Positions 1 through 64,000 of a DNA stretch of 64,000 bases are shown piece by piece. Below the pieces are notes generated by a model, which worked only from the letters and a program-made list of their open reading frames with translations, was not told the origin of the DNA and ran no database searches. Position numbers and translations under genes: made by a program. Source of the stretch: an uncultured Planctomycetaceae bacterium (GTDB lineage: Bacteria > Planctomycetota > Planctomycetia > Planctomycetales > Planctomycetaceae); assembly GCA_963815195.1 (NCBI GenBank), contig CAWFGE010000015.1, positions 64,001 through 128,000 of the forward strand, given 5' to 3'. The first letter of the stretch is position 1. Every line of letters begins with the position of its first letter.

Positions 1-159
1 TGAAATGCGGACGATCGGGGGCAATCCTTTGCCCAATTTAGCATGGTTGAGAAATAAGCATCTCTTTTATTGCGAGCGGCAATGCGCTAGCCTCCGGTGT
101 TTCTTCTTCCACCAGCCGGTGGCGAGTGCCATTCCGCTCAGTTATTCCTCGAACGATTC

Positions 160-1066
160 TTAACCGTCGGTTTTTATGAGATTCAGCAGATATTGCCCAT
201 AGGCGTTTTTCTGCATGGGACTCGCGAGTTCTTCAAGCTGGGCCGTCTCGATGTAACCCATCCGCCAGGCGATTTCTTCGGGGCAGGCGATTTTCAGCCC
301 CTGCCGGGTTTCGATAACTTCGATGAACTGGGCCGCATCCAACAGCGACTCGTGCGTGCCGGTATCCAGCCACGCGCTGCCCCGGCCCATGATTTCCACA
401 TGCAGCCGTTTTTCGCGAAGGTAAACCCGGTTGACATCGGTGATTTCCAACTCGCCCCGCGGCGACGGTTTTAGATTCTTCGCGATCTTCACCACATCGT
501 TGTCGTAGAAATACAGCCCGGTGACGGCGAGGTTCGATTTGGGCTGGGCGGGTTTTTCTTCGATGTCCGTGGCCTTGCCGTCTTTGCCCAGGCTCACCAC
601 GCCGTAGCGTTCGGGATCGTGGACGTGGTAGGCGAAGACCGAAGCCCCTTCCACGCGGCCCATGGCGCGGTGCAGGGTATGGGTGAGATCATGCCCATAG
701 AAAATGTTGTCCCCCAAGATCAAGCACGCCGGGTCGCGGGCCCACGAAGCTCTCGCCGATGATGAACGCCTGAGCCAAACCTTCGGGCCGGGGCTGCTCG
801 GCGTAGCTCATGTTGAGCCCCCACTGGCCGCCGTCGCCGAGCAGTTTTTGAAACAACGGCAAGTCCTGGGGCGTGCTGATAATCAGAATATCCCGCATGC
901 CGGCGAGCATCATCGTGCTCAGCGGGTAATAAATCATGGGTTTGTCGTAAATCGGCAAGAGCTGCTTACTTACGACGTGAGTCAGCGGGTAGAGCCTCGT
1001 TCCCGATCCGCCCGCCAGGATGATTCCCTTGCGGGGGACTTGGGGCGCTGTCAGCTCGGCGTGCAT
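160..1066 (-). CDS. rfbA: Glucose-1-phosphate thymidylyltransferase, split by a +1 frameshift at ~738-740 (probably sequencing error)
   Basis: ORF 689-1066 has [15 protein letters not shown]...[19 protein letters not shown] 160-723 has [24 protein letters not shown] and [10 protein letters not shown]. Removing one base restores [14 protein letters not shown]. Confidence 0.95.
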
Positions 1067-1525
1067 TTCAACCTCCCTGGTTTTTCCTGAGTTGTCCCGC
1101 AGAGGTCACCCGACCGGGAAATCCCACCCAGTATGCGAAATCGGCAAATCTTACCAAAGGCCAAGTATACACCCCGCCCGCAAACCGCGTCTACCCGTTT
1201 TTGAACGAACCAAACCGGAAGTTCGGGTTGAAGTCGCGGGATTTCAGGCGGCCCGCTTGCCCGGCCCTCTCCCTCCAGATTCTCCAAAGTTGTGAAAAGC
1301 GCTTCATCCAATGGCACAGGTTTTGCGCCGTCCTCAGGGATGTCAATTGGCCAACGTATGGAAAGTAGATGGACCCAGCTATTCCATGTGAACAATCCCG
1401 GCCGTTCTCTTGCTTGGCGTCTCGTGACTTCCAAAGCGGCGGACTCGCCTTCCTTGACAAGCTGCTCCCAAACCGCATTATGAGGTCTCGCCAAGGAATC
1501 CGTTGAAACTCAATGCAATTGATAT

Positions 1526-2317
1526 GTGATGCGAACTCGCGAGCGTGTGTGGGAGATTGTGGAAGTCGCGCGGGCCGGGGATGCGGCCAGCCGGCGGTTC
1601 GACATGGGCATCCTGAGCTTGATCGCGCTGAACGTGCTGGCCGTCGTTCTGCAATCGGTGCCCGAGATCGAAAGCCGGTTCGCGCGGCCGTTTTTTGTGT
1701 TCGAGGCGTTTTCGGTCGCGGTGTTTTCGGTCGAGTACCTGGCCCGGCTTTGGTCCTGCGTGGAGGATCCGGAGTTTCGCCGGCCGATCCTCGGGCGGAT
1801 TCGCTTCGCGTTGCGGCCGATGGTCGTGATCGACCTCCTGGCGATCTTGCCGTTTCTGGTGTCGTTCGCGGCATTCGACTTGCGGATCCTGCGCGCGTTT
1901 CGGCTGTTGCGGCTCGTCCGCTTGCTCAAGGCGACCCGCTACATCGCCGCGGCGAGGCATTTTCGCACGGTCCTGGAGACCAAGCGCGAGGAAATGGTGC
2001 TGACGACGGGGCTGATGATGGTGCTCCTGGTTATCACGGCTTCGGTGATGTATTTCGCCGAGAACGCCGCTCAGCCGGACAAGTTCGGCAGCATCCCGGC
2101 GAGCCTGTGGTGGGCGGTGGCCACGCTGACGACCGTCGGCTACGGCGATGTCTATCCCGTCACGCCGCTGGGCCGCGTCGCCGCGGGCTTCATCGCGATC
2201 CTCGGGATCGGCTTTTTCGCCTTGCCGACGGCTATCCTGGGATCGGGCTTCGTGGAAGCCATCGAAAGCGACAAAAAAGACAACACCTGCCCCCACTGCG
2301 GCGGCGAACTGAAATGA
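1526..2317 (+). CDS. Voltage-gated potassium channel (ion transporter family)
   Basis: Selectivity filter TLTTVGYGD, S4-like RILRAFRLLRLVRLLK, about 6 TM segments, C-terminal CPHC. Confidence 0.92.
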   Translation: MMRTRERVWEIVEVARAGDAASRRFDMGILSLIALNVLAVVLQSVPEIESRFARPFFVFEAFSVAVFSVEYLARLWSCVEDPEFRRPILGRIRFALRPMVVIDLLAILPFLVSFAAFDLRILRAFRLLRLVRLLKATRYIAAARHFRTVLETKREEMVLTTGLMMVLLVITASVMYFAENAAQPDKFGSIPASLWWAVATLTTVGYGDVYPVTPLGRVAAGFIAILGIGFFALPTAILGSGFVEAIESDKKDNTCPHCGGELK

Positions 2318-2325
2318 CGCTGGCG

Positions 2326-2826
2326 TCAGCCTGTGGGATACTGGCGGCAGTATTCATAAAGGGCCATCGCCGTTGCGGTGGCGACGTTGTAGCTGTAGGG
2401 CCGGCCGAACACCGGAATCTCCACGACATCGTCGAGAAGCTCCAAAACATCTTCCGTGAGACCCAGCCGCTCGTTGCCGATGACGAGGGCCGTTTTTCTT
2501 TGAAAGGCATACTCCGGCAGCGAAACGGAGTTCGTCGTTTGCTCCAACCCGACCAGGCGATAGCCCGCGTGCCGAAGGTCTTTGAGCACCGGCGGCAGGC
2601 TGCGGCGGATGGCGATTTCGATGTGGTCGATCGCATCGCGGGCGATGTCCTTGTCGATCTTCGGATTGCCGCAGGCGATCAGTTTGGGAATGCCGCTGCA
2701 CGCGGCGGTGCGGACGATCCGCGAAAGATTCACATTGCTCCTGAAGGGCGCGCACACCAATACCAACTCCCGCGGCCGATCGAGCCCGGCGGGGGGCTTG
2801 TGTCGCAGATGTTCAAACTCCGGCAT
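2326..2826 (-). CDS. TrmH/SpoU family RNA methyltransferase
   Basis: SPOUT motifs NLSRIVRTA, VIGNERLGL, VEIPVFG and SYNVATA. Confidence 0.9.
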   Translation of the reverse strand: MPEFEHLRHKPPAGLDRPRELVLVCAPFRSNVNLSRIVRTAACSGIPKLIACGNPKIDKDIARDAIDHIEIAIRRSLPPVLKDLRHAGYRLVGLEQTTNSVSLPEYAFQRKTALVIGNERLGLTEDVLELLDDVVEIPVFGRPYSYNVATATAMALYEYCRQYPTG

Positions 2827-3649
2827 CGTGTGAATCCTCTCGGAAACCGTCGCCGTACTCGACCGACACCAGATACAAACCTTGCGCCGGGGCGGTCTCG
2901 CCGGCTTCGGCGCGGTCCTGGTTGGCGATGATGTTCCGCATCTCTTCGGGCGTCCACTGCCCGCGGCCGACTTTGATCAACGTCCCCACAATCGCCCGCA
3001 CCATGTTGTACAAAAACCCGTCCGCGGAAATCTCAAAGCACAAAAACGGCCCCGCTTCGTCGCGCTCGGAATCGGAACTTTGCAGCGACCAGGGGTTCCA
3101 CACCGCCCAACCGCGGGCCCCGAAGATTTTGCTCTCCAAGACCGTGCGGACACTCGTGGCTTTGTTAGGGAACTGCGATTCGAAGCAGCGAAAATCGTGC
3201 GTGCCCAGTAGACAATCCGCCGCGGACTGCATCGCCTGGGCATCGAGCCTGTCGCTCCGAGACCAGACGAAACGCTCCAAAAACGGCGAGCGGACGGGGC
3301 TTTGATGGATCACATAGCGGTAGCGTTTGCTGACGGCCGAGTAGGTCGCATGAAACTCCGCCGGCACCTCGGCCGCCTCCAACACGACGATGTCTTGAGG
3401 CAGAAAGTTCTGGAGTCCGCTGCGGATTTTTTCGCAAGGAATCCGGCAGTCCGTGCGAAAATTCGCGACCTGTCCGAGCGCATGGACGCCGGAGTCCGTC
3501 CGCCCCGCCGCCATAATCCGCACGGGTTCGCCGGTGAGTTTCGCGATCGCGTCTTCGACCGCCGCCTGCACCGAAGGCCCATTGGGCTGCACCTGCCAAC
3601 CGACATACCCGCCGCCGTCGTAAGCCAGTGTTAAGCGAATGTTCCGCAT
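2813..3649 (-). CDS. truA: tRNA pseudouridine(38-40) synthase TruA
   Basis: GWQVQPN, AGRTDSGVHALGQV, GTHDF, FLYNMVRAIVG, TAPAQGLYL. Confidence 0.96.
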   Translation of the reverse strand: MRNIRLTLAYDGGGYVGWQVQPNGPSVQAAVEDAIAKLTGEPVRIMAAGRTDSGVHALGQVANFRTDCRIPCEKIRSGLQNFLPQDIVVLEAAEVPAEFHATYSAVSKRYRYVIHQSPVRSPFLERFVWSRSDRLDAQAMQSAADCLLGTHDFRCFESQFPNKATSVRTVLESKIFGARGWAVWNPWSLQSSDSERDEAGPFLCFEISADGFLYNMVRAIVGTLIKVGRGQWTPEEMRNIIANQDRAEAGETAPAQGLYLVSVEYGDGFREDSHDAGV

Positions 3650-3694
3650 GGGATTCTTTAGGTGCAGATCGCCAGCCTCAATGACATCACCGAA

Positions 3695-5386
3695 TCACTC
3701 ATCCGTCACGCAACCCTCGGAGGCCGTTTTCACGTTTTTGATGTATTTGTACAACGTGCCGCGAGTGGCTTTGTAGGGGGGCTGGTTCCAGCGGGCGGCG
3801 CGGTCGGCGAGGACTTCATCGGTGAGGGCCACGTCGATCCGCTTCTTCTCGGCGTCGATGGTGATCTGGTCGCCGTCTTGGATGAGGGCGATCGGGCCGC
3901 CTTCCTGGGCTTCGGGCGTGATGTGGCCCACGATGAAGCCGTGCGAACCGCCGGAGAATCGGCCGTCCGTCATCAAAGCGACATCGCTGCCCAAGCCCGC
4001 CCCCATGATCGCCGAGGTCGGGGTGAGCATCTCCGGCATGCCCGGCCCGCCTTTGGGGCCTTCGTAGCGAATGATGACCACGTCGCCTTTTTGAATCTTC
4101 CCGTCTTCCAGGCCTTTGAGCATGTCCTCTTCGGAATCGAACGCGCGGGCCGGGCCGGTGAATTTCAGGCCCTCTTTGCCGGTGATCTTGGCGACCGCCC
4201 CGTCGGGAGCGACGTTGCCTCTTAGAATCTGCAAGTGCCCGCTGGCTTTGATGGGATTGTCGATCGGACGAATGATCTCCTGGCCTTCCGAAAGTCCCGG
4301 CAATTCGGCCACGTTCTCGGCGAGCGTCTTGCCGGTGATCGTCAGGCAGTCGCCTTTGAGGAGGCCGGCTTCCAACAGATACTTGAGGACCGCCGGCGTG
4401 CCGCCCACGGTTTGCAGATCCTCCATCACATACTTGCCGCTGGGCTTGAGGTCGGCGACATAAGGCACGCGGTCGCTGACTTTCTGGAAGTCGTCGATGG
4501 TGAGGTTCACATCCACCGCGCGGGACATGGCGATCAGATGCAGCACCGCGTTCGTCGAGCCGCCCAACGCCATCACCACAACCATCGCATTCTCGAAGGC
4601 GTCGCGGGTCATAATGTCCTTGGGGCAGAGGTTCTGTTCCAGGAGATTGTAAATCGCCTGGCCCGCGCGGACGCATTCATCGAGCTTGGCGGGGTCTTCG
4701 GCGGGGATCGAGGAACTATAGGGCAAGCTCATGCCCAGGGCTTCGATGGCCGACGCCATCGTGTTGGCGGTGTACATGCCGCCGCAGGCACCGGCGCCGG
4801 GGCAGCTTTTTTGGACGATCTCTTTCCGCTGTTCGTCGCTGATGGTATGGGACAGATATTCGCCGTAGGATTGAAACGCGGAGACGATGTCGAGCTTATC
4901 GCGGAAGGAGTTGCAGCCCGCGCGGATCGTGCCGCCGTAAACCATGATGGCCGGGCGATTCAATCGGCCCATCGCGATCAGGCAGCCGGGCATGTTTTTG
5001 TCGCAGCCGGGAAGGGCGATCAAAGCATCGTACCATTGGGCGCCCATCACGGTTTCGATGGAGTCGGCGATCAGATCGCGGGACTGGAGCGAATAGGACA
5101 TGCCTTCGGTGCCCATCGAAATCCCGTCGCTGACGCCGATGGTGTTAAAACGCATGCCCACCAGGCCCGCGGCCTTCACGCCTTCGTGAACCTTGGCGGC
5201 GAGGGTGTTGAGGTGCATGTTGCAGGTGTTGCCTTCGTACCACATGCTGGCGATGCCGATCTCCGGCTTGTTCATGTCGTCTTCGGTCATCCCGGTGCCG
5301 TAGAGCATGGCCTGCGAAGCCCCCTGCGACCGCGGCTGCGTCACGCGGGAACTGTAGCGATTGAGTTGGGTTTGCGTTTCTGGCAT
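3695..5386 (-). CDS. ilvD: Dihydroxy-acid dehydratase
   Basis: [60 protein letters not shown]. Start taken at MPETQ. Confidence 0.96.
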
Positions 5387-5443
5387 GTTTGTCCTTTGCG
5401 AGATTTGCTTTTTCAATTGTTGGTTTTTGGTGTTTGGCAGAAT

Positions 5444-5469
5444 CATGGAGCTTACGCCCCACGCTCGCC
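5444..5469 (-). repeat. GGCGAGCG-family REP-like palindrome (variant copy)
   Basis: CATGGAGCTTACGCCCCACGCTCGCC. Related to the copies at 29706, 46713, 53787 and 53851. Confidence 0.65.
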
Positions 5470-5485
5470 TCTTTTTTGGTTTCTG

Positions 5486-5773
5486 CTACTCCACGAGTTC
5501 CGACATGTGCGGCACGCGGGTGACGCGGGGGATGACTTTCGGCTGATAGATTTCCGTATAAGCCTTGGCTTTGCGGTGCTGGTCGAGATGCTCCTGCGTG
5601 GCCCAGCGCTCCACAAGCAAAAACGTCTTGGGGTCGGATTGGGAATGATAGACCTCGAACCGCTCGCAGCCCGGCTCCTGGCGGGACAGACGCCCTTGCT
5701 CGGCCAGAAGCTCGCGGATTTTCGGGACGTCGTTCTCATCGTTGACGGTGAGGAGAATATTGCCGTAAATCAT
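5486..5773 (-). CDS. Antibiotic biosynthesis monooxygenase (ABM) / putative quinol monooxygenase
   Basis: 95 aa with SRQEPGCERFEVY...FLLVERW...HLDQH, a typical ABM pattern. Confidence 0.85.
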   Translation of the reverse strand: MIYGNILLTVNDENDVPKIRELLAEQGRLSRQEPGCERFEVYHSQSDPKTFLLVERWATQEHLDQHRKAKAYTEIYQPKVIPRVTRVPHMSELVE

Positions 5774-5925
5774 GGGGACTCCTGATTCTCAGTGGCAAAG
5801 GCCACAATGGAGCAAAGGCCGCAAAGGGAAAAGCGAAAGCCGATCGAACCCAGGATCGACTCCGGCCATTCGTCGGAACCTTCACAGAATACACGACCGC
5901 CGGCGAGAAATGTAGCCAACGGATT

Positions 5926-6575
5926 CTACACCGAAGGCGGCGCGGGGGAGGGGATTCTTAGAATGCCCAGGAGGTCTTGCGGATCGGCGATGATGTGCTC
6001 TGGGGCGAACTCGCGGAGCAGGGCTTCGGAATTGACGCCCCAGGTCACGCAGGCGATGGGCATTCGCACCTGATGGGCGGCCCGGACGTCGCGGGTCTCG
6101 TCGCCGACGTAGAGCACTTCGTCCGCGCGGAGCCGGGCGAGCCGGAGGGCCTGTTTGAGGGCTTTCTTTTTGCCGAACAGCCGCCCCATGCCCACCACGA
6201 ACTCGAAGTATTCGTCCACGGCGTTTTGCTCCAGGCAAGCGCGGATGTTGGCTTCGGAGTTGGACGAGACGATCCCGTGCCTGACCCGGGCTTTGGACAG
6301 GGCGGCGAGCGTCTCCGGGACGCCTTCGTGCAGCCGGGCTTCGGCGATCGTCCGGCTTTGCTCGGCGAGGAATTCGCGAATCAAAAACGGCACGCGATGG
6401 CAGCGGATGTTGTGCCGCCTCAAAAGTTCCCGCATCGGCAGTCCGCGCAGCGATTCCGGATTGGTCATGGGCAGCGCACGATGCCGGGCGCGATGCGGTT
6501 GTAGATTTGCACCGCCATCCGCAGCGTGTCGGCCAGCGTGCCGTCGAAATCCCAGAGGACGAGCCGATAGGTCAT
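5926..6575 (-). CDS. HAD-family hydrolase (phosphoglycolate phosphatase-like), frameshift at ~6486
   Basis: ATG at 6575 gives MTYRLVLWDFDGTLADT (HAD motif I). After a one-base shift it continues into ORF 5926-6468 with IVSSN, YVGDETRD and VTWG. Confidence 0.88.
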
Positions 6576-6753
6576 AGGCGTTCGACTTTAACTTGAATTC
6601 AAAGGGGCCGGGCGAATGGGGATGGAAGGTAGAGGATGGAAATGATGAATCCTGTGCCCAGAATCATTCGTCGCCCCCGATGACCGCCAGCGCGTTCCGG
6701 CCGATGATCGCAAAGGTTTTCTCCGGCCTGGAACACGCTGGCCGTCCGTTGCG

Positions 6754-8295
6754 CTATGCCTTGAACGCATTGCGGGTGCGTTCGACGAGGCTGTTGTCGC
6801 GCGTGCCGGAGCTTTGGAGCTTGAACACGTTGGACGCCAAGTACACGTCCCGCCATTCCGGGGAGAAGTGATAGTAGTCTTCCAAGACCGCCGAGCTGAA
6901 TTTGTAATCGTGGGCGTCGTTGCCTTTCAGAAAGACCAGCACCCGCGCCGCATCGATCAGTGTTTTCGCGGCCTGGGCCTGTTCGGGGGACTGTTTCAGG
7001 TAGGCCACGACTTTCCGGGCGGCGAGCATGCCGTCGCGGCTGAGGTCGGCGAAAATCTGCTCGGTCGCGGGGGCATCATCGGTGGGCGGCACCGGTTCCA
7101 GGTTGTCGATGGTCACCTCCTTCACCTGGCCCCGGCTTTGCATCGCGGAGCGGAACATTGGCAGGAACGCCGCGTTCTGGAGCATGAGCAGCCGGCGGGT
7201 TTCATCGTTCTCGCTCGCGCGGTAAGCGTAGAACATTGCATTCGTGGTGGTGATGGTGTGGATCGCGACGATCCCCGGCTGTTTCATCAGCATTTCGCCT
7301 GAGGCAACGCCGAAGGCATCCCACACCGATTGCGGCGACACGCCCGCGTTCAATAGTTCGACCACCTGATCGCAGGTCTCGTCGTTGGAGCCGGTCCGAA
7401 TTGTTTGCAGAAGGTCGGTCGTGGCTTTCTTGTCGATTTTGCCGTCTCGCCATTCCGGGCGAATGGTTTTGGCGAGTTCCAGATTCCGGCGGTAGGGGCG
7501 GTCGGCCTCGTCGTTTCGCTTGGCCGGGTTGTCGCCTTCGTGCATGAGCAGCGCATACGCCAGCGAACGCAGCACGGGCTCGGCATTCTGCGTACCGATG
7601 CACTGCAGTGTCCGCAGACTGTTCGCCACGAAAATCGCCTTGTGCCCGATCGAGCGAAAATCCCGCGCTCCGTAGCGGAAGAACATTTCATAAATCTCAT
7701 TCGTCCCCGCAGACCGCGCGAGCTGGGCGACCGCGGCGTCGGCCTTGGCTTCGTCCCAGTTGTTCATCGCCTCGGCGAACGTGTGATGCGCCTGGTGCGG
7801 CGAGGGCATCGCGGAATCATCCACGGCCGACATCGTCCAATCGCCCCGCTCCTTGACATCGGCGGCCGCGGCGTTTTTGTAATAATCGAGCGCCCAGAAA
7901 ATCGGCAGCCAACGATGCTCCGCCGGTGACGCCAGGCTCGCCAGGTGCGCGGAGTTCACCACGAGCACGGCGTGAAACTTGAACCCCACCGAAGGCCGGG
8001 GCTCCACATTCTTCACGCCCGCGAGCAGCAGACCGGCCAGCACTTCGCGGTAGGTGAGGCCTTTGCGAATCTTCTCGGCGACGACTTCGAGCAACTGATT
8101 CCGCGGGGTGTCTTCGATCAGGCGGACAACTGGTTCGATCTCCGCATTCAACCGGACGGTATTGGGATTGAGCTTGGTCTCCGCCGCCGAGACGGGACGC
8201 AATCCCTGGAGAAACGCTAAGTCCCCCAATCCCAAGAATGTTCCGGTGGCCGCGGTGGTTTTCAGAAAGTCGCGTCGTGTGTTTTGCCTTGACAT
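6754..8295 (-). CDS. Tat-exported helical protein of unknown function with repeated His motifs
   Basis: MSRQNTRRDFLK twin-arginine signal, GGAGG RBS upstream, long ORF that reads as a real protein. Confidence 0.85.
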   Translation of the reverse strand: MSRQNTRRDFLKTTAATGTFLGLGDLAFLQGLRPVSAAETKLNPNTVRLNAEIEPVVRLIEDTPRNQLLEVVAEKIRKGLTYREVLAGLLLAGVKNVEPRPSVGFKFHAVLVVNSAHLASLASPAEHRWLPIFWALDYYKNAAAADVKERGDWTMSAVDDSAMPSPHQAHHTFAEAMNNWDEAKADAAVAQLARSAGTNEIYEMFFRYGARDFRSIGHKAIFVANSLRTLQCIGTQNAEPVLRSLAYALLMHEGDNPAKRNDEADRPYRRNLELAKTIRPEWRDGKIDKKATTDLLQTIRTGSNDETCDQVVELLNAGVSPQSVWDAFGVASGEMLMKQPGIVAIHTITTTNAMFYAYRASENDETRRLLMLQNAAFLPMFRSAMQSRGQVKEVTIDNLEPVPPTDDAPATEQIFADLSRDGMLAARKVVAYLKQSPEQAQAAKTLIDAARVLVFLKGNDAHDYKFSSAVLEDYYHFSPEWRDVYLASNVFKLQSSGTRDNSLVERTRNAFKA

Positions 8296-8456
8296 GAGAT
8301 GACCTCCGAGAGAAGGGAGTGAAGTGAGCGCATCCGGCAGATTGCCTCCCCGTGCGATGGGCTTCATTGTAACCGATTCCCACCAAGAATTCCCGGCCAA
8401 AGCTCCGCGAGCCGATCTGAGGCGCGTCACTGGCACGCGTTCTTTACCCCCCCTCT

Positions 8457-9146
8457 TCAAATGTCGCCGTCGAGCACGCGGCGGATGAACGGGTCGTGAA
8501 GGCCTTGGGCCACGGAATCGACGTGGGAGAAATCGTGATCGCGGCTGTAATCGTGGGGGACGGCGATGACATAAGCCCCCGCCGCGGCGGCGGCCCGTGA
8601 ACCGGTTTCGCTGTCCTCGAAGACGAGGATCTCCTTGGGATCCAAGCCGAGATTCTTCGCCGCCGTCTCGTAGATCTCGGGATGCGGCTTGCCGTGGGTG
8701 ACATCCTCCGCCGTGAGCGTGAATGAAAACCGCGAAAGCAGATCGAACCGCTTCAAGATGTTTTCCAGATAAGGCCGGGAAGACGAAGTCGCCACGCCCT
8801 TGGGCAGATTGCGGGATTCGAGTTCCGCCAACAGATCAAACAAGCCGGGCATGGGGGCGAGATGGGTTTCGAGCATCGCGTGAAAGATCGTCTCGGACTC
8901 GGCCAATAACTCCTCGACCGTTTCCGTCAGCTCGAGCTCGGCGATCAGTGCGGCGAAGGATTCCTGAGCCCGCCGGCCCATCATCCGGCTCAACAATTCG
9001 CGGGTCATCCGATGCCCCCGCCGGCGCAAGAGTTCATCGCCCGCCCCGTGGAAGACTTCTTCGGTGTTGAACATCAACCCATCCAGGTCGAACACCACGC
9101 CCCGGATGGTTTTCGGTTTCGGTTTCTTGTTATGAGTGTCAGGCAT
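8457..9146 (-). CDS. HAD family phosphatase (beta-PGM/CbbY-like)
   Basis: FDLDGLMFNTE, VATSS, GKPHPEIY, VFEDS. Confidence 0.9.
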   Translation of the reverse strand: MPDTHNKKPKPKTIRGVVFDLDGLMFNTEEVFHGAGDELLRRRGHRMTRELLSRMMGRRAQESFAALIAELELTETVEELLAESETIFHAMLETHLAPMPGLFDLLAELESRNLPKGVATSSSRPYLENILKRFDLLSRFSFTLTAEDVTHGKPHPEIYETAAKNLGLDPKEILVFEDSETGSRAAAAAGAYVIAVPHDYSRDHDFSHVDSVAQGLHDPFIRRVLDGDI

Positions 9147-9222
9147 CGCTCGATTGTTTTGAAGAGAGAAAAACGTCCCGAAGTGCCGCGCACTTTCGTC
9201 CCGCATCCACGGCTTCAGGGAT

Positions 9223-10554
9223 TCAACTCCCGCATTCGCAGGGGCTTGGCTGCGGCTTCGTGGGTTCTTTGGCGGGTTGATGCACGCGGCCGAAGATGCG
9301 GGCCGTTTCTTCGGCGAGGACGGCCAACGTGAACAGTTCGCGGACTTTTCTTTGCCCCGTCGCCCCCAACTCTCGGCGATGCTCGGCGTCGATGATCAAC
9401 GACTCGAGCGCCTCGGCGAGGGCGGCGGGATCTTTGGGGGGCACCAGTTTTCCGCCGCCGGTGGCTTCGATCAATTCGGGAAAGGCTCCGTGATCGGGCT
9501 GCACGACAGGCACGCCGTTGGCCAAGGCCTCCAGAATCGAGATGCCCTTGGGTTCGTGGTATTCGGTGGGCACGGACATCACATCGAAGGACTGGATCAA
9601 TGCTACCTTTTCACTATGCGAGGCGGGGCTGCCGGCGTATTGAAACGCGTCGCCCAAATCGCGAGCCGCGCGTTTCAGATCGCGGAAGTATTTGTGATCC
9701 CGCGTTCCCAGATAACCTCCCGCGAGGAGCCGGGTTTGGGGTTGCCTTTGATGCAGCCGCCGAAACGCCTCCACGAGGTGGTGCAGCCCTTTTTCGGGAC
9801 AGATGCGGGCGAAATATCCAATGGTGAAGGGGTCATGGGGTTCGGCTTTCACTTCTCCGTCGTGGCCGTTCAAATCGATGCCCAGGGGAATCTGGTGAAA
9901 CCGCTCGGCGGGAAGGTCGAGATACTCCGCCATGAAATCCCGGTAATAGCGGCTGTGGACGAGGAATCCGTCAAACGCCTGGGCTCGCCTGTGAATTTTC
10001 GCGAGTGCCTGCCCGCGGTATTTCTCCGGCAGGTCCTTTAAGAAAATGTCGTCTCCCTGGAGCGTGCAAAAAATGGTGCCGGCGAACTCTGACCGGAGGG
10101 TCTTGAGCACGCCCGTGAGCAGGGCATTGCTGAAGCAGACCACGTCGGGCTTGAGGTCTTTCGCGACGAAGGAGACGAGTTCTTCAATCTCGCGGCGGAG
10201 CGGGCCTTCTTCCCCGTCGAGCATAGCCAGCGTGAGCGCCCCGAGCTGGCTGGCGTTGTTGCTGACGCTGAGCTTTGTGGCCAGGTTGATGATCCAGGGG
10301 GCGTCCAGCCAATGGGTCAGCCCGCGGGGAATCCGCCGCCAGAACGGGACGCGGTAATCGAGATACACATTGATCCCGCCCAGAAACACGTCGGTCGTGC
10401 TCAGGTTTTCTTCGTCCACGCGGATCGGCGTGTAGGTGGGAATCAGCGTGACCTGGTGGCCGAGGTCCATCAAAGCCCGCGCCCAGGTGTTGTCGTGCAT
10501 GCACGATCCGCAAAACATCCCCGCCCCGCCCGCGGTGATAATCGCAATATGCAT
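9223..10554 (-). CDS. Glycosyltransferase family 4 protein
   Basis: ARICPEKGL, EPKGISILEALANGVPVV, GAFPELI. N-terminal MFCGSCMHD. Confidence 0.9.
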   Translation of the reverse strand: MHIAIITAGGAGMFCGSCMHDNTWARALMDLGHQVTLIPTYTPIRVDEENLSTTDVFLGGINVYLDYRVPFWRRIPRGLTHWLDAPWIINLATKLSVSNNASQLGALTLAMLDGEEGPLRREIEELVSFVAKDLKPDVVCFSNALLTGVLKTLRSEFAGTIFCTLQGDDIFLKDLPEKYRGQALAKIHRRAQAFDGFLVHSRYYRDFMAEYLDLPAERFHQIPLGIDLNGHDGEVKAEPHDPFTIGYFARICPEKGLHHLVEAFRRLHQRQPQTRLLAGGYLGTRDHKYFRDLKRAARDLGDAFQYAGSPASHSEKVALIQSFDVMSVPTEYHEPKGISILEALANGVPVVQPDHGAFPELIEATGGGKLVPPKDPAALAEALESLIIDAEHRRELGATGQRKVRELFTLAVLAEETARIFGRVHQPAKEPTKPQPSPCECGS

Positions 10555-10695
10555 TCGGCCGCCTGTCGTTCGAGAACACATCGACTTCACATCAAATCGG
10601 AAGGCCTTGATGAATTCTAACGCACTCGCCCTCGCTTGCGAAGATCTCCGCAGCAAGAACCGCCGAATTGCACCCGCGCGGTTCGTTCAGGAACA

Positions 10696-10722
10696 AACCG
10701 GGGCTAGCGCCCTGCGGCTAAT
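10696..10722 (+). repeat. AACCGGGGCTAGCGCCCTGCGGCTAAT-family REP-like repeat
   Basis: Similar to 46653-46679 and to the paired arms at 33684-33747. Confidence 0.6.
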
Positions 10723-10786
10723 TCTTTGGTCCCAGTTTTGTCGCAGCACTCGCGCCCGGCCGCTGATGGATTTCGAATGAGATTGA

Positions 10787-10890
10787 GTGTCTCACAAAAG
10801 TAGGTGGATGTGGGTGGCACGTCCCTGAGCCTTGCGAAGGGCGTGGCCATTGCAAAGACCACGCCCTTCGTGCCTCAGGGCGTGCCACCC
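10787..10890. repeat. GGGTGGCAC-ended palindromic element (REP/MITE-like), copy 1
   Basis: Hairpin of about 80 bp at 10812-10890 (GGGTGGCACG...CGTGCCACCC) plus a 23-nt flank motif shared with the inverted copy at 22892-23022. Confidence 0.8.
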
Positions 10891-11057
10891 CGGCCGCCGA
10901 ATTGCACCCGCGGATTTCGGATTTTGCGGAAAACGCCATAATTGATTGTGGATCTGACCAGTGGTAAAATTCATTTCGCAACCGAGGGGCGGTTGGGGTT
11001 TTTCTGGTTGATCCTTTTCCAGGATTCACAGCGGTGGTTTTTGGCGGTGCAGAGGCC

Positions 11058-11633
11058 ATGAGCATCAGATACTTCCGGCGGTTTCGCATGGAGTTCGACT
11101 TCGGCAAAACTCGCCTTGCGGAACCGGTTTTGCCGGAAGGTTATCATTGGCTGCCTTGGCATCGCCGATTTCTGGAACGGCACGCGTTGGTCAAATACGC
11201 GAGCTTTCGCTCGGAGATCGACGCCCAGGTTTTCCCGTGCCTGGGGCAATACGGCGGCTGCCGAAAGCTGATGCAGGACATCTTCCGGCAATCGTCCTTT
11301 CTGCCGGACGCGACCTGGCTGATTTCCTACCGGTTTGACGACTGGTCGGAAAACACCGATTGCGCCACGATCCAAGGTTTGAGCAAGTCCCCGACGCTGG
11401 GGGCGATTCAGAATGTGGGAGTCATCCCGGAGCACCGCGGCCACGGTTTGGGACGGGCTTTGGTCTTGAAAGCTCTCGCGGGGTTTCGCTCCGCGGGGCT
11501 GAAGCGGGTGTATTTGGAAGTCACGGCGGAAAACCAGCAGGCCGTCGCCTTGTATCGCTCCATCGGCTTTCATTTGACCCGCACCCTCTACAAAGCCGTG
11601 CCCGCCGCCCAAGTCGCCGCACCGGCTTCCTGA
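11058..11633 (+). CDS. GNAT family N-acetyltransferase
   Basis: VGVIPEHRGHGLGRALV acetyl-CoA motif and LEVTAENQQAVALYRSIGF. Confidence 0.9.
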   Translation: MSIRYFRRFRMEFDFGKTRLAEPVLPEGYHWLPWHRRFLERHALVKYASFRSEIDAQVFPCLGQYGGCRKLMQDIFRQSSFLPDATWLISYRFDDWSENTDCATIQGLSKSPTLGAIQNVGVIPEHRGHGLGRALVLKALAGFRSAGLKRVYLEVTAENQQAVALYRSIGFHLTRTLYKAVPAAQVAAPAS

Positions 11634-11679
11634 CCTGACGCCGCTGCGGAGAATCCACTCTTCCGACGAGGAAAACGCC

Positions 11680-13238
11680 ATGCTGCGAAACATGCCGAGC
11701 CGGGTCGTTTTGATGATCGGCCTCGCGACAGTGATTCTGGCTTCAAAGCAAAGGGCGTGTGCACGGGAGGAGTATCTGGCAGAGTTGACGCGGCTGTTCT
11801 CCGCGCAGCCCGATTCGGAGGCCGCGAAAACGGCCGCTCGGCTCAAGTGCCGGCTGTGCCATTCCAGCGAACCGCCCGGGCGAGAGCAGAACGTTTTCGG
11901 CCGGGAAATGGAGCGGGCCCTGGGCGGGAAGCGGAATGTGACGGATCGGCGTTCGATTCGCGTGGCGCTGCATCGGGCGGTGTTTTTGCTGCGAAACCGG
12001 AAGCCCAACACCCAGGCCCAAATCCCAGGCTCGTCCCGCGCGATCGGCTCGCGCAACGTCCGGACGGCGCTTCGTGACAAGGCGGAATTGGCGGCTTATG
12101 AAATGCCGCTGTCCGACGTGCTCGGCGTGTTGTCGGCCAATCATGGGATTTCCATCGGACTTGACCAAGCGGCCTTCAAACAAGCCGGCGTTTCTCCGGA
12201 ACTGCCGATTTCGCTCGTGGTGTCGGATGTGTCCTTGCAGTCGCTCCTCAAATCTCTCCTGGCGGAGCATCACCTCACCTTCCACGCCAAAGGCGACGGT
12301 TTGCTGGTCGACCCCGAGGAACAACCCTCGACGAAAAAGCCCGCCCGCAATCCCGTCCGCCTGGGAAAGGAAGAAGTCATCGACCCCAACCTCGCGGCCA
12401 CCTTAAAAAAATACATCGGCCGCCGGATTCAGGTGGTGGAAAAGGACGGCGCACGGTTGTCGGATTTGCTGCTCAAGCTGCACGACAAGGAAGGCCGGCT
12501 TGACGGGTTCAGCTTGTTTTCCTCCCAAAGCAGTTCCGGGAAACGCTACGTGGTGTTGTCGAACGTGAAAGAAATCCGCTATCGGAACCAGCCGCTTTTC
12601 TGCGCCTGGAGTCCAAGGATCCGCTCGCCATCGAAAGCCGGCGGCTCGAAAAGGAAGTGCTCGCGCGGGAAAGAGCACGCGGCCGGGAGAGTCTTCAGGC
12701 CGCCTATCGCCGGCAGGCGGGCCTCGAACGGGCCGCCGAGTCGCTGCGAGACTCGAGCGGGCGATTTCCGCTGCCTCGGCGGTATGAGGAAGAACTCGGC
12801 GAGGCGGCCAGCGTGGTGGGCGCGATCGGGAATCTCGCCGCCGATCAAGCCGAGGAAAGCCGGCCCGCTCCGGCGAATCCCGCCCCAACAGAAGAGGGCC
12901 GTCCCAATCGGCCGGCCTCACCCCCGACGGCCGAACCGATGCCCGATCCGCCGGGTCCCGCGATGGATCGAAAGCCCGTCATCGTTCGATATGTGAATGC
13001 CCAGGGAGAGCCGCCTGTCTTGCAGTTTGGGGTGCGAATTCGCTATGACAGTCAGGACACCCAGAATCCCAAAGTTCAACAAGGAACCTTGAACGGCCAG
13101 GGACAATGTGAACTCTCCGTCCCGGAGGATGTGGAAAGTATTCGCGTTTATATGACGCCCTTCGGCGGCTTTGAGGGCACGCATCCGCTCGAGCGGAGCG
13201 GTTCGACGACCATCACGATCCAAACCAGCGGCCTTTAG
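11680..13238 (+). CDS. Secreted protein with CxxCH heme motif and STN-like domain, frameshift at ~12596-12599
   Basis: Signal peptide, CRLCH and the STN-like segment MPLSDVLGVLS...VSLQSLLKSLL. Adding one T to TTTT joins it to ORF 12657-13238. Confidence 0.6.
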
Positions 13239-13776
13239 CGTCCGGTGGAAGGGGTGGGGCCGATTTTTCCGGCCGGGTGTTCGCTTTGGGAAACATTCCT
13301 GAACCACCCGTTTCGCCGATGCAACTGTGTCCCCGGCCGCCGAGTTCCGGGTTCTCAAGAATTTGGCCAAATTCACCCATTGCGATGGATCGGCCGCCAA
13401 TTGAAAATCGGTAAAGGCAATCTGACACCCGGGCGGGGACTTGAGGATTGCTCGCGGAAATGCCAAGGCGACGTTTTGGGGCCGATGGCCTTTGCATTTT
13501 GAAAATTTTTGAGGTTTTCGGTTTTTTGGAAGATTTTGGGAACCATTTCGTGGTCGGGTCGTCCTAATCCTAATCATTTTCGAGGATGGCCTGACTGGGC
13601 CTGTTTTCTGGGTTGTGCTTTTACCTCTCTGGGCCATGACGTAACCGGGCCAACCCACGCACGCAGAAAACAGGACGCACGAAATTCCCGCCCCCGACAC
13701 TTTCGGCACGCACACATTCTTTCCATTCATTGGGACACTTTGCACTTCTGGGTTGCGTTCGTACGAGGAACACACT

Positions 13777-16700
13777 ATGTCGCTGCGAGGCATTTTTTCA
13801 CAGAACAACGACTCTCATCGCCGCCGCAAAAATGCACCGGCCTCTCGGTTGGCTGCCGCCCAAGCGGAAGTATTGGAAGAGCGAACTCTATTGAGTGTCG
13901 TGTCCCCGTTGCTGAACGATCACGGAGCGAGCTTCACCAACGACAACGTCCTCGGCCGCACGGACGTCACGTTCTTCGCCGTCGACAATCCGCTCTACAG
14001 CGGCAACAACGGCTTGGGGCTCAAGGTCGATCTCGACGGCGGGGCGTTCAACGGGAGCCTCGTCTCCCAGCTTCGCACCGTGACGCTTCAGAACCTGGTC
14101 GTCACGGGCAACGCCAACGCCGGCGTGGACATCACGCTCTCGAACATGACTTTGGACGAACTGCGAATCGACAGCAGCCAGATTACCGGCAACGGACGGG
14201 CCGGTCTGGTGATCAACCTGAACAACGTGCAGATCGACCGGGTGACCGTCGTGAACAGCAATCTCGGCGGGAACGCGAACGACGGACTGTGCATCATGGG
14301 CGGCAACAGCACGATTGAACTGCTCACGATCGGCAGCCTGGCCACGGGAGGCAACAACCTCTCGGGCAGCGCCAGAACACCGGGGGCTTCGTGCAGTTCC
14401 AAAACTCCCGCATCGGGACGGCGTCTATCGTCAACAACCAAATCAACGGCAACGCGACCAACGGCATCGAGGTGCAGCTCGCCAACACGAACATCGCCAG
14501 CTTGGATCTCGATCAGAATACCGCCGACCTCAACCGGAACAATGCCGCCTTCTTTAATTTCCTCGACAGCGACGTGGGCGGCAACGTCACCAACAACACC
14601 TTCACCAATTCGCAAACCGGCGACGGCCTGAACATCACGACCCGGCGTTCGGTGCTTCCCAATGGACAGATTGCGTCCGGCCTGCGGAATTTGGACCTGA
14701 ATTCGATTCGGGGCAACACGTTCAGCGGCAACGCCGTTAGCGGGATCAACATCGATTTGGGAGAGAATACGACGTTCAAGAGCCAGATCACGGCCAACAC
14801 CATCGCGGGGAACGGCCGCGTGGGCGTCAATGTTCAAGCCTCCGACACCCAAAATGCGTTCGACGTGATCATCGGGGGCGAAACCGTTAATCCGCAAGGC
14901 GTCAACACGGACGCCAACGTGATCGACGGCAACCAGGGGGCGGGAATCGCCATTACCCTGGACGACACCAGCGACGAACTGGGCAACACCTCGGGACGCT
15001 TTCGTATCCTGAGCAACCAGATCACGAATACGCTCGACGACAACGACTCCGTCACCGAATTCGCCGGCGAAGGGATTTTCATCCGGGCTCGCGGAACCGA
15101 CTCCCTGGTCAACGGGGCGGCCCGGATTCTCAACTCGCAGATCGACGGCAACAGCATTTCCGGTAACGCGAGCGACGGCATCAAACTGGATGTCTCGGAA
15201 GACTCCGAAGTCGTCGATTTGCTCATCGGGGACGTGTTCAATCCCAACCCGCAAAACAACACCATCGAAGGTCCCGAAGGCGACGGATTCTTCTTCCAGA
15301 ACCAATACTTCCGCAACTCCGGAAACCTGATCACGAACAACGTCGGCGCCGGCATCGACTTCGTCCGCCGAGGCGAGGCCCGCGCCCGCGGCGTGAAGAT
15401 CATCGACAACCTGTTCGACTCCAACGGCAACGGGATTCATTACCAGGTCCAAAACGACGACCGCGACCAGGAAACCGGCGAAGTGCTCGTCAACTCCGTG
15501 ACGATCCAGCACAACGACATGACGAACAACATTTTAAGCGGCCTCGTGATCGACACGGTGTTCGACGCCATCCTCATCGCCGATTTGGACAACAACACCA
15601 TCACGAACAACGGCCTGGACGGAGTCCGGACCAACGGGTTCGAGTCCGATCCGTCCGACCGCGAAACCCTGGGCGGAACCTGGACCCGGAACACGATCAC
15701 CAACAACGGGGGCATCGGCATCGACATCAACGGCACGCCGGGCACGCTGAACCCCCTCAAGATCGGCGAGGACGGCACCGATTCGGCGGGTCGCAGCTTG
15801 GGGAACCTCATCGACCTGAACGGAAACGACGGCATCGAGATCAACGCCCCGGGCAACATCGACATCACCAACAACATCATCCGCCGCAACGGAACCGCCA
15901 ATACCCTCAACAATCCCCAAGGCGACGGCAAGGGCATCGACATCAATCTGGACGGCCAGGGTGAACTGGACGTGTTCCTCGGCCGAAACGTCATCACCAA
16001 GAACAAAGGCGATGGCGTGGAAACCTTCGCCCGCCAGGTTCCAGGCGGCGTGCCGACGTACCTCTATGTGCTGGCCTACGGAAATATCATCGACAATAAC
16101 CTGGGCCGGGGCGTGGATGTCTTAAACGAGGGCAACGATGTCGCGTCCTACATCGTGTTCGGGGACGGGACCCGCGGCAATGGCACGAACGCCAACAACA
16201 TCGTCAACAACGGCTTGGAAGGGTTTTTGGTGGTCAATACGACCTCCCCGACCCAAACGCAGGATGTCAACCTGAATACCGACTTGGACACCGATCCCGA
16301 GAACCTCAACAGCGACGGGTCCATCCTCTGGTCGCCCAATCTCGTGCTGGACGTGAACGGCAACGAAATCCGCTCCAACGGGAACCTGGCAAATCAAACG
16401 CCCATTCCGCCCATCGTCAACGGCAGCGGCCTGGTGATGTTCGTGGGCACGTCGAACGCCTCGAACATCACTTCCGCCAATTTTGGCATGCTCCCGGACC
16501 GCGATGGCGTGTACCAGGATTTGTTCACAGGAGGCAACGTGGGCGAGAACAACAGTGCCGACGGCTTCTTCTCGACCGAGCGAGTTTTCAATGACGGCAA
16601 TGGCCGCGTGAACGCCCGCGTGAACAACAACCTCTTCGGCGGGAACGCCGGGGTCGATGTGCTCACGCAATCCTTCACCTCCACCGTCGATCCGCCCGCC

Positions 16701-19700
16701 ACGGCGGGCACCTGGGACGGGACCAAGTTCGTCGTGAACCCGGGCGGCTACCGCCGGGATCCCTTGGCCCGGCTGAATCTGGAATTCACCAACAACACGG
16801 GCGACGCGATCGACCTGGTTCGCGCGGGCGCTTCCTATAGCAATGCCGAAACCAATTTCAAATCCCGCACGAACGGACGCACGGCCCCCGATCCCAATGG
16901 ACCCTTTAACTCCGGCACCCGCCGGCGCAATGCACAGCGCGTGGCCGACCGGGATGTCGGGCTGTTGGATTTTTACGAATCCCCCGTGTTTGGAGTCGGA
17001 GGCCTCGTGAACGGCTTCGGGGCGTCGAGCGGTTTGATCGTCGGTGCCGCCTCGGGAACCGCGACCGAGCCGATTCGCTTGCGAGCCGCCGGGGCAGTCC
17101 GCACCGGCGACATCACCGGAGCGACCAATGCCACTCCGATTGTCATCACCTCGGCCAATCACGGACTCAACACGGGCGACATCATCGACATCTCGGGCGT
17201 CGGCGGCAACACCAACGCCAACGGCACCTTCCTGATCGTCGTCTTGACTCCCAACACGTTTGAACTGTACGACCCGGCGACGGGCACTCCCATCGCGGGC
17301 AACGCCGCCTACACCAACGGCGGAACCTGGACCCTATTCGTGGGCGGGCACGGCCTGCAAACCGGCGACCATGTCATCCTGGACAACATGGGAGTTGACG
17401 GGATCTACAGCGTCACGGTGATCAATAGCGACGAGTTTTACCTGGACGACACCTACAACCAGTCCGTGACCTCGTTTAACGGAGACTTTTTCCAGGTCCG
17501 CGACTCCGCCTTCCTCTATGATGGGACCGGGGCGAGTACCTTCCGGATGCACCAGGAGAACAACTTCTTCCCGGAAGCCAACGATATTGGAACGGTGGCC
17601 TTCTTTCCCGGCATCACCGATCGGGGAGAAGAGCCCTTCGGCTACGACCAGGTCTCAAGCGACGTCTTCAACTTCCGCACCGTCCGCGTCCTCGACACCG
17701 CCGTGAACGAAGGCGGCCAGGCCGCCTTCACGGTTCAGTTGTCCCAACCGTTGACGACCGACCTGACCGTGTACTACAAGACGGAGTTTGACGGCACCGC
17801 CAACGACGGACGCGAGGGAACGGGCAATGCGGACTTTACGCCCGTCGATTTCACCGGCGACGCGTTCGGCTTGGGCGATCCCTCCGTCGATTCCTTCATC
17901 ACCATCCCCGCCGGCCAGACCACGGGCACGATCCTGATCGACACGCTTTCGGACACGACATTCGAGCCTCCCGAAACGTTTAAGGTCGTGATTGTCCAGG
18001 CGACCACCGTGGAGATGCGGAAAGGCCTCGACCCGTTCCAGCCCGATACCGCGGTGCCAGTCACCGTCAACATCGCCTCGGCCGTGGATGATTTCGGCGT
18101 GGGAACGATAATCGACAACGATGGGGCGCCTCAAATCTCGATCAGCGACGCGGGCGGGTTTGAACTGGGCAACGGCCAAACGGGGACGATGACCTTTAAT
18201 GTCACCCTCTCGAACGCCAGCGCCGATCCGGTGTTTGTGGACTACAACACGGCCAACGGCACCGCGACCGTAGGCGTGGATTACCGCCTCCGCCGCGGCA
18301 CGGTGACTTTCTCGCCCGGCGAAACCACCAAGACCATCACGATCGAAATCCTTTCCGATTCCATCTTCACCACGCCGGGAATGGACAGCGATCAAGAGAC
18401 CCTGTTTGTCAACCTGAGCGCCTCCGCAGGGCGCAGTGATCGACGATGCCCAGGGCCAGGGCACGATTTTTGACGCCCGCTTTGTGCACATCACCGACGC
18501 CTACGTCAACGGCGAAGGGGATGCCCCCAACACCGTCACCGCCGAGTTCACCGTGACGCTCACGGATTCCCTAGGCAACCCCTCCGAGGTGCCCCTGGGA
18601 CAGACCATCACCATCGACTACAGCACGGGGGACCTTACGGCAAACGCCGGCAGCGGGGACTACGTGGCGGTCCCCAACGGCATGCTCGTGTTCAACCAAT
18701 TCGAATCCCAGCAAACGATCTCCATCACCGTCAATCAAGACCGGCTTTTTGAAGGCGACGAATCCTTCTCCGTCAATCTGACCAGCACGAACGCCACGGT
18801 CACGGACCCGACCGCAATCGGCTTTATTCTGGAATCCCTCGAAGTCGCCGCCACGCGGGACGCCAACGGTCGCCCGTCGGTCAAAGTCTTCGACTCCCGC
18901 TCGAACAGCGCCCGGTTTACGTTCAATCCCTATCCGGGGTTCTTCGGCGAAGCCCGCGTGGCCACGGCGGACTTTAACGGCGACGGGATTGCCGATATCG
19001 TCACCACGCCCGGTCCCGGCGGCGGTCCCGACGTGCGGGTCTTCGACGGGCGAGACGCCAGCCTGATCCGCGAATATTACCTCTACGAAGGCAGTTTCTT
19101 CGGCGGTCTGTTCGTGGCCGCCGGCGACATCAATGCCGACGGAACGCCCGACATCGTCGTGTCCCCGGACACCACGGGCGGACCGCGGGTGATCGTGGTC
19201 GATGGAGCCACGGGACTCGTCGCCGAAGATTTCTTCGCCTACGATCCCGGCTTCTTAGGCGGCGTCCGCGTCGCGACCGGGAATGTGGACGGAGTGCCCG
19301 GCGATGAGATCATCACCGGAGCCGGCCCCGGCGGCGGACCGCACGTGGAGGTCTTTCAGGCGGACAGCGACATCTTGACCGCCCCCACGGTCATCCGAAG
19401 CTTCTACGCTTACGAATATCACCCAGCGGACAATACAGGCTTCACCGGCGGGGTTTACGTCTCGGCCGCGGACATCGGCGGAGGAGGAGGCGCGGTCAAG
19501 AACGTCCCGGATGGAATGGCCGACATCATTACGGGGGCCGGCTTCGGCGGCGGTCCGCACGTCCGGATCTTCGACGGAGCCACCACCGGCATCGGGAACT
19601 TCTTCCCCGCGGCCTCGGACGTCCTTGGGGAATTCCTCGCGTATGACGGGAACTTCACCGGCGGCGTGCGCGTGGCGACGGGCGATGTCGAGAGGGACAT

Positions 19701-20427
19701 CAACAACAACACCGCCCGGGACCGCATTCCGGAAATCATCACCGCGCCGGGCGTGGGCGGCGGCCCGCACGTGAAGGTGTTCGCGGTGGATACCACAAAG
19801 TCAACCGCTCTGAAGCCGGTCCCGGTCGTGCAAATCCGGCAGGATTTCCCCTTCGCAGGGAATCTGTTCGGTGGGACCTACATCGCCGGCCGGAGCAAAG
19901 GCTTCGCCGGGGAAGGCTCGCCGTTGTCGCTCGACCCCTCCGTCTTGCCCAGCACCGGCGATGTCCCGGCCCTCACCCAAGAGGAATTGGCTCCCGTGGT
20001 GGACGCCGCGATTAACCGCCTGGCCGAGGCGGGCGTGGACGAAGCCGCCCTCGATCAGCTTCGCCAGATTCAGTTCCTCGTGACCGATCTCGCGGGTTCC
20101 AAATTGGGATTCCAGACGCCGGGGCGGATCTTCATCGACCGCACCGCGGCGGGACAGGGCTACTTCGTGGATGCCACGCCGCTGTTGGATGAAGAGTTCT
20201 CTAATGGCGGAGATGAGCTGCTCGCGAGCACGGCCGCCTCGCTGGGGCGGGTGGACTTGCTCACCGTCGTTCTCCACGAACTGGAGCACGCCCTGGGCAA
20301 CGACCACGTCACCGCCGCGCACGACCTGATGGCTCCCACGCTGGGCACCGGCGAACGCCGGCTCCCGGAAGAAGACGACGTGTTCGCCAGCGGCGAGTTG
20401 TTCGATTCGCTGATGAACTTGAACTGA
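13777..20427 (+). CDS. Giant (~2,200 aa) secreted surface protein: beta-helix repeats, Calx-beta, FG-GAP-like repeats, C-terminal metzincin-like motif; two frameshifts (~14370, ~18430)
   Basis: GAGGAA RBS; N-terminal EVLEERTLLS planctomycete motif; NxIxxNxxxGI repeats; Calx-beta (FNVTLS...VDYNTANGTAT...DY); repeated D-IITGAGPGGGPHV-VF; HELEHALGNDH...DLM. Confidence 0.85.
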
Positions 20428-20453
20428 TCGCGAAACAGCGAACGACCGTTTCA

Positions 20454-20496
20454 TAAAAAACCGGCACGCTCCTTTTGGGGGTGAGCCGGTTTTTAT
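20454..20496. terminator. Bidirectional intrinsic terminator between the giant protein gene and hemA
   Basis: AAAAAACCGGC...GCCGGTTTTT hairpin with A/T tracts on both sides, between convergent genes. Confidence 0.75.
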
Positions 20497-21776
20497 TTCT
20501 CGCCGAGGTGAAACAACCGCATCAGGGCGTTGAGCAACCCGTCGGGCGGGCCGGTGCGGGCTTCGTCGCGGAGGACTTCCAAAGGCGGATGCAACAGCTT
20601 GTTGATGATCCGCTCCACGCTGCGTTCCACGGCACTCTTGTCGGATTCGCTCAAGTGCGGCAGCTTGGCGAACAGGGCTTCGACCTCTTGCTGCCGAATC
20701 GCGTGCCATTCCTCGCGAAGCCGTTTGATGATCGGCCCCGTGGCGCGATGATACACATCGTGCATGAACTTCTGGGTTTCCTCGTCGATGATCCGCTTGG
20801 CCTTTTCGACTTCCTTGGCCCGCGTTTTGCGGTTGGATTCGCAGGTGGCCTCCAGGTCGTCGATGTCGTAGAGGAACACATTGTCGAAGACCTTGCCGAT
20901 CTCCGGATCGAAATCCCGCGGGGCGCCGAGATCGAGAATGAACACCGGCTTTCCCCCACTGTCCTTTCGTGCCTCGCCGAAGCTGCGGGGATCGAGAATC
21001 GGGCGGTCCGCACCGGTGGTGCTCACGATCACATCGGCCCGCCCGATCCAAAAGCCGAGTTCTTCAAACGATTGGGCCACGCCGCCCCATTCGTCCGCCA
21101 GCGTCTCGGCCCGCTCGAAGCTGCGGTTGACGACGATGAGGCTCCGGACGCCCTCATCCTTCAAATAGCGGAGCGTCTCTTCGGCCATTTCGCCGGCCCC
21201 GATAATCAGCACGAGCTTATCGTCGAACCGGTCGAAAATGCTCTTCCCGAAATCGCCCACGGCGACGCTGGCGATCGACACCCGCCCGCGTTCGAGGCCC
21301 GTCTCCGTCCGCACCCGCTTGGAAACGCGGATCGCCCCCTCGAACAACGCGCACGTCAGCGGCCCGCAGGCGTCGTTGTTTTGCGCGACGCGGTAGGCGT
21401 CTTTGATCTGATTCACGATCTGCGGCTCGCCCAAGACCATGCTGTCCAGGCTGCTCGCGACCTCGAACAAATGCCGGACCGCCTCGGGACCGGATGACCT
21501 CAACAGATCGTTGACGAACCCGTTCAACGGAACCTGATGAAATTCCGCGAAGAAATTCGCGATCTGTTCCCGCGTCGGGGAGCCGGCGGCATCTTCCTGG
21601 GCCGTGTAAACCTCCACGCGGTTGCACGTGGAGACCACCACGGCTTCGGATTGCGGAAACCGCGCGCGGAGGGCCTCGTAAGCCCGGGTGAGCTGCGTTT
21701 CCGTGGCGAACGCCAACCGCTCCCGGACGCTCAAGTCCGCCGTCTGGTGATTGCAATACACGACTTGGAGGTTCAT
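20493..21776 (-). CDS. hemA: Glutamyl-tRNA reductase
   Basis: STCNRVEVY, SLDSMVLGEPQI, IGAGEMA, VNRS, DLGAPRD, KLLHPP. Confidence 0.96.
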   Translation of the reverse strand: MNLQVVYCNHQTADLSVRERLAFATETQLTRAYEALRARFPQSEAVVVSTCNRVEVYTAQEDAAGSPTREQIANFFAEFHQVPLNGFVNDLLRSSGPEAVRHLFEVASSLDSMVLGEPQIVNQIKDAYRVAQNNDACGPLTCALFEGAIRVSKRVRTETGLERGRVSIASVAVGDFGKSIFDRFDDKLVLIIGAGEMAEETLRYLKDEGVRSLIVVNRSFERAETLADEWGGVAQSFEELGFWIGRADVIVSTTGADRPILDPRSFGEARKDSGGKPVFILDLGAPRDFDPEIGKVFDNVFLYDIDDLEATCESNRKTRAKEVEKAKRIIDEETQKFMHDVYHRATGPIIKRLREEWHAIRQQEVEALFAKLPHLSESDKSAVERSVERIINKLLHPPLEVLRDEARTGPPDGLLNALMRLFHLGEK

Positions 21777-21790
21777 CGCCGGCGGCTCCC

Positions 21791-22696
21791 TTACACCACC
21801 ACGCGAAACAGCGCATCGGCCGCGGGGACCAGTTGCGTGTGCCAGGTGGAAAGCGATCGGCCGGAGAGCACCTGCAGGCCGATCAGCGTCACCAGCAAGA
21901 ACCCGCAGGCCCAGACGGTCAGCCAGGCGACCTGCTTGCCGGTGGGCCGTTTGGTGGTGAGCAGCCAGCCGAAAAACACGAGCATCACCAGCCAGGCGAT
22001 GCTGTTGCCGATGATGACGGGATCGGTGAACGAGATGGGCGATTCGCCTCCCCGGGAATACCAGCCGAGCCCCACGCCGGTGGCGAGGCCCAAGGTGAGC
22101 AAAGGCACGGTGAGGACCACCGCCCACCAATTCAGCCGGGCCAACAGTTCCAGGTTGGGGAGCGTGAGGCCGTTCTTCATCGTGTGTTTGTGCTTGAGCC
22201 GGTGATGTTGAAAGAGATACATCATACTCAACACAATGCCCAGAATCACGCCCGCAATCCCAAACAGCAATAAGCTCGCATGCAGCATTTTCCAGCCGCG
22301 CTCGGCTTCCATCATCCGGTTGGGCGTTTCGCTGATGAAATACGTCGAGCCGATGAGCACCAAAACCAATGGCAGCAAAAACAGCCCCACCAACAAGTTG
22401 CGGTCCACCGCCGTGAGTACGATATAAAACAGGATCGCGATCCAGGCCAGCACGAGCATCCAGTCGTGCGAAGAACTTAACAGCGGCGGCAATTGAGATT
22501 CTTGGCTGCGGCCGATCAGGTAAATCGTATGGGCCGTCAGCCCGGCGAGCGCAAACCCCAGCATGAACAGGCGGTTAATGGCCGTTTGCTTCAAAAGCCT
22601 GACGCCTTCCAGAGCCAGCGTGACGATGTAGCTGGCCAGAAAGCAAAACACGCTGACGTTGGCCCAAGGTATTGCCAGATTCCCCATAATTCGCAT
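21791..22696 (-). CDS. ccsA: Cytochrome c biogenesis protein CcsA-like (HemX-type) membrane protein; exact start uncertain
   Basis: Multi-TM protein with conserved His (AHTIYL, LHASL), LPNLELL and DP motif. It lies directly upstream of hemA, a known pairing. Confidence 0.8.
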   Translation of the reverse strand: MRIMGNLAIPWANVSVFCFLASYIVTLALEGVRLLKQTAINRLFMLGFALAGLTAHTIYLIGRSQESQLPPLLSSSHDWMLVLAWIAILFYIVLTAVDRNLLVGLFLLPLVLVLIGSTYFISETPNRMMEAERGWKMLHASLLLFGIAGVILGIVLSMMYLFQHHRLKHKHTMKNGLTLPNLELLARLNWWAVVLTVPLLTLGLATGVGLGWYSRGGESPISFTDPVIIGNSIAWLVMLVFFGWLLTTKRPTGKQVAWLTVWACGFLLVTLIGLQVLSGRSLSTWHTQLVPAADALFRVVV

Positions 22697-22891
22697 CCGG
22701 TGACGTGATGGAAACAGACTCCCCAGGTTCCATTATGGAGAACTCCGCAATCCCCGTAAAGTTGCGAAATTTGGGATCGCCGGCGGCGGATCGCTTGCCC
22801 CCAATCGAAAATGGTGGATGGCCGGATTGTGCCCCGGCGGCAATTGGCGATCATCAAACCGTGCGTGTTTGATGAAAGCACATCCGAACTT

Positions 22892-23022
22892 GGGTGGCAC
22901 GCCCTGAGGAACGAAGGGCGTGGTCGTTGCGCCTTGCCACGCCCTTCGCTCGGCTCAGCGACGTGCCACCCTCTCCACTGGAAAATTGGGCGAAAGACGA
23001 TCCACCTATTTTTGTGAAACAC
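22892..23022. repeat. GGGTGGCAC-ended palindromic element, copy 2 (inverted relative to copy 1)
   Basis: Hairpin at 22892-22971 and ATCCACCTATTTTTGTGAAACAC at 23000-23022. Confidence 0.8.
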
Positions 23023-23130
23023 ACCCTATCAAACCCACGCTCTGTCCGATTGCACGGCGGAAGGGTTTTACTTAAATTAGCATGCTAACGAATGTGTTGA
23101 CTGTTTCCGCAGCGGGATAAAGCGACCCCG

Positions 23131-24384
23131 ATGTTTCGAGTTTCCAGTTATTATGCCGCGGTCCTTGCGGCGGCGATGCCCGCGGCGTGGTTCGGCGGAT
23201 GTCAGCAGAAGAACCAGTTCCAAGCGCCGCCTCCGCCCAAAGTGACCGTCGCGCAACCGGTTCGCCGGCCCGTTGTGGATACGGTGCAGTTCACCGGCAC
23301 GACGCGGGCGTCGGCCACGGTGAATCTCAGGTCGCGAGTTACGGGGTACCTCAAAAAGGTCGATTTCGAGGATGGGGCCAATGTGGAAAAAGACGACCTC
23401 TTGTTCTTGATCGACCAGGACACATTCGAAGCGGAGCTTCATTCGGCCAAGGCCAACCTGCAAAAGGCTCAGGCGGAGCTGCAGTTGTCTCAGGGGAATC
23501 TCGCCCGGATTCAAAAGCTCCACGACCGCGGGGCGGCGACGCAGAACGAATTGGAAGTGCAGCAAGCCCAAGCCGCCAGCGACGCCGCGACCGTGGAAGC
23601 GGCGCAGGCGGCCGTCCGCGAAGCCGAGTTGCAACTGAACTACACAGAAATCCGGGCCCCGATCAGCGGCCGCATTGGCCGGCATCTGGTCGACGAGGGC
23701 AATCTTGTCGAAGCCGAGCAGACCCTGCTCGCGACGATCGAAAGCATCGAACCCATTTATGCCTATTTTACGGTCAGCGAGCGGGAGCTGCTCCGATTCC
23801 GCGAGATGTTCCGCAAAAACGAACTGGTCAAACCGAAGGAACCGCCCACGCTGTATCTCGGCCTCGCCAACGAACCGGGTTACCCCCACGTCGGGAAGCT
23901 CGACTTTCGCGAATTGGGCGTCGATCCGGCGACGGGCACGATTCTCCGCCGAGGCGTCTTTGAGAACCCCGACCATGCCTTGATCCCCGGTCTGTTTGTT
24001 CGCATCCAGGCGACCCTGGGGAGTGCGAAACCGCGCGTCCTCGTCGAGGAAAGAGCCATCGGCACCGACCAACGGGGAAACTTTCTGCTGGTCGTGAATT
24101 CCGACAACATGGTGGAATACCGCTCCGTCCAACTCGGCGTCAGCGTGGACGGGATGCGCGTGGTCCAAAAGGGCGTCGGGCCAGAGGATTGGGTCGTCAT
24201 CAACGGCCTGCAACGTGCCCGGCCCGGGGCCGTTGTCAATCCCGTGCGGTCGAAGATGACGGTTCCCGCAGGCGCTGTCCGCCCGGAGAATTATTCCACT
24301 CCCGACGATCTTGTGCCCGGCAGGCGGAATGACGCTTTATGTTCGCGCGATTCTTCATCGAACGCCCGATCTTCGCCAATGTGA
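23131..24384 (+). CDS. RND efflux periplasmic adaptor (membrane fusion protein)
   Basis: Lipoprotein-like GGC, RSRVTGYL, YTEIRAPISGRIG, VDPATGTI, LIPGLFV, INGLQRARPG. Confidence 0.93.
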   Translation: MFRVSSYYAAVLAAAMPAAWFGGCQQKNQFQAPPPPKVTVAQPVRRPVVDTVQFTGTTRASATVNLRSRVTGYLKKVDFEDGANVEKDDLLFLIDQDTFEAELHSAKANLQKAQAELQLSQGNLARIQKLHDRGAATQNELEVQQAQAASDAATVEAAQAAVREAELQLNYTEIRAPISGRIGRHLVDEGNLVEAEQTLLATIESIEPIYAYFTVSERELLRFREMFRKNELVKPKEPPTLYLGLANEPGYPHVGKLDFRELGVDPATGTILRRGVFENPDHALIPGLFVRIQATLGSAKPRVLVEERAIGTDQRGNFLLVVNSDNMVEYRSVQLGVSVDGMRVVQKGVGPEDWVVINGLQRARPGAVVNPVRSKMTVPAGAVRPENYSTPDDLVPGRRNDALCSRDSSSNARSSPM

Positions 24385-27300
24385 TCGCGGTGATTATTGT
24401 TCTGGTCGGATTGATCTCCCTTTGGCAACTGCCCGTCGAGCAGTACCCGGAGATCACGCCGCCGACGATCCGCGTGACCGCCGCGTATCCGGGAGCTAAC
24501 GCCGAGGTCGTCGCCAGCACCGTGGCGGCCCCGATCGAGCAGCAGGTCAACGGCGTGGAGAACATGCTGTATATGTCGTCCACCTCGTCGAGCGACGGAT
24601 CGTATTCGCTGACGGTGACGTTCGAGATTGGAACCGATCTCGACGCCGCCCAGGTGCTGGTGGAAAACCGTGTGGCCGTCGCCGAGCCGATGCTTCCCGA
24701 AGAAGTCCGCCGTCAGGGCGTGACCACGAAGAAGCAATCGACGAACATCATTCTCGTCATCTCGCTGACGTCGCCGGAGAATCGCTATGGCAGTCTGTTT
24801 CTCTCGAACTACGCGACGCTGCACATGCGGGACGAGTTGAGCCGGCTGGAAGGCGTGGGCGAGGTGGTCGTGTTCGGCGCCTCGAATTACAGCATGCGGA
24901 TCTGGCTGAACGCGGAGAAGCTCAAAGCCCGCTCCCTGACGACCGAGGATGTGGCCGACGCCATCCGCGAGCAGAACGTGCAGGTCGCGGCGGGACAGAT
25001 CGGCCAGCCGCCCACGCCGCCCGGCAAAGAACTCGCCTTTCAATACACGGTGACCACGCTCGGCCGGCTCAGCACGGTGGAGCAGTTCGAAGACATCATT
25101 GTGAAAGGCGGCGAAGGAACCCGCGTGACCCGGCTCAAGGACGTGGCCCGCGTCGAATTGGGGGCCCAGAGCTACGACCAGTACAATCTCAAGCAAGGCC
25201 AGCCGACGGCGAACATCGGCATCTACCAACTTCCCGGCAGCAACGCCCTCGACGTGGCCGAGCGCGTCCGCAGCACGACCGAACGTTTGAGCCAATCCTT
25301 TCCCGAAGGCATCCGCTATGATTTTCCGCTGGACACAACGCAGTTCGTGAACGCTTCGGTTCACGCGGTTTATCGAACGCTGATCGAAGCCGGCGTGTTG
25401 GTCTTGATTGTGATTCTGGTGTTTCTCGAGGATTGGCGGGCGATGCTGGTTCCCGCGACGACCGTGCCGGTGACCATTATCGGGGCCTTTTTCGCAATGG
25501 CGCTCTTGGGCTATACCGTCAACATGCTCACGTTGTTCGGGCTGGTGCTGGCGATCGGAATTGTCGTGGACGATGCGATTGTCGTTGTCGAGAACGCCGC
25601 CCATCACATTGAAGAAGGCATGGCCCCCAAGCCTGCGACCATCAAAGCCATGAGCGAGGTTTTGGGCCCGATCATCGGCATCACGCTCGTGTTGATGTCG
25701 GTCTTCCTGCCCACGGTGTTTTTGGGAGGCATTACCGGCCGGCTCTATCAACAGTTCGCGTTGACGATCGCAGCGACCGCGCTCATCAGCGCGATCAACG
25801 CCATGACCCTCAAACCCGCCCAGTGCGCCTTATGGCTTCGTCCGCCCAAAGAGCGAAAGAACTTTTTTTCGCGGGGCTTCAATGCGGTTTATGGATGGAT
25901 TGAGCGGGTTTATGCGGCGATTGTCGGGTTTCTCGTCGGGCACGCGGCGATTGTGATGCTGGTCTTCGTTTCGCTCATCGCGCTGACCGCGTGGTGGTAC
26001 GTCCGCGTGCCCACGGGCTTCTTCCCCACGGAGGACCAGGGCTACATTCTCGTCAGCGTGCAGCTCCCGGACGCCGCGTCCCAGCAGCGCAGCCGCCAAG
26101 TCATGGCCCGGCTCGACAAGATCCTCGAGAAGACGCCCGGCGTGGCGGATTGGATCACCATCGGCGGGCTCTCGCTGTTGGACAACAGCTCGGCCCCCAA
26201 CGCGGGCACGTTGTTCGTGACCTTCGAGCCCTGGGACGAACGGCTTCCAAAGGGGCTGACGTTGGAAGCCATTCTGAAGGATTTGCGAGGCCGCTTCTCC
26301 GAGGTGGAAGACGCGGTCGTGTTTCCGTTTGCGCCCCGGCCATTCGGGGGCTGGGCGTGCGCGGCGGATTTGAGATGCAGATCCAGGACCGGGGCGACTT
26401 GGGACGCCAGGCCCTGTATCAGGTCGTCATCGAAACCGTCCACGATGCGGAGAGTCAAACCGGCCTGACCGCGATGAACACCACCTTCCGCTCCGGCGTG
26501 CCGCAGATTTATGTCGATGTGGACCGGGTGAAAGTCAAATCGCTGAACGTGCCGCTCGCCAGCGTGTTTAACACGCTGCAAACCTATCTCGGTTCGACCT
26601 ATGTGAACGACTTCAACAAATTCGGCCGTGTTTACCAGGTCCGGGTTCAGGCGGAGGCAAAATTCCGGGCCGATCCCGAGGACATCCGCCGCCTGGACGT
26701 TCGCAATCGAGACGGGGACATGGTCCCGTTGGGGACCGTCGTCGATGTGCGCGAGGCCTTCGGCCCGCAGACGATCGGCCGCTATAACCTTTACCCGTCC
26801 GCCTCGGTCACGGGCGAGCCGGCTCCGGGCTACAGCACCGGCGAGGCGCTCGAGCTGATGGAGCAGATCGCCGCCGACAATTTGCCGCCACAGATGGGTT
26901 ACGAGTGGACGGGCATGGCCTATCAGGAGAAGCAGGTGGGCGGAGAAGCGTTCCTCGTGTTCGGCATGGCGGTGCTCTTGGTGTATCTCGTGCTCGCGGC
27001 CCAGTACGAAAGCTGGTTCATTCCGGCGGCGGTGATTCTGGTTGTGCCGTTGGGTCTGTTGGGGTCGGTGGCCGCGGTTTCCTTGCGCGGCATGGACAAC
27101 AACCTCTACACGCAAATCGGAATCGTGCTCATCATTGCGCTCGCGAGCAAGAATGCGATTTTGATCGTCGAGTTCGCCCGCGACATTCACGCGGCGGGCG
27201 AAACGATCCACGCGTCGGCGGTCGAAGCAGCCCGGCGGCGGTTCCGGCCGATTTTGATGACCTCGTTCGCCTTCATCCTGGGCGTGGTGCCTCTGGTAAT

Positions 27301-27493
27301 CGCCGAAGGAGCCGGGGCCGCGGGACAGCGGGCCTTGGGGACGGCGGTCTTCGGCGGAATGATCGCCTCGACGGTGCTGGCGGTGTTCTTCGTGCCGGTG
27401 TTTTTTGTGGTGTTTCAGAGCCTGGCCGAGCTATGGACCCGCCGCGGCCGGAAATCCCTTTATGACACGGAAGACAGCCAGCCCGCAACCTGA
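24339..27493 (+). CDS. RND efflux permease (HAE1/AcrB family), frameshift at ~26334-26337
   Basis: MFARFFIERPIFA, LPVEQYPEITPP, GIVVDDAIVVVEN, KNAILIVEFA, RFRPILMTS. One missing C in a C-run joins the two ORFs. Confidence 0.95.
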
Positions 27494-27678
27494 ATCGTGG
27501 CCTGTCCAAGCATCCGCCCACTGACAAAATGGAGACGACGCCGGCGTCTCTTTCCCGAGGGCGGACTTTACCGCTGGGTCAATTTCCGGTATCTTCCCGC
27601 CCCTTCCTCAAATTGACAATCCCATAAATCCCAGCGAACGCAGACAGCCGCAACGTAGGCCGCAGCAGGAGGTTGCGC

Positions 27679-28671
27679 ATGATTCCCCGGACGGGTTCGG
27701 TGCGAAGAGGCCGTTTCGCGCGGATGATTGCGCTCGTCGTTTTGCCGGCGTTGGGCTGTGCGGCGGCGCCTTATCACTACGGGCGATTTCATCCGCAGGA
27801 GCCCACGGGCCGGTCGGTCGAGCCGGTCGAAATTGTTTATGGAAAACCGCACAAAACGCTGGACCGGATGGCCTGGGTGATTGGGCTCCCCAACCGCATT
27901 CTGACCCTCAACAAGAACACGGACAATCACAAGATCGCCCCGGAAACCGTTGAGCAACTCAAGGTCTATCTCGCGGAAAACGACATCACCGACGTGTATG
28001 TCGCAGTGAACGATTATGACCCTAAAGGGCAGTGGAAGCGGCTCATCGCCAACGAGCGGATCGCCCCGTTTTGGCGATACTCGGCCGGTGTTTTCACCTG
28101 GCTCGGATACACCTGCTTTCCGAACCGCGTGTTCGGCGGCGACCGTTATGACCCCTATGCGAACACGTTGAATCTCAGTTCGGATGTGCCGGCGGTTGTT
28201 TTGTCCGAAGCGGCGTACGCCAAGGACATTCATTCCCAGCGCTATCCCGGCGCTTATGCCGCGATCGTCAACGACCTGCCCGTCCTGTCTGTCTGGCGGA
28301 AAACCCGGGCGGCAAACGACGTTTTGGGATATGCCTCGGTCAACGACGACTGGCACACGGAAGAGGAGGCTTACCAAGTCCTCTACCCCCAAATTGGAGC
28401 GGCCGCGTTCGGCACGGCGGCTCCGTTTGTCCCAACCTTCGGCCCGCTGTTGACTTGGGGCGGTGCCGCGGCCGGCCATGTCACCGGCCGCACGGTGGCC
28501 TACATCCAACGCCCGAAAGCCCCAACGCCGGCAGAGCCGGAAGACTCGGAAGGCCCCATTCAGGCGAACTATTCCGAAAGCCAAGACGAAAACCCCGATA
28601 CAACCCATGTTCTCGACAAATTGCCTAAAATCCATGCGTTCAGACGGCCGATGTCAGATTCACACCGTTGA
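27679..28671 (+). CDS. Hypothetical lipoprotein
   Basis: Lipobox-like PALGC after a basic/hydrophobic N-terminus, GGAGG upstream, codon usage typical of the window. Confidence 0.7.
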
Positions 28672-28735
28672 CCGGCGGCGGGGGAACCGTAGAATTCATA
28701 TTTCGGCGCAGGAAAATTGGGTAAGGAGTGAGGAC

Positions 28736-29671
28736 ATGGCAACCGACATCTCGCGCAAAGAGCGACTCCCCGATCTTACGGATCGGATTGTGGCCAGCTA
28801 TTTGGACATCGGCACAATGAACCACCTCGGCCATTGCCCGCTGCCCAGTCCCGACGCCGTCGTGGAGATTGCCCAGGATCTCAAAGATGTAATCTTCCCC
28901 GGCTACCGCCGGCGGCAGAATCTGCACATGGGCAACGTGATGTACCACGTCGGGGATCTGATCGACGGGCTGCACGACAAACTCACCACGCAGATCGCCC
29001 GGGCGCTCAGCCACGCTTACGATTTGGAGCACGGCCTCCAGTGCGAGAAAAAACGGCACATCGATTTCGAGGCCCTCGGCCAGGAAAAGGCGCTCGCGTT
29101 TCTGGACACGCTGCCCAATTTGCGAAAGAAACTCGCCTCCGATGTCCAGGCCGCCTACGACGGCGATCCCGCCGCCGCGAGTTTGGATGAGATCATTTTC
29201 TGCTATCCGGGCCTGGAAGCGGTGACGATTTACCGCGTCGCCCACGAGCTCAACCGCTTGGGGGTCCCGCTGATTCCCCGCATGCTCAGCGAGTGGTCCC
29301 ACGGGAATACGGGGATCGACATTCATCCCGGGGCCCAGATCGGTCCTTCGTTTTTCATTGACCACGGCACCGGCGTCGTCATCGGGGAAACCTGCGAGAT
29401 CGCAGCCCACGTCAAGATCTATCAAGGCGTGACCTTGGGAGCGCTCAGCTTTGCGAAAGACGAAGAGGGCAACCTGATCCGCGGCCACAAACGCCATCCC
29501 ACGATCGAAGAAAACGTGGTGATCTACTCCAACGCCACGATCCTGGGCGGCGACACGGTGATCGGCCGCAACTCGGTCATCGGCGCCAGCGTGTCCTTGA
29601 GCAAAAGCGTCCCGCCGAACACGGTGGTGACCATCGAAAAACCCACGCTCCGCTTCCGCGAAGCCTCGTAA
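28736..29671 (+). CDS. cysE: Serine O-acetyltransferase (large EpsC-type)
   Basis: [49 protein letters not shown]. Confidence 0.92.
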
Positions 29672-29705
29672 GCCAGGAGACAATCCCAATATGACCAAAT
29701 TCTTT

Positions 29706-29732
29706 GGCGAGCGGCCAGCGTAAGCGGGCTGG
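29706..29732 (+). repeat. GGCGAGCG-family REP-like palindrome (variant)
   Basis: GGCGAGCGGCCAGCGTAAGCGGGCTGG just after the cysE stop. Confidence 0.65.
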
Positions 29733-29893
29733 TTGGCTACGATCGCACGTGACGGTGCCTTCATCATTGGGATTTCAAGAAATGGTAGCTTCACGCGGGA
29801 AATCTCTTACAATCTACACCACCAAAGGATGGAGGCGGTGCGGATCGGAGTTGCGGACGTTTATCCCGTTGCACGAAAGCTGCGCGAAAGACT

Positions 29894-32065
29894 ATGGCGA
29901 GATTCCTCACTGTGGGGGCGGCCCAGATGGGGCCGGTCGGCCGGAACGAAAGCCGATCCGCGGTCGTTGTCCGCTTGCTCGAACTGATGCGGGAGGCCAA
30001 GAGCCGGCATTGCGATCTCGTCGTGTTCACCGAGTGCGCGCTCACCCCGTTTTTCCCGCGGTGGTGGGAAGACGACCCGGCCGCGTGCGATGCCTGGTTC
30101 GAGCGGGATTTGCCGGGGCCCGGCACGCATCTGCTCTTTAACGAGGCCCAGAAACTCGGCATCGCGTTCCATTTGGGTTTTGCCGAACTGGCCGAGGAAG
30201 ACGGCGGGCTTCGCCGCTACAACACCAGCATTCTTGTAGGACCCGACGGAAAGGTCATCGGAAAATATCGCAAAATTCATCTGCCCGGCCTCACCCAGCG
30301 CGAGGGCGAAAACCCCCACCGCTCTTACGAGAAGCATTATTTTGAGGTGGGGAATCTGGGCTTCGGGGCTTGGAAGGCTCTCGGCGGCGTGGTGGGCATG
30401 TGCCTGGGCAACGACCGCCGCTGGCCGGAATCCTACCGCATGCTCGCGCTCCAGGGGGCCGAGATCGTCCTCGTCGGCTACAACACCGCCGCCGACCATC
30501 CGGGACATCCCGAACTCGATCACCTGACCAATTTTCATAGCATGCTGAGCATGCAGGCCGGGGCTTATCAAAACGGCTGTTTCGTCGTGGGGGTGGCCAA
30601 GGCCGGTCTGGAAGAGGGCTTCCATCAAATCGGCCGCTCGGTGATCCTGGCACCGTCCGGCGAGGTCGTCGTCCAGTGCACCTCGCTGCGGGATGAACTC
30701 ATTGTCCACCGCTGCGATCTCAATCAAACCCGGCTCTATAAGGACCACATCTTCAACTTCGCGGCCCACCGGGAGATCGCAGCGTATTCGCTGCTCACCG
30801 AGACCCGCGGCCCGATCGCCCCCCGCGAACCCGGCGAGTTTCCGATCATCGCCGGCCCCGCTGTTTCCGCGGCCCCGGAAACGAGTGTCGCGCTGCCTGT
30901 CGACGACACGGCGGCGATTGAAAAACTTTTCAAAGAAGAGTACGGATATTCTGCGGAGACCGCCCAGGATTTGGCGGAACGAGCCAAACTCGCCCGCGAT
31001 CTGCCGAAAGAAAAACCCGCCGGCGAAACTGCTCCGGAAAAGCCCGCGAAGTCGGTGCCGTCAAAATTGCCTCAACAGAAAATCGCGTCCAAGCCTTCCC
31101 CCCCCAAAGCCCCGGCGGATCCGCTCGAAGGGGTTCGAGAGGTGCTCCAGGAGACGTATCACTATTCCGCGGAAGCGATCGAGCCGATTGTCGAGCAGGC
31201 TCGCCGGGCGTTGGAACTGCAGAAATCCCCGGAAACGGAGCCGCAGGCTCCCAAACCGGTCTTGCCCACGCCCAAAAAAGCTTCGACCGCGGCGGAGATT
31301 CTGGCCAAGGCGCGGTCCAAGTCCAAACCGGCCGCCGAAGGCCAACCGGCTCCCCCAATCGCTCCGCCATTGACTGGAGGAGCGGCCGACGACATCGGCT
31401 GGCTGCCGGGGCGATTCCCGGAAAGAACCGGCGAGTTGCCCGACCGGACCGCGGCGATCGTGGGGCGATTGACGGCGGACTATCGCTATCCCGAACCGGC
31501 CGCGCGGAAGGTGGCGGAATGGGCCGAGGCCGCGTGGCAAAAAATGCACGAAGCGGAAGAACCAGCCCCCGCACGGTCCGCCGAGATGTTCGTTCCGGAA
31601 AAACAGGCGAAAGCCGAGTCGGACGGACGCCAACCACTCACCGCCCACATCGCCCCGCGTCCGCTGCCCGACACCGCGCCGTCCCTGTCTGGGGAAGCGG
31701 CCTTTGCGGTTTACAGCCTGTTGACCGATACGTACGGCTACGCGCCCAAGTCAGCCCGCTCGATTGCCGAGCAAGCCAACACCGCCTGGGAGCGCTGGCA
31801 AACTCCCCCGGCCGAAGCGGAAGACGCAAAACCCGCGGCCAAAGTGTCGCCCAAGTCCGCGAAGCCGGTCTCGGCAAAAACGAAGGTCCCCGCAACGTCG
31901 GCGACCGCGGTGGCGGAAGAAAAGGCGGATCGGGACCTGGCAAGCGTGCCCTGTCCGGAATGCGGGTTCCTGCTCAAGGTCGACCGGACCGATCCCACGA
32001 TGCGCGGCCGCAAAGCCCGCTGCCCGCAATGCCAAACCAAATTTCGCCTGCCGGAATCGATCTGA
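29894..32065 (+). CDS. N-carbamoyl-D-amino-acid hydrolase-like nitrilase domain (catalytic Cys apparently Gly) fused to four helical repeats, low-complexity linkers and a C-terminal Zn ribbon
   Basis: VGAAQMGP, VFTECALT, KYRKIHLPG, EKHYFEVGNLGF, GMCLGNDRRWPE. C-terminal CPECG...CPQCQTKF. Confidence 0.85.
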   Translation: MARFLTVGAAQMGPVGRNESRSAVVVRLLELMREAKSRHCDLVVFTECALTPFFPRWWEDDPAACDAWFERDLPGPGTHLLFNEAQKLGIAFHLGFAELAEEDGGLRRYNTSILVGPDGKVIGKYRKIHLPGLTQREGENPHRSYEKHYFEVGNLGFGAWKALGGVVGMCLGNDRRWPESYRMLALQGAEIVLVGYNTAADHPGHPELDHLTNFHSMLSMQAGAYQNGCFVVGVAKAGLEEGFHQIGRSVILAPSGEVVVQCTSLRDELIVHRCDLNQTRLYKDHIFNFAAHREIAAYSLLTETRGPIAPREPGEFPIIAGPAVSAAPETSVALPVDDTAAIEKLFKEEYGYSAETAQDLAERAKLARDLPKEKPAGETAPEKPAKSVPSKLPQQKIASKPSPPKAPADPLEGVREVLQETYHYSAEAIEPIVEQARRALELQKSPETEPQAPKPVLPTPKKASTAAEILAKARSKSKPAAEGQPAPPIAPPLTGGAADDIGWLPGRFPERTGELPDRTAAIVGRLTADYRYPEPAARKVAEWAEAAWQKMHEAEEPAPARSAEMFVPEKQAKAESDGRQPLTAHIAPRPLPDTAPSLSGEAAFAVYSLLTDTYGYAPKSARSIAEQANTAWERWQTPPAEAEDAKPAAKVSPKSAKPVSAKTKVPATSATAVAEEKADRDLASVPCPECGFLLKVDRTDPTMRGRKARCPQCQTKFRLPESI

Positions 32066-32074
32066 GAATCCATG

Positions 32075-32130
32075 AGCCCGAAGCGCAAACGAGGGAAGGA
32101 TTCTAAAATCCCTCGCTTGCGCTTCGGGCT
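32075..32130. repeat. AGCCCGAAGCGCAA-family palindromic repeat between convergent genes
   Basis: AGCCCGAAGCGCAAACGAGGGA / TCCCTCGCTTGCGCTTCGGGCT, a 22-bp inverted repeat with one mismatch. Confidence 0.8.
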
Positions 32131-32155
32131 AATTCGGACAGACCGTAACGGGTTT

Positions 32156-32773
32156 TCAGTCCAGGAAAATCCGCTGGTAACCTTCGTAGACGACATCCAA
32201 CACGTCCCGGCCGCGGGGCGTCGTCTTGTAGCGGACGAAATCTTCGTTTCGCGCAGCTTCCTCGACGATGGCCACTTTCACGTCATCGTCGTAGAACCAG
32301 ACCGGCGATTTCAGGTGCTCTAAAATCGCGTGCAGGTCTTCTTCGTGCGTCGGCAAAAACACCGTGCCGTCGAGGAAAAACTGGTAGCCGTATTCCTCCA
32401 GCTTCGGCCAGGGCAAATCCCCGGCGTTCTCACCCTGGTAATAAGGCAAAAGCACCGACTCGTCGGGCTTTACATTCGGATTGTGCAGCATGTCGATCGC
32501 GTTCCACGGGCAGATTTCCAGGTTGTAATGGTCCGTACTCTCTGTGGGGATGCGATAGCACAACTGGCAGCCGATGCACCGGGAGGTGTCCACCTGGTGG
32601 AAACTCTCCGACGGAATAGGACTGGGCACCTCGTAAATACAGTCCACCGGGCACTGGGAGGCGCAGGCGTTGCATGAGGTGCAGTTGTCTTTATTGATGA
32701 CCGCCAGATACCGCGTTTCCTTTTTGCGGTCGGATTTGCGGGTTTTGAAATACTCATCCACCGAGATGGTCAT
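32156..32773 (-). CDS. 4Fe-4S dicluster domain protein with C-terminal extension
   Basis: CTSCNACASQCP and CIGCQLC...ICPW motifs. Confidence 0.9.
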   Translation of the reverse strand: MTISVDEYFKTRKSDRKKETRYLAVINKDNCTSCNACASQCPVDCIYEVPSPIPSESFHQVDTSRCIGCQLCYRIPTESTDHYNLEICPWNAIDMLHNPNVKPDESVLLPYYQGENAGDLPWPKLEEYGYQFFLDGTVFLPTHEEDLHAILEHLKSPVWFYDDDVKVAIVEEAARNEDFVRYKTTPRGRDVLDVVYEGYQRIFLD

Positions 32774-32980
32774 ATTTACCGCCCGTGGGAAGGGAATCCA
32801 AAAAAACCTCTAAAACGTTCGCGTGTATTCTAGTGGTTCTTCCGAGGGAAAAAATGCAAAAACAACGGGGAAACGCGGAAATCCCAAAATCGAGAAATCT
32901 TCCCGACGGATTCTTCGTCTCCGGTTCGCTCGCTCCCATTCTCCCCCGTTTCGTCCTTGGCGCCTTGGTGGGTGAACGAA

Positions 32981-33448
32981 TCAGTCGCCGGCGTTTTCGT
33001 TGGACTTGCTCGGAAATTGGAGCGGTTTGTGGCCGCCCTTGCGGCGGATCCAGTTGACGACCCGTTCCACGGCGGAGCGGTGCAGAATCCAGCATTCCAC
33101 TTCGCGTTTGCGGGGGAAATTGACCATCGACAGCCCCAGCACGATCGTCAGAATGCCCTGGCCTGGGAGAACCAGCATGGCAATCCCCCCCAAAATCAGC
33201 ACCGCTCCCAGCACGTTTTTCCCGATGAGAAACGCCCACCGCAGCACGGGATGCCGGTCTTTGAAATGGTCGCGGTGATGCCCGCGGACAAAATAATCCT
33301 CCGGCAACCGGGAAATGATGTAGGGGACGGCGAGCAAACTGATGATAAATGTCGCTACCGAAAGCCCGCCCAGCCACTCGACCAACTCCGAATGTTCATC
33401 AATCCAATACACTCGGAAGACCACCTTCAACAATTGCCAGCATCTCAA
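32981..33448 (-). CDS. PGPGW-domain membrane protein; start uncertain
   Basis: LPEDYF and KNVLG...MLVLPGQGILTIVLGL...FPRKR. Confidence 0.8.
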   Translation of the reverse strand: MRCWQLLKVVFRVYWIDEHSELVEWLGGLSVATFIISLLAVPYIISRLPEDYFVRGHHRDHFKDRHPVLRWAFLIGKNVLGAVLILGGIAMLVLPGQGILTIVLGLSMVNFPRKREVECWILHRSAVERVVNWIRRKGGHKPLQFPSKSNENAGD

Positions 33449-33683
33449 AAATCGGCGGACCGGCCACGAGAACAGGCCCGCGATTCGGCCGCCCGCGCCC
33501 TCTCTGCAAAAGAGAGGGAACGAGGCAACACGGAAATCCTTTGGAGATTGTTCGCCAAAGGCCGCGGCCCTTCAAGGCCGAAAACGTGTTTCGGCGCACT
33601 GGATCACGGAGTCTCCCCAAGTCCCCGATGCGCTGTGTGGGAGATATTGAGACCCTCGCCGCTCGAGAACAAACTTCCCCACA

Positions 33684-33747
33684 ATCAGCCGGAATGCGCT
33701 AGCGTCCGGTTGTTCCAGTGAACCGGAGCGAGCGCCCGCCGGCGAAT
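33684..33747. repeat. Paired degenerate palindromic repeat (GCGCTAGC family)
   Basis: ATCAGCCGGAATGCGCTAGCGTCCGGTT...AACCGGAGCGAGCGCCCGCCGGCGAAT. Confidence 0.55.
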
Positions 33748-33778
33748 GAATTGCCTTTGGCGGCACCCAGCGTTTGGG

Positions 33779-35080
33779 CTAAACAAAGGGCGTGATGCCG
33801 GGCATGGCGACGGGCGGGGTGGGCAGCTCGCCCCATTCGTATTTCTTGGGGGTCATGTCCAGTTTCGAGTTCATGGCCTGCTCCCAGGTGATTTCCTTCC
33901 CGGTGTAGGCGGCCATGCGGCCCATGACGGCCATCATCGTGCTTTTCGCCATGTAGTTGCCGTTGTTGATCGGATTCCCGCCGCGAATGCTCGCGAAGAA
34001 CTCGTCGTGCTCGTTCTGGTACATGTTGTCGCCGCGCTCTTTGCGGTGCTTCCAGGTCACGTTGCCTTTGTGGTCGAGCATCGCATGGGCAAACACGTCG
34101 GCCCGGCCTTTGGTGCCGACGATGTGATCGGAGACATCGACCGCGCAGCCGTCCTGCTGCCGGCAGCGGCTGAAGGCTTTGACGCCGTTCGCATATTCGA
34201 AAACGATGGCGAAGTGGTCGAAGATGTTGCCGTAGATGTCGTCCGTGCGGGTTTGCCGGCCGCCGGTGCCGCTGCAGGAGATGGGATATTCATCCTGCAT
34301 CGCCCAGGCCATTTTGTCGAGGCTGTGCACGTGCTGCTCGGCGATGAAATCTCCCGAGAGCCAGGTGTAATAGAGCCAGTTGCGAAGCTGGTACTCCATG
34401 TCGCTCCAACCGTCTTGCCGGGGGTGCTTCCACAGGCCGCGGGTGTTGTAGCTGCACTGCATGGTGACGATGTCGCCGACGGCCCCATCGTGGATTTGAT
34501 CGAAGGTGGCCTGCATGCCGTGGTGATACCGCCAGCACAGGCCGGAGACGATCGACAGGTTTTTCTTTTTGGCGATTTCGCAAGTGTCGAGGATCGATTT
34601 GACCCCCTTGGCATCCACCGCGACGGGTTTTTCCACGAAGACGTGTTTGCCGGCGTCGACCGCGGCTTTCAAATGAGCCGGGCGAAAATGCGGCGGCGTG
34701 GTCAAAAGCACCACATCGCAAATCTCAATCACATCTTTGTAAGCATTGAAGCCGACGAATTTGTGTTCCTCATCGACTTTGACCCGCGGCCCCACGGGAT
34801 TGTTCTTCAGATTGCGGAGACTGCTTTCCAAGCGGTCGGCAAACGCATCGCCCATCGCGACGAGTTCGGTGTTGGCGTCGGCGGTCAATGCCTGGGCCGC
34901 CGCCCCGGTTCCCCGGCCGCCGCACCCGATGAGGCCGACCTTCAGGGTATTGTTCTCCGCGGCATAAGCGCGCTGGGCCACGCCAAGCTGCGTCGCCATC
35001 GCGCCCAAGGTGATCGCGGAGCCGGTCTTGAGGAATTGCCTGCGGTCGGTGCCGGGGTTTGCGGGGGTGTTGTCAGCCAT
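33779..35080 (-). CDS. Tat-exported Gfo/Idh/MocA family oxidoreductase
   Basis: DRRQFLK Tat signal, VGLIGCGGRGTGAA, TPPHFRP, HVFVEKP, EQHVHSLD. Confidence 0.93.
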   Translation of the reverse strand: MADNTPANPGTDRRQFLKTGSAITLGAMATQLGVAQRAYAAENNTLKVGLIGCGGRGTGAAAQALTADANTELVAMGDAFADRLESSLRNLKNNPVGPRVKVDEEHKFVGFNAYKDVIEICDVVLLTTPPHFRPAHLKAAVDAGKHVFVEKPVAVDAKGVKSILDTCEIAKKKNLSIVSGLCWRYHHGMQATFDQIHDGAVGDIVTMQCSYNTRGLWKHPRQDGWSDMEYQLRNWLYYTWLSGDFIAEQHVHSLDKMAWAMQDEYPISCSGTGGRQTRTDDIYGNIFDHFAIVFEYANGVKAFSRCRQQDGCAVDVSDHIVGTKGRADVFAHAMLDHKGNVTWKHRKERGDNMYQNEHDEFFASIRGGNPINNGNYMAKSTMMAVMGRMAAYTGKEITWEQAMNSKLDMTPKKYEWGELPTPPVAMPGITPFV

Positions 35081-35249
35081 GAGGCCTCTCCTCAATCAAT
35101 ATCAGGTGGGAAAAACGGTCCAAATCGATGCTTTATGGTAACAGAATCTCCCGCAATCGCGAGCGAACGGCGGAATCAGATCCTGCTCAGGCGTTCGGGG
35201 GATTGCGGGGGCCGGTTGGATGCCGGATAATTGTTTTGAGGAGAATTGG

Positions 35250-36065
35250 ATGTCGAACCTTGCCGCGATCACCTCGCTCCGCACGAATCGGCCGCTGCGA
35301 AATCTTGTGCTCGCGGGCGCCGGGCTCTTCGTCTGGTCGTTTTTATCGCTCGGGTTCGCTCTTGTCGCCGCCAGGGGAAATCTGGCCCAGATCAGCAGCG
35401 GACCGCCCTCGCGGTTTCAGGTGATGTCGGCCTATCTGGAACCCGTTTTGGGGGCCTTGTTTGCGGGAATGCTGGTCCGCGTCGCCCGGCAAGGCGGACA
35501 GACAATCTCGCGCCGGCGGTTTTGGGTCGGCTGCGTCGTGATCGCCGGGGCCGCGGTTTTGGATCTGAGCGTGACCTTTTATTTCAGCCCCGACCTCAAA
35601 AACGAAGGCAATCCCGTCGTCAGGGCCTTGCTCGATTCCGGGCATTCCCTGCCTTGGGTCGTGGCCCATATGCTGCTGACGACGCTGATGGTCGTGGCGA
35701 CGTTCTGCGCCTTCTGGCGAGCATTTTTGGCTCATCAGGCGTTTCTTTTGGAGACCATCCGCGAAGCGAAGCCCGCCAACTGGGTCGGCTTTCTGAAAGC
35801 CTCCACCGGCGGAGCGCATTTGACAACCCGCCAATGGATGTTTCCCTGCCGAGTCTCCGAACTGCCCCGGTTTTATCACGGCATTTGGATGGTGGGCATC
35901 GCGATCGTGTTCGGGATCACGCTGTTCCGGTATTACGTCTCCCTCGAATGGCTTGGCGTCTTTGAACCGGCTCTCTGGCCCCGCTGCATCGCCCTGTTCA
36001 CCGCCGTCACCGGCACGCTCATCCTGTATTTCGCCTGCCTGTTCCGCGATTACCGCACGGTTTGA
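35250..36065 (+). CDS. Hypothetical integral membrane protein
   Basis: About 6 hydrophobic segments, D...T...EGNP motif, GAGGAG RBS. Confidence 0.75.
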   Translation: MSNLAAITSLRTNRPLRNLVLAGAGLFVWSFLSLGFALVAARGNLAQISSGPPSRFQVMSAYLEPVLGALFAGMLVRVARQGGQTISRRRFWVGCVVIAGAAVLDLSVTFYFSPDLKNEGNPVVRALLDSGHSLPWVVAHMLLTTLMVVATFCAFWRAFLAHQAFLLETIREAKPANWVGFLKASTGGAHLTTRQWMFPCRVSELPRFYHGIWMVGIAIVFGITLFRYYVSLEWLGVFEPALWPRCIALFTAVTGTLILYFACLFRDYRTV

Positions 36066-36091
36066 ATTTCGAGGACAGAGGGCAGAAAAAC

Positions 36092-36185
36092 GCGGAGAGA
36101 TTTAGAGCGGAGAGTAAAGAGCCAAACCAATTTTCAGGCTCTCCGTCTCTCCGCTGGATTGGCTCTCCGCTCTCCGTCTCTCCGC
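36092..36185. repeat. GCGGAGAG / CTCTCCGC short-unit palindromic cluster between convergent genes
   Basis: Repeated GCGGAGAG units followed by multiple CTCTCCG(C/T) units. Confidence 0.6.
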
Positions 36186-39100
36186 TTACTTGCCTCCGTT
36201 CAATCGCGTGAGGTATTCCACGATGTCCAACAGCTCCGCGGGGGCGATGGAAAATGCCAGGCCTTCAGGCATCGAGCTGACTTTGCTGACGGCGCGCTGC
36301 TCGATGTCACCCGCCGGGATCTTGAGGAGCTTGCCGCCGGCGATGCGGAGCGTCAGTGTCTCCTTGGTGTCGGATTCCACAAAGCCGTCGTACACTTTGC
36401 CCTCGGCCGTCAGCACCCGCATCGTTTGATATTGCTTGGCGATGTCCTTGTTCGGTTCGAGGATGGAATAGATGATGTGCGCCCGCAGGTCCTGCGGTTT
36501 GATCTGCTTCTTGATTTGCGTCAAATCGGGGCCGAAATTGATGCCCCGATTCTCGATGCGATGGCACACCGAGCACACCCGGTCGAATACGACCTCCCCG
36601 TTCCGGGCTTTGCCTTTGAGATCGGCGAGAGCCTTCACCGCAACGTCGCGTTTGGTGGAATCCTGCTCGCCCGCGAGCACTTGCAGATGCGGAATCGCCT
36701 TCACGCTTGGCCCCAAAGCTTTCAGGAAGTTTTGGAAATACAACTGCTGAGGCGGCGGGACATCTTTGAGGAACTCCCCTTTGACGTGGCTGGGCAGCCA
36801 ATACGGGCGGAGGGCCAACAGGGCATGTTCGAGCGTGTAATCGATCCAGTAATCGGTCGGATAGTCCATCACGCGGAGGGCAAGCCGGGCTCCATCCGGC
36901 GATGCCAGATAACTCGCGCCGCGGACCGCTTCCAACCGCACGCGGGGATGTTGATCGCGAATCGCCTTGATGAGCATTTCAATGAGCGTACTACGGCTGT
37001 CGGCTTGGGGATTCTGCGTGCGGAGCGTATTTCCACCCAACGCCAGCCCGTTCGAAAGCACATGCACCGCCGCGGCACGGGCGTGGAAATCCTTCGCGGA
37101 GGTGAGCTTGCGAAGCAGGTTCTCATCGACGGCTTCAAAGCTCTCTTCCACCCACAAGGCTTCGCACAAATGGTGCTCGTACTGGCTATCGTTCGGATCA
37201 AGGCCTTTCACCCAGGCATCCACAGCGGCCAAAACCTGGTCGCGGTCCCGGTCGCGAAGTTCCCGGCGGGCGCGGTAACGGGTTCTCGGTTCGTAGGTTT
37301 TGAGTTGCTCCAAAAGCTCGGGAACCGATTTGCCGGCTTGGGTGATCGGTTCCAACAGCGGCTTGTTCTTATAGACCAGCCGATAGATCCGCCCGTGCCG
37401 ATGGTCGCGGTTGGGATCGCGCTGGGAATATTGCATGTGGCCGATCAAGGCGTTGCACCAGTCGCCGAACCATAAGGCTCCGTCCGGCCCGATTTTGGGA
37501 TCGACCGGGCGGAAGGTTTTGTCGTTGGAGACGAGGAGATCCGCGATCCGCTGTCCGGTGAAGCCCGCGCCTTCTTCTTCATCCTCGATCGTAAACCGGG
37601 GCATGCCGTTCATGTTGATCACGCAGGCATAGATGAATTGGCCCTGCACCTCATCCGGGAACTGCCGGGAGACGAGAAAATCATTGCCCACGGCGGGCCG
37701 CATGCCTTCGTTGTCGAAGATGGGTTTGAGCGTGCTGCGGGTTTCGGGGTCGGCTCCCGAAAGCGGGCTGGCCCAGTGCTGCTTGGCGTTCGTGCCGTCG
37801 CCTACGATGCCGTTGCCCCAATGATCGAACACAAAGCACCACGGGTTCCCGTAGCCGGGCGTTTTGAAGCGGCGGATTTTCAGCGACCGCGGATCGAACA
37901 CATAACAGCCGGCGGAGTTTCTATTGCGGAACGGCCCCCAGGGCGTTTCCAACGTCGTCGAAAGCGAAACGCCTTCCAGCATGTGAAGCAATCCGCCGTG
38001 CGACCATTCCCAGGCGCCCATCGTGTGGTGCGTGTCGTCCGTGGCGATGCCGTCGACGATCTGCGTCACCTCGTCGGCTTTGTCGTCGCCGTCCACGTCT
38101 TTGAGGAACAAAATCCGCGGCTCATCGACCACCAGGACGCCGCCGTTCCAGAATTCAAACCCCGTCGGGCAGATCAGCTTGTCGTAGAACACCTTCACTT
38201 TATCGGCTTTGCCGTCTTGGTTCGTGTCCTCGAAGATCAGCAAGCGGTCGTTGGGCCGGGGGTCGCCGGGCCGCCATTGGGGATAGTTGGGCATGCACGC
38301 CGCCCACAATCGGCCTTTGTTGTCGAAGTTGAGCTGGCAGGGATTGGCGAGCACGGGAAATTCCCGCTCGGACGCAAAGGCCTGGACTTCGAAGCCCTCC
38401 GGCACCTGCATGGTCTTGATGCACTCTTCCGGGCTGAGATAGCGGAGTTCCTTGGGTTCCGCGCGGGGAAAATGCCGGCCCAATCCGGTCGGCGGAACGA
38501 TCAACTCGCCGGTATTGCTGTCGTCCGGTTTGTTGGCGACGTTTTTGCCCTGGGCGATGTCCCACACGTAGCGGTCCCGCACCGCGGCCATTTTGCGGAT
38601 TTTCTTGTATTCGAGCGGGAAAGTTTCGGTGTCGTAAGTCCGCCGCCCGCCATAAACGTACCAGCCGTTGAGCATGCGGTAATCGTTCATGTGCACCCAG
38701 GACTTGTCGTTCACCGCGGCTCGGAGTTGCTCGTAATCGCTGCTGCCCACGTGGGCGGGATTTTTGCCGTCGAACAGGGCTTCATCCAGAAGTTGGGCCA
38801 GCAGCAAATCGCCCGACTCGTTCAAATGCACGCCGTCGATCGTGTATTGCAAACCGGGTTTCTCGTGGAAGGGGCCCTTGGTCGGAGCGAACACATCCAC
38901 GAACGGCAGATGGCGGTCCGCGGCGATTTCCTTGATGGCGGTCGTGTAGAGCGCGAGGTTGGCGTTTTCCTGTGTTCCGGCGGGCTGCAAGGGATTTCCC
39001 GAGGGCTCGAACGCGATCGGGGAAATCAGCACGAGCTGCGGGGCTTTTTTGTTTTCGGAAAATCGGCTCGTCAGGTCGTTCAAATATTGCCCGTAGCGCT

Positions 39101-39647
39101 GCTTGAAATAAGGCAGCTCTTTTTCGCCGGCGAACGACTCGTTAAAACCGAAGAAGCAAAAGAACATGTCCGGCGAGTAAATCGTGAGCGGGTCGTCGAG
39201 TTGGGTATAGCTGTTGGGCCGCTGCTGGTTGCCGACTTCATCCGCCGGCCAGCCGAAGTTGCGGATCTTGAGTTCCAACTGCGGAAACCGCGAATGCAGG
39301 AGGGTCTCGAAGTTGCCGAACAGATTCATCCGCTCGGCGAGCGAGTTCCCCACGAAGGCGATCCGCTGGTGCTTTTGCAAAATGAGGCGGGGCTCGGCCT
39401 GGGAATCGCTTTGGGCGGTTGTGGAGACAAACTGCAGACGCTCCAAGGCCGGTTCGTTCGGAGAGGTTTCCGACGGTGTAGACGTCGGCTCCACAGCCTG
39501 GGACGGGGGAGCGGCCGGCTGTCCGCCGCAACCGATCGCCAAGGCAACGAACCAGGGCAGAGACCATTTCCAGGCGGAGGTTTTCCGATGGGTTTGCGAG
39601 TGGGCGAGTTTCATAACAACCTTCTCGAAGGAACGACAATTGAACAT
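36186..39647 (-). CDS. PVC-type heme-binding protein: SGNH/GDSL-like domain, beta-propeller, HEAT repeats and C-terminal cytochrome c; start may be 39614
   Basis: IAFVGNSLAE and DGVHLN (SGNH-like), PEGFEVQAFASE, RPVDPKIGPDGALWFGDW, CSVCH, GPDLTQI, SSMPEGL. Confidence 0.9.
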   Translation of the reverse strand: MFNCRSFEKVVMKLAHSQTHRKTSAWKWSLPWFVALAIGCGGQPAAPPSQAVEPTSTPSETSPNEPALERLQFVSTTAQSDSQAEPRLILQKHQRIAFVGNSLAERMNLFGNFETLLHSRFPQLELKIRNFGWPADEVGNQQRPNSYTQLDDPLTIYSPDMFFCFFGFNESFAGEKELPYFKQRYGQYLNDLTSRFSENKKAPQLVLISPIAFEPSGNPLQPAGTQENANLALYTTAIKEIAADRHLPFVDVFAPTKGPFHEKPGLQYTIDGVHLNESGDLLLAQLLDEALFDGKNPAHVGSSDYEQLRAAVNDKSWVHMNDYRMLNGWYVYGGRRTYDTETFPLEYKKIRKMAAVRDRYVWDIAQGKNVANKPDDSNTGELIVPPTGLGRHFPRAEPKELRYLSPEECIKTMQVPEGFEVQAFASEREFPVLANPCQLNFDNKGRLWAACMPNYPQWRPGDPRPNDRLLIFEDTNQDGKADKVKVFYDKLICPTGFEFWNGGVLVVDEPRILFLKDVDGDDKADEVTQIVDGIATDDTHHTMGAWEWSHGGLLHMLEGVSLSTTLETPWGPFRNRNSAGCYVFDPRSLKIRRFKTPGYGNPWCFVFDHWGNGIVGDGTNAKQHWASPLSGADPETRSTLKPIFDNEGMRPAVGNDFLVSRQFPDEVQGQFIYACVINMNGMPRFTIEDEEEGAGFTGQRIADLLVSNDKTFRPVDPKIGPDGALWFGDWCNALIGHMQYSQRDPNRDHRHGRIYRLVYKNKPLLEPITQAGKSVPELLEQLKTYEPRTRYRARRELRDRDRDQVLAAVDAWVKGLDPNDSQYEHHLCEALWVEESFEAVDENLLRKLTSAKDFHARAAAVHVLSNGLALGGNTLRTQNPQADSRSTLIEMLIKAIRDQHPRVRLEAVRGASYLASPDGARLALRVMDYPTDYWIDYTLEHALLALRPYWLPSHVKGEFLKDVPPPQQLYFQNFLKALGPSVKAIPHLQVLAGEQDSTKRDVAVKALADLKGKARNGEVVFDRVCSVCHRIENRGINFGPDLTQIKKQIKPQDLRAHIIYSILEPNKDIAKQYQTMRVLTAEGKVYDGFVESDTKETLTLRIAGGKLLKIPAGDIEQRAVSKVSSMPEGLAFSIAPAELLDIVEYLTRLNGGK

Positions 39648-39726
39648 GGACAGGCGGAATTGAGCGGAAGCTCAGGTGGCGGGCTTGTCGGCAGGTTCGG
39701 CGACGGGTCGCCATGTTCCACGGTAT

Positions 39727-39770
39727 AAAAAAACGGAACCGAGCGAAAGCATACCGCCCGGTTCCGTTTT
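39727..39770 (-). terminator. Intrinsic terminator downstream of the Gly/Cys-rich gene
   Basis: AAAACGGAACCG...CGGTTCCGTTTT stem, with a T7 tract on the minus strand. Confidence 0.75.
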
Positions 39771-39799
39771 GAGATGGGTCCCAGCCTGATCTCCTGAGA

Positions 39800-40402
39800 T
39801 TATGTCTCGACCCCTGGTTTTTTGGCTTCGGCGGGGTTGTTCGGTTGGTTTGGGGGATTGGGAGCCGGCTGGTTATTGCCGGGGGGCGCGATCTTTTCCG
39901 CACCATGTCCCGCCCCGCCATCGGGAACGGCTTCATATCCGCCCGCCGGGGCAGAACCGCCGACGCAGGACGAGCACGATCCGCCGGACATCACACGCAT
40001 CCCGCCACAGTAGCCGCCGTAGCAGTTGCCCCGGTTACCGCCGTAATAATAGACCTGGCCGCCGCAGGAATTTCCGTAATACGAGGTTCCGCAGGAGGAG
40101 GTTCCGCAGGAGGAGTACATCACGCGGCCGCCGCAGGAGTTGCCGCAGTTGGAATACTGCATGCCGCCACCGCAGTTGGAATACTGCATGCCGCCACCGC
40201 AGTTGGAATACCTCATCCCCCCGCCGTAGTTTGTGTATTGCATGCCACCGCAGTTGGAGTAGCTGACGTTGCCGCAGTAGCCCGTGCCATACGAGGAGGA
40301 GCCGGAGTAGCATGCGCCCCCCCGGCATTGGGCCTGCAATTGTCCGGGAGAGGCGAGCGCGAATGCCGCCGCCACGATCATGGAACTGAACAGATAGCGC
40401 AT
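39800..40402 (-). CDS. Secreted Gly/Cys/Tyr/Ser-rich low-complexity protein with YSNCGGGMQ tandem repeats and a Pro/Asn-rich tail
   Basis: AAAGGA RBS, signal peptide MRYLFSSMIVAAAFALASPGQLQA, 27-bp in-frame repeats, own terminator. Confidence 0.8.
   Translation of the reverse strand: MRYLFSSMIVAAAFALASPGQLQAQCRGGACYSGSSSYGTGYCGNVSYSNCGGMQYTNYGGGMRYSNCGGGMQYSNCGGGMQYSNCGNSCGGRVMYSSCGTSSCGTSYYGNSCGGQVYYYGGNRGNCYGGYCGGMRVMSGGSCSSCVGGSAPAGGYEAVPDGGAGHGAEKIAPPGNNQPAPNPPNQPNNPAEAKKPGVET
40143..40262. repeat. 27-bp coding tandem repeat (2 perfect plus about 3 degenerate units)
   Basis: CCGCAGTTGGAATACTGCATGCCGCCA at 40143 and 40170, with variants following. Confidence 0.9.
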
Positions 40403-40668
40403 TTTTTTGATCCTTTCGAGAATCCTTTGAGAACAGCTCAAGTGGAATGTGTCCCTAACTGTCCGACATGTTAGCTGGGGGGATTGGCCTGTAAAGGGAA
40501 ATCAGCGAAATTAGTATAAATGGAAGAAATGGGCGAAGTGTTAGGAATCGTACAGAATGGGCTGACTTTTCACGCTCTTCGGCTTCCGGGCGTGCTTGAC
40601 GGTGATTGGCCCGCGGGGTACGGTCGGTGAAAACCTCAAACGCGACTCGACGTTCCGGGAGAATCTTC

Positions 40669-41592
40669 ATGAAGCTGGGTTTTGTGTCCGCCATTTTGCC
40701 GGAATTGTCGCTCCGCGAGGTTCTGGAGACGGCCGCGGATTTGGGCTACGACTGCGTGGAAGTCATGTGCTGGCCGGTGGGTAAAGCGGAGCGGCGGTAT
40801 GCGGGCGTGACGCATATCGACGTGGACGAGCTTTCGGGCGATCTCGTTGGGGAGATTCAAAGCCTGACCGAAGAAACGGGCGTGAGCATCAGCGGGCTGG
40901 GCTATTATCCGAACCCGCTCTCGCCGGACGCCGAGGAATCCAAAAAAGCCGGGGAGCACATCCGCAAAGTTATCGCCGCGGCCGCGAAGCTGGGCGTCGG
41001 GCGGATGAACACGTTCATCGGCCGGGATTGGACGAGGTCGGTGGAGGACAATTGGCCCCGGTTCCGGGAGGTGTGGTCTCCCATTGTCGAACTGGCCGAC
41101 AGCGAAGGCGTGAAAATCGGCATCGAAAACTGTCCGATGTTCTTCACGAACGACGAATGGCCCGGCGGCAAAAACCTTGCCATCAGCCCCGCCATCTGGC
41201 GGCGGATGTTCGCGGACATCCCCAGCCCGAACTTCGGATTGAATTACGATCCCTCCCATATGGTCTGGCAGCACATGGATTACCTGGCCCCGCTTCGCGA
41301 GTTCGCCGGCCGCATCCACCACGCCCACGCCAAAGACGTGCGGATGGACTACCACCGGCTCAACGATGTGGGCATCCTCGCCAACCCGCTGGAATACCAC
41401 ACCCCCAAGCTGCCGGGCATGGGCGAAGTCGAGTGGGGCAAATTTATCTCCGTCCTGGGCGACGCCGGCTACCAAGGCCCGGTGTGCGTGGAAGTCGAAG
41501 ACCGGGCGTTTGAAGACACCCTCGAATCCCGCATCGCCTCGCTCCAACAGAGCGTGACCTATCTGCGAAATTTCATCCCCAAACGCGGATGA
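40669..41592 (+). CDS. Sugar phosphate isomerase/epimerase (xylose isomerase-like TIM barrel)
   Basis: [36 protein letters not shown]. Confidence 0.9.
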
Positions 41593-41679
41593 CCTTCACC
41601 ACGGATGCGGAAGGGACCACGAAACACGCGAAAAAACTGGCAACGAGGAAAAAAGAAATGAACCTTCCTTTGTCTTCCA

Positions 41680-41868
41680 CCTCGTTCCCAAGCTCCGGCT
41701 TGGGAACGCACTCACGCGAAGCTCCGCTTCGCAACGCGTCGATCCCATCAACCCAGTTGCGAACGCTGGAAGGCGTCACCAATTGGGTGAGAGCCACCCG
41801 ATCCTTCGCACGCTGCCAAGCAGAGCTTGGCGACCAGTGCGTTCCCAAGCTGGAGCTTGGGAACGAGG
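41680..41868. mobile_element. CTCGTTCCCAAGCT-family MITE/REPIN-like element
   Basis: Terminal inverted repeats of about 32 bp (CCTCGTTCCCAAGCTCC(G/A)GCTTGGGAACGCAC), each itself a hairpin, with internal hairpins GCGAAGC...GCTTCGC and GCCAAGC...GCTTGGC. Confidence 0.8.
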
Positions 41869-41913
41869 AAAGAGACCACGAATAACACCGACACGACGGA
41901 TAGAAAGACCGCC

Positions 41914-43032
41914 ATGCCTGACTCGCGTTACCGCATTGTTGATACCTCCGAAATCATTACCCCGGCGCTGGTGGTGTTCCGGGAGATTCTGCTGGAGAAT
42001 ATCAAGCAGATGATCTCCATCGCCGGGGATGTTTCGCGGTTGCGGCCGCATTGCAAGACGCACAAGATGCCGGACGTGACGAAATTGGAGCTTTCCCAGG
42101 GCATCACCAAGCACAAGGCCGCCACGTTTGCCGAGGCGGAAATGCTGGCGGACGCCGGGGTGCCGGATGTGTTCTTGGCCTATAACCTGGTGGGGCCGAA
42201 CATTCGCCGGGCGGCTCTATTTCGCCGGCGGTATCCGCATGTGAAATTTTCCGTAACTGCCGATCATCCGCAGCCGCTCCGGGAACTCGCCGAGGCGATG
42301 CAGGCGGCGGATCTGGAAATCGACGTGCTCCTGGATCTCGACACCGGCCAGCACCGCACCGGCTTGCCGTTGGGGGAAGACGCCAAGCAGCTTTACAAAA
42401 CGATCGCGGAAACGCCCGGCGTGAACGCGGGGGGTCTGCATCTTTATGATGGACAAAATCATCAGCAGGACCTCGCCGAGCGCCAAGCCGCGGTCGATGC
42501 CTGCTGGAACGCCGCGACCTCGTTCCGGGACGACTTGGTGAAGGCGGGCTTGCCGGTGCCGCGGATCGTCGCGGGCGGGACGGGATCGTTTCCGATTTAT
42601 GCGCAGAAAGTCGATCCCACGCTCGAACTCAGCCCCGGCACCTGCGTGTTTCATGATGCGGGCTACGGCGGGGTTTTCCCCGATCTGAAATTCACCCCGG
42701 CCGCGGTGCTGTTGACCCGCGTCATCAGCCGGCCCACGGCGAACCGCGTCACGCTCGACTTGGGTTATAAAGCGGTCGCTTCGGATCCGCCCGCCGGCCG
42801 CCGGCTGGTGTTCCCCGATCTACCAGGTGCCGAGCAGGTCCTGCAGAACGAAGAGCACCTCGTGCTGGAAACCGCGGACGCCGCGAACTACGTGCCGGGC
42901 GATGAACTCATCGCGATCCCCCGCCACGTCTGCCCCACGTCGGCGCTCCATAAGGAAGCCGTAGTCGTCGAAGACGGCCAAATCATCGCCCGCTGGCCCA
43001 TCACCGCCCGCGACCGGCAGCTTACGGTGTAG
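41914..43032 (+). CDS. D-threonine aldolase / DSD1 family PLP-dependent enzyme
   Basis: TPALVV, RPHCKTHK (PLP Lys), HRTG, HLYDG, GGTGS, NEEH, PRHVCPT. Confidence 0.92.
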   Translation: MPDSRYRIVDTSEIITPALVVFREILLENIKQMISIAGDVSRLRPHCKTHKMPDVTKLELSQGITKHKAATFAEAEMLADAGVPDVFLAYNLVGPNIRRAALFRRRYPHVKFSVTADHPQPLRELAEAMQAADLEIDVLLDLDTGQHRTGLPLGEDAKQLYKTIAETPGVNAGGLHLYDGQNHQQDLAERQAAVDACWNAATSFRDDLVKAGLPVPRIVAGGTGSFPIYAQKVDPTLELSPGTCVFHDAGYGGVFPDLKFTPAAVLLTRVISRPTANRVTLDLGYKAVASDPPAGRRLVFPDLPGAEQVLQNEEHLVLETADAANYVPGDELIAIPRHVCPTSALHKEAVVVEDGQIIARWPITARDRQLTV

Positions 43033-43140
43033 AAATCGGTCTGATAGAATAACCAAAGACCGACTGCCGATTCCCAACCGTGTCGAGGGCGCTTTTCTCG
43101 ATCTCTTTGGGCTTCCTTTAAGAAACGACCCTCCTACTCC

Positions 43141-44028
43141 ATGACGCATCGCCAAAAGACGGGAATTGCGGAATTGGATGAGATGCTCGGCGGCGGATTG
43201 CTGCCGGGGACGCTCACGGTGGTTCTGGGCGCGACCGGCATTGGAAAGACGCAGTTGGGACTTCAGTTCGCCCACGAGGGTCGGAAACAGGAAGGGCAGG
43301 CGGGGATTGTGTTCGATATGACCAGCCGAGGCGATGCGCAGAATCACCACGCCTACGCCCGGCGGTTGTTTGGCTGGGAACTCCGCGATGCCGACCTCAA
43401 TGAAATATCAGGCCCCGACCGCGTCTGGAACGAGGCGTTGGCCCGTTCGGATTACCTGCATCTCTTTCGGCGGAGCGGCCGGCGGGTGACCTTGAGCGAT
43501 TTGGATTTCGATGAGCGGCGGGAATGGAAAATCGAGCTGATGAAAAAGCTCGATCTCGCCATCGGTTGGTTTTACGGCAACTTTATCCACGGCGTCCGGC
43601 GGTGCGTGATCGATGGGATCGAACCCGCGGACAAAGCCAGCGACTCCTTTCAATTGCACACGTTTGATTACATCTATCATCAGATCCTGCACAAGGAAGC
43701 GGATTGGGTCGCCCGCGATTTGTTCCGGGCCAAGTTCCGCGAGCACGCCGGCGAAGTGGTCGCCCATCTTTACGATCACAACGAACTGGGCTGCCTGTTT
43801 TTGGCGACGACGCACGATGTGATGCTCGAACAGCTTCTCAGCCGGCCGATCGAAAGCGGGGACGTGCTGTCCAACGCGAATACGATCCTCCTGATGGGCA
43901 AAATCCGCGAAGGCACGCGAATGGGCCGGGCGCTCTATATTGCCAAGCACCGCGGCAGCGCCTGCGACGACCGGATCGTGCCCTTTGAAATCACGGACAA
44001 GGGCCTCTGGCTCAACATGCCCGACTGA
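43141..44028 (+). CDS. RAD55/KaiC-like single-domain RecA-superfamily ATPase
   Basis: [14 protein letters not shown], Walker [29 protein letters not shown]. Confidence 0.88.
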
Positions 44029-44056
44029 CGGAGGTTTTTTCGCCGTCGCGATCGTG

Positions 44057-46528
44057 TTAATCCAAATAAAAAAACTCGTTCGTGTTGAGGGCTAACAGGC
44101 AAAAGTATTTAAGCGCCTCCTCGTCGTTGAGGCCGTGTTTCTCTTTCAGTTTCTTCATCAAGTCCCGGCCGCGCTCGATGTCTGTTTTGGTTGCAGGGCG
44201 GCAGGTCGTCAGGCGGACGGCGAGGGCGATTTGGTCGGCGGGGTTCTGGCCGGCTTCTTTTTTGAGGCGGTCGGCGAACACGGCGGCCTGGGCGTTCGCG
44301 AAATCGCCGTTGAGCATCCCCAATGCCTGCGTGGGCTGCGTCGTGCTGAACCGCACCGGGCAACTGCTGTCGGTGTCGGCCTGGTCGAAATCCTCCAAGA
44401 GCGGCGTGAGCAGCGACCGCTTGACGTGGATGTAAACGCTCCGGCGGGCTTGCTCTTCGGGCGAGCTTTTGCCCCAGCCCGCTCCCGGCCGCGATTGGCC
44501 AGCGAGGACTTCCTGGGAAATCGTGGGATAGATGCTGGGGCCGAACATCTTCGGATTGAGGACGCCCGTGACCGCGTGGATCGAATCGCGGATTTCCTCC
44601 GCCGAGAGCCTCCGCATATCGAACCGCCAGAACAAATTGTTCGCCGGGTCTGTTTTGAGCGCGGCCTCGTTGCCGGCGGACGACATGCGATAAGCATTCG
44701 ACATCATAATGAGCTTATGCAGCGGTTTCAGCCGCCAGCCGCCTGCGATCAGCTGCCGGGCCAGCCAATCTAATAAAAGCGGATGCGTGGGCGGTTCGCC
44801 GAGCTGCCCGAAGTTGTTGGGCGAGCGGACGATGCCCCGGCCGAAGTGATACTGCCAAACGCGGTTGGCCATCACGCGGGCGGTGAGCAGGTTGTCGGGC
44901 GAGGCGATCCAATTCGCGAGGACCAGCCGCCGGCCCGACGAGCGGGCTCCTTCTTTTCGTTCGGGAATGACCGGCTTGGGCGAGGAAAAGATCGCGGGAA
45001 ACCGCGGTTCGACTTTTTCCCCCTTCGATGTGGGGTTGCCCCTTTGGAGGATAAACGTCTCCGGCGGCTGGACGTGGATTTTCGCCACACTGAGGGCCGA
45101 CTTCCGCGGCGGGAGTTTTCCGTACGCCGCTTCAACTTTGCCCCGTTGTTCCCGCAGAGTGGTGTATTCGGTCCATTGCTCCTCATCGAGGTAATTGCGG
45201 AGTTTCTCACGCAACACCCTTTCGCGCTGCCGGCCTTCGGTTTTGCGCTGATCTTCGCCGGGCATTTTGACGATGCCGATTTGCTCGATGTCCCGCATCT
45301 GAGCGGCGAGTTCGTTTTTTTGTTTGTCGAGAGCCTGATATTGGGCGGCGACTTCGGGCGGCGTGATGTCGGTCTGGTTGTTGCTCGTTTGATTGCCCCG
45401 CGTGCCATAGGGCGTCAGTCCGTGGAAGAACGCCAGCATCGAATAGTAGTCGGCCTGCGGGATGGGATCGATCTTGTGGTCGTGGCAGCGGGCACAGTTG
45501 ACCGTCAGCCCCAGAAACACCTGCGAGGTCGTGGTGATGATATCGTCATATTCGTTATACACCGCGAGCAGCGGGTCGGCGGGCTCATCATCCCAGAGGC
45601 CCAGCCGATAGTAGCCCGTGGCGATGATCGAATCCGCCGTCACTTCAGGCAGTTCATCGCCGGCGAGCTGCTCGCGGACAAATTGGTCGTAAGGCTTGTC
45701 GGCATTGAACGAGCGGATGACGTAATCCCGATACCGAAAGGCATTGGGTTTGACGCCGTCACGCTCGAAGCTGTTGGTCTCGGCGAACCGCACCAAATCC
45801 AACCAATGCCGGCCCCACTGCTCGCCATAGTGCGGCGATTCCAACAGATCATCGATCAGCTTTTCGTAAGCCTCGGGGGATTTGTCGCTGACGAAGGCAT
45901 CGACCTGAGCCGGCGTGGGCGGCAAGCCGGTGAGGTCGTAATACGCCCGGCGGATGAGGGCGATCTTGTCCGCAGGCGGGGCAGGCTTGAGTTGGTTCTC
46001 TTCCAGACGATGCAGGATGAAGGCATCGATTGGATTCGCCACCCAGGCTTTATTTTGGACTTCGGGCGGCTCGGGGGCTTTCATCGGCTGAAAGGCCCAA
46101 TGGGTTTCCCACTTCGCGCCCTGGGCGATCCAGCGCTTGAAGGTTTCGATTTCTTCCTTGGAGAGCGGTTTGCCTTCGGGGGGCATCCGCAGGGATTCAT
46201 CGGTTTCGCTGATGCGGGTGATGAGTTCGCTTTTGTCCGGTTTGCCGGGCACGATCGCATAGAGGCCGGAATCCGCCTCGGCGAAGGCGGTCTTTTGGCT
46301 GTTTAATCGCAGGCTGGACTCGGCTTTGTCGGGGCCGTGGCAGTGAAAACATCGCTTCGCCAACACCGGACGAATGTCGCGGCCGAAGTCCACCGGCTCT
46401 TGGGAGGCTTTGGTGGTTTCCGGTTTGGCGGGCTCGGCTGCGTGGGGAGCCTTCCCCAACAGCAGGAAAGCGACCGCCACACCGCCCAACACAACCAAAC
46501 CGATCCGGAATTTTGGGGCAAGCATCAA
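44057..46528 (-). CDS. Planctomycete cytochrome c / DUF1549 / DUF1553 (PSD1) protein
   Basis: CFHCHG, HWAF, NPIDAFI, YGEQWGRHWLD, CARCHDHK, NRVWQYHFGRGIV, PTHPLLLDWLA, PTQAL. Confidence 0.95.
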   Translation of the reverse strand: MMLAPKFRIGLVVLGGVAVAFLLLGKAPHAAEPAKPETTKASQEPVDFGRDIRPVLAKRCFHCHGPDKAESSLRLNSQKTAFAEADSGLYAIVPGKPDKSELITRISETDESLRMPPEGKPLSKEEIETFKRWIAQGAKWETHWAFQPMKAPEPPEVQNKAWVANPIDAFILHRLEENQLKPAPPADKIALIRRAYYDLTGLPPTPAQVDAFVSDKSPEAYEKLIDDLLESPHYGEQWGRHWLDLVRFAETNSFERDGVKPNAFRYRDYVIRSFNADKPYDQFVREQLAGDELPEVTADSIIATGYYRLGLWDDEPADPLLAVYNEYDDIITTTSQVFLGLTVNCARCHDHKIDPIPQADYYSMLAFFHGLTPYGTRGNQTSNNQTDITPPEVAAQYQALDKQKNELAAQMRDIEQIGIVKMPGEDQRKTEGRQRERVLREKLRNYLDEEQWTEYTTLREQRGKVEAAYGKLPPRKSALSVAKIHVQPPETFILQRGNPTSKGEKVEPRFPAIFSSPKPVIPERKEGARSSGRRLVLANWIASPDNLLTARVMANRVWQYHFGRGIVRSPNNFGQLGEPPTHPLLLDWLARQLIAGGWRLKPLHKLIMMSNAYRMSSAGNEAALKTDPANNLFWRFDMRRLSAEEIRDSIHAVTGVLNPKMFGPSIYPTISQEVLAGQSRPGAGWGKSSPEEQARRSVYIHVKRSLLTPLLEDFDQADTDSSCPVRFSTTQPTQALGMLNGDFANAQAAVFADRLKKEAGQNPADQIALAVRLTTCRPATKTDIERGRDLMKKLKEKHGLNDEEALKYFCLLALNTNEFFYLD

Positions 46529-46652
46529 AGAATGTCCTTGTTGCGCTGATTTAAATCAAAACTTCATTATCGCTTCTGAGAAGAGGCACACAAGGGTAAT
46601 CGGAGAAACCGCGGCCATCGACCGGAACGCACTCGCGTCCGCTTCTCCCGCG

Positions 46653-46738
46653 AACCGGGGCTCGCGGCCAGCGGCTAATAATTGTGACAACGATTCCTCG
46701 AGTGATCGTCACCAGCCGGCTTACACCGGCCGCTCGCC
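46653..46738. repeat. Adjacent REP-like repeats of two families, downstream of holB
   Basis: AACCGGGGCTCGCGGCCAGCGGCTAAT at 46653-46679. CAGCCGGCTTACACCGGCCGCTCGCC at 46713-46738 is the exact reverse complement of 53787-53812. Confidence 0.75.
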
Positions 46739-46740
46739 TT

Positions 46741-47808
46741 TTAAGCATTGGCGGTTTGGCGGAGGGAACGGCCCAGGTCGTCGAACAGGCACTCGAACAC
46801 CATCTGGGCAGGGGCGTTGCGTGCCGTCTGATGCTCGGCCAGCACGCAGCGGTCCAGGCAGGCCATCACCAGTTCCAGGTCTTCGCACAAACCGGGATCG
46901 AACCGCTCCGCGAAGCGGGCGACTTGCGGGATGGGCGAAGTCTTATCCTGGCCGGTGAGAACGAGCAGCGCCCTGCGGAAAAACTCCATTGCAAATCGGA
47001 TCAGCCAGCCGGCGTTGCGGCGCTTCTGGTGCGAATCGCCGCCGAGTTCGTCCAGGCCTTCCAAAAGCGTTTTGGAAAGTTCGAAGGAACGAGACCCTGA
47101 ACCAGCGAGACCGTTGAATAGTGCTTCGCGAAGCTGGCGGATTTCCGGATCGAGCAACTGCTTCGCCAAGGTCAAGCTGCCTTCGGAAAGGGCCGCGACC
47201 GCCTCGGCTTCCTGGGGATTGGCGATGAGATGTTGCTCCACAAGCAACTCCGCCACGGTGTCGTCCGTCAACGGCGAAAACCGCACCGCCTGGCAGCGGG
47301 ATCGAATCGTGGGGAGCAGCGCTTCCGCTTGCGGAGCCAGCAAAAACAGCGTCGCGAACGAGGGCGGTTCTTCCAGAGTTTTGAGAAGCGCGTTCGCGCT
47401 CTCGGCGTTCATGAGGTGGGCGTCATCGATGATCGCAATTCGCCGCTTCGCCGCCATCGGGCGGAGCGTGATGTCGTAACACAACCCCTCCCGGCCCCGG
47501 TGCTCCTTCGAGCCGGCGATCAGTTCGATCGGAAAGATATTCTTGCCTTCCGGACAGCCGACGATGAGCAAATCGGGATGCGAGTCGGCCGCGATTTGCC
47601 GGCATGCGGAGCATCGCCCGCAGGCTTCGAGTTCCTCATCGGGATATTCTTCACAGAACAGACATTGGGCCAGCGTCTTGACGAACAGCCGTTTGCCGAT
47701 GCCTTCCGGCCCTAATAGCAGATAGGCTTGGGAGAACCGGCCCGCACGAATCGACTGCCGAAACATCTCCACCTGCGTCTGATGTCCGCGAACCCGGTTC
47801 CAAATCAT
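46741..47808 (-). CDS. holB: DNA polymerase III subunit delta'
   Basis: GPEGIGK, Zn motif C...CGRCSAC, HPD, ANALLKTLEEP, LLPTIRSRC. Confidence 0.93.
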   Translation of the reverse strand: MIWNRVRGHQTQVEMFRQSIRAGRFSQAYLLLGPEGIGKRLFVKTLAQCLFCEEYPDEELEACGRCSACRQIAADSHPDLLIVGCPEGKNIFPIELIAGSKEHRGREGLCYDITLRPMAAKRRIAIIDDAHLMNAESANALLKTLEEPPSFATLFLLAPQAEALLPTIRSRCQAVRFSPLTDDTVAELLVEQHLIANPQEAEAVAALSEGSLTLAKQLLDPEIRQLREALFNGLAGSGSRSFELSKTLLEGLDELGGDSHQKRRNAGWLIRFAMEFFRRALLVLTGQDKTSPIPQVARFAERFDPGLCEDLELVMACLDRCVLAEHQTARNAPAQMVFECLFDDLGRSLRQTANA

Positions 47809-47842
47809 TGTGTGCTCGTCGTAAGGGTGTCTGTCTCGGAAA

Positions 47843-48109
47843 TCAAAGGGACGAAGGGGCGGGTTCGAGCCAGGCCAACGTGTCGCCGGGCAGCACCGCG
47901 CTGTTGGTGGGGCGTTCGATTTTAACGAGCCGGCCGGCGGCCGGGGAAGCCACGCTGAAAGACACGCCGGGGATGAGCACATCCACGAGGCGTTCGCCGA
48001 TTTCGACGGATTCGTCCACATCGACGAGCCAGGTGCTGACGCGGATGGTTTCGCTGCCGGCGCCCAGTTCGGGCAGGAGGATCGGAATGCTGACAGGATC
48101 CTGGGCCAC
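47843..48109 (-). CDS. Stand-alone biotinyl/lipoyl-like domain lacking the modified lysine
   Basis: LPELG...VSTWLVDVDESVEIGERLVDV...SVASPAAGRL...GDTLA matches the lipoyl fold. IPG replaces the usual TDK. Confidence 0.8.
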   Translation of the reverse strand: MAQDPVSIPILLPELGAGSETIRVSTWLVDVDESVEIGERLVDVLIPGVSFSVASPAAGRLVKIERPTNSAVLPGDTLAWLEPAPSSL

Positions 48110-48370
48110 GGGTTGATGTTCCGGAAAATCTGCGGGGATGTAATTCAGAACGACATCATCTCATGTTACCAGATTGCCGGGCGGGGTGCCGGTGTTCGTC
48201 CCGAAACCAATCGGTCGCGCCGAAAGCGGAAAGAACGGAACTCCCGCGGCTCCGGCGGCGTCTGTTACGGTGCCGTTACGAAACCTGACCGAGTCCCGGT
48301 TAAACTGGTGCATGCCGGCGGTTCATTGAAATCGTGCCCGGGCGTGGCGTTTCATTTTGAGGAGAACGTG

Positions 48371-49432
48371 ATGCAATTCAAACCGTGGAACATCGTTTTG
48401 CTGGGCTGTTGCGGAATGCTGCTTGCGTCGGCGTCGGCGTTTGCGGAGGAACCCGACTGGAAGCTGCGGGTCGACTTGGTGGACGGATCGCGGGTGATCG
48501 GGGCGACGTCCAATACCTCGCTGAAGCTGGACGTGGGCTTCGATGAATTGACGATTCCCCTGGATCGCCTCCGCCGGGTTGAGCAGGGCGAAAAGCCGAA
48601 GACCATGCGGGTGGAACTCAACAACGGCGACATTTTGACGGGGAAATGGCTGGGCGAGCCGCTCAATTTGGAGACCATCTTCGGACCGGTGAAGATCAAA
48701 ACGGAGCAAGTGATTTCGATCGACGTGGTGCCCAACGAGGACCTGGGCTGGCTGCCCACGGAAAAAGGCCTGATGCTGTATTACGCCCTCGACGACGGCG
48801 AGCGGGCGACCAACCACGCGATGGACAAGCACCACGGCCAATGCACGAACGTCAAATGGTTGGAAAAAGGCCGCCGGGGCGGGGCGTTCGAGTTCGACGG
48901 CAGCGGGCGGATCACGGTCGCCCACCACGCGGATCTCTGCCCCGAGCAGTTTACGATGGCCGCGTGGATTTATCCCATCGGCGAAACGTCGAACTATCAG
49001 GTGGTCTGGGCGAAAACGACGCCCGGCGGATGGTCGCCCGGCTATGGTTTGGTCCGGCTGTCGGGGGACGCGAAGCATCTGTATTTCTTCGTCAACAACT
49101 ACTCGGGTTCCGCGGTGAAAGCCGAGATCCCCCACGACAAATGGTCCCATGTCGCCGGCGTGTTTGACGGCTCGACCTTGAGCTTTTACCTTGATGGAAA
49201 AATGGTGGAATCAAAAAACCTGCGGGCGGCCGGCGGCCAACCGGCCGAGACTCCCCTCATCACCCATACGCAGACGCCGCTGACTTTTGGCGGCGACGGG
49301 AACAACTATTACGGGTGGACAGGCAAGCTCGACGAGATCGCGTTTTATAACCGCCCCCTCGACGCGCGAGAAATCCGCCGGCTCTACGAAACCGCCCCCC
49401 GCGAACTCCTGCCCCGTTCGTCTAATGAGTAG
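48371..49432 (+). CDS. Secreted LamG/concanavalin A-like domain protein
   Basis: Signal peptide, repeated V-L-DG..GxL segments, FTMAAWI, WSHVAGVFDG, YLDG, GKLDEIAFYNRPL. Confidence 0.88.
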   Translation: MQFKPWNIVLLGCCGMLLASASAFAEEPDWKLRVDLVDGSRVIGATSNTSLKLDVGFDELTIPLDRLRRVEQGEKPKTMRVELNNGDILTGKWLGEPLNLETIFGPVKIKTEQVISIDVVPNEDLGWLPTEKGLMLYYALDDGERATNHAMDKHHGQCTNVKWLEKGRRGGAFEFDGSGRITVAHHADLCPEQFTMAAWIYPIGETSNYQVVWAKTTPGGWSPGYGLVRLSGDAKHLYFFVNNYSGSAVKAEIPHDKWSHVAGVFDGSTLSFYLDGKMVESKNLRAAGGQPAETPLITHTQTPLTFGGDGNNYYGWTGKLDEIAFYNRPLDAREIRRLYETAPRELLPRSSNE

Positions 49433-49482
49433 GACTCCGGACTCATAATCCGGGAATGGAGGTGCAATTCCTCCACGGGGCC
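49411..49482 (+). tRNA. Atypical tRNA-like cloverleaf with anticodon CAT (Met/Ile2-type), overlapping the LamG stop codon
   Basis: Acceptor GCCCCGT/ACGGGGC; D-stem GTCT/GGAC; anticodon stem CCGGA/TCCGG with loop CTCATAA; 4-nt variable loop; T-stem GGAGG/CCTCC with loop TGCAATT; no encoded CCA. Confidence 0.8.
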
Positions 49483-49534
49483 GTTTGGAAGAAACCTGCC
49501 CGACGGGGCAGCGACTTCGAGGCGCAATGAACCA

Positions 49535-50161
49535 TCAGCGGCGTTCGTTCTGGTAGATTTCGCGGATGAGTTCTTCCGTGGATTTGAACTTCTTCTTGCT
49601 GCCCTCGGTCGCGGTTTCGATTTTCTGCCGGGCGTCGCTCGGCGAATGGCCCAACGCGATCAAAGCTTCATAAGTATCGTCGAGCACGCTGCGGTCGGTG
49701 CGATCGTCGGCGGGAACTTCCTTGGCCACCAGGAGCGCAAAGCGGGCCATCTTCCGGCGGAGCTTGGCGACGATCCGCTCGGCGACGGCCGCTCCGACGC
49801 CGGGCAGCGTGGTGAGTTGCTTCACGTCCTGCTCTTCGATCGCGGTCGCGACTTCGCGGACGGGCCGGACCATCGCCCTGAGCGCCTTCTTCACCCCCAC
49901 GCCGTCCACCGAGCAGACCAGCTCGAAAAACTCCCGCTCGGCATCGCTCAGAAACCCCACCAGTCGCGGCGTCAATCGGCCCTGCTGCGGGTTGCCTTCG
50001 AGATACTCGATGGTCCGCAAACTCACATTTTGTCCGATCAGGCTTTGCATCTGCCGCCGGACAAACTCCGGCACAAACACCTGATATTCAAACGCCCCCA
50101 CTTCGAGAGCGGCTTCGTTTTCGTGGAGCGAAACCAGTTTGCCTGTGATTTTTGTGATCAA
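49535..50161 (-). CDS. ruvA: Holliday junction branch migration protein RuvA (TTG start)
   Basis: ITKITG, LVGF...[39 protein letters not shown]. Confidence 0.93.
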
Positions 50162-50522
50162 AGTTCTGTCTCGGTTCTGGATGATCCATTTTCGATGATT
50201 CGCCGCCGTTCGCGGTGGATGATTATGACGCAACGGCCCGAACGCCCGCAAGATCGATGCAAGCCGAGCCGTTCAGCGAGGGTGGGTCTCGCAAAAGTAC
50301 TGGATAATCTTTTGCCCTATTTTCAAGCGGATTGGGTGCCACCCGTGCCACCCGTGCCCTGTGGCTTACAGTCTGAGATTCGGGATTCTTGAAAATCTTT
50401 TGGCCCGGTTTGCGAGCGAGGGAAAAAAGTCGGCAAAAGTCTAGCAGGAACTTTCGCATCGTATGGTATCATCATCCCTGGCAATCTTTTGGACCAGGGC
50501 CACATTGGGCGGGATCACCTCG

Positions 50523-53500
50523 ATGAGCACGATCAAAGCGGATTCGGCAAAGGCTGACGAGCAAGGGCCGGAGTCTTTGGGATTCGGCCGGCGGCTGGCC
50601 CGGCGGTTGGTGGGGCTTTATTACGGTCGGATCGAAGTCAAGGACGCCGACCGCGTCCCGCAAACCGGTCCCGTGCTGTTTTGCGCGAACCACGCCAACT
50701 CGCTGCTCGATCCGGTGCTCGTGGGGATCGCGGCCCGGCGGCCGGTGCGGTTCATGGCGAAGGCGCCGCTGTTCGATTCCCCGGTGCTGGGGCCGCCCAT
50801 GCGGGCGCTCGGCATGATCCCCGCGTTTCGCGGCCAGGACGACCCGTCGCAAGTCCGCCGAAATCTGGAAAGCCTGGATGTCGGGGCGAAAGTTCTCATC
50901 GAAGGCTCCGCGATGGGCATCTTCCCCGAAGGCCGGTCCCACGATTTCAACACCGTGGAGATGATCCGCTCCGGGGCAGCGCGGATGGCGCTCGACGCCG
51001 TCGCCGGCGGCGCCAAGGGGCTTCAAGTCGTGCCGGTGGGAATCAACTACGAAAACAAAGAGCAATTCCGAAGCGCGGTGTGGATTCGCGTGGGCGAGCC
51101 GATCGACGTGGAACGCTGCCTCGCCGACAACGAAGGCAACGAACGCAAAGCCCGCCGCGACCTGACGCTGCGGTTGGAGCAAGGCCTCAAGCAGGTGGTG
51201 ATCCATCTGGACGATCCGCAGTGGCAGCCGTTCTTGGAGGATCTCGAAGTCCTCGTGCCCCGCGATCCGAACGCGAAACGCGAAACCGTCTATCCGCTCA
51301 AGCAGCGGAAGTGGCTGGCCGACGCCATGAACCACTTCCAGCGGGAGGGCAATCCGCAGTCGCAGGAGACCGCCGCGGCCATTCGCGAGTACCGGGAGCA
51401 CGTGCACGGCGCGGGCCTGGAAGTCCATTCCCCGGTGCTCCAGTCGTCGGGCTGGCGGATGGTGCTCACGCTGGTTTGGCAAAGCCTGTGGATGCTGCTG
51501 TTGATGCTGCCCGCGATCGTCGGGACGTTGTTTCATATCGTACCGTTTACCATCGTGCGGGCAATCGCCTCGCGGCTGCAACCGCCGGGCCGGACGACGG
51601 TTTCGTTTTACCGGCTCTGCGTGGGGCTGCCGGTGTATCTGTTGTGGTATGCCGCGGTGGGCTGGTGGCTGCTTTTTGACTTTCACGCAACGACCTGGTT
51701 CGCCGGCGTCTACCTGGGGGCGCTGCCGCTTCTGGGATTGCTTGCGCTGGGTTATTGGCGATCGCTCGAAGCCACGGCGGGGCTGTGGTGGCATCAATGT
51801 CGATTTCTGTTCAATCGCGACCGCCTGAACGAACTCCGCCGGGAGCGGCATCAACTCAGCCAGCGCGTTTCCGCGCTTGGCGACGAGTACCAGAAGATCT
51901 TGCCCCGCCCGGAAACGCCGCCCAAGGCGTCCCCTTTCGAAATCGCCCGCCGATTCGCACCGCACGCGGCCCTGCTCTTGGCGGCTTTGGCGATCTTGTG
52001 GTACGTCCCGCGGATGCTGATCGACCGGCCGCTGATCGCGCGGGAAGGGGGCTTTGACCTGGCGCCTTTATCCGAGAAAAAACTCCACGCCGAAATGCAG
52101 CGCGATGAAGAATCGCTTACATCCATCATTCAAGGCTTGGAGGAACTCGAGACGAAAGCCCACGAGGTCCACGCGGAGTTCGCGGCCGGCACGCGCAACT
52201 ACGACAACGAAGCCGACAACGACGCCGTCCGCCAACTGCTCTTGAGCTACATCAACTTCCGCTCGGCCCTCTTGCGGCTCGTGTGGAAATATCTCAACCA
52301 CGACCAGGTCCGAGCCGAAAAAGACCGGCTGCGGGCGTTTCTGATCGACTATACCGCGGCGACCGTGCTTTGCGAATCGTCGATGAAGTTCGTGCACAAC
52401 TTCAACCGCAGCGAAAAAACGATCGCCCGGCTGAACGAAGGCGAACCCGTGTGGGGCATCCCCGCGGGAATGTACGACACGGTGCAGCGAAACCTCGCCA
52501 GCGAATCGAGCATTCGCCAACTCGCCTTGGCCGGGGAATACTACGAGCGGATGGGGCCGCGGCTCGAGGAATTCGATTTGGGGGACGATTCCCGCTACGC
52601 CTCGTTCCACGCCGCCATCCGCCGGGCCGGCGGCACAATGAAAAAACTCGGCGGCCCGAGTTGGGCTCAGAAATTCGGCGTCGCCTCGAAAGACCTCGAG
52701 CGGCTGATCGCCGACGTCAAATACGAGACGCAATCGGCCGTCTCGACCTGGATCGGCGACGTGAAAATCAGCGAGCCGCGGGAAGGTGTGTCCCTGATCC
52801 CGGCGGAACAGCTCAATCGCTTAAAGCCGATGCTGAAGCCCGGCGATGTGCTCATCGAACGCCGCAACTGGTACGTCTCGAATGCGTTTCTCCCCGGCTA
52901 TTGGCCGCACGCGGCGCTCTATGTGGGATCGGCGGAGGATTTGAAAAACCTCGGGCTTGCGGACGATCCCTATGTGCAAAAGCATCTGGAGGAATTTCGC
53001 AAAACGCGACGAGGAAAACCACCCGCACGTCATCATCGAAGCCATGAGCGAAGGCGTCGTGTTTTCCTCGCTCGAGCATTCCATCGGCGGCGGGGACTCG
53101 GCCGCGGTGCTCCGGCCCCAACTCAGCGAGGAGGAAATCAAAAAGGCCATCACCCTCGCCTTCAGCCATGCCGGCAAACCGTACGATTTTGAGTTCGATT
53201 TCGACAGCCACGACAAACTCGTGTGCACCGAAGTGGTTTACCGGGCCTACGGGGCCAACCAGGGGCCTTTGCAGTTTCCGCTCAAAAAAATCCTCGGCCG
53301 AAGCACGATGCCCGCGATCGAGATCGTCCGCAAGTTCAAGGAGGAGCTCGGCGGCGACGAGGCCCAGTTCGAGCTGGTGGCCTTCATCGACGGGGATGAG
53401 CGGACCGGCGAAACCCGGTTCTCCACCGACTCGGCCGAGTTCGTGGCCACACTCGACCGCCCCGCGTTGACGTTGTTCCAAGACATCGCCCACGAACCGA

Positions 53501-53601
53501 TTCCCGGCTTCGGCCATTTGGGCTGGGGGCTCTTGGGAATGATCGTCGTCGTGACCTTGGGGAACCTCATCCATTACGCCAGAAAGCCGGCCCTTCCCTA
53601 A
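50523..53601 (+). CDS. Fusion of a PlsC-type acyltransferase, TM helices and a permuted NlpC/P60 (YiiX/YebB-like) domain; frameshift at ~52995-53004
   Basis: NHANSLLD and FPEG acyltransferase motifs; LKPGDVL, GYWPHAALYVG, and after the shift YDFEFD...LVCTEVVYRAY. Confidence 0.85.
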
Positions 53602-53786
53602 AACAGGCTTCACGCCAAGGCGCTCAGGCTGGGACTCGTTGCCTTTGGCTCCCAACTCGTCAACCGCAGCCGCCGGACGCAGATTTGGGATGCCCTCGCC
53701 CCGGTGACAGAGGATCTGGCGCTGACTTTCGCGGCGACGCCCGCGGATTTGGAATCGGCTCCGCCAAAATCGGTGCGCGGCGGACA

Positions 53787-53890
53787 GGCGAGCGGCCGGT
53801 GTAAGCCGGCTGATCTCGTCCGATCATGACGCGTATCTGAACTTGAAACCATCATGGGGCAGACGCCCGGGCAGACGCCCCACGCTCGCC
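53787..53890. repeat. Inverted doublet of GGCGAGCG-family REP-like units
   Basis: GGCGAGCGGCCGGTGTAAGCCGGCTG...ATCATGGGGCAGACGCCCGGGCAGACGCCCCACGCTCGCC, with an internal 12-bp duplication. Confidence 0.75.
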
Positions 53891-54019
53891 CCTCGAAAAC
53901 AACCTGCAGCCCGCGAGTTGATTCTTCCAGGGCCTTATTGCAACGCGAACCGGCCCCGACCTATACTCGATCCTGCAAAACAGAACGGACGAACCAACAA
54001 CACCGGCGGCGAGGAAGCC

Positions 54020-55036
54020 ATGACGGGCGATTCAACTTTCGGGCGGTATTTTTTGGGCATCGACCTGGGCGGCACGAACGTCAAGGCGGGCGTGGTCGAT
54101 GACGGCGGGCATTCCCGCTCCAACGTCAGCCGGCCCACGGAAGCCGCCCGAGGCCCCGAGCACGGCATGCGAAACATCTACCGCGTGGCCGACGAAGCCG
54201 TCGCTTTGAGCGGCGTGAACTGGGACGAAATCGCCGCCATCGGGGTCGCCACGCCCGGCACGATGGACATTCCCGCGGGGATGCTCTTGCACCCGCACAA
54301 CCTGCCCGGCTGGGACGATTTGCCCATCAGGCAACTGGTGTCCGACCAGTTCGGCAAGCCCGCCGTTTTGCAAAACGACGCCAACGCCGCCGCCTATGGC
54401 GAGTATTGGGTCGGGGCCGCCCGCGACGTGCCCAGCCTCGTGTTTTGGACGCTCGGCACCGGCATCGGCAGCGGGATTATCGTCAACGACCTGATTATCG
54501 AAGGCGAGCATTCCTGCGGCTCGGAGTGCGGGCACATCATCATCGACATGGACGGCACCCGCACGTGCGCCACCGGGCAATTCGGCACGCTCGAAGCCTA
54601 TGCGAGCGCCAAATCGCTGATGGCCCGCTGCCGGGAAGCCTTGGACGCCGGCCGCGAATCGATCCTCCGCGATTTGCAAAAGCAAGGCACCGAACTCACG
54701 CCGCTGGTCATCGCCAACGCCGCCGAGCATGGCGACGAATTGGCCGAGGAACTCGTCATGGACACCGCCCGCTACATGGGCATCGGCACAGTGACGATCA
54801 TGCACGCCATCAATCCCACGATGTTCCTCATCGGCGGCGCGATGACGTTCGGCCGGCACGAAACGCCGCTCGGCCGGCGGTTTCTGGAACGCATCCGCCA
54901 GGAAGTCAAAGCCCGCGCGTTTCCCATACCCGCCGCCAAAACGCTGATCGACTTCGCCTCGCTCGGCTCCGACGCCGGCTACATCGGCGCCGCCGGCTGC
55001 GCCCGCCAGGCGATTGCAAGCCGCTCCACGACCTAA
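54020..55036 (+). CDS. ROK family sugar kinase (glucokinase-like)
   Basis: GIDLGGTN, NDANAAAYGE, TLGTGIGSG, ECGH, LEAYAS, AGYIGAA. Confidence 0.92.
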   Translation: MTGDSTFGRYFLGIDLGGTNVKAGVVDDGGHSRSNVSRPTEAARGPEHGMRNIYRVADEAVALSGVNWDEIAAIGVATPGTMDIPAGMLLHPHNLPGWDDLPIRQLVSDQFGKPAVLQNDANAAAYGEYWVGAARDVPSLVFWTLGTGIGSGIIVNDLIIEGEHSCGSECGHIIIDMDGTRTCATGQFGTLEAYASAKSLMARCREALDAGRESILRDLQKQGTELTPLVIANAAEHGDELAEELVMDTARYMGIGTVTIMHAINPTMFLIGGAMTFGRHETPLGRRFLERIRQEVKARAFPIPAAKTLIDFASLGSDAGYIGAAGCARQAIASRSTT

Positions 55037-55158
55037 CGATGGCCGCGGTTGCGCCACGTCTTTTGCCCGCGAAAAATGGATCCCGCTTCCCCTTGCGCCG
55101 TAGGCTTTGCGGGCTTCATCAATCTGACACGTTTAACTCATCAAACTCGAGTAGCCAG

Positions 55159-55281
55159 GTAGGCTCCACTGTGCGGACCATTTTTACTTCGTGGCGCAAA
55201 AAACATTGCAACAACGGGAACACGATTCTGCAAGGCTTTTATGCGACTACGAAGTAAAAATGGTCCGCTGAGCGGACCCTA
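55159..55281. repeat. GTAG-type REP doublet (REPIN-like long hairpin)
   Basis: The left arm GTAGGCTCCACTGTGCGGACCATTTTTACTTCGT... pairs with the right arm ...ACGAAGTAAAAATGGTCCGCTGAGCGGACCCTA over about 50 bp. Confidence 0.8.
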
Positions 55282-55660
55282 GTGCGCCTGTAATCGCATC
55301 GAGTCGGCGGGGTGAAAGTCCCTGCCAAAGTTTGGTTTGAACTTTGTAATCTATGGTAACTGCGTCCTTGCGAAAGGGGGTGGAGAGCAACCGGAAGTGA
55401 ATGGCTGGTCCGTAGGATGACGAACTCGATTCGGCCTGTTGTCGTGGCGAGCCTGCTAGGGAAAGGCGAAGCCCAACTGACGTCGTGCGAAACCCTGCCG
55501 AGTGGGTGCAACCCCGTGAAAGCGTGGCTGCGACGGTAAGCCCGAGGTTTGAAAGCAAACCAAGAACTCGGGTCGGAAGATTCGACGGAAAGCAGGGAGA
55601 CCTGAGCGAGGCATGAGACGGCGTTCATGTGCCGGATTCCGATGTGTTCGGAACCGACCG
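55282..55660 (+). mobile_element. Group II intron 5' fragment (domain I and start of domain II); no RT ORF, DV or DVI
   Basis: Starts GTGCG; GGGGTGAAAGTCCC; GTAACTGCGTC...GGTGGAGAGCAACCGGAAG; CCGTAGGATGACGAACT; EBS1 loop GCCT-GCTAGGGAA-AGGC; DI/DII boundary GCAGGGAGACCTG. Confidence 0.85.
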
Positions 55661-56397
55661 GTACCGTTTTCTTTCGGGGGCCGGCTTGTCCAATGATCGA
55701 AGAGGGAACGACACCCGTTGAGATCAAGGAAGGCCAGCGGAGTGTCGGCATGGTCTCTCTTCAGAGACTTCACCTGTGACTGTCGCTGCACTTTCGTTGA
55801 TGGTGCGACTCTCTGAGCTCCATCGGTTTCGATAAAGCGGTCGTAAGCATCAAGGGCTTCATGGAATGTCCCGGCCGCAGGGTTTTCCGGGGCTTGAGCC
55901 TTCATCATCCGCGCCTGCCAACGCGCTTGAACGTCGAACATGACCCGCCCAAGTTCGAGGGCGGCATGCCCCGACTTGTCATCGGGCAGAACTCAATTCA
56001 CGCTTGGGTAATGCCGGGAGGAGATCGTGTGGCTCCAGACCATTGCGAACGGTTCGTGGTCGGGCCATTCGGAGTCGTATGGCCCGATGTCGTAGGCTTC
56101 GCCAGCGGCCTCATTGACGTCGTGGGGCGATGGAATGGGAACGTGGGTGAATCCTTGCTGGATGAGCTTGGCGGCGTGGAGGGCCGCATCGGTCCAGCTT
56201 GCCGGTTGGTCGCCGTAGTGCTGCCGGATGGCGACGCTCTCCCGGTAAACCTGTTGGATGCGATCGCGCCTCCGTTCAGCTTCGGCGTGGTCAGAGCCGA
56301 GATTGAAGCGTTGCTGTTTTCCGTCTTTGCGAACGCCGAATTATGGGCGATAATCGCCTCTCGGATCGGGTTTCAGGGTCGTTCGTCGAGTTGCCAC
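55661..56397 (-). pseudogene. Truncated integrase-like (tyrosine recombinase N-terminal) pseudogene
   Basis: GGAG RBS and GTG start give MATRRTTLKPDPRGDYRP*FGVRKDGKQQRFNLGSDHAEAERR...PSVN*VLPD...TFHEALDAY...DHWTSRP. In-frame stops lie at 56341-56343 and 55993-55995. It is adjacent to the att fragment and lacks a catalytic domain. Confidence 0.6.
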
Positions 56398-56410
56398 CTT
56401 GCACTTCTCC

Positions 56411-56482
56411 GGTCAGATTGCGAAGGGGATTCTACCGTGATTATCTGACCAAGAGGCAGGGCAATCTGACCCATGCCTGACC
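56411..56482. promoter_or_regulatory. Cluster of (GCAAT)CTGACC repeats, candidate arm-type integrase binding sites
   Basis: GGTCAGATTGC (56411) is the reverse complement of GCAATCTGACC (56461). ATCTGACC occurs at 56443 and CTGACC at 56477. Confidence 0.5.
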
Positions 56483-56544
56483 GGGTAGCTGGCCAGTCGG
56501 CTTCCTAGAACAGCTGGAAGCAGGGGCGTTTTCGGTGCAAGTGT

Positions 56545-56582
56545 AAAAAGAAACCCGACTTGAGGTGATCCTCAAATCGGGT
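56545..56582 (-). terminator. Intrinsic terminator following the tRNA 3' fragment
   Basis: Minus strand reads ACCCGATTTGAGG-ATCA-CCTCAAGTCGGGT-TTCTTTTT. Confidence 0.75.
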
Positions 56583-56598
56583 AAGTGGAGTCAAGAAG

Positions 56599-56620
56599 TG
56601 GAGGATAGGGGACTCGAACC
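56599..56620 (-). other. tRNA 3'-end fragment (probably tRNA-Ala), att core of an integrative element
   Basis: Minus strand GGTTCGAGTCCCCTATCCTCCA gives the T-loop, 3' T-stem, acceptor 3' strand with T70, and discriminator A. The 5' half is absent. Confidence 0.75.
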
Positions 56621-56858
56621 ATCCGGGGAAAACAAGGCAAAAACGCCAATTTCCAAAAAAATGCTGCAAAATCCGATGCAGTTGCGGAGCGTGACGATAA
56701 TCCTCCTATTTCTCGCGCGCCTCTTAAAATCTCCACCTCTGATGCCGCCGAGCAATTCACCACCGTTACCAACGCCTGGCCACATCTCACGGCGGAGATT
56801 CGCTCAGCCATTCTCGCCATCGTCCAATCCGCCGCCCAAGTGGAAAAGGAGCGGACCA

Positions 56859-57870
56859 ATGGCTGAGACTTCCAATTCATCCCGTCGTCCGCTCTCCACC
56901 TGGGAATTCCCGAAACTCGCGACCTCCGTACACAAATATCGAAAGTCGATACCCCGATCGGCAAAAATCCGCGGGCACTACGCAGCCATCCTGGCGTTCG
57001 TTTATCGCAACCGATTCGCAACGGCGAACCAGGTGCAGCGGCGATTCTGCAAGTTCCTTAAATCGGATCGCACCACCCGCCGGCATTTGGCGGAGATGGA
57101 ATTGTTGGGTTTCTTGGATGTCCAGCCCGTGAATTCGATCAGTCCCCTCCTCCCGAAAATCTTCTTCGTCACCGCCAAGGGGCGGCGACATCTGAAGACC
57201 GCATTTGCCAAACAGGGCAAGGCTTGGGAGGAAGCCGCCTTCGATCGGCGGCGAACTGCGGGTCAATCTTTCGTGCACGTTTGGCACGAAATTGCCGCCA
57301 CGGAATTCCTGCTTTCTGTCTGGGAGGCAACTCAATCCCAACCCGTTTGGGAATTAGTGCGCTTTGGAGCGGCGATCGCTAAGAACGCACCCAGCCTTTG
57401 AGATCAACCGGTCTGGGCATCACCGCCTCGTACCGGACGGTCTCATTCTGATCCGTCATCCGAAGGGCATGATTCTCAGCTTCCTGGAAATCGATACGGG
57501 CACGGAAAGTCCTCGTCAATTGGCAAGAAAACTAGAAAGCTATCTGATTTGGGCCGAATCTCCCATTGGCCGAGATTACATCTGCGAAATGTACCGCCAC
57601 GCAGGTGCCGCAAACCCTCAACCAAACTTTCGGCTGCTGTTCGTGATTGCTCCCAAAGTCACCGGGAGCGAAGAAAATCGGCTGGAAACCTTTCATCAAT
57701 TGATAGAAACCGAATCGGCTGCGCTACAACAACGCCTCTGGTACACGCCAGTCGATCATTTGCGAATCACCAACCCGATCAACTTGCTGACGGCACCGAT
57801 TTGGTTTCGTGGTCGAGATGTTCGGGGATTATGCAGCCAGAGTCCCAAACACCCGTTTTTCACGCCGTAG
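56859..57870 (+). CDS. Replication-relaxation (Replic_Relax) family protein, frameshift at ~57363-57367
   Basis: AAGGAG RBS; wHTH-like RFATANQVQRRF...TRRHLAEM...FFVTAKG; HEI; PD-(D/E)xK-like VPDG...FLEIDTGTE...KLESY. Confidence 0.8.
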
Positions 57871-57960
57871 CTTGAGGTCGGTTCGAGCGAGCCGAAGACT
57901 TTTGCAGTTTGCACTTCACTTCAACCAACGTCCCCAAACCAAAGTGAAAGGATCCAAGCC

Positions 57961-58188
57961 ATGATGTCTTTACCGGAAATCATCAGTCTCAACGAGAAAG
58001 CGGCTGCATCCGCAAAAATGACCCACCAGCAACGTCCCCGAGAAGCCGTTGTCCAAAGCCAAGACCAAGCCGGTTTTGAAATCATTTGTCCCAACGGCTG
58101 TCGGGTGACGCTTCCGGCGGAGTTTGATCCAACCGTGTTGCAGGGGCTTCTCCGCTTGCTTAGCGAATTGAATTTGACAAGCCCTTAA
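57961..58188 (+). CDS. Small protein resembling the IS66 TnpA C-terminus (possible remnant)
   Basis: FEIICPNGCRVTLPAEFDPTVLQGLLRLL resembles the IS66 TnpA tail; AAAGGA RBS; no tnpB or tnpC nearby. Confidence 0.5.
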   Translation: MMSLPEIISLNEKAAASAKMTHQQRPREAVVQSQDQAGFEIICPNGCRVTLPAEFDPTVLQGLLRLLSELNLTSP

Positions 58189-58340
58189 CATGACGAGAAA
58201 GGATCTCGATTGTGAGTTGTCCACGAATTATTTGACGATCAGCCGCTTTCTCTGAAAAAGTGGCTCTGGTGACGAAGCAAACGAATCCGGCCATCTTGGT
58301 CCCGCGCATTGCTTTTTTCTTCTTGAACGCCAACGCCAAC

Positions 58341-61300
58341 TTATTGGGGCTTATCCAGCGCGGCGCGGACTTTTGTGGCGAACTCGGCGGGCGTGAAGGG
58401 TTTTTGCAGATAATTGACTTCGCTGTTGAGCACCCCGTGGCGCAGCACCGTGTCGTCGGTGTAACCGCTGAGGAACAGCACCCGCATGCCGGGGTCGCGG
58501 TTTAACATCCATTCGGCAATTTGGGGGCCGCTCTCCCGCGGCATGACGACGTCCGTGACGAGCAATTGGATCGGCGGACGCGATGTGTCGGCGTGGGATT
58601 CCACGAGCCGCCTCGCCTCCGTTCCATCCGCCGCATCGAGAATGGTGTAGCCCAAGCGTTCCAAGAGATGTTTTTCAAGGCTTCGCACGCCGTCTTCGTC
58701 TTCCACCAAGAGGATGGTCTCCGTGCCCTTGGGCAGATCGTGCGGATCGGCTGGCTCGTCGACGCGCGGCTCTGGGGTATGCAGGCGAGGCAGGAGGATT
58801 TTGAAGGTCGATCCGGCGCCCGGCTCGCTGACCACCTCCAAATGCCCGTCGGATTGCATGACGATGCCGTGCACGACCGACAAGCCCAGTCCCGTTCCGC
58901 CGCCGTCTTTTTTTGTGGTGTAGAAGGGCTCGAAAATCTGCGCTTGCACGTCGGGACTCATGCCGCAGCCCGTGTCCTTCACGCTGAGCATCACATAAGA
59001 ACCAGGTTCACGATCCGGTCGAGTGCGGGCATCCTCTTGGCTCCACTCCACGTTTTGGGTCTCGATGGTCAACTTTCCGCCCGTGGGCATGGCGTCACGG
59101 GCATTGACGGCCAGATTGAGCAGGATTTGCTCGAGTTGCCCGGCGTCCGCCTTCACCGGCCGCAAATCGGGCGCCAGGCTCGCGGCGAATTCAATGTGTT
59201 CGCCGATCAACCGCTTGAGCATCTTTTCCATTTGGGAAACGACGGCGTTCACGTCGAGGACTTCCATCGCGAGCATCTGCCGGCGGCTGAAAGCCAGGAG
59301 TTGCCGGGTGAGATTGGCCGAGCGTTCGCCGGCTTTGCGAATCTCGTCGAGAGGTTCCCAAAACGCATGTTCGGGAGAGGTTTCCTCCAGGAGCACGCTC
59401 GTGTACCCGTTGATGATCGTCAACAGGTTGTTGAAGTCATGTGCAATTCCCCCGGCCAATTGGCCGATGGCTTCCATTTTTTGAGACAACCGGAATTGTT
59501 CTTCCAACTGCCGGCGCTCGGACACGTCATTTTGCACGCCGACGAAATGGGCAAGTTTTCCGTTCTCATCCCGAACCGGGGAAATAGAAAGCCGATTCCA
59601 GAACGGAGTGCCGTCTTTTCGATAATTCAACAATTCGACCGACACAGGCTGACCCACGGCGACGGCTTCGCGGACTCGTTTCCGGGTGTCGGGATCGGTG
59701 TCCGGTCCTTGGAGAAATCGGCAGTTTCGTCCCAGGATTTCCGAGGCGGAATAGCCTGTCAGCCGCTCAAATCCCGGACTGACGTAGATGATGGGGTTAT
59801 CGGGCTGGAGTGGGTCGGTGATGATGATCCCTTCCGTCGCCGCCTGGACGGCCCGGTCCCGCAGCCGCAGCGTCTCTTCGGCCTCTTTCCGTTCGGTGAT
59901 GTCGCGGGAAATTCCGATCAACCCGGCAACGCGGCCCTCGGAATCCCGGAACGGGGCCTTGGTTGCCAAATAAATGCGGCGGACGCCTGCGGCGGTCAAC
60001 GGCTCTTCCTCCGTCTCGGCCTGCCCTGATTCCATGATTCGGCGATCGCGATCCATTACAAACCGGGCGTCTTCCGGTCCGAACAATGCGGTGTCGTCCC
60101 GGCCGATCACCTCTTCGACCGGCCGGCCGACAAACCTTGCCGCCGCCTCGTTGAATAGCAAGTATCGACCCTGCCGGTCTTTCACGAACACGGCATCGGT
60201 CGTGTTCTTCGCCACGGTATTCAAGAGTTCGCCGGTCCGCTTCAGTTTTTCTTCAGAGAGTTTCAGATCGTCGATGTCGGTCCAGGTTCCAATCCACCGC
60301 CGAGTCGACCCATCTTCGCCTCGTAAAGGCAGGGCTTTCGCGAGATACCACCGGTAGCTCTCATCCGCCGTGCGGACGCGATATTCATTCCAGTATTCGC
60401 CGCCGTCCGAGACGATGGCCGCCTGCCAGGCTTCGCGTGCAGTCTCCCGGTCCTCGGGATGCACGAGGTCGAGCCAATTCCAACCGAAGATCGATTTGGC
60501 GGGAATTCCCAAGCGTTCCTCGGCCCGGCTGTTGAGGTAATCCACTTCCCCAGCGGCGTCCGTCATCCAAACCATGTTCGGAATCGATTCGACGAGCATG
60601 CGATAGCGGTGCTCGCTGGCCCTTAGAGTCTCTTCGGCCTGTTTCCGCTCACTAATGTCGTGAGCGATGCCCATGACGCCCAGCACCTGACCTTCACGAT
60701 CGACGATGCGGGACACTCGCGCATCGACCCAAACCCGCGAACCGTCTTTCCGCCAGTCCTGGTATTCTCCGTTCCACTCCCTGCTTTCGGCGATCTTTTG
60801 AATAGTCTCGGCGATCCAGGCGCGTTCGGACTCGGGAAACCGCTCGATCAAAGGCCGGCCCAGCATTTCCTCCACCGTCCATCCGAACACACGCGTGGCC
60901 CCATCATTCCAATACGTGACAATGCCATTGGGATCGGTCACGATCACCGAATCGCGGACGTTGGACAAGAGCAGCGAATCGCGGGCCCGCGTTTGTTCCG
61001 CGCGTTTCTGCTGCGTGAGATCGCGATGGATTCGCGACAAGCCGATGATCTGCCCATCCGCCGAGCAAATGGGAGAGATTTTAACCAGGACGGAGAACCT
61101 GCTGCCGTCCTTGCGAATCCGGACCGATTCGAACTGCTCCGCGCGGCCCGTTCGCAAAATGTGGTCGACTTTCTGCGTATGCTCAGCTTGGTCCTCCGTG
61201 GACATCAGAAGCGAAACGGGATGCCCAACGATTTCGGAGTTGGACCAACCGTAAAGGGCCTGGGCGGCGGGGTTCCAATCCTCGATGATTCCCGCTGGCG

Positions 61301-61742
61301 ACGTTTCAATGAGCGCATCCTCCGTGGATTGGACGATTGGAGCCAATCTCCTGGAAAGACGCCCGCTTTCCGCCTGGCGCAGTTCGCGGCCGACGGCCAG
61401 CGGCAACCGGGCCAGGTTTTGCTTGAGCACAAAATCGCTGGCCCCGCCTCGCATCAGGTCCACCGCGGTTTCCTCCCCGATGGCTCCCGAAACGATAATG
61501 ATCGGCAGATCGGCATCCCAGGCCCGGACAATTTCCAGCACCGCTTCCCCGCTGAAGCCTGGCATCTGGTAATCGGAGATGACAATGTCCCAGGTTTGGA
61601 TTTTCAAGGCCGACTGAAGTGCCGCTCCGCTCTGCACGCGCTTCCAATCCGGGGCAAAGCCTTCCCGGCGAAGGCGATGGATCAGCAGTTCCGCATCGTC
61701 GGCATCGTCCTCAACGAGCAAGAGCCGGATGGGTTGGAACAT
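58341..61742 (-). CDS. Hybrid sensor histidine kinase: REC, 4 PAS, LOV, HisKA, HATPase, REC
   Basis: LLVEDD, multiple PAS/PAC motifs (DITERK), LOV GRNCRFLQG, AGGIAHDFNNLL, NLAVNARDAM, GTGLGLS, C-terminal receiver. Confidence 0.95.
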   Translation of the reverse strand: MFQPIRLLLVEDDADDAELLIHRLRREGFAPDWKRVQSGAALQSALKIQTWDIVISDYQMPGFSGEAVLEIVRAWDADLPIIIVSGAIGEETAVDLMRGGASDFVLKQNLARLPLAVGRELRQAESGRLSRRLAPIVQSTEDALIETSPAGIIEDWNPAAQALYGWSNSEIVGHPVSLLMSTEDQAEHTQKVDHILRTGRAEQFESVRIRKDGSRFSVLVKISPICSADGQIIGLSRIHRDLTQQKRAEQTRARDSLLLSNVRDSVIVTDPNGIVTYWNDGATRVFGWTVEEMLGRPLIERFPESERAWIAETIQKIAESREWNGEYQDWRKDGSRVWVDARVSRIVDREGQVLGVMGIAHDISERKQAEETLRASEHRYRMLVESIPNMVWMTDAAGEVDYLNSRAEERLGIPAKSIFGWNWLDLVHPEDRETAREAWQAAIVSDGGEYWNEYRVRTADESYRWYLAKALPLRGEDGSTRRWIGTWTDIDDLKLSEEKLKRTGELLNTVAKNTTDAVFVKDRQGRYLLFNEAAARFVGRPVEEVIGRDDTALFGPEDARFVMDRDRRIMESGQAETEEEPLTAAGVRRIYLATKAPFRDSEGRVAGLIGISRDITERKEAEETLRLRDRAVQAATEGIIITDPLQPDNPIIYVSPGFERLTGYSASEILGRNCRFLQGPDTDPDTRKRVREAVAVGQPVSVELLNYRKDGTPFWNRLSISPVRDENGKLAHFVGVQNDVSERRQLEEQFRLSQKMEAIGQLAGGIAHDFNNLLTIINGYTSVLLEETSPEHAFWEPLDEIRKAGERSANLTRQLLAFSRRQMLAMEVLDVNAVVSQMEKMLKRLIGEHIEFAASLAPDLRPVKADAGQLEQILLNLAVNARDAMPTGGKLTIETQNVEWSQEDARTRPDREPGSYVMLSVKDTGCGMSPDVQAQIFEPFYTTKKDGGGTGLGLSVVHGIVMQSDGHLEVVSEPGAGSTFKILLPRLHTPEPRVDEPADPHDLPKGTETILLVEDEDGVRSLEKHLLERLGYTILDAADGTEARRLVESHADTSRPPIQLLVTDVVMPRESGPQIAEWMLNRDPGMRVLFLSGYTDDTVLRHGVLNSEVNYLQKPFTPAEFATKVRAALDKPQ

Positions 61743-61753
61743 AAAACTTCGCC

Positions 61754-62194
61754 CTATACCGGCGGGGGTTCGTTGAGGACCAGCCAATACATCTGAAGCT
61801 GGTTCACCGCTTCCACAAATTGTTGGAAGTCCACGGGCTTGCGGATATACGAGTTGGCTCCCAAATCGTAACTCCGCATAAGATCTTCGTCCTCGCGGGA
61901 AGAGGTCAGGATCACAACGGGCAGCCGCCGGGTACGGCTCTCCGAACGCAGCTTTTGCAACACTTCCAGCCCATCGACTTTTGGCAACTTCAAATCGAGA
62001 AGCACCATCTGGGGCAAGGACACGGGATCGCGGTCGGCATATGCCCCGGTCGCAAACAAATAATCCAAGGCCTCGGCCCCGTCCTGGACGACGACGACCT
62101 CGTTCGCGACCTGGCCTTTCTTTAGCGCCAACAGGGCGAGTTCCTCATCGTCGGGATTGTCCTCCACCAATAAGATGACTTGCGGCTTCGCCAT
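61754..62194 (-). CDS. Single-domain response regulator (Rcp1-like)
   Basis: ILLVEDNPDD, LLDLKLPKVDG, VILTSS, YDLGANSYIRKP. Confidence 0.93.
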   Translation of the reverse strand: MAKPQVILLVEDNPDDEELALLALKKGQVANEVVVVQDGAEALDYLFATGAYADRDPVSLPQMVLLDLKLPKVDGLEVLQKLRSESRTRRLPVVILTSSREDEDLMRSYDLGANSYIRKPVDFQQFVEAVNQLQMYWLVLNEPPPV

Positions 62195-63332
62195 GTTTCC
62201 TTAATCCGGGAAGGGTGAAATAAAATGTCGCTCCCTGGTTGACAGTCCCTTCAGCCCAAATCTCACCGCCGTGCCGGTGAATGATGCGGTGGACCGTGGC
62301 CAGTCCGATTCCCGTGCCGGCGAATTCCTGCTCCGAGTGCAACCGTTGAAACGCCCCAAACAACTTATGGCGGTATTTCGGGTCGAAACCCACGCCGTTG
62401 TCCCGGACAAAGAATAACGAACGGCCGTTTTGCCTTTCAAGTCCCAGGACGACCGCGGCTGCGGAGCGGCGGCTCGTGAACTTCCAGGCGTTTCCCAGCA
62501 GGTTTTCCAAAGCGACTTGCAGGAGGTCCGGATCCCCCTGGGCTTTGAGTCCCGGTTCGACATCAAAGGCAATCTTCCGGTCGGGCGTTTCGCGTTGCAG
62601 GTCTTCGGCAATGGCATGTGCGAGCGCCGAAAGATCGACCGATTCGCGGGACATCTCCGTCCGGCTGAGACGCGAGAGCTTGAGCAAATCGTCGATGAGC
62701 CGGCCCATGCGTTGGACCCCCGCGCGAATCCGCCGCAGGTAATGCAGGCCCTGTTCATCCAGCCGGTCTGCATAACTTTCCATGAGTTCCTGACTGAACC
62801 CGTCCACGGCCCGCAGCGGGGCACGAAGATCGTGCGAGACGGAATAGCAGAACGCCTCCAATTCCCGGTTCGCCGCCTGCAACCGCTCGTTGGCCGCCTT
62901 CAGTTCAAGGGTTCGCCCGGCGACTTGGCTTTCCAATTCCGCGTGCGATCGTTGGAGCCATTTGTGGTGCTGCCGGTGCTCGGTGTCGTCTTCGATGGCC
63001 AATAAAACCGCAGGCGTCCGATCAGGCGTGTCTGACAAGTAGCGTGCATTGAGCAACATGATTCGCCGGCCCAAGTGCGGGGACTCGTACGCGACTTCCA
63101 AGTCCTCAAAAGATTGACTTTCCTCGATGAGTTTGTCCATCGAGCCGCGGAGTCGGGGGAGATTCCACTTGCCCTCATCCAACTCAAACAGATTCCGGCC
63201 AATAGCGCATTCCGGAGCGATCCGGAAGACGCGGTAATACGGAGAGTTCGCGGAAACCACTTCCAGTTCCGGCGTTAAGACCAAAAGTGGATGACGGACC
63301 GTCTCCACGATGCTTCTGGCAAAATTGAGCAC
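62145..63332 (-). CDS. PAS sensor histidine kinase (phytochrome-type HisKA); 3' end overlaps the regulator
   Basis: ELEAFCYSVSHDLRAPLR, NLLGNAWKF, DNGVGFD, LFGAFQRLH, GTGIGLA. Confidence 0.92.
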   Translation of the reverse strand: MLNFARSIVETVRHPLLVLTPELEVVSANSPYYRVFRIAPECAIGRNLFELDEGKWNLPRLRGSMDKLIEESQSFEDLEVAYESPHLGRRIMLLNARYLSDTPDRTPAVLLAIEDDTEHRQHHKWLQRSHAELESQVAGRTLELKAANERLQAANRELEAFCYSVSHDLRAPLRAVDGFSQELMESYADRLDEQGLHYLRRIRAGVQRMGRLIDDLLKLSRLSRTEMSRESVDLSALAHAIAEDLQRETPDRKIAFDVEPGLKAQGDPDLLQVALENLLGNAWKFTSRRSAAAVVLGLERQNGRSLFFVRDNGVGFDPKYRHKLFGAFQRLHSEQEFAGTGIGLATVHRIIHRHGGEIWAEGTVNQGATFYFTLPGLRKHGEAASHLIGGGQSRR

Positions 63333-63715
63333 TCCCTTGCCTCCTTACTGGCGCGAATGCCGTTTCGATGCAGCGTGCAAATCCGCAACGAATTCCGTGA
63401 TGATCGGGAAATACCGTTAAGTTTGTCCACTTCCTGCCACCATTCGGGAGAATTAGCCGAGTCGGGTGTTAGCAAAAATGCTCTCGACCAAAAAACGCGT
63501 TCTCACGAATCCTTTGTGTCCCGGAGGTTGGGCAGGTTCGCCACTCACGAGAGTTATTATCAGAAATATCCAACAACCCTCGCGAATTCTTTTAATGACA
63601 TCCCAGAAAAACACATAATCTCCAGTAAAAGTCCCGATATACAGTAATGCAGGTTTTTTGTAAAGAGACCCCCCGTTGCCGAATCGGGCGCATTATGGCT
63701 GACCACGTTATTGCC

Positions 63716-64000
63716 TTATTTGTGTCTCAATCCGGCACAAAACCGCAGTTGGCAAACCGGCTGGAATCTCGCGGCCTGAAGGTACTTGCCGCGGAGTCTT
63801 CGGAGCAACTCCACCAGTTCGTCAATACGCAGCGGATTGATGCCGTCGTCGTCGAACAACATTTGGGCGGTTTCTTGACGGGTCTGGAGATTCTCCAGCG
63901 CCTCCGCGAGCAACTCCTCCGCCCTCTCTTGGTGGTCATCGGCGAATTGACGGAATCTGAAAAGGTTCTGGCGTCCGAGTTGCGGATCGACTATGTCTGT
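63716..64000 (-). CDS. C-terminal part of a hypothetical protein entering from beyond the window
   Basis: Open frame from the window edge (...DPQLGRQNLFRFRQFADDHQERAEELLAEALE...) to TAA at 63716. Confidence 0.45.
   Translation of the reverse strand, partial: TDIVDPQLGRQNLFRFRQFADDHQERAEELLAEALENLQTRQETAQMLFDDDGINPLRIDELVELLRRLRGKYLQAARFQPVCQLRFCAGLRHK

What the first reader, a model, noticed from the sequence alone, without database searches (positions are those of the whole stretch)
55159..55660. Group II intron inserted precisely at the end of a GTAG REP/REPIN hairpin, with EBS1 matching the REP motif
Seen: a ~123-bp hairpin starts GTAG (55159) and its right arm ends ...GGTCCGCTGAGCGGACC-CTA. 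The expected final C of the CTAC tetranucleotide is replaced by the intron start GTGCG (55282). Inside domain I, a stem-loop GCCT-GCTAGGGAA-AGGC (55451-55467) exposes TAGGG, complementary to the last five exon bases CCCTA (55277-55281). Established: class IIC introns recognise a short IBS1 downstream of a DNA stem-loop (terminators, attC sites), and GTAG REPs are substrates of RAYT transposases. Inference: this intron lineage homes to REP palindromes, using an abundant repeat family as a safe multi-copy landing pad. That would link REP/RAYT biology to retrohoming.
Basis: partly seen in the sequence, partly recalled or inferred. Interest (0 to 1): 0.8.

Follow-up and report, generated by a model that had tools for sequence, protein, structure and literature searches.

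The report
Dead intron in a REP hairpin
A broken remnant of a mobile self-splicing intron sits exactly in the foot of a repeated DNA hairpin, and its intact relatives, which belong to a little-studied intron lineage, pick such hairpins by five or six matching bases.

Summary
Observation confirmed; class corrected. 55282-55664 is the 5' remnant (damaged domain I, most of II) of a group II intron inserted at CCCTA|(C) in the right arm of a GTAG REPIN. A different intron of the same lineage occupies the same site elsewhere in the genome; 16 of 25 palindromes of this REP are uninterrupted. It is not class IIC: AGC triad 24/24, no AGGAA bulge, RF02001 below cut-off, IEPs form their own clade with an intron published as 'Unclassified'. 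Targeting is hairpin plus EBS1, often but not only REPs: 16 of 38 end in the GTAG foot, others use other REP families or single-copy hairpins. A true IIC intron uses the same nucleotide in metagenomes. No mechanistic RAYT link is shown. This copy is dead. The scan noted REP-inserted introns before on other DNA (mostly labelled IIC); no paper on it was found in the held library.

The parts
55159..55179 (+). Left REP of the REPIN (GTAG head; two changes from the family consensus)
55159..55281 (.). REPIN: two inverted REPs with a complementary spacer, 123 bp; spacer related to the REPINs at C23:483178-483290 and C21:96050-96158
55262..55281 (+). Right REP = 5' exon: 7-bp GGTCCGC/GCGGACC hairpin, then CTA; final C of the CTAC foot absent
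55277..55281 (+). IBS1 (CCCTA); its two 5' bases are the base of the REP stem
55282..55664 (+). 5' remnant of the group II intron: domain I (to about 55604) and most of domain II; domains III-VI and the RT gene are missing
55334..55339 (+). Probable alpha loop (GGTTTG); complementary partner in relatives changes with it (by inspection of 7 introns)
   Evidence: inference
55457..55461 (+). EBS1 (UAGGG) in the loop of stem 55451-55467
55556..55561 (+). Probable alpha' (CAAACC) at the tip of a stem-loop
   Evidence: inference
55572..55573 (+). Site of a 29-nt internal deletion that removes the 3' strand of stem Id including EBS3
55665..56450 (-). Unrelated pseudogene (stops in frame, no Pfam/NCBIfam match) whose end abuts the intron remnant; part of a decayed element with a tRNA-Ala-type att site at 56596-56620

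Best explanation
A decayed copy of an endonuclease-less group II intron from a lineage that is separate from class C (one of the 'unclassified' IEP clusters). Intact members are 1.85-2.0 kb. The intron RNP reverse-splices into single-stranded DNA 2-5 nt downstream of a GC-rich hairpin; the site is fixed by EBS1 (5-6 bp with the exon end, reaching into the stem base) and EBS3 (+1), with no EBS2, so that the hairpin takes the place of IBS2 as in IIC. Because REP families offer many copies of 'hairpin + constant foot', variants whose EBS1 matches a foot (UAGGG for GTAGGG REPs, UAGC, UAGU, UGG, UCAU, GAGC for others) spread among these intergenic sites, on the strand opposite to GTAG. Shown: junctions, covariation, hairpin excess, repeat nature of several targets, clade. 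Inferred: hairpin reading by the RNP, use of the lagging-strand template, selection for harmless sites. This copy later lost 29 nt of domain I and everything after domain II.
For: EBS1 positions 1-6 vs exon -1..-6: Watson-Crick in 38, 33, 36, 33, 26, 17 of 38; 0 of 5000 shuffles reach any of these; positions 7-8 at chance. A blind scan of all intron columns against exon -1..-20 ranks positions 1-5 of this loop first (z 6.1-8.2) and shows no second run. EBS3 19 of 22. Hairpin 47 of 54 vs 8.5 expected. Second, 71%-identical intron at the same site in this genome, each closer to introns of other genomes. G094: five copies of one intron at five different hairpin-CCCTA sites, with 12 uninterrupted family copies and 0 control matches; all five on the G-rich strand. 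G133 intron in the REP next to a RAYT gene. GCTC|GCC subgroup sits in another repeat family (8 uninterrupted copies in G283; 106 matches in this genome). Clade and RNA features.
Against: No experiment. Relatives are not independent, so shuffles overstate. 8 of 38 introns pair under 4 bp even with G-U. By folding energy only 31 of 54 targets reach z -2. Only 14 of 54 have a partner arm within 300 nt. Repeat status was tested for few targets, and was negative or weak for C14 and the ACAAGAGG group. Strand bias rests on 5 copies, one near a skew switch, from 400 kb of samples; this genome's skew is too weak to use. No empty allele of this very locus was found.
Confidence: 0.72

Rival explanations
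1. It is an ordinary class IIC intron that happens to use a REP as its stem-loop.
For: No EBS2 signal, hairpin upstream, EBS3, no endonuclease domain, weak RF02001 hit, best solved-structure match is GsI-IIC RT. True IIC introns do use this REP site in metagenomes.
Against: AGC triad 24 of 24, DV 33 nt in 23 of 24, AGGAA 0 of 38, EBS1 5-6 bp; RF02001 23 bits vs 87-140 for class C; IEP clade (20 rows, SH-aLRT 99) apart from class C (17 rows, 99); its Paraburkholderia member is labelled 'Unclassified' in PMC8919778 Table_3.
Confidence: 0.05
2. General hairpin targeting plus survival bias: the intron takes any hairpin followed by its IBS1; REPs dominate only because they supply most such sites and insertions there are tolerated. 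No adaptation to REPs as such.
For: In this genome about 110 of the 120 CCCTAC sites with a perfect hairpin belong to four GTAGGG REP families; single-copy targets exist (L173 lies in what looks like coding sequence).
Against: EBS1 sequences repeatedly equal the foot of a REP family, across branches and phyla; a class C intron converged on the same EBS1 and site. This rival shares the chemistry of the best explanation and differs only in how EBS1 came to match.
Confidence: 0.15
3. Sequence homing without hairpin reading: a longer primary-sequence target (EBS1 plus protein contacts) that happens to be palindromic.
For: IBS1 overlaps the stem base, so the stem must partly open; both copies here chose the same REPIN subfamily although the three other GTAGGG families are as large or larger.
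Against: The five G094 sites differ in stem sequence yet keep a hairpin (4 of 5 by the strict rule); G199, G017 and G304 copies likewise; no covarying EBS2.
Confidence: 0.05
4. RAYT-assisted: the REP transposase opens or nicks the REP, or moves REPIN plus intron, and so delivers the site.
For: One intron sits in a RAYT-flanking REP; in this genome a RAYT 5' half is fused to an intron 3' end; remnants here are often cut by other REP repeats.
Against: 1 of 54 junctions near a RAYT; the intron uses the strand opposite to the GTAG guide; non-REP hairpins are used too.
Confidence: 0.03

Closest known systems
Class C (IIC) introns: B.h.I1, E.r. IIC, GsI-IIC; IIC-attC (PMC1702495 passages, PMC10190682 passages, PMC4424553 passages)
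   Same: Stem-loop in place of IBS2, EBS1 + EBS3 only, endonuclease-less IEP, many intergenic sites.
   Different: AGC not CGC triad, 33-nt DV, no AGGAA bulge, 5-6-bp EBS1 overlapping the stem base, no U-tract (3 or more T in the last 8 nt in 2 of 38), separate IEP clade.
'Unclassified' U1/U2 (and g6) IEP types of Miura et al. 2022 (PMC8919778, section 7, passages of section 9, Table_3 searched by term)
   Same: The Paraburkholderia pBN3 intron in my clade is labelled Unclassified there, with the 5' end my profile predicts; the paper reports U1/U2/g6 introns close behind predicted terminators, a class that includes hairpins without U-tail.
   Different: The paper gives no RNA structure, EBS analysis or REP link in what I read; the table does not say which of U1-U3; other 'Unclassified' references fall in two other clades.
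Group IIE/IIF introns (PMC3753933, parts 1-2 of 7 and passages)
   Same: IIB-like compact RNA, 5-nt DV loop, alpha' at a stem-loop tip, EBS2 dispensable for splicing.
   Different: They keep an apparent EBS2-IBS2; the E and F references (one each) do not group with this clade.
REP-targeting insertion sequences, e.g. ISPpu10, IS621, ISPsy8 (PMC1525189 passages)
   Same: Mobile element inserting at a fixed position in REPs.
   Different: DNA transposases; here a retroelement fixes the site by RNA-DNA pairing.
GTAG REPs/REPINs and RAYT (PMC3733652, PMC6006769 passages)
   Same: GTAG head, GC-rich stem, inverted doublets, RAYT genes flanked by sister families in this genome.
   Different: No intact RAYT flanked by this exact REP found here; PMC3733652 has no occurrence of 'intron'.

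Membership tests
Group II intron | 5' GUGYG and domain I homologous to complete introns with DV/DVI and RT/maturase | tested here: met
   (TIGR04416 over cut-off for the C14 IEP)
Group II intron (mobile, intact) | Domains I-VI and IEP present in this copy | tested here: not met
   homology ends at 55664; 29-nt deletion in DI
Class C / IIC | CGC triad in DV | tested here: not met
   AGC in 24 of 24 distinct relatives; the window copy has no DV
Class C / IIC | DV distal stem 2 bp shorter than IIA/IIB | tested here: not met
   33 nt in 23 of 24, read as 5-bp stem + 5-nt loop
Class C / IIC | epsilon' bulge with AGGAA | tested here: not met
   0 of 38
Class C / IIC | EBS1-IBS1 of 3-4 bp | tested here: not met
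   covariation to position 6; 25 of 38 pair 5 bp or more with G-U allowed. PMC10190682 shows a fifth, non-contiguous pair in one IIC.
Class C / IIC | No EBS2; stem-loop at the IBS2 position | tested here: met
Class C / IIC | EBS3-IBS3 | tested here: met
   19 of 22; deleted in the window copy
Class C / IIC | IEP in the class C clade | tested here: not met
   separate clades, both SH-aLRT 99, quick trees only
Miura U1/U2 unclassified IEPs | IEP clusters with a member labelled Unclassified | tested here: met
   L165 in clade
Miura U1/U2 unclassified IEPs | Which of U1, U2, U3; short RT segment relative to class F | not tested
   Table_3 does not split them; the supplementary figures could not be read
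Class E/F (IIB-like) | Covarying EBS2-IBS2 and IEP in E or F clade | tested here: not met
   (one reference each)
GTAG REP / REPIN | GTAG head + GC-rich palindrome, multi-copy | tested here: met
   16 exact, 28 with one mismatch
GTAG REP / REPIN | Inverted doublet | tested here: met
GTAG REP / REPIN | Cognate RAYT flanked by the same REP | tested here: inconclusive
   13 NF047646 matches, 4 over cut-off; intact C12 RAYT is flanked by a sister REP; only a C-terminal RAYT fragment lies between two REPs of this family (C11); genome 94.6% complete
Hairpin-dependent retrohoming | Insertion needs the folded stem | not testable with these tools
   needs a mobility assay

The most novel reading that the evidence does not exclude
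REP feet are a distinct target mode of group II introns, besides homing sites, terminators and attC: a non-IIC lineage with IIB-type catalytic domain reads DNA hairpins, and its EBS1 has been retuned many times to whichever REP family its host carries, while class C introns reached the same nucleotide independently. The lineage would then be a natural, retargetable 'hairpin + 6 nt' integrator and a parasite of RAYT-made repeats.
Probability: 0.55. Interest if true: 0.75.

Novelty: new variant of a known kind. Interest (0 to 1): 0.6.

Why it matters
Reviews list three target specificities for bacterial group II introns and tie hairpin recognition to class C alone (PMC4424553, PMC10190682 passages). 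This lineage has the hairpin mode with a non-C RNA and protein, which bears on whether hairpin reading is older than class C, explains why 'unclassified' introns were seen near predicted terminators, and shows natural EBS1 retargeting in a hairpin-reading intron. It also adds retroelements to the mobile DNA that lives on REPs. The window copy itself is dead and has no likely function.

Tried and rejected
Rfam at gathering level: nothing; miRNA and snoRNA hits are chance matches to the hairpin. Single-sequence RNA fold of the remnant is no better than shuffles (z -0.07). The loose EBS1-flank scan of genome contigs (120 loci) and the junction scan of metagenomes (120 loci) were mostly chance matches; only profile-confirmed loci were counted; 92 of the 120 metagenome matches were neither intron type or too short to judge. 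DNA search of plasmids gave only short hits. Duplication of REPIN+intron as the source of the C23 copy: rejected, the introns are 71% identical and each is nearer to foreign introns. Empty allele: the orthologous ROK gene in G017, G018, G019 is followed by other DNA, without REPIN, so no clean pre-insertion site. Strand test in this genome: skew too weak. EBS2: no run of covarying columns. The careful tree did not finish; quick trees used; rows L248, L261, L291 carry a misleading 'RF02001hit' label and are lineage members. My early guesses of class E and of g6 were dropped (no g6 reference was available). Simon et al. 2008 is not held.

Full report
Observation. The sequence is as described: a 123-bp REPIN (55159-55281; DNA fold -43.3 kcal/mol, z -8.7) whose right arm ends CCCTA and is followed at once by GTGCG. 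Rfam gives no hit at gathering level; at E-value level RF02001 aligns to 55364-55531 with 23.1 bits (cut-off 32) and places TAGGG in its EBS1 loop.

The REP. In the genome (G000, 8.87 Mb, 94.6% complete) the GTAG form matches 16 times exactly and 28 times with one mismatch. Of 25 palindrome cores, 16 have the CTAC foot, 2 carry an intron start after CTA (the window and C23:483177), 1 is the damaged left arm at C23, 2 read CTAT and 4 have no foot. Three sister GTAGGG families have 39, 38 and 16 exact copies. Of 1168 CCCTAC sites, 120 have a perfect hairpin just upstream, nearly all from these families. NF047646 finds 13 RAYT-like matches, 4 over cut-off; the intact one at C12 is flanked by a sister REP; for this REP only a C-terminal RAYT fragment between two copies was found.

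The intron. A profile of the 5' end finds three copies in the genome: window, C23 and C14. C23 has the same junction and EBS1 but is only 71% identical, and each copy is closer to introns of other genomes (82-85%): two insertions. C14 has an RT gene cut at its 3' end, exon end GGCTA and loop TAGC, a compensatory change; its hairpin is single-copy. A 3' fragment at C10 is followed by C and fused to the 5' half of a RAYT gene. The window copy aligns with intact relatives to 55664, lacks 29 nt that hold the 3' strand of stem Id and EBS3, and then runs into an unrelated pseudogene. It cannot splice or move.

Relatives. With the C14 protein, 57 of 398 genomes of the order have a match at E 1e-60. 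I took the 30 loci returned, 20 further places, 120 loci of an EBS1-flank pattern (mostly chance) and 3 plasmid loci; none was chosen by its exon. The profile gave 58 usable 5' junctions after dropping 13 with the 5' end uncovered and one duplicate; 4 more were dropped for an unreadable EBS1 or start, leaving 54 junctions and 38 distinct introns. Complete introns are 1843-1998 nt, with an ORF-less one of 766 nt.

Exon recognition. Loop positions 1-6 pair with exon -1..-6 in 38, 33, 36, 33, 26 and 17 of 38 (shuffled means 18.5, 13.6, 20.3, 13.7, 9.4, 8.2; 0 of 5000 shuffles reach them), with three or four pair types at each; positions 7-8 are at chance; 30 of 38 pair 4 bp or more. Kinship inflates such tests, but exon ends change on many branches. 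A blind scan puts positions 1-5 of this loop first and finds no EBS2-like run. One base in the 3' strand of Id pairs with +1 in 19 of 22 (G-C 17, T-A 1, C-G 1; two more G-T). A hairpin (6 bp or more, one mismatch allowed, ending 2-5 nt before the junction) is present at 47 of 54 junctions against 8.5 expected from sites of G000 with the same last five bases; by folding energy 31 of 54 reach z -2.

How REP-specific. 16 of 38 exons end in CTA, 9 in another xxA, 13 otherwise; +1 is C in 26 of 37. Partner arms within 300 nt, headed mostly GTAG, GTGG or GTCA, occur for 14 of 54. G094 has five copies of one intron at five different CCCTA hairpins, a family with 12 uninterrupted matches and no control match; all five lie on the G-rich strand (20 samples of 20 kb), as expected for insertion into the lagging-strand template (described for class C in PMC8919778 passages). 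In G133 the intron is in the REP at the 5' side of a RAYT gene. The GCTC|GCC subgroup uses a non-GTAG repeat (9 matches in G283, one of them the occupied site; 2, 1, 0, 0 in four other genomes). Against exclusivity: the ACAAGAGG-type targets exceed the control in 1 of 5 genomes. The exact junction of the window occurs in 4 of 398 genomes: G000 twice, G018 twice (short remnants at other sites), G178 (complete), G390 (chance).

Class. IIC is defined by a CGC triad, a DV stem 2 bp shorter, an AGGAA bulge, a 3-4-bp EBS1, no EBS2 and an upstream stem-loop (PMC1702495 passage). The lineage has AGC in 24 of 24, a 33-nt DV in 23 of 24, AGGAA in 0 of 38. Class C introns score 87-140 bits on RF02001; two complete lineage members give no hit at E 0.1. 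In a quick ML tree of 50 RT domains the lineage (20 rows, SH-aLRT 99) and class C (17 rows, 99) are separate clades; deeper forks are unresolved, and E, F and CL1A have one reference each, D two (also 72). The Paraburkholderia member is 'Unclassified' in Miura et al. Table_3, and that paper reports U1, U2 and g6 introns just behind predicted terminators. The 5-nt DV loop and alpha' at a stem-loop tip resemble IIE/IIF. So it works like a IIC but is not one.

Convergence. 21 of the 120 metagenome matches are a class C intron (CGC-type DV, RF02001 95 bits for L227, 88 for L306; no ORF in the three long loci), with loop TAGGG/TAGG, at 18 distinct upstream sequences, 17 of them this REP palindrome. 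Many come from similarly numbered datasets and may be one population.

Mechanism. Shown: site, EBS1, EBS3, no EBS2, hairpin excess. Inferred by analogy with the E.r. IIC structure, where RNA and maturase read the shape of the DNA stem (PMC10190682 passages): reverse splicing into folded single-stranded DNA at the fork. Inferred: REPs are favoured because they give tens of intergenic sites with a constant foot. A role for RAYT is not supported beyond supplying the repeats.

Literature. Searches gave no paper whose listing links group II introns to REPs; IS elements in REPs are known (PMC1525189 passages), and IIB introns next to attC-like hairpins were noted (PMC7923331 passages). The library lacks most subscription papers; Robart 2007 and Quiroga and Centron 2009 were seen only as citations, Simon 2008 not at all, and the supplementary figures of PMC8919778 could not be read; any of these may mention such targets. 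PMC3552965 was read in parts 1-3 of 4; PMC7306698, PMC6006769, PMC3733652 and the bioRxiv paper 10.64898/2026.09.22.753630 as passages. The scan has earlier notes of REP-inserted introns in other genomes, most filed beside IIC; I did not check their sequences, and they may mix the two lineages.

Verdict. Real, well supported by comparison, untested by experiment; a new variant of hairpin-targeting group II introns; this copy is a remnant. Interest 0.6.

Noticed in passing
L221, L225, L227, L252, L306 and 16 more (metagenome): An ORF-less true class C intron of about 670 nt occupies the same REP nucleotide at 17-18 different sites; its 3' exon is followed by the partner REP.
   Followed up: partly
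window 56596-56620, 56565-57870, 55665-56450: Copy of the 3' end of tRNA-Ala(GGC) (25 of 25 to C10:224345-224369), a split Replic_Relax gene and an unassigned pseudogene: a decayed integrative element next to the intron remnant.
   Followed up: partly
G000 C10:219361-218732 (L007/L205): RAYT 5' half, preceded by a GTAG REP, fused to the 3' end of an intron of this lineage; suggests an intron in a RAYT-flanking REP followed by deletion.
   Followed up: partly
G000 C13:1206659, C8:204803, C12:113221: Three class C intron remnants in the same genome, after non-REP, terminator-like hairpins.
   Followed up: partly
L062, L165-L167 (Burkholderiales): Members insert after a conserved short hairpin ending TTTAGT that is not a GTAG REP; the C8 class C remnant follows a similar motif.
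   Followed up: no
G000 C10:1979-4401 (L003): Complete endonuclease-bearing group II intron (634-aa frame) interrupting a gene.
   Followed up: no
G000 and G018 (L213, L217, C23): In this genus most copies found are 5' remnants cut off next to other repeats, the reverse of the usual 5'-truncation (recalled).
   Followed up: no
G000, genome-wide: At least seven palindromic repeat families, several flanking their own RAYT-like genes; one non-GTAG family has 106 matches.
   Followed up: partly
L195 (Peptoclostridium plasmid): An 'Unclassified' intron of another clade lies between a hairpin and an IS200/IS605 tnpA gene.
   Followed up: no
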